Source: an uncultured virus (IMG/VR IMGVR_UViG_3300037067_011375)
Lineage: Duplodnaviria > Heunggongvirae > Uroviricota > Caudoviricetes
Virus record (IMG/VR): IMGVR_UViG_3300037067_011375
Location: 112,408 to 132,407 of that record
Strand: one strand, 5' to 3'
DNA length: 20,000 bases
Part shown: piece after piece, positions 1 to 20,000 of the stretch
Layout of the letters: each line of letters starts with the position of its first letter
How positions within the stretch are numbered: the stretch's first letter is position 1
The notes under the pieces: model-generated
What the model saw: only the letters and a program-made list of their open reading frames with translations
The model's database searches: none
Told to the model about the DNA's origin: nothing
Program-made: the position numbers and the translations under genes

Positions 1-2082
1 ATGATCGAGGGGACCAACGGGCTCTTGATCCCCAGGGGCTTGGCATACCCGCTGGACCCATTTCTGCTTGGCACGGTACGACATGGTCGCAAGCTCGGGT
101 TTGAATATGCGATGCTGGTCCCGGATAATCGCTGGCGGCTTGCCGAGGATGCTGTCTACCTGACGGATCGCTTCATCCTGGACGACATTCCCCAGTGGCT
201 GCGGCCAGGCGACTACATCTCGATCGGGCTGCGCGAAATGCACCGGGTCGTAGACATTTCCGACGAGACCGTCATGTTGGCGACCCGGATCATGGCAGAC
301 CACGATGCCGGGACCTACGTGTACCACTACTCGTCGATGGCCGAGGTCGAGGGGGCCTACCAGGTTGGCCAGACCAACATCAATGTGGATTTGCCGGTTG
401 GCTGGTTCTGCGTCCCAGGAGACGTCATTTCCATCCTGTACGCCGCGGGCGACCTTTTCCCGTCGTTCGTCCACTACAACGTCGTGACCGCGAGTCTCGT
501 GGGGTCCACGTCGGCAACGTCCCAGTGGTTCCTGACGCTAGATCAAGGGCTGCACCGTGCCCTTGCCGACGCGGAAGAAATCCAGCTCCGGGCTTACCCA
601 GCGTATCAGTCCCGTGCCCTCAAGGTCCCGCAGGCCGGCGTTGCGCTGGTTGGAGTAGTGGGACCCTACCTGTTGGACTGGACATCGGTTCCCTTTCTGG
701 ACGGTCCGGAAGTCTATGAGCACCAGACCGTCCAGTACCTGGACGATACGTTGGTCCCGGTAGAATCCCCGTTTATGATCCAGAAAAACGCCGCCGTCAT
801 GGACGCGCCCATCCGGGCTGACCAGTTTTTCTTCTGGGACCTGGTAGCAGGAGACTTGAATTACGACGACACCCTCGGGAGGGTCTTGGGAAGCCGCGAC
901 GCTGCTGGTTGGTGGTGGATCAAATCCACGATGGCGCCGGCCATGGAAATACCCGTCGTGGCCGCTGCCGGCATGATCATCACGGTGGCACCGGCCTCTC
1001 TGGTCGACAATGACTACTTCCTCTTGACCGACGACCTTGACACCCAAAGGATCGAATACCAGGTAACCGCAGGGTACGTCGCGACTGCCGAAACCCCAGC
1101 GACCGGTGCCATTACCGTCGGGGCCATCCCGGTGGATAACGACACCCTCGTGGTGGACAACGGGCTCGGCACTGTCGTGATTTTTGAGTTTCAGGCAACC
1201 GGGGCATTTATCTCGGCCAACGCTACTTATCGAATCATCGACGTCCAAGCAGCAGCACTCCCGACCGACGTGGCCGTCGCGATCGAGACTGCCGTCATGG
1301 CGGTCAGGGCCGTCCTGGGGATCTCGGCCGTGAACGTCGGGCCAGTAGTCAACCTGACCCACGATACTGTGACGACCAGGGCCAACGTGCCCTTGGCTAT
1401 CACGGGTGCTTGGTTAGGGGCTCCGCTTGCAGGGATGACCGGAGGTTCCCACGCGGTCGAAACCGTTGACGTGTCGTCGGCCTTGATTACCACGGCCATC
1501 CAGGTGGCAGCCCTGACCGCCGCAGCAGTCAACCGTTCTGGGCTCCACATCACGGCCCACGCTACCGCCACGGCCCCATCGATTGCTCTTGTTTCCACGG
1601 TCCCGGGGCCTGCTGGCAATCAGCCGATCCAGGAGTTTGTCCTGGCCCCTGGGTTCCTGGTGTCCGGGATGTCAGGAGGGTTTGGAGGACGTTCCTGGTC
1701 GTTCACGATTAAATCAGAATCGGCCGCGTTGCTGCGGGTCAGGTTCTACCCGAACGCCTGGCAGGATTTCAACCTCGTGGCCGCGGTCGACACTCCTGTG
1801 GCGGTCCAGTTGCTCGCGACAGACCAACCGGTAGAACGGATCGACATTTTGGTCGCGAGTGTGCCACCTGCAGTTCCTGGTGGCGAAATCCAGATGACCG
1901 ACTGGGGCGTCAGCCACGCAAGAATCAGGGCTCTACGCCACACCTACGTGGCCCATGTGCAAGGTGGCCGTACTTTCGCCTGCACGGGTATGTGGGCCAA
2001 GCCAGTGTGGCGGTCGCTTGACGATCTCAAACTTCCGATGAACGGCACCGGGGCGCTAAACTCCGGTTTCGCGATGGTGTAG
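1..2082 (+). CDS. Probable virion structural protein (tail/baseplate-like) with two nested copies of a beta-rich sheath/flagellin-like insertion domain; may extend upstream of the window
   Basis: 693-aa ORF rich in V/T/A/G. Repeated unit A(T/A)G.I....VDND......EF/Y...IDV.....VA..I..AV...I.A.....L.....N.P.....GM(T/S)GG. Ends 1 nt before the next ORF. Confidence 0.55.
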   Translation: MIEGTNGLLIPRGLAYPLDPFLLGTVRHGRKLGFEYAMLVPDNRWRLAEDAVYLTDRFILDDIPQWLRPGDYISIGLREMHRVVDISDETVMLATRIMADHDAGTYVYHYSSMAEVEGAYQVGQTNINVDLPVGWFCVPGDVISILYAAGDLFPSFVHYNVVTASLVGSTSATSQWFLTLDQGLHRALADAEEIQLRAYPAYQSRALKVPQAGVALVGVVGPYLLDWTSVPFLDGPEVYEHQTVQYLDDTLVPVESPFMIQKNAAVMDAPIRADQFFFWDLVAGDLNYDDTLGRVLGSRDAAGWWWIKSTMAPAMEIPVVAAAGMIITVAPASLVDNDYFLLTDDLDTQRIEYQVTAGYVATAETPATGAITVGAIPVDNDTLVVDNGLGTVVIFEFQATGAFISANATYRIIDVQAAALPTDVAVAIETAVMAVRAVLGISAVNVGPVVNLTHDTVTTRANVPLAITGAWLGAPLAGMTGGSHAVETVDVSSALITTAIQVAALTAAAVNRSGLHITAHATATAPSIALVSTVPGPAGNQPIQEFVLAPGFLVSGMSGGFGGRSWSFTIKSESAALLRVRFYPNAWQDFNLVAAVDTPVAVQLLATDQPVERIDILVASVPPAVPGGEIQMTDWGVSHARIRALRHTYVAHVQGGRTFACTGMWAKPVWRSLDDLKLPMNGTGALNSGFAMV

Positions 2083-2083
2083 C

Positions 2084-4276
2084 ATGGGTAGCATTCCAGC
2101 CCTCAATTATACGATCCGCCATTCCCTGGACCGACTCAAGCGGCAGCACCTCTACTACGAGGAGGAAATCCTCAAGACCCGCCAGCTCGTCTTTGGAATG
2201 CCCGGGATCGTCACGACCCCGAGTTACGGGATGGTTTCTGGCACGGATCCGGCCAGCCATGTAACCGGTTCCACTGACCCGTTGGTTGTCTCGGTCAACT
2301 CGGGGGTACCCACGACCGTAGACGTGAACCCCGGGACCCTGGTGTTTCGCTCGGGGGTCTGGATGGACCTCCACACCACAGTCCGACAGATTGCCTTGGC
2401 AGACCCGACCGTCGGGGTCGCCAACGTCGTGTACGTGCAGTACCAGTTGGAAGATGCCCCGTTGTCGCTCAACGACGCCAACCAGTTGGTCGTGCCCCAC
2501 ACGATGCGGATCGGCGGCACCATTGATACGTCTACCCTGCCCGAATCCATCCTGGTGGCCTGCACGACCGTCACGGGCTACCTGGCGTTCTCGACCGCGA
2601 CCCTTGACGACGTCGTGCCCATCGCGATCATCACGAACCAGCAGACGTCGGGCGGAACCATTGCGATTTCGATTGACCACACCCGAGAATCCTACACGTG
2701 GAATCGTCCGTGGTTCAGTGTCCAGGACGTGGAACACCGCGGCCATGTGGGCTCCGGGACCGTCACGGACACCAACATCCATGGCGTGGGTGTGCCAGAC
2801 CTGACTGTTGGCGATTTTTCCATGATGCAGTTGCTCCTGGACTACGGGATGGTCGTGGCCGATGACCGTGACACCCCGAAGGTTCCTGGATACCGCTGCA
2901 CCGTAGAAATGGCAGCACCCTTCCTTGGACCCGATGACCTCGTTGGAACCGCCACGGGCTACCCTGGCGCCATGTATTACGAACTTCCTGACTACCCCGT
3001 GGCAGTAGGACAATGCTGGCGAGCCTCCACGCTGGAGGTATTTCCGGCACTTCATGTCGTCGGGACCAACCGGGTGGTATTCCCGTACGAAGCACCTCCC
3101 GGTGGCGACACCCTCTGGATCAACTACAACAGGGTACCGGCTTGCGAGCCACCGGTCAACGGCACCACGACCTTTCGGTCCAATAATCCGTCAACCGGCG
3201 AGGTAGTGATTGCAGGCGGTGCAACGTTCACGAGTCTGGTCAACGTTGAAGAAACAATGGGTGACGCCTACCTGTTTCCTCAGCAGTACGACTTTTTTGT
3301 TGACGGCACCGGGGCGCTGCTCAAAACCCCCCAGGTGGTTTTCTGTTGGAAACGTCTGGATGATATCGGGGCTTCAATAGTCCCGACGATCACGCAATAT
3401 GGTCCTGGTCGGATCATGGTGGGGTTGTCGGGTGCTGCCGTGGGTTTCGGCACCATCCAGGTATCTATCGTAGGGATCGACACCACCGGGGCCACCATCA
3501 CGGATGTCTTGACTTTCACGGGTGGCACCTGGACCGACCCCGGTCCGCCTGGCACCACCACGATTGTGCCTGGAGCGTGTCAGGTTACCCCCAGGGTATT
3601 TGCGTCGGTCACGAACATTCAGGTATCCGACATTCCGCCCGGTCATGGTCCCAACGCCGGCATCATGGCCTGGAGCCTCCAGACCCCCACGAGCAACTAT
3701 GACAAAATGAAAGACGCGATGCACGTCGCGTCTGCCACTTGGAACGGCTACTCTTTCTCCAACCTGTTGGACCGCAGGATCATATCCACCACTGTAAAGC
3801 CCGAATCCAACGAGATGGACCGCCAGCAGGACGCCTTGGCGTTCATGCTGCACGCCGGTGGTAACTCCACCGTTTACTGCGAAGACCTTCGTAGGCCCAG
3901 ATACAACTCGCTTGTGGACCCAGATGATGTCTACGCTGGTGGCCTCAACTCTAACCAGCATTACCCACTGTTCCAAACTGGCAAATGGGCAGTTGGGTCT
4001 GTCGGTAACTACCAGTCAATTGCATTCCCAGTCGACAATACCGTTGCCGGGCTCGCTTGGCGAGTGTCACTACTGCGAGATGCTCGGCGTACACCCGTAG
4101 GCTGGAATCCCACTCCTCTATTTATCGCGTATTATGGTGGTTTTTGGCATCCTTTTGTCATGACCGTGGTGGCTGGTTTGCCCGATACTTACGAATGTGT
4201 AGTGGGCGGGGTTCCGTCCAGATGTGTCTTGTACCTCCTCAACATCACGGCCAATGGTTACGTTCTCTACGGTTAA
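2084..4276 (+). CDS. Probable virion structural protein (tail/baseplate-associated)
   Basis: 730-aa ORF, T/V/G/P-rich beta-type composition. The segment HRGHVGSGTVTDTNIHG resembles H..NPHG-type motifs of phage tail proteins. Tightly coupled to its neighbours. Confidence 0.5.
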   Translation: MGSIPALNYTIRHSLDRLKRQHLYYEEEILKTRQLVFGMPGIVTTPSYGMVSGTDPASHVTGSTDPLVVSVNSGVPTTVDVNPGTLVFRSGVWMDLHTTVRQIALADPTVGVANVVYVQYQLEDAPLSLNDANQLVVPHTMRIGGTIDTSTLPESILVACTTVTGYLAFSTATLDDVVPIAIITNQQTSGGTIAISIDHTRESYTWNRPWFSVQDVEHRGHVGSGTVTDTNIHGVGVPDLTVGDFSMMQLLLDYGMVVADDRDTPKVPGYRCTVEMAAPFLGPDDLVGTATGYPGAMYYELPDYPVAVGQCWRASTLEVFPALHVVGTNRVVFPYEAPPGGDTLWINYNRVPACEPPVNGTTTFRSNNPSTGEVVIAGGATFTSLVNVEETMGDAYLFPQQYDFFVDGTGALLKTPQVVFCWKRLDDIGASIVPTITQYGPGRIMVGLSGAAVGFGTIQVSIVGIDTTGATITDVLTFTGGTWTDPGPPGTTTIVPGACQVTPRVFASVTNIQVSDIPPGHGPNAGIMAWSLQTPTSNYDKMKDAMHVASATWNGYSFSNLLDRRIISTTVKPESNEMDRQQDALAFMLHAGGNSTVYCEDLRRPRYNSLVDPDDVYAGGLNSNQHYPLFQTGKWAVGSVGNYQSIAFPVDNTVAGLAWRVSLLRDARRTPVGWNPTPLFIAYYGGFWHPFVMTVVAGLPDTYECVVGGVPSRCVLYLLNITANGYVLYG

Positions 4277-4285
4277 GGACTAACG

Positions 4286-5197
4286 ATGTCCAAACAGCTA
4301 CGCTATTGGGATTACGGCCGGGTTTACGATAACCTGGATTTCACCTCTGCCCAGTACACCATCCACCTGGCTGGTCCATACCGCGGCTTTGCCCTGTCGG
4401 CCAGCCTGACCGGGAACCTGGAGATCGCGGCGGGTTCGGGGGTGCTGCATGACGGCTTCGTCTGGTCCGAGGACGATGTCACACCCGTGACGTTCGTCCC
4501 TCAAGTTGCCGCGGCGGTCTGGACCGTGGTCGCGACCCATGTGAATCGCCAGATTTTCGGCGGTGAGCCGGTCCTATACGAGTTGCGCCTGGGCTATTTC
4601 GGTACCGTGGTGGACGGGGCTGTCCTGGGTTGGATCCTGTACCCCGGGGCCAACGCGGTCCTGACCACAGCGATGTGCAGGACGGCCCCGAGCCTCCTGA
4701 GCCAAGCCAACCTGTACGCCTCGATGCTGCCGGACGAACGGTTGCCTCCATTCAACGACCAGAATGGGTGCTTCACCCAGACGGTCGACCCTGACGTGAC
4801 CCTGACGTCCCTGGCGTTCGACGCAGGATTTTTCGTGGTCAACCAGACCGCCGCCCACGCGGTCCCGGGGCCTCCTGGCACCTCCGAGGTCATCCAGCAT
4901 GTCCAGTTCTACGCGGGGACGCGCCCGGCCTTTATCCGGTTGTACCTGGACGTCCCTGGGGCCGCCAGTACCGACGTGACCGTCGAGGTCTACGATACCG
5001 CCTTGGCCCCGGTGGCCTGTACCGGTGGAGTCATCAGCAACACAGTCGGGTGGGAGGAACACGTCGTCACGGTGGACCCCACGGCCGGGACCTTCACGGT
5101 CGGGATGCCCTGGACCATCCGGGTGACCCAGACGATGGACCCGGGCCTGACCATCAGGATCGCGCGGATCCGCTGCGAGTTCTGGCCCTTCCCGTAG
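4286..5197 (+). CDS. Probable structural protein with a C-terminal beta-sandwich-like domain
   Basis: 303-aa ORF with an AGGA SD-like element upstream (taaggactaacgATG). High-GC3 codon usage and beta-rich composition. Confidence 0.5.
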   Translation: MSKQLRYWDYGRVYDNLDFTSAQYTIHLAGPYRGFALSASLTGNLEIAAGSGVLHDGFVWSEDDVTPVTFVPQVAAAVWTVVATHVNRQIFGGEPVLYELRLGYFGTVVDGAVLGWILYPGANAVLTTAMCRTAPSLLSQANLYASMLPDERLPPFNDQNGCFTQTVDPDVTLTSLAFDAGFFVVNQTAAHAVPGPPGTSEVIQHVQFYAGTRPAFIRLYLDVPGAASTDVTVEVYDTALAPVACTGGVISNTVGWEEHVVTVDPTAGTFTVGMPWTIRVTQTMDPGLTIRIARIRCEFWPFP

Positions 5198-5204
5198 GCG
5201 CAAC

Positions 5205-5672
5205 ATGCGAACCTTAGTTAAGTTCTACCAGAATTTCACCGAGACCTCGACCAACCGGCTCGTGACCCGTACCCTGGGTAAGCTCGGGGTTGTGGACCGC
5301 GAATCCTTGGTGGCGGCCCGGACCAAACCCAGTCCCGGAGATTGGTGGTACTGTGACATCGTCCAGGAAGTCTGTGCCGGGGCTGACCGCGGGGTGTTTG
5401 TCCTGCGGCCGGTGTCAAAACTGCCGGTCCTGGAACAAGACGGGTTCTCAACCGTTGATATCCTTCACCTGGTTCCGGGGTTGTACACGAGCCAGCGGTG
5501 TCAGAACGTCATGCTGTTGCACCCCAAGCGTCCTGACCGCCACTGGATTGCCTCGAGCGATCTGCGACGCCACATTGTAGACCGCCATATGCTCCCGGGG
5601 GGCCGCTACGGGATCAACTCGGTCGTGGTGGTGTTTGACGGGGCCGACGACTGGCCCAAGAAGTACTCCTGA
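5205..5672 (+). CDS. Hypothetical protein (155 aa)
   Basis: Starts 7 nt after the previous stop and has a TGATG overlap with the next ORF. No family recognised. Confidence 0.65.
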   Translation: MRTLVKFYQNFTETSTNRLVTRTLGKLGVVDRESLVAARTKPSPGDWWYCDIVQEVCAGADRGVFVLRPVSKLPVLEQDGFSTVDILHLVPGLYTSQRCQNVMLLHPKRPDRHWIASSDLRRHIVDRHMLPGGRYGINSVVVVFDGADDWPKKYS

Positions 5673-6004
5673 TGGGCAGTTGTTGTCGAGGCCGCGGGGC
5701 CACCAGGTCCGCAGGGGCACCCCAGCACCCCGACTGCCGAGACGTGGAGCAGGCCGGGGCCCTCATGATGGTGTATCCCATCTCCACCCCCCAGGGGATG
5801 CGCCTGGTCCTCAAGACGGCCCGGCACGGCCTTGTCGATATCGGGTCATACGCTGTTGCACTTCAATGCGGCGGTTCTACGGTTCAACTGCTCCGCCGCT
5901 ACGCCCCAGATCTACAGAAACTCGCCGCTACCCAACCGATCAAGTTCGCCCCGTGGGTCGGGAAGGGTCTTAGCCTGTCCGATGCAGTCGCGATGCTCCG
6001 ATAA
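5672..6004 (+). CDS. Hypothetical protein (110 aa)
   Basis: Coupled by a TGATG overlap and ends just before the promoter at 6011. Confidence 0.55.
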   Translation: MGSCCRGRGATRSAGAPQHPDCRDVEQAGALMMVYPISTPQGMRLVLKTARHGLVDIGSYAVALQCGGSTVQLLRRYAPDLQKLAATQPIKFAPWVGKGLSLSDAVAMLR

Positions 6005-6010
6005 TCCCTC

Positions 6011-6039
6011 TTGACACCATGGCCTTGATCCGGTAAAAC
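6011..6039 (+). promoter_or_regulatory. Sigma70-like promoter P1 (TTGACA-N17-TAAAAC)
   Basis: Perfect -35 TTGACA at 6011-6016, 17-nt spacer, TAAAAC at 6034-6039. Predicted +1 near 6046. Confidence 0.6.
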
Positions 6040-6045
6040 CATCTT

Positions 6046-6132
6046 GCGGCCAGGCCCACCATCAAAGTTTCCTTCGGGAGCAGGTGGGCTACGTCGTCAC
6101 CCCAAAACCCGCCTTGTGGCGGGTTTTGTGTT
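6046..6132 (+). ncRNA. Putative small structured RNA or attenuator leader
   Basis: Lies between P1 and a terminator. GGCCCACC (6053-6060) pairs with GGTGGGCT (6083-6090), enclosing a TTCC-TTCG-GGAG hairpin with a cUUCGg tetraloop (6069-6080). No ORF inside. Confidence 0.45.
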
Positions 6133-6133
6133 T
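6103..6133 (+). terminator. Intrinsic terminator, probably bidirectional
   Basis: CAAAACCCGCC-TTGT-GGCGGGTTTTG is a perfect 11-bp inverted repeat (6103-6128) followed by TGTTT. Confidence 0.85.
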
Positions 6134-6177
6134 CTGGCTTTAATATCAGCCAACAAAGCGAAGCCGAAAATAAAATG

Positions 6178-6206
6178 TTGACAAGCGCAAACACCTGAGC
6201 CATAAT
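6178..6206 (+). promoter_or_regulatory. Sigma70-like promoter P2 (TTGACA-N17-CATAAT)
   Basis: TTGACA at 6178-6183 and CATAAT at 6201-6206, with an A-rich UP-like tract upstream (GAAAATAAAATG). Predicted +1 coincides with ATG 6213. Confidence 0.75.
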
Positions 6207-6244
6207 ATCCATATGACAACCCAACGATTACTTTTCGTCGATAA

Positions 6245-6484
6245 GTGGGTTTCTTTTCCCGGTGGCTGTGTGGTGATGCCCTGGCCGAGAAGCCTTCAAC
6301 TGTATGGACTTTACTGGCCTACACCGATCTCAGTCATCCGCCTACGCTACCGTGCCGATTAACCAGGGCCGACGGTGCGATGTATGAAGAAGAAGCGTAC
6401 GACTGGTGTTGGACAGACGGCAAGTTCCGCTACTTCAGTCATGCTGGCAACGGGCCCGTGTGGCTCCTGCTCGAGTACAAGTGA
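6245..6484 (+). CDS. Hypothetical protein (79 aa; start uncertain)
   Basis: GTG-start ORF whose stop overlaps the phosphoesterase start (TGATG). A competing 49-aa ORF at 6213-6362 starts at the predicted transcription start. Confidence 0.5.
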   Translation: MGFFSRWLCGDALAEKPSTVWTLLAYTDLSHPPTLPCRLTRADGAMYEEEAYDWCWTDGKFRYFSHAGNGPVWLLLEYK

Positions 6485-7239
6485 TGGCCAGGTTGATCTG
6501 CATCGGTGACGTCCACGGTCACCTGGACGAACTCAACGCACTCCTGCTTCAGGTGCAGGTACGGCCAGGAGATCGTCTGGTGTTCTTGGGCGACCTGGTG
6601 GACCGTGGCCCCGACTCCCCCGGGGTGGTTCGACGAGTCCGGGGACTCCTCCACACTTTTCCTGGTTCCACAGCCCTGTTGGGCAACCACGAGAGTCAAC
6701 TGGTGCAACTGGCCAAGCGGTCTAATTGCGACCAGTGGATCCACGACCTCACCGATGAGGAGTTCCATTGGCTCACGGGGCTCCCGGTGTTCACACGGGA
6801 CCCTGAGCGCAGCATCCTGATGGTCCACGGGGGTCTCTACCCCAGGTACTTCGCACACTACCCCGCGGGTGTCCCGGTCGATTGGGAAGCAGTCGCGGCA
6901 CTGCCCCGCAAACAGCGCGAACGGATCCACCGATTTTGTCGCGTCCGCTACTGCGACCCCGATGGCGATGTCGTAGCCCTTGGAGAAGAAACCACCGAGG
7001 ACCACTTCTGGGCCGACCTGTACGACGGCCGCGAGGGTTTCGTGGTGTTCGGCCACGAGCCCTACCGGGATGCTCCTCGCCGATTTCCCCATGCCCTCGG
7101 GATCGACGGGGTGTTCGAGATTTTGGCGGCCGTGTGGGACCAGGGCCCCGATCCGGTCATCTTCCGGCAGCCGACCATCACGGCCACGACCGCAGCAGTA
7201 GTCCGGATGCTCGCCAACCTGGGGGTCAAGATCAAATGA
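6484..7239 (+). CDS. Calcineurin-like metallophosphoesterase (PrpE/ApaH/Pnkp-phosphatase-like)
   Basis: Motifs GDVHG, GDLVDRGPDS, LGNHE, VHGG, WADLYDG...VVFGH and GID. Start reassigned to ATG 6484 (MARLICIGDVHG). Confidence 0.9.
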   Translation: MARLICIGDVHGHLDELNALLLQVQVRPGDRLVFLGDLVDRGPDSPGVVRRVRGLLHTFPGSTALLGNHESQLVQLAKRSNCDQWIHDLTDEEFHWLTGLPVFTRDPERSILMVHGGLYPRYFAHYPAGVPVDWEAVAALPRKQRERIHRFCRVRYCDPDGDVVALGEETTEDHFWADLYDGREGFVVFGHEPYRDAPRRFPHALGIDGVFEILAAVWDQGPDPVIFRQPTITATTAAVVRMLANLGVKIK

Positions 7240-7418
7240 GCCAAGAAATCACCCCGGCCCGCCCGATCGACGCGTATTGCGCGGGGATCCCGGCGCTCGG
7301 CACCACCCTAACCCTGGCTTACCTGGGGTACGGGCTGCCCCAGTTACTCCTCGGGGTCGTGTTGTCCAGCCTCGCGGGCCTTGGGGTCTCGGAATTTCTA
7401 CTGCACTGGCGAGACTGA
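7236..7418 (+). CDS. Small membrane protein (60 aa, two hydrophobic segments)
   Basis: ATGA overlap with the previous stop. MSQEITPARPIDAYCAGIPALGTTLTLAYLGYGLPQLLLGVVLSSLAGLGVSEFLLHWRD. Confidence 0.6.
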   Translation: MSQEITPARPIDAYCAGIPALGTTLTLAYLGYGLPQLLLGVVLSSLAGLGVSEFLLHWRD

Positions 7419-7433
7419 CCCACGGCAGCCCGC

Positions 7434-7452
7434 ACCTCGGTAAAACCGAGGT
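7434..7452 (+). promoter_or_regulatory. Perfect inverted repeat abutting the polymerase start codon
   Basis: ACCTCGGT-AAA-ACCGAGGT is immediately followed by ATG 7453 and contains TAAAAC at 7441-7446. Confidence 0.5.
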
Positions 7453-10431
7453 ATGCCAACTTCCCGTCTAACTCCCGGTCGTCCCGCCATCTGCCAAGCC
7501 TGCCCGCTCCAAGAATCAGCGGGGCTCACTCGTCACTGCTGTTCCGTCCAGCAGGGTCGTGACACCTCCCTGATGATCATCGGGGACCACCCGGTTGACC
7601 TACAGCCCCATGGGGCTGAGCCCTTCACTGACCCAGCGGGTCAGATGCTCCAGCGGGTCATGGGGCAGGTGACCCAAGGGAACAGTGGCGTCGCCTACGG
7701 GTACTGTGTGCGGTGCCGCCCGATGGACCGGGGCAAGCCTGACAAAACCCGCCCGGCCACCGCCACGGAGGCCAACCACTGCCGGGTCAACGTCGCGAAA
7801 GACCTGGCCCTGCTGAAGCCCAAACAAGTGGTGTTGCTGGGCCTCGGGGCTGCAAAACTCCTGGCTCAACTGCCCGATGGTTCGGCCGTGTCGGCCAAGG
7901 TTCAGTTGGGCGACCTGCGGGGCCGCGACCTCCACTGCACCGCCCACGACGGCACCAAGATCCCCGTGATCGTCACGTACGACCCGGAGTTCATCCAGCG
8001 GAACCCCACGGTCGCGGCGACGTGGCGCGACGATTTCCTGCGGGCCTGGCTTCGGGGGTCCGGTCGGCTCCCAGACGATTCCCGTGACGGCAAAGTCTAC
8101 ACCCTCGACACCATTGAGAAGGTTAGGAAGTTTGCCCGGCGGGTCGCGAAACTAAAGCGTGGCGATATTTTGGTCCTGGACTACGAGACCGAGGGACTCG
8201 GCCGCGTGGAAAACAAGATCCTGACCGCTGGTTTTGCATTTGACCCGGACCACGCCTATGTGATCCCGATGCAGCACCAGGAAGCCCCGTGGTCAGGGCC
8301 CGAATACCGAGAAATCGTGGGCTTGATCAAGCAGATCCTGACCAAGCCGGCTCCCTACTGGATCGGGGGCCACAACCTCAAGTTCGAGTTGCAGGTAACC
8401 CGTGGGCAACTGGGTTTTGAGATCGACCTACCCTGCTGCGACACCATGTTGAGGGCCCATGCACTCAATCCCGACTACGGTCGGGTGGATAAAAAGTCTC
8501 AGGGCCACGACGACGATGCTGTTGACCAGATTGTAGACACCACCGGGGACATTCAGGTCGGGGGTTTCGGGCTCAAGAGCCAGTCCAAGGAATGCCTGAA
8601 CTTTCACCACTATGAAGACGAAGATGTGGCCGCTACGGTCGGGCGCCGCAACGAAGCGAAGTTGGCGTTACTGCCGCTCGACAAGGTTATCCGGTACAAC
8701 GGGATTGATGGCTTCGTGACCTTCCGGCTGAACCACTACCAAGACGTCATGGCCGAGGCCATGGGGTACCGAAAAAAGTTGACTCGGTTGTGCCGTGGCA
8801 TGCACACCAAGGTCTTGGCCGTCCTGGTAGAAATGGAAACCAACGGGATCCGGGTGGACAAAGAATACCTCCGGATGTTGCTCCACGACGATTCCATCGT
8901 GCAGACCCGAATGCAGGAGATTTCCCAGGAGTTTTGTGCCCTGCCCTCGGTCCAGGAGGCCAATCGACGCCTCCTGGCCGACAGGTATGGTGGCCAGGCT
9001 GGCCTGTGGGGCCAAGGGGCTGGTGAATCCTGGGTGTTCTCGATGCGGCAAGCTCTGTCCAAGAAAATTTTGCTGATTGACGTCCTGGAGTTGGAGCCCC
9101 TAAAGCACACGGCCGCCGGGGCGGTGTCAATCGACAAAAAATTCCTGGAGAACTACGCCGGGGTCCCGGAAGTAGACCTTCTGGCCGAGTGGACCGCACT
9201 CGCAACGATCAAGTCCAGGTATCTCGTCGGGACCAACAAGGTCATGCTGGCAGACCCGGACATGCGGGATGGGCGAGCCAGGGCGCAGTTCCGGCCAGCC
9301 GGCACCATCACGGGGCGGATTTCGGCCGCCGGGATCAACGTCCTGAACGTGCCGAAAAAGGCCGAGGACGGGTCTAAGAAGGCGTCGGCCTCACTGATCA
9401 AGCGGATGTACATCTGCGATCCTGGTCATGTGATGGTCTGCGGTGACTACTCGCAAGCTGAGGTCCGGTGGCTCGCGGCCCTGACGCAAGACCCCGATAT
9501 GCTCAAGGCGTTCGGGGCTGCGTGGGATATGCGGGCCTTGTGTCTCAAGGACCCATCCCCTGAAAATCTCAAGCGGCTGGACGCCGAGGGTGACTTCCAC
9601 AAGCAAACCGCCTCGATGGTGTTCGACGTCCCGATCTCCAAGGTTACGAAGGAGCAGCGAGGCCAGTCGAAAGGCGTGGTCTTTGGCCAAATTTATGGTC
9701 AAGGATTACCGGCACTTGCAGCGATCCTGAAGAAAACCAAGGCCCAGACCGAGGAGTTCATCACGAGGTTCTTCGCGCGCTTCCCCGTGGCCAAAGACGC
9801 CTTGGCCCAGATGGCCCAGGACGGGTTTGAAAATGGGTTTGCCGAGTCCCCGACGGGCCGGCGCAAACAATTCGTCACCAAGATGATCGCGGGGGACGCC
9901 CAGGCTCTACAGTATTGTTCTGGTAAACTACGGTCGCTCCGGGGCCGTGAGGAGCGGGTGGCCCGCAACATGCCGATCCAGGGGATTTCCTCCGACATGA
10001 ACCTGACGGCCTGCTACCGGATCATCCAGTATTACCGACGACACAATCTTCCGTGGCGCCTGATCAACTCGGTCTACGACTCCATCATGCTGGAAGTACC
10101 GCGTCAAGATGCCGAGCACTGCGTCGAGGTGGTGCAGTCCATTATGGAACGGGAAGATTTGCTCGCGGGATTTGGGATTGACCCAGGACTCAGGTTCCTG
10201 GCGGAAATGTCCGTCGGGACCCACTGGGGCAACCAGGTGGACATCACGGCAGGCGAGCAGCAGTGGAAGGTGGGGTGCAGGTCCTGCAAAAAGTCCCGCG
10301 AGGAGAAAAAGAAGCCGACCAACCATCGGTGCGAATCATGTGGGTCCACCGACGTATACCTCGAGTTGATCAAGGGGCCACATGATTTGGCGTTTAAGTG
10401 GCTGGATCGCCAACTCAGGGGCAAGGCGTGA
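7453..10431 (+). CDS. polA: Family A DNA polymerase, SPO1-type: N-terminal family-4 UDG-like domain, 3'-5' exonuclease, polymerase domain and C-terminal Zn ribbon
   Basis: UDG-like CQACPL...PFTDPAGQML...VRCRP...EANHC...VVLLG; ExoI LDYETEG; ExoII GHNLKFE; ExoIII YNGID; TGRIS; motif A DYSQAEVR; motif B RGQSKGVVFGQIYG; NMPIQG; motif C VYDS; CRSC...CESC. Confidence 0.95.
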   Translation: MPTSRLTPGRPAICQACPLQESAGLTRHCCSVQQGRDTSLMIIGDHPVDLQPHGAEPFTDPAGQMLQRVMGQVTQGNSGVAYGYCVRCRPMDRGKPDKTRPATATEANHCRVNVAKDLALLKPKQVVLLGLGAAKLLAQLPDGSAVSAKVQLGDLRGRDLHCTAHDGTKIPVIVTYDPEFIQRNPTVAATWRDDFLRAWLRGSGRLPDDSRDGKVYTLDTIEKVRKFARRVAKLKRGDILVLDYETEGLGRVENKILTAGFAFDPDHAYVIPMQHQEAPWSGPEYREIVGLIKQILTKPAPYWIGGHNLKFELQVTRGQLGFEIDLPCCDTMLRAHALNPDYGRVDKKSQGHDDDAVDQIVDTTGDIQVGGFGLKSQSKECLNFHHYEDEDVAATVGRRNEAKLALLPLDKVIRYNGIDGFVTFRLNHYQDVMAEAMGYRKKLTRLCRGMHTKVLAVLVEMETNGIRVDKEYLRMLLHDDSIVQTRMQEISQEFCALPSVQEANRRLLADRYGGQAGLWGQGAGESWVFSMRQALSKKILLIDVLELEPLKHTAAGAVSIDKKFLENYAGVPEVDLLAEWTALATIKSRYLVGTNKVMLADPDMRDGRARAQFRPAGTITGRISAAGINVLNVPKKAEDGSKKASASLIKRMYICDPGHVMVCGDYSQAEVRWLAALTQDPDMLKAFGAAWDMRALCLKDPSPENLKRLDAEGDFHKQTASMVFDVPISKVTKEQRGQSKGVVFGQIYGQGLPALAAILKKTKAQTEEFITRFFARFPVAKDALAQMAQDGFENGFAESPTGRRKQFVTKMIAGDAQALQYCSGKLRSLRGREERVARNMPIQGISSDMNLTACYRIIQYYRRHNLPWRLINSVYDSIMLEVPRQDAEHCVEVVQSIMEREDLLAGFGIDPGLRFLAEMSVGTHWGNQVDITAGEQQWKVGCRSCKKSREEKKKPTNHRCESCGSTDVYLELIKGPHDLAFKWLDRQLRGKA

Positions 10432-10649
10432 TCGAGTTACCGGTCAAGGTAGTGGACTGTGCTGTCTGCCATGCCGTGGATCAACTTATCTTGACCTTCG
10501 AGGCCACTGGGTTCGGAGCACTTTATCGTGTGGTGTGCCCAGGATGTGGCTACTCGGCCCCGCCGAACAAAACCGAAGAAAAAGCCGTGGCCCGGTGGAA
10601 CTCGTGCCAGTCCAGCCGCGGTAGGGTAAAACGAAATAAAGAAAAATGA
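10428..10649 (+). CDS. Lar (restriction alleviation)-like zinc-ribbon protein
   Basis: GTGA overlap with the polymerase stop. CAVC...VVCPGCG......TEEKAVARWN matches the Lar pattern CxxC...CxxCG...T.EEA...WN. Confidence 0.65.
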   Translation: MIELPVKVVDCAVCHAVDQLILTFEATGFGALYRVVCPGCGYSAPPNKTEEKAVARWNSCQSSRGRVKRNKEK

Positions 10650-10650
10650 C

Positions 10651-11883
10651 ATGGTTCATCACACCGCAGTTAATGCAGCAGTACCGTCTGGCTTGCGAGA
10701 AATCGCCTTGTTTGCCGGAGCAGGTGGAGGAATCCTCGGCGGACATCTCCTCGGGTGGAAAACAGTCTGCGCCGTCGAAATCACGCCGTACGCCCGGGAA
10801 GTCTTGTTCGCCCGACAGGCCGACGGAACTCTTGAACCCTTCCCCGTCTGGGACGACATCCGTACTTTTGACGGACGCGCTTGGCGAGGCTATTGTGACG
10901 TGGTTTCGGGAGGATTTCCTTGCCAGGATGTCAGCTCGGCCGGAAAAGGTGCCGGTATTGACGGCGAAAGATCAGGACTCTGGGGCGAGATGGCGCGGGT
11001 CATCGGTGAGGTGCAACCCCGATGGGTCTGGGTGGAAAATAGCCCATTGCTGGTTTCCAGAGGACTTGTCAGAGTCGTCCGTGACCTTACCACGCTGGGT
11101 ATAGTTGTGCGTGGGGACGTGTGGGAGCCTGGCAAGTCAGTGCCCCGCATCGTCGAGATCGATTCTGGCTCATCGGAAATCGTGAGTGCCCAGAGTAATG
11201 TCAGGGTTCCTTGGCCAACCCCCATGGTCACGGATGCTAAAAACAAAGGTGGAAAAGGGCAACTACGCCGTAAGTATCCACCGCTCAATGCCGTCGTCGG
11301 GATTGAGCGGTCCAGCAAGGCTACCGAGGCGTTGGCCTGGCCAACGCCTCAGTCCCGAGACTACAAAGGGGCACCAGGAAAGGGCTGTGTTGAGCGTGGC
11401 GGACACCAGTCAAGTTTACCAATGAAGATTGGGCAAGTCACCGAGGCGTTGGCCTGGCCAACGCCTCGGTCCTGTACCGCCACGGCCGCCACCATCACGG
11501 AGCAGGCACAACAATGTGCTGCTGACCGTTTCCCTAATCTGGAAACCGTGATGGTCCAGCGGGAACATGGGGCAGTCGGGGGTGCCTTGAATCCAGCATG
11601 GGTGGAGTGGCTCATGAACTGGCCCGTGGGTTGGACCAACCTGAAACCTATCCGGGGATTTAACCGCTGGCGTCGCAAAACCATGGAATCCTCCTGGTGG
11701 GCCCGAGATCCAGCCGACGAACCCGATACCAAGGTGCCGCGCATATCCGTGGGGAAACTGCACCGAGTTGACCGACTCAAGGCCATCGGGAACGGTCAAG
11801 TGCCCCTCTGCTGTGCCTTGGCATTCCTGACGCTCCAGCGGGAGTTACTGACATTTTTGAAAAATCACCCTTCCGGTCGGTAA
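10651..11883 (+). CDS. DNA (cytosine-5) methyltransferase of the WPTP-repeat phage type; internal frame anomaly places motif VIII in the -1 frame
   Basis: Motif I LFAGAGG, IV GGFPCQD, VI ENSP, IX-like LNPAWVEWLMNWPVGWT, X RLKAIGNGQVP. Motif VIII PHRRDRFW is only in the -1 frame (11100-11198). Confidence 0.85.
   Translation: MVHHTAVNAAVPSGLREIALFAGAGGGILGGHLLGWKTVCAVEITPYAREVLFARQADGTLEPFPVWDDIRTFDGRAWRGYCDVVSGGFPCQDVSSAGKGAGIDGERSGLWGEMARVIGEVQPRWVWVENSPLLVSRGLVRVVRDLTTLGIVVRGDVWEPGKSVPRIVEIDSGSSEIVSAQSNVRVPWPTPMVTDAKNKGGKGQLRRKYPPLNAVVGIERSSKATEALAWPTPQSRDYKGAPGKGCVERGGHQSSLPMKIGQVTEALAWPTPRSCTATAATITEQAQQCAADRFPNLETVMVQREHGAVGGALNPAWVEWLMNWPVGWTNLKPIRGFNRWRRKTMESSWWARDPADEPDTKVPRISVGKLHRVDRLKAIGNGQVPLCCALAFLTLQRELLTFLKNHPSGR
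11323..11472. repeat. Direct repeat of a palindromic unit, two copies 117 nt apart
   Basis: ACCGAGGCGTTGGCCTGGCCAACGCCTC is identical at 11323-11350 and 11440-11467. The second copy extends to a perfect 15-1-15 palindrome (11440-11470). Confidence 0.9.
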
Positions 11884-11886
11884 AAT
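11857..11886 (+). promoter_or_regulatory. Putative promoter TTGAAA-N18-TAAAAT
   Basis: -35-like at 11857-11862, -10-like at 11881-11886, and an AAGGA SD-like element before ATG 11914. Confidence 0.5.
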
Positions 11887-11913
11887 ACCCCCAACTTCCC
11901 TCAAAGGACTTCC

Positions 11914-13482
11914 ATGCCTGACCAAAAATGTACCCCTTTTGATGAACAATGGCTTCGGCTCCAACCCTGGCAGGTTTCATTCCTGCTGGCTCCCTGTCGG
12001 TGTAAAGCCCCGGTCAAGATGGTGTGGACCTTGCCCGGAGATTTCCCGGCCATTATCTGCACCACCTGTAACTACGGGATTGTCGGCGACACCGTCGAAC
12101 AGGTGGTGCTGCGGCACAACCATGAGCGTGCCGTTGTCTCCGACGTCAAGTCCTCGCATTTCCCCACTGCTGACCTACAACTCCATTACGCCGTGGACCT
12201 CTTGGTCGCGCTGTTGCCCTGTCGAGAAGTCCAGGACGGCATCGATGCCCTGGTCCACCAGGGAAAACTCCCGGCCGACAAACCCTACTGTGTCCATCGG
12301 GCTGGCCCGGCCCATTGTGCTGGGTTGGAAAAAGACTTCGCTGAGTTGAGCGGCACCCTGGCCAACCTGGTCTTGAAGGATGCCAAAGCCGGTAGCATTC
12401 TGAAATCCGGCCAGACCGTGGAGCAGGCCAAAGCACTGGACGACGCAAGTCATAAATACTGGTCTGAGATCAACGAACGGGCCAAAAAGAACGTTCAAGA
12501 GCATCCCGACACCGTAGACTTGGATAATGCGCGGGGGAAAAAAGCCGCCCAAGCCAAACTGGCCAAGATGTCCCGTGAACAGATCTTGGTCGGGATGTCG
12601 CTCAAGGATTTTTATTCCACTGAATGTGGTGCAATCCCGAAAGTCAGCGAGGCCGAATGGAGAGTCCTCATCCAGGACCGTTTGAAGCAACTGGACGAGC
12701 TGGACCGCCGCGTTGCCGAGAAAAAGGCCAAGATGGCCACACCGTCGGGCCTCAAGACCGCCACGGTGAAAAAGCCGACCAAGACGACGGTCAAGAAGGG
12801 CGTGGTGCCGGCACCACCGGCCCGTAAATCCATCCAGGCCAGGGTGCCGTGCATCGCCGACGAGAACGAGAAAATCCAGGCCATGCACCTGCCGCCCAAG
12901 GGGTCGATAATCTTGGTGCTCGGTAGCGACGAGGCAGTTGCCGCCCAGCAGGCTGCCCAGAAGACCAAGGTTCTTGCCGAGCAAGACAAGGCCAAGGAGC
13001 AGGACGACCATGATCCCAAGGCTACCGAGGCACTCCAGACCAAGCTCCGGTCAATCGCGAAGGTTGCACTGCAGCGAAGCGGTAACATCCTGGTCAAGTC
13101 CCAGACCCAAGTGATCCGGGTGCTGTATCGTGAACAGGGTAACCTGTACGAAATCTCAAGCATCCTGGGGAATCCCCACGGATTCGTGGTGCAGCGGGTC
13201 GTGTATGTGGCGGGGGTTTCAAATGTCCCCACTAAACTGCCCGGCCAAGACATGGAAGCGGTCCTGGGGATCGCGACCCCCGGGCCCAACAACGAGATGA
13301 ACAACACCGTCTGGTATGACCGGATTGACCTACGGCCCCGCGACGGTACCGTCGCGGCAGGACCGTCGCTGCATCTTTGCTGTCACAATGTTGAAGCCCA
13401 GGTTTCCGCTGGCCCCACGTTAGCCTCTATCGTTGACACCACCAAGCCGGCTGAGCCGGAGAAAGACCAGTCCAATGCGTAG
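11914..13482 (+). CDS. Hypothetical multidomain protein (522 aa): N-terminal Lar-like Zn ribbon, helical Lys-rich middle, unknown C-terminal domain
   Basis: Long ORF with genome-typical codon usage. LAPCRC...IICTTC......TVEQVVLRHN and a K/T-rich linker (KTATVKKPTKTTVKKG). Confidence 0.7.
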   Translation: MPDQKCTPFDEQWLRLQPWQVSFLLAPCRCKAPVKMVWTLPGDFPAIICTTCNYGIVGDTVEQVVLRHNHERAVVSDVKSSHFPTADLQLHYAVDLLVALLPCREVQDGIDALVHQGKLPADKPYCVHRAGPAHCAGLEKDFAELSGTLANLVLKDAKAGSILKSGQTVEQAKALDDASHKYWSEINERAKKNVQEHPDTVDLDNARGKKAAQAKLAKMSREQILVGMSLKDFYSTECGAIPKVSEAEWRVLIQDRLKQLDELDRRVAEKKAKMATPSGLKTATVKKPTKTTVKKGVVPAPPARKSIQARVPCIADENEKIQAMHLPPKGSIILVLGSDEAVAAQQAAQKTKVLAEQDKAKEQDDHDPKATEALQTKLRSIAKVALQRSGNILVKSQTQVIRVLYREQGNLYEISSILGNPHGFVVQRVVYVAGVSNVPTKLPGQDMEAVLGIATPGPNNEMNNTVWYDRIDLRPRDGTVAAGPSLHLCCHNVEAQVSAGPTLASIVDTTKPAEPEKDQSNA

Positions 13483-13930
13483 TTTCATTATCGTCAGTGC
13501 TCTGTTGCTCGCGAGTTGCATGGATCCCTATACGACGGCCCGCCAGACCATCCTGGTGGCCAAGAATGTCGTGACCGTCGCGGACGCGGGATTCCAGACC
13601 TTCTGGGACGCCAAGCAGGCCGAGTGCCTCAAGCAGTTCCCGGCCCAGGACCCCCAGTATGCTGCGTGCGTCAAGCAGGTCAAGGACGTGATGGCAACCT
13701 GGACGATCTCCAAACGAATCGCCGATGCCTCGTGGGCCGAGGCCGAGGCCATCATCACGGCGGCCGAGCAGAAGCACCAGGGTCTGCCGGTTGACTGGAT
13801 GACTCCGGCGACTCGAGGGATCTGTGTCGTGGCCCAGGCGTTGGAGTTCCTGCCAGCGTCGGTCAAGCAGCACATCCAAGGGATCCTCGCGCTGGTCAAG
13901 CACTACACCTGTGCACCCGCCGCCAAGTAG
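13475..13930 (+). CDS. Predicted lipoprotein (151 aa)
   Basis: Start reassigned to ATG 13475: MRSFIIVSALLLAS-C, a basic N-terminus, hydrophobic core and lipobox LASC. Confidence 0.75.
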   Translation: MRSFIIVSALLLASCMDPYTTARQTILVAKNVVTVADAGFQTFWDAKQAECLKQFPAQDPQYAACVKQVKDVMATWTISKRIADASWAEAEAIITAAEQKHQGLPVDWMTPATRGICVVAQALEFLPASVKQHIQGILALVKHYTCAPAAK

Positions 13931-13933
13931 TTC

Positions 13934-13962
13934 TTGCTCCCATACCATTCTGGTGCTACCCT
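13934..13962 (+). promoter_or_regulatory. Putative promoter TTGCTC-N17-TACCCT with extended -10 TG
   Basis: Lies in the 50-nt intergenic gap. TG at 13954-13955, TAnnnT at 13957-13962, GGAGG at 13971-13975 before GTG 13981. Confidence 0.5.
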
Positions 13963-13980
13963 ACTTGTCCGGAGGTCGTC

Positions 13981-14427
13981 GTGCCTGACAAACCCGTACC
14001 GGACAAAGAATCCCATCCGTTCAATCTCATCGGTCACTTCAGGTCAGAAATGTACCGGCAATACCGAGCGTTGCTCAACGCCAGCACTTGGCTCCCGATG
14101 GACCAGTTGGAACCGAATAGACTCTACTGGGTCTATGCCCGTAACGCCTACCAGGGCATCTGGAGTCCCCAGGATCGCGGGTTTTGCATCTTGCGGGAAA
14201 AGTTTGGTTCCCGATACCTTTTCACCGAATACCACTGGGACACCGGCAAGCCCTTCGGGACGGTCAAACCGTTTGGCCTTGTTGATGGCGAGGGGCCATT
14301 TGACCTGCAGGACCCTGACGGCACTTTCGCCCGACTTGACCTACTGGACCGTCTCCACGACGAGCCAGAGAAAATCGGGTTGGTCACGATGGCCCTTGAT
14401 ACCCTGCTCGGTAAAATCTGCCCGTAA
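13981..14427 (+). CDS. Hypothetical protein (148 aa)
   Basis: GGAGG SD 5 nt upstream of the GTG start. Aromatic-rich globular-looking sequence (LFTEYHWDTGKPFGTVKP). Confidence 0.75.
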   Translation: MPDKPVPDKESHPFNLIGHFRSEMYRQYRALLNASTWLPMDQLEPNRLYWVYARNAYQGIWSPQDRGFCILREKFGSRYLFTEYHWDTGKPFGTVKPFGLVDGEGPFDLQDPDGTFARLDLLDRLHDEPEKIGLVTMALDTLLGKICP

Positions 14428-14450
14428 TCCCAACCATTAAGCTAGATTTA

Positions 14451-15281
14451 ATGGTTCCGCACCCCGAGGTCCAGATGGCCAAAAAGCGAAACGACGAAGA
14501 ACAATGGCGTGATGTCCCTGGATACGAGGGTCTGTACCAAGTTTCTTCGTGGGGCAAAGTCAAAAGTCTAAGCCGCCAAACCCGGAATGGCCCAGGTGAC
14601 AACCACTGGATGTGGTCCAAAGACCGGATTTTGGCTGCACCAATAGATGCTCGCGGATATCGCTATGTAGGACTACCGCGTTTTGCTGCTGACGGACAGG
14701 CCACCTGCACGTATAAAAATCATCGCGTGCACTTACTTGTCCTGGCAGCATTCGTGGGGCCCTTACCCCAGGACCAGATGGGCCGGCATTTAGACAACAA
14801 TAAACTAAACAACAGATTAGACAATCTTGCCTATGGAACCCACCAAGACAACATGAACGACAAGTTCGTTCATGGCACTAATCCAGCAGGTTCAAAAAAT
14901 CCTGGGAGTAAACTAAGCGAAGACGATGTATTGGCGATACGAAATGCTTTTGTTCGTGGTGCCACCCAAACCAGTCTAGCGCTAGAATACCACGTGAGCG
15001 TCGGTAGCGTGTGCAATATCGTGCATGGCAAGTCATGGCAGCATGTCACGATGCCACCTAAGCTGCTGCGGTACTTAGAACAGCACCCTGTTTCAGCAAG
15101 CTACCGTCACCGCGGTGACAGACGAGTCATGACTGAAGCGCAGGTCGTAGAGATACGACAATGGTATGATCGGCATAAAAAGTCCGTCGCGAGCACCGCG
15201 CGGCACTTTAGCCTTCCGTATGGCAGCGTAAGAGGCATCATTACTGGTCGTACCTGGCGATCCTTGCTGGAGCAAAAATAA
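14451..15281 (+). mobile_element. Free-standing NUMOD4-HNH homing endonuclease with two C-terminal HTH-like repeats (alternative start ATG 14475)
   Basis: NUMOD4 EQWRDVPGYEGLYQVSSWGKVKS; HNH VHLLVLAAFVG...RHLDNNKLNNRLDNL..GTHQDN; repeats KLSEDDVLAIR...IVHGKSW and MTEAQVVEIR...IITGRTW. Visibly more AT-rich than the flanks. Confidence 0.9.
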
Positions 15282-17140
15282 TGCCTGTGAAAAAATACGG
15301 CGCTGCCGAAATCCAAGTTCTTGAGGGACTGGAGCACATTCGTAAGCGTGTAGGAATGTATATCCCCGACACTGGACCTGCCGGGGTCCACCACCTTCTT
15401 CATGAAGCTGTTGATAATGCCGTGGACGAGTTCCTAGATGGCCACGTTGACGAAATCAGCGTCACATTGCTGCCAGATGGTGCTGTTGTTCAAGATAATG
15501 GCCGTGGGATTCCAGTGGAACATCATGAGCAGGCCAACTGTTCCACCTTGGAAGCTGTGTTCACGCTGCTTCATGCAGGTGGCAAGTTCAAAAAAGGCGC
15601 CTACACCAGCGCTACCGGGGGGACTTTCGGCGTAGGTATAAAAACTCTAACGGCGCTCTCGTCCCACATGGTTGCCACGACTGTGCGGGATGGAAAATGT
15701 TGGCAACAGCAGTACCATCAGGGCAAGCCCACCACTAAAGTCCAGCGGGTTAAATCCGACTTGGCCGCTGGTGTCAGGGTGGAGTTTCACCCCGACCCAA
15801 CCATTTTCGGCGAGTGGAAATGGCAGCCCCGGAAGGTCGCGGCCTGGCTCCAGGACACCGCGTGGTTGTGCCCTGGCCTGACCATTATCCTGACCGTCGG
15901 GGACAAATCAGTCCGGTACCATAGCCCCGACGGACTCGCTGGATTACTACGGCACGAAACCCCCGACGCCGTGGTCCAGGGCGACGTGGTAGAAATCCAC
16001 GTTGAAGGGGTCGTGGACGCGGCGTTCTGCTGGACCGACGTGGAAGGCGAGCACTGGCGTTCCTGGGTCAACGTGGTGAACACCCCGGGCCACGGGGTCC
16101 ACGTCAAAGGCGCCACCAGGGCGATCCAGGATTTTCTCCAGGAGTTGTCCGACCAGAAGATCCGGGGTGAGGATCTTCGCGATGGCCTCGTGGGTGCCAT
16201 TCATGTCCGCACCCTGGAGCCGAAATTTCAGGGCCAGACCAAGCAACGGTTGGACAACCCCGAGGTCGAGACCCAGGTCTACGGGATTGTCCTGCAGCAC
16301 CTCCGGGACCACCGAGCAGCCCTGCAGGACCAATGCTTGGCCATCGTGGCCAGGGCCAAGAGGATCCAGGACGCCCGCCAGAAGTTCCGGGCGGAACAGT
16401 CGGCCATCAAGAACGTCAAGGTCAAGCGAGGAGCCCGGGGGCTCCTACCGGACAAACTCGTAGAGGCCCCTGACTGTACGGCTGACGAGCGGGAACTCTA
16501 CATCGTGGAGGGTGATTCGGCCGGCGGCACCGTCAAGAAGGCCAGGATCCGAAAACGCCGAGGCAAGGGTGACCACGAATACCACTACCAGGAGGTCTTT
16601 CAACTCCGGGGCAAGGTAGCGAACGCAGCCCGAAAAGGCGAGGTTGAGGACCTGCTGAAAAACCAGGAGGTCAAGGACCTGATCACCGCGATTGGCGCTG
16701 GGATTGGTGACTCGTTTGACCTGACGAAGTGTCGGTACCGACACGTCTACCTCCTGGCCGACGCCGACCCTGATGGCAAGCACATCGTCGCGTTGCTCCT
16801 GGGACTGTTCGCCCGGTATTTCCCAACGTTGATTTCCGCCGGGATTATCCGGGTGGTCCTGAACCCCCTGTTCATGGGGGTCACGGCGACCAGCAGGGTC
16901 TACGGCGATTCAGTCGAGGAAATCCGAGCAACCCTGGGGGGCAAGCAAAACATCAGGATCACGCGGTTCAAGGGCCTGGGCGAGTCCAACGCGTCTGACC
17001 TCCAAGCCTACGCGCTTCACCCCAAGACCCGCCGGGTCCTGCAGGTGGAATGGGATGACAAGCACGACGCCAAGTTGGTCCAGCGGTACATGGGGCTCGA
17101 CGTCACGGCCCGGAGGGAAATCCTCGGGATTGTCGATTAA
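15281..17140 (+). CDS. gyrB: Type IIA DNA topoisomerase subunit B (GyrB/ParE-like, 619 aa)
   Basis: GLEHIRKRVGMYI, EAVDNAVDE, DNGRGIP, LHAGGKF, FQGQTKQRL, TOPRIM motifs EGDSAGG, LRGK and DADPDG.HI, and RFKGLGE. Gyrase versus topo IV type cannot be decided. Confidence 0.93.
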   Translation: MPVKKYGAAEIQVLEGLEHIRKRVGMYIPDTGPAGVHHLLHEAVDNAVDEFLDGHVDEISVTLLPDGAVVQDNGRGIPVEHHEQANCSTLEAVFTLLHAGGKFKKGAYTSATGGTFGVGIKTLTALSSHMVATTVRDGKCWQQQYHQGKPTTKVQRVKSDLAAGVRVEFHPDPTIFGEWKWQPRKVAAWLQDTAWLCPGLTIILTVGDKSVRYHSPDGLAGLLRHETPDAVVQGDVVEIHVEGVVDAAFCWTDVEGEHWRSWVNVVNTPGHGVHVKGATRAIQDFLQELSDQKIRGEDLRDGLVGAIHVRTLEPKFQGQTKQRLDNPEVETQVYGIVLQHLRDHRAALQDQCLAIVARAKRIQDARQKFRAEQSAIKNVKVKRGARGLLPDKLVEAPDCTADERELYIVEGDSAGGTVKKARIRKRRGKGDHEYHYQEVFQLRGKVANAARKGEVEDLLKNQEVKDLITAIGAGIGDSFDLTKCRYRHVYLLADADPDGKHIVALLLGLFARYFPTLISAGIIRVVLNPLFMGVTATSRVYGDSVEEIRATLGGKQNIRITRFKGLGESNASDLQAYALHPKTRRVLQVEWDDKHDAKLVQRYMGLDVTARREILGIVD

Positions 17141-17143
17141 GTG

Positions 17144-17172
17144 TTGACAACGGCAATCCGCCGGTGTACAAC
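17144..17172 (+). promoter_or_regulatory. Sigma70-like promoter (TTGACA-N17-TACAAC)
   Basis: TTGACA at 17144-17149, directly after the topoisomerase stop, and TACAAC at 17167-17172. Predicted +1 coincides with ATG 17179. Confidence 0.65.
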
Positions 17173-17178
17173 AGGACC

Positions 17179-17295
17179 ATGAAGACCCGTCAGATCAAGG
17201 CAGGCAAGGTGTACACCGGACGAGACGGCGAGGTGCGCCGTGTCCTGGACATCTACAAAAGTTGCGGTGACTACTTTGTGCGTTACTGTCTATGA
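17179..17295 (+). CDS. Small hypothetical protein (38 aa), absent from the ORF track
   Basis: MKTRQIKAGKVYTGRDGEVRRVLDIYKSCGDYFVRYCL*. Starts at the predicted TSS and has an ATGA overlap with the next ORF. Confidence 0.55.
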   Translation: MKTRQIKAGKVYTGRDGEVRRVLDIYKSCGDYFVRYCL

Positions 17296-17399
17296 TCGAG
17301 GAATACATGCGCGGAGACGACTTGGACAGAAAGACGGTGCTCAAGGAATTGGCCGATCACATGGATGTGATCGAGACTGCAAAAAGGTGGGGACGATGA
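17292..17399 (+). CDS. Small hypothetical protein (35 aa), absent from the ORF track
   Basis: MIEEYMRGDDLDRKTVLKELADHMDVIETAKRWGR*. ATGA overlaps at both ends. Confidence 0.5.
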   Translation: MIEEYMRGDDLDRKTVLKELADHMDVIETAKRWGR

Positions 17400-17692
17400 T
17401 CGAACCCAATTATGACGATCTCGATCCGTGTATTGACCCCCGATGGACGCCGGGAAGTCTGGCAGTAGCAATCACGCAGGTTGTTGACGGCACCGTGTTG
17501 GAGGCCGCGGAGGAGCATTTACGGAGGGCCGATGCGGTAGAACGGCTCATCCGTGCGGGTGTCCGTGTGCGGGAGGCGCGCAGGTTGTGGCGCGACCCAA
17601 GCGTGGACGCCACGGTAGCCCAGCGGGAGTACGACGCGGCCCTGAATGAACTGGACGCGGCAGTGGAAACTGCGGAGCACTGGATAAAATGA
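17396..17692 (+). CDS. Hypothetical helical protein (98 aa)
   Basis: Start reassigned from 17240 to ATG 17396 (ATGA overlap). MIEPNYDDL...AEHWIK. Confidence 0.65.
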   Translation: MIEPNYDDLDPCIDPRWTPGSLAVAITQVVDGTVLEAAEEHLRRADAVERLIRAGVRVREARRLWRDPSVDATVAQREYDAALNELDAAVETAEHWIK

Positions 17693-17781
17693 TGGTCATC
17701 GGCATTATCATCACCGTCATCTGGGTTGTCGCGATCACGGTTGGTCTCATGGGCGGTCCACCTACGCCGCGGAGAAAATGA
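17689..17781 (+). CDS. Single-pass membrane micropeptide (30 aa)
   Basis: MMVIGIIITVIWVVAITVGLMGGPPTPRRK*: a hydrophobic helix plus basic tail, with ATGA overlaps at both ends. Confidence 0.55.
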   Translation: MMVIGIIITVIWVVAITVGLMGGPPTPRRK

Positions 17782-17855
17782 TGGCTTTTCGCATAGAGGT
17801 TGAGCCTAACGACCACTGTTACGACACCGACGATATGGTCGCGTGGTGTGAGTAA
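17778..17855 (+). CDS. Acidic micropeptide (25 aa)
   Basis: MMAFRIEVEPNDHCYDTDDMVAWCE*. ATGA overlap with the previous stop. Confidence 0.35.
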   Translation: MMAFRIEVEPNDHCYDTDDMVAWCE

Positions 17856-17873
17856 CACAAGCGAGCCAACACC

Positions 17874-18134
17874 ATGAAGGAACATTTGGTCGCGTCTGAT
17901 TTTAGTTGTCCTATGCCAGACCGGCCTTCGGTCTTGGCGCCCGGTGCGGTGGTGCCGGGTGACTACGACCACTATTACTGCCCGCGGTGTCACACCAGAG
18001 TACACAAACTCCTCCACGGCGTAGCCAAGACGTGTAAATGCGGCCTGACCATGACACGCTACGGCAACGGGCTTGACATCGAAATGGACGTGGACCTGGA
18101 CGAGACCGCGCCGGTGGGCCAGGTGGTAAATTGA
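17874..18134 (+). CDS. Small Zn-ribbon-like protein (86 aa)
   Basis: CPRC...CKCG motif. Confidence 0.6.
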   Translation: MKEHLVASDFSCPMPDRPSVLAPGAVVPGDYDHYYCPRCHTRVHKLLHGVAKTCKCGLTMTRYGNGLDIEMDVDLDETAPVGQVVN

Positions 18135-18176
18135 GAACCAGAAACCATTTATTGGCAGCAACGAAAGACATACAAC

Positions 18177-18764
18177 ATGGATGACCTCTCCAGAGCCAAC
18201 GAAGCGCAGCGAGAAATAGATGAGTTGCAGCGCGCATTAGATTACGCCCAAAAGGAAGCGCAACACCTCAAGGTCATCATGAGGGACGCATTGGTGCCGT
18301 GCCCCAGGTGCAACGGGACCTTGTGGGTTGGTGACCAAGATAGCGGTGATGTTTGCCCATGCGATTCTGCTGGATATGTCCCAGGCTACGTGCCGGCGAC
18401 CGACGCTTCGCTGAAGCGACGGGAAAAGATCGCGTCGTCTCCTTGGACCTCTGGACTCGCGGTCCAGGTGGCTGGAATGGACGGTGGCTATCCCATTGAG
18501 GAGTATTACCACCCCGAGGCCGACGCGGTCGACAAGATCATGACGGCCGCGAAAGAATTGGAAACTGCTTGGACCGAATTGGAAGCGGCCCAGACGGCGT
18601 ACCACGTGGCCCTAAACGACACCACCATGTCAGTTGATGAAATCAATACTGCCACGGTTTTGGCCGCAACTGACCGACGCGATCGGGCTCGTGCGGAATT
18701 GCGGGCGGCTACACTGTCTGCGGCAGAATATGACTACGCCGCAGACAACGGGAGCGAGCCATAA
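18177..18764 (+). CDS. Hypothetical protein with coiled coils and a CxxCxG zinc-finger-like motif (195 aa)
   Basis: N-terminal coiled coil, CPRCNGT...CPC, and a TAATG overlap with the next ORF. Confidence 0.7.
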   Translation: MDDLSRANEAQREIDELQRALDYAQKEAQHLKVIMRDALVPCPRCNGTLWVGDQDSGDVCPCDSAGYVPGYVPATDASLKRREKIASSPWTSGLAVQVAGMDGGYPIEEYYHPEADAVDKIMTAAKELETAWTELEAAQTAYHVALNDTTMSVDEINTATVLAATDRRDRARAELRAATLSAAEYDYAADNGSEP

Positions 18765-19339
18765 TGCGCGAGTTATGTTTCGTTATCAACGGCGAAGAAG
18801 TCGGGGTGGGGATATCGGCGGAAAGCACGCTGGCTGCCGCGAGAAACGCGGCCCTGGCATACAGCGCCAACACCGGGCGCCCAGTAACTGACTGGGACGT
18901 ATACGATGAGGCTGGAGTAATCCTTTCACCCTATAAGATCATCGGAGATGGTGTCCCGGACCGGATGTTTCTCGCGCTCCGGATGGCGTCGATCTGCCAC
19001 ACCGTCGGGTACCAGGATTGCCCCGGCCACGTGTACGACGTGTCCCAAGCCAAGGTAGTTGTGGGGCCCACGGCGAAACCAAAATACGATTACGCCGATA
19101 TAATCCGAGCACTAGAACTTGAACTTGGTCAGCCACCGTACCGCGCCGCCCTGTTGACCGCTATGGTAGAAAACAGCGTGTTGCGGGAAGAGCGCACGCT
19201 CATGCAAGGCCAAATGAAAACAATGAGAGACACACTGAAAGCGTGTTCCAGGGTAATCAACGATCCAGAGTATCCGGATAGGCCAGTACTTAGAATTTGC
19301 ATCTGGGAAGCACTAGATCTAAAGGGCCCGTGGTGGTGA
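18764..19339 (+). CDS. Protein with an N-terminal DUF2604-like ubiquitin-like (beta-grasp) domain and a helical C-terminal extension
   Basis: Residues 1-73, FVINGEEV.V.....L...R..AL..SANTGRP..DW...DEAG.IL...K.IGD.....MFLALR, match my recollection of the DUF2604 consensus (VNGQ...ALEQSGNVGQPPENWELKDESG.VLD..KKVED....LFLSLKAGVAG). Confidence 0.7.
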   Translation: MRELCFVINGEEVGVGISAESTLAAARNAALAYSANTGRPVTDWDVYDEAGVILSPYKIIGDGVPDRMFLALRMASICHTVGYQDCPGHVYDVSQAKVVVGPTAKPKYDYADIIRALELELGQPPYRAALLTAMVENSVLREERTLMQGQMKTMRDTLKACSRVINDPEYPDRPVLRICIWEALDLKGPWW

Positions 19340-19407
19340 AACCTTGACCGGTACACCAAACTGACGACATGGCTGCGTGGCGCGAATACCATGAACGAGG
19401 CAGCACC

Positions 19408-19752
19408 ATGACCAAGCACACATTTACCGATTTGCTCGGGCGCGATTTCAGCGTACAGGTAGATCTTGATGCCGACGGGGATGACCTCTTATCCATAGAG
19501 GACCAAGGACACCACCCCATTATGCTGTTCTGTCACACCGACGCGATCGAACTGGCCAAGGTGCTACTTCGCTACGGCGCGCATGGGCGAGTTGAGCATG
19601 TCGACTGCCCAGATTGTGATGGTACTGGTACGGTCAACCCAGGGCATTTTCAGTGCTATAGTTGTGGAGGTACTGGCGAAATGTCAGGGAGTACAACACA
19701 CGATGCCCACGACGCGACTCTGGGGTCATTGTGGAAAATGGCAAGGTGGTAG
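19408..19752 (+). CDS. Hypothetical protein with a DnaJ-type CxxCxGxG zinc finger (alternative start 19369)
   Basis: CPDCDGTG...CYSCGGTG, with GAGG upstream of ATG 19408. Confidence 0.7.
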   Translation: MTKHTFTDLLGRDFSVQVDLDADGDDLLSIEDQGHHPIMLFCHTDAIELAKVLLRYGAHGRVEHVDCPDCDGTGTVNPGHFQCYSCGGTGEMSGSTTHDAHDATLGSLWKMARW

Positions 19753-19753
19753 A

Positions 19754-19999
19754 ATGAAATTCACCGTAAAGGCCACGGTAGACCCCGATCCAGATGGTCG
19801 CCACTGTGGCCCGTGTCCCATTTCCAATGCGGGTTGCACGTCGTTTTGCGTGCTGTACGGGCACCGTGATTTCGACGACCAAGGTATGGTTCGTCCTGTT
19901 GCTTGCCTGGAAGATGAAAAAGCCTGCAAGCTCTTGGTAGATTTTGAGGCGTCGTTGCCGAAGGTGCGGCCTGCCGTTTGCCTGGAGATGTATCCGTGA
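19754..19999 (+). CDS. Cys-rich small hypothetical protein (81 aa)
   Basis: Start reassigned to ATG 19754, 1 nt after the previous stop. MKFTVKATVDPDPDGRHCGPC...FCVLYG...RPVACL. Confidence 0.6.
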   Translation: MKFTVKATVDPDPDGRHCGPCPISNAGCTSFCVLYGHRDFDDQGMVRPVACLEDEKACKLLVDFEASLPKVRPAVCLEMYP

Positions 20000-20000
20000 C

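Follow-up and report, generated by a model that had tools for sequence, protein, structure and literature searches.

Closest described systems

Bacterial ubiquitin-like protein (Ubl) conjugation systems, such as the Bil, Bub and CEHH-type systems, are newly recognised immune pathways, of which the targets and regulation are mostly unknown. Ubls of the beta-grasp fold also occur in type VII secretion (YukD and the EccD N-terminal domain), where they lack a conjugatable Gly-Gly and play a structural or adaptor role. Engineered ubiquitin variants (UbV) keep the ubiquitin fold with an altered surface and tail, contain no usable Gly-Gly, and inhibit DUBs and ligases as tight competitive binders without covalent attachment.

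The solved structure closest to the phage protein described here, by both sequence and fold, is type II BilA of the Ensifer aridi BilABCD system (PDB 8TYX, 8TYY, 8TYZ and 8TZ0). BilA belongs to the same Pfam family, the profile of which matches it at 2e-21. Passages of the preprint of Chambers et al. (PMC10557695) report that E. aridi BilA is a substrate of BilC, which trims it, and of BilD, which adenylates it, and that it becomes conjugated; the pre-processing by BilC is required, and BilC also cleaves a BilA-GFP fusion.

The phage protein departs from BilA in several points: BilA ends with K-A-G-V-A-G, whereas the phage protein reads R-M-A-S-I-C and continues, is phage-borne, and was found with no E1, E2 or DUB. 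Its Ubl domain showed 35-41% identity to the Ubls of bacterial MAG operons (L018-L023), with which it has S-x-N-T-G-R-P..D-W in common; however, those Ubls end with V-G-A-G-G plus 0-7 residues and have the enzyme genes adjacent, neither of which holds for the phage protein. UbVs are man-made and aimed at eukaryotic enzymes, whereas this protein is natural, and it would be the counterpart of a UbV if the decoy function proposed below is right.

Source phage and gene setting

The window, the whole stretch of 20,000 nucleotides that was analysed, covers positions 112,408 to 132,407 of IMG/VR record IMGVR_UViG_3300037067_011375. The source contig belongs to a phage: it is a virus record and carries PolA, topoisomerase II (topo II), HNH and methylase genes, and the PolA of the nearest cultured phage showed at most 29% identity. 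The same phage was also found on a longer contig of 177.6 kb, about 70% complete by CheckV. The two assemblies were 99.98% identical across 11.2 kb, and the 191-aa protein was identical on the second contig, with the ORF intact in both. A gene-call artefact was rejected on this agreement and on the intact ORF in the relatives, and a bacterial contaminant or prophage flank was rejected because phage topo II subunit genes lie on both sides.

The Ubl gene (18764..19339, + strand; 191 aa) is located between these two topo II subunit genes, inside the replication module, and encodes a Ubl domain, a conserved non-Gly tail, a linker and a helical module (ORF list, Pfam and AF2). It belongs to a run of small ORFs with overlapping starts and stops, zinc-ribbon proteins among them, and this region is not conserved, the related phage L013 having only parts of it in common. 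The ATG of the Ubl ORF overlaps the TAA of the upstream ORF (ATAATG), and a Shine-Dalgarno-like GGGAG read from the sequence (18750..18754, +) precedes the ATG by 9 nt. The upstream ORF (18177..18764, +; 195 aa) has, by eye in its translation, a coiled-coil-like part and a CPxC..CPC zinc-ribbon-like sequence; it gave no match in Pfam, PHROG or PADLOC and weak pairwise similarity (E=0.035) to the N-terminus of the family protein P0002. The downstream ORF (19369..19752, +; 127 aa) contains two DnaJ-type CxxCxGxG motifs (DnaJ_CXXCXGXG at 1.4e-3, below the cut-off, and phrog_3931). Motifs of this type were also found fused to Ubls, N-terminally in P0002 and P0003 and after the GG in P0033.

The initial annotation put the gene downstream of a strong promoter, which overstated the case. 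The sigma-70 consensus scan reached at best 9/12 matches, with four sites found against 1.8 ± 1.3 expected. A candidate promoter of the small-ORF run, TTGACA-N17-TACAAC (17144..17172, +), was recognised by eye immediately downstream of the gene for the topo II large subunit, 1.6 kb upstream of the Ubl ORF; its -35 is perfect and its -10 lacks the final T, and the scan did not report this site. Neither Rfam nor tRNA scanning gave a match in the window.

Ubl domain

Residues 2-76 (18767..18991, +) make up a beta-grasp domain of the BilA/DUF2604 type, as found by Pfam, phmmer, AF2 and Foldseek. Pfam DUF2604 (PF10790) matched residues 3-73 to profile positions 7-78 of 85 (E=6e-11, 43.1 bits against a cut-off of 25), and a six-frame search of the contig recovered the same match. 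The match stops at 78/85, just short of the Gly tail, whereas the GG-type relatives match through 85/85. In the phmmer search against solved structures, Ubl(BilA) 8tyx/8tyz was obtained at E=1.3e-4. The AF2 model showed a beta-grasp at residues 1-76, with pLDDT of 96-98 over about residues 1-70, and the top Foldseek match was 8tyx_A (TMt 0.82, rmsd 1.3 Å, 33% identity), followed by 8tyz_B (TMt 0.79). The DUF2604-type domain proposed in the initial annotation was thus borne out by profile, sequence and fold of the protein alone, and its assignment as a BilA/DUF2604 Ubl is well supported. PHROGs and PADLOC gave no match for the 191-aa protein.

The S-x-N-T-G-R-P..D-W motif, common to the family hits and the operon Ubls, is kept in the phage protein. 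The usual R in the W-E-I-R-D of the family is Y here, as it also is in the GG-bearing P0005, P0051 and P0073.

Replacement tail without the conjugating glycine

The tail consensus of the family is L-[RK]-V-G-x-G-G, and that of E. aridi BilA is LKAGVAG, exactly the K-A-G-x-A-G tail that the initial annotation gave for the family. At the homologous positions the phage protein reads R73-M-A-S-I-C78, and the chain continues to residue 191. Through our own reading of the tail register, which is gapless after beta5, Cys78 is aligned with the conjugating Gly of the family. The C-terminal Gly (G-x-G-G or A-G) directly after beta5 is absent, in comparison with the 73 other family hits and BilA. The replacement tail, R-M-A-S-I-C-H-T-V-G-Y-Q at residues 73-84 (18980..19015, +; subfamily alignment and AF2), has A-S-I-C where the family has G-x-G-G, and does hold one Gly, Gly82, four residues beyond the conjugating position.

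We surveyed the tails of 77 proteins (76 from the homologue search plus P0002), four of which form the no-GG subfamily and 73 of which are others. GG was found within the searched region in 64 of the 77, at the canonical place in 62 as judged by eye, and in none of the four subfamily members (the phage protein and three close relatives). No residue follows the GG in 15 of the 64, 1-10 residues follow in 26, 11-30 in 8 and more than 30 in 15; precursor forms with residues beyond GG therefore make up 49 of the 64 GG-bearing members. What sets the protein apart is the loss of the Gly; a C-terminal extension as such is not unusual in the family. The absence of the conjugating glycine, with RMASIC in its place, stood up to both the survey and the comparison with BilA. 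A phage-borne Ubl of the BilA family, non-conjugatable via the C-terminal glycine of that family, is well supported.

Residues 73-84 are the best-conserved stretch of the protein and nearly invariant in the three close relatives. Across the four subfamily members, 9/12 positions were invariant in this stretch, compared with 32/72 in residues 1-72 and none after residue 84. The AF2 confidence drops in the tail (mean pLDDT 69 for residues 71-80 and 43 for residues 81-90), so the tail is modelled as flexible, which fits a motif that becomes folded upon binding a partner.

The same stretch may instead mark a processing site. The precursor would be cut after Gly82 (H-T-V-G / Y-Q), the 82-residue Ubl would be activated and conjugated by enzymes of the host or by phage enzymes encoded beyond the 177.6-kb contig, and the helical module would be a second released product. 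Mature UFM1 ends with V-G, of which H-T-V-G is reminiscent. Gly82, Tyr83 and Gln84 are invariant and the sequence downstream diverges, as expected of a cleavage site; 23 of the 64 GG-bearing members carry more than 10 residues after the GG; in a related phage the helical module has its own gene; and cleavage of fusions by BilC is described in part of PMC10557695. About 30% of the phage genome also lies beyond the 177.6-kb contig. However, the tail is four residues longer than that of the 62 canonical members, a single Gly after Val replaces G-x-G-G, and no E1, E2 or JAB was found in the 177.6 kb. We consider this processing improbable.

Linker and C-terminal helical module

A disordered, non-conserved linker at residues 85-109 (19016..19090, +) was modelled with low confidence (pLDDT below 50 for residues 84-106) and is followed by a three-helix module (19091..19336, +; helices 110-121, 125-165 and 173-183; AF2 and BLASTP). 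This module has a homologue in the related phage, a stand-alone ORF of 96 aa (L013:854-1141; BLASTP 5e-9, 31% over 75 aa) placed immediately upstream of the Ubl gene there. When the neighbouring small ORFs were compared by BLASTP with the 76 family proteins and the ORFs of L013 and L014, only this pair of C-terminal modules matched. The module had no family match. A search of the ESM Atlas with residues 86-191 returned only unnamed small helical clusters of phages and bacteria (at most 0.89, TM below 0.52), and among 1.84 billion representatives the C-terminal part had no relative at E<=1e-3.

This lack of relatives, together with the loss of the defining motif, might be expected of a decaying remnant: the phage would have picked up a host Ubl gene, which then lost both Gly tail and function, with translation running on into downstream sequence. 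We regard this explanation as disfavoured and highly improbable: both assemblies and three relatives at 42-52% identity have the ORF intact, the replacement tail is nearly invariant, AF2 gave the beta-grasp a pLDDT of 96-98, and another phage keeps the C-terminal module as a gene.

Relatives and phylogeny

The three proteins just mentioned are the only close relatives of the phage protein. A zinc-ribbon region is fused to the Ubl N-terminus in all three, whereas here a separate zinc-ribbon-like ORF ends on the Ubl start codon. In a quick tree, the four no-GG proteins formed one clade (SH-aLRT 99) inside the GG-bearing family, with a long stem branch of 1.26 changes per column.

An orphan GG-type Ubl, 39% identical to the phage protein, was found in another large uncultured phage (G002; L015 7995-8249). 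It is phage-borne like ours and also located in a replication module, near topo II subunit, clamp and polymerase genes. Unlike the no-GG protein, it keeps V-G-C-G-G plus two residues and is conjugatable in principle, and it grouped with the bacterial operon Ubl L023 (SH-aLRT 91), apart from the no-GG clade. No ThiF, Prok-E2_C, CEHH or JAB (PF01398) was found in 155 kb of G002; Prok-JAB (PF14464) was outside that search.

Against 50,697 phage records, neither the window (megablast) nor the 191-aa protein (tblastn) had a match, and the same was true of the G002 Ubl (tblastn); with these two protein queries, no DUF2604 Ubl turned up among cultured phages. The word-indexed homologue search returned only the protein itself and one relative. 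When viral contigs were scanned with patterns from the single protein, from the subfamily alignment or from P0005, only the same phage or nothing came back, and a metagenome scan yielded two further contigs, each about 1.9 kb long. The BFVD fold search gave mostly ubiquitins of eukaryotic viruses and some unnamed entries, with no named phage analogue.

Several of these observations would fit a phage-internal adaptor, in which the beta-grasp mediates non-covalent interactions within a complex that also contains the zinc-ribbon and helical proteins encoded next to it, acting for example on replication or topoisomerase functions or on another host target, with no link to Ubl defence. The zinc-ribbon fusion in the three relatives, the helical module that the related phage encodes in its own gene beside the Ubl gene, the long stem with the altered surface residue, and the position between topo II subunit genes all point in this direction, as does the setting of the G002 Ubl. 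YukD, which has no Gly-Gly and is not conjugated, is a precedent, and weak YukD Pfam matches were found in some DUF2604 family members. A chain of the ESX-5 membrane complex (7b9s_5) was also among the Foldseek matches of the phage protein. However, the 191-aa protein itself had no YukD Pfam match at E<=10, DUF2604 being the sole report; no type VII genes lie nearby, where phage replication genes and small ORFs are found; and BilA, rather than a generic Ubl, is much closer and gave the best sequence and fold matches. That the strictly conserved tail lies precisely where the family has its conjugation motif suggests continued use of the ancestral tail-binding interface, and the neighbours have no function assignment from Pfam, PHROG or PADLOC. 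We regard the adaptor role as possible but rather unlikely.

Conjugation enzymes and bacterial operons

The initial annotation saw no E1, E2 or JAB gene in the window, and the Pfam scan of its ORFs agreed. The full Pfam scan of 135 ORFs in the 132-kb contig (117 of them outside the window) revealed no E1, E2, CEHH or JAB, and that of 12 ORFs across 10 kb downstream likewise revealed none of these. In the 177.6-kb contig, about 70% of the genome, no ThiF, Prok-JAB, JAB, Prok-E2_C or CEHH was found, the CEHH control having matched no control genome. A cognate E1, E2 or peptidase elsewhere in the genome, which would have spoken against a decoy, was thus not encountered in that contig.

Bacterial MAG DUF2604 genes were found in Ubl-CEHH-E2/E1-JAB operons at all four loci with enough flank. 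Six loci were considered (L018-L023), of which L018 is cut after CEHH and L022 is too short to examine. The cluster order is DUF2604, Metal_CEHH, a Prok-E2_C+ThiF fusion, AAA_15 and Prok-JAB. The association of DUF2604 Ubls with bacterial E1/E2/JAB operons, as given in the initial annotation, thus held, with both the E2/E1 fusion and JAB at 4/4 evaluable loci.

Possible function as a non-covalent decoy

Judging from the sequence and the models, a decoy function of the phage Ubl is plausible, though we put it forward tentatively, and it is the best explanation we have. The phage protein probably works through binding and not through attachment. It would mimic the host Ubl non-covalently, and the form mimicked may be the Ubl precursor before cleavage or a fusion of Ubl and target. 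Body and tail together would fill the site at which a host system of the DUF2604-CEHH-E2/E1-JAB or Bil type binds its Ubl, with the JAB peptidase that trims precursors, or the E1, as candidate docking points. With no scissile or activatable Gly-Gly, host Ubl maturation or conjugation would be blocked, and the helical module and zinc-ribbon partners may give avidity or a second contact. The target and the inhibition are our inference. The JAB-type peptidase is a plausible choke point, since BilC must pre-process BilA according to part of PMC10557695 and 49/64 family members are precursors.

Much of the evidence above argues for the decoy. The fold and family are BilA-like, and the Ubl motif S-x-N-T-G-R-P..D-W is retained. 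The Gly is lost against 62 canonical G-x-G-G tails among the 73 other family hits, the no-GG proteins are one clade within the GG-bearing family, and the new tail is best conserved and flexible in the model. No conjugation enzymes were found in the 177.6-kb contig, whereas the bacterial relatives lie in enzyme operons. Of the marks of an anti-defence mimic, mimicry of a defence component was found in the BilA match, and a variable accessory region in the non-conserved small-ORF region, partly shared with L013, that holds the gene.

Other observations weigh against the decoy. Recognition of a Ubl by E1 and DUB leans heavily on the Gly tail, so a mimic that lacks it may bind poorly. The long stem and the R to Y change in W-E-I-R-D fit a changed partner equally well, the association with zinc-ribbon and helical parts is unexplained, and PADLOC and PHROG gave no match. 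The GG-type orphan Ubl of the other large phage indicates that phage Ubls need not be decoys, and the roughly 30% of the genome outside the 177.6-kb contig (CheckV 70%) could hold E1, E2 or JAB. Of the premises of the decoy as first proposed, the phage origin, the BilA/DUF2604 domain, the Gly loss and the lack of cognate enzymes within about 70% of the genome are supported; the strictly conserved replacement tail, the constant linkage to zinc-ribbon and helical modules and the long stem were not foreseen, and they would accommodate a role as phage-internal adaptor, or processing at HTVG, as well.

In its most specific form the decoy would be a natural "ubiquitin variant": a host BilA-family tag that large phages may have turned into an uncleavable, non-activatable pseudo-precursor, whose conserved Cys/His tail would lie in the active-site cleft of JAB or E1 and shut down anti-phage conjugation. 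We consider this doubtful but possible.

Novelty and implications

A literature search, including DUF2604 and PF10790, found no paper that describes such a phage protein, and no phage counter-measure against bacterial Ubl conjugation was described in the literature searched. The only counter-defence idea found concerns DUB domains of tail assembly, in a passage of the Hor et al. preprint, and the part of a 2026 review that deals with BilA and BilC describes no phage counter-measure.

With its Ubl body kept and its reactive tail swapped for a conserved non-reactive one, the phage protein is a directly testable candidate inhibitor, and it could probe which enzyme of the pathway is limiting. If the natural ubiquitin variant described above is true, it would be the first anti-defence protein against ubiquitination-type immunity in bacteria, and the no-GG tail motif with the zinc-ribbon and helical add-ons would be a sequence handle for finding more. 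If it is a phage-internal adaptor instead, it shows that phages put the BilA fold to uses of their own. Whether decoy or adaptor, it takes the BilA/DUF2604 family beyond bacterial operons.

Ubl domain of the phage protein

The 191-codon ORF at 18764-19339 (+) was intact by sequence reading. Its ATG shares bases with the TAA of the upstream ORF (ATAATG), and GGGAG lies 9 nt 5' of the ATG; the strong promoter noted in the initial annotation was not confirmed. Pfam DUF2604 matched residues 3-73 (E=6e-11, 43.1 bits against a cut-off of 25), and the sequence matches at E<0.01 among solved structures were bacterial Ubls only, namely BilA (8TYX/8TYZ, 1.3e-4) and the third domains of two Ubl3 proteins. 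In the AlphaFold2 model (49-row alignment), residues 1-76 form a beta-grasp with pLDDT 96-98. Foldseek ranked 8tyx_A (TMt 0.82, rmsd 1.3 A, 33% identity) and 8tyz_B at the top, with ubiquitin, SUMO and UFM1 lower, so the DUF2604-type domain had been correctly recognized.

Tail at the conjugation site

Ensifer aridi BilA was aligned to its end (...LFLSLKAGVAG) with a profile of ten family members, and this ending is the K-A-G-x-A-G tail given for the family in the initial annotation. We compared 77 family tails, 76 from proteins at E<=1e-3 in an exhaustive HMMER search and one (P0002) from a separate homologue search. GG was present within the expected span in 64 of them, and in 62 of the 64, by eye, strand beta5 runs straight into L-[RK]-V-G-x-G-G; in P0068 and P0075 the GG is not at the canonical place. 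The tandem protein P0032 carries the canonical ending on its second domain. Apart from the phage protein and its three closest relatives, the non-GG tails comprised short or divergent ends (P0014 and P0065), Gly-containing variants (P0027, P0056, P0059, P0067 and P0077) and P0055, a second no-GG form that looks unrelated and whose tail is rich in Cys and His (..LAGCFCCHGTT..).

No residue follows the GG in 15 of the 64 tails, 1-10 residues follow in 26, 11-30 in eight and >30 in 15. Since extensions after GG are common, the long C-terminal continuation is not distinctive of the phage protein; its distinctive feature is A-S-I-C at the G-x-G-G positions. By this tail register, read without gaps, Cys78 would align with the conjugating Gly. 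The fusions after Gly-Gly in the family included a phage-integrase domain (P0017), DUF4326 (P0054) and CxxC zinc ribbons (P0033 and P0036), the last resembling eukaryotic ubiquitin-ribosomal-protein fusions.

A subfamily without GG

Only three close relatives (P0002, P0003 and P0004; 42-52% identity) were found among 1.84 billion representatives and a 5.8-billion-cluster index. All four members replace the Gly tail with M-A-[SA]-I-[CT]-H-T-V-G-Y-Q. Nine of the 12 positions in residues 73-84 are invariant and 32 of the 72 in residues 1-72, with none beyond 84; this conservation contradicts a decaying remnant, which we regard as highly improbable. Model confidence drops along the replacement tail, from a mean pLDDT of 69 in residues 71-80 to one of 43 in residues 81-90. 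A conserved but unstructured tail is what a partner-binding motif would be expected to look like.

The four proteins grouped as a single clade (SH-aLRT 99) in a quick tree of 83 Ubl domains built by maximum likelihood, for which the aligned segments included tail residues. The clade has a long stem, 1.26 changes per column, and is placed among GG-bearing proteins on a backbone without resolution. The closest GG-bearing protein was P0005 (E=8e-9), which, like the phage protein, has a short loop between beta4 and beta5 and a Tyr in D-W-x-[IV]-Y-D.

Linker, helical module and zinc-ribbon neighbours

The AlphaFold2 model falls below pLDDT 50 across residues 84-106 and then contains three helices in residues 110-183, one of about 40 residues (block-mean pLDDT 73-90). 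Pfam, PHROG and PADLOC gave no match to this helical part, database searches gave no relative at E<=1e-3, and the ESM Atlas offered no helpful lead. The helical part is homologous to a stand-alone 96-aa ORF (BLASTP 5e-9, 31% over 75 residues) that directly precedes the Ubl gene on two contigs of about 1.9 kb (L013 and L014). The phage of these contigs is related to the present one, because an 86-aa zinc-ribbon ORF (window 17874-18134) has a counterpart in L013 at 88% DNA identity.

An N-terminal Cys-rich zinc-ribbon region is fused to the Ubl in the L013/L014 phage, P0003 and P0004. Its counterpart in the window is a separate 195-aa ORF with a CPxC...CPC motif, which ends on the Ubl start codon and shows weak similarity to the fused region (E=0.035). 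The downstream 127-aa ORF contains two DnaJ-type CxxCxGxG motifs (Pfam match below cut-off), and the same motif is fused to the Ubls of P0002 and P0003 and follows the GG in P0033. The stand-alone 96-aa ORF and the fused versus separate zinc ribbons indicate that the Ubl, the zinc-ribbon part and the helical module travel together, fused or split in varying ways. A 59-nt stretch at a gene junction (window 19706-19764) was 75% identical to L013 811-867. Its peptide (..VIVENGKVV) is the end of a 63-aa ORF in L013, in a frame different from that of window ORF 19369-19752, and the stretch reflects a difference of frame at the 3' terminus or, alternatively, a junction formed by mosaic recombination.

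Phage genome and gene setting

The window forms the 3' terminus of a virus record of 132,407 bases (49% complete by CheckV), and a second contig of the same phage (G001; 177,603 bases, 70% complete) was 99.98% identical to it over 11.2 kb. From these lengths and completeness values we estimated a large phage genome of roughly 250 kb. The window had no DNA match in cultured phages, and the best PolA match there was <=29% identical. Its genes encode a metallophosphatase, a family-A DNA polymerase, a C5 methyltransferase, an HNH endonuclease and a GyrB-like large subunit of topoisomerase II (15281-17137). In the polymerase (7453-10428), an N-terminal UDG-superfamily domain (UDG 2.3e-14, residues 37-189) is fused to the exonuclease and polymerase domains.

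The GyrA-like topoisomerase II subunit gene is located about 5.6 kb after the GyrB-like gene on the longer contig (L010, its downstream stretch, 14073-16208). The two genes are separated by a series of short ORFs, most of which overlap at their start and stop codons, and the Ubl gene is one of them. This variable small-gene region has roughly 15 ORFs, mostly without family match, including a 30-aa hydrophobic ORF at window 17689-17781.

Elsewhere in the record (pieces L002 2251-3879; L004 5220-6560; L007 8368-9552 (-); L008 5259-6805), we found a Cas3-HD and DEAD-helicase protein (Cas3_HD 1e-33), three TnpB (OrfB_IS605/Cas12f-like TNB) and one IS200 TnpA. Three further ORFs, listed jointly at L003 13199-15277, L003 4115-7846 and L008 11204-11881, encode a 693-aa protein with GNAT, a weak PARP-like match and NUDIX, a 1244-aa protein with an intein carrying LAGLIDADG, and a 226-aa protein with a cREC_REC (cyclic-phosphate processing receiver) domain.

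Cognate enzymes

Scanned against all of Pfam, 18 window ORFs, 117 other ORFs of the record and 12 downstream ORFs of the longer contig showed no ThiF, E2 or JAB domain. ThiF, Prok-JAB, JAB, Prok-E2_C and Metal_CEHH also gave no match at E<=0.1 when the entire 177.6-kb contig, about 70% of the genome, was searched in six frames; the CEHH null is of little weight because that search matched in no control genome, and E2 families other than Prok-E2_C were covered in the record and L010. The contigs thus leave about 30% of the genome missing, which, together with the invariant G-Y-Q, would allow for a modifier processed after invariant Gly82. Its tail, however, would exceed those of the 62 canonical relatives by four residues, and we consider this reading unlikely.

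A viral-contig scan that used a GG-type alignment detected one other large phage, on two contigs (G002, 155 kb, 65% complete; G003, 11 kb), a count that is too low because the scan was limited to two peptide patterns. Its orphan DUF2604 Ubl (L015 7995-8249) ends V-G-C-G-G-H-N and lies beside an RlaP-like nucleotidyltransferase and near a topoisomerase II A subunit, clamp, clamp loader and PolB. ThiF, Prok-E2_C, CEHH and JAB (PF01398) were searched and not found in G002, nor was ThiF in G003. In the quick tree this Ubl clusters with a Nitrospirota operon Ubl (SH-aLRT 91).

Bacterial relatives

Six bacterial MAG loci (one genome per species) were obtained by pattern scan, and ORFs were scanned in five, all but the 1.7-kb L022. 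In L019, L020, L021 and L023 a Prok-E2_C+ThiF fusion is located <=5 kb after the Ubl, with an AAA_15 ATPase and Prok-JAB nearby. The occurrence of DUF2604 Ubls in E1/E2/JAB operons, as stated in the initial annotation, thus held in all four loci with enough flank. Metal_CEHH follows the Ubl in L018, L019, L020 and L023, and L018 stops directly past it. The set common to the four operons consists of the Ubl, Metal_CEHH, the E2_C+ThiF fusion, an unannotated protein of about 300 aa, the AAA_15 ATPase and Prok-JAB. These operons often adjoin an integrase, suggesting that they form a mobile cassette of the defence-island type. E2 and E1 form one fusion in these operons, whereas they are separate in BilABCD.

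The Bil literature states that defence requires the terminal Gly of BilA (Hor et al. preprint), that BilC trims BilA precursors and also cleaves a BilA-GFP fusion (PMC10557695), and that type II Bil and Bub Ubls carry varied N-terminal additions, coiled coils included (PMC11601603).

Possible function

The initial annotation had proposed a decoy against Bil defence. Of this reading, BilA-family identity and loss of the conjugating Gly were both supported, and the decoy function is a putative one. No paper naming 'DUF2604' or 'PF10790' was found in a literature search, and no phage-encoded Ubl of such kind, nor any Bil inhibitor, mimic or anti-defence protein, was found in titles and abstract starts; supplementary tables outside that search (PMC11601603 Table S1, Hor et al. 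preprint Table S6) could list atypical Ubls. The section of a 2026 review treating BilA/BilC describes no counter-defence.

We infer that the protein would work by binding and not by attachment. Against a target in the host Ubl machinery, the long stem branch and an R-to-Y change are as compatible with a new partner as with stronger binding to the former one, and the zinc-ribbon and helical additions are not accounted for. The main alternative is a phage-internal adaptor, which we hold to be possible but doubtful. YukD and EccD are non-conjugated Ubls of that kind.

The host Ubl machinery is our tentative choice of target. Most family members are precursors in need of a JAB peptidase. The phage protein resembles such a precursor or a Ubl-target fusion, but with a tail that would be neither cleavable nor activatable, and with such a body and tail it could serve as a pseudo-substrate for the JAB peptidase or E1. 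As pure speculation, the Cys/His pair of the tail might contact the JAB zinc.
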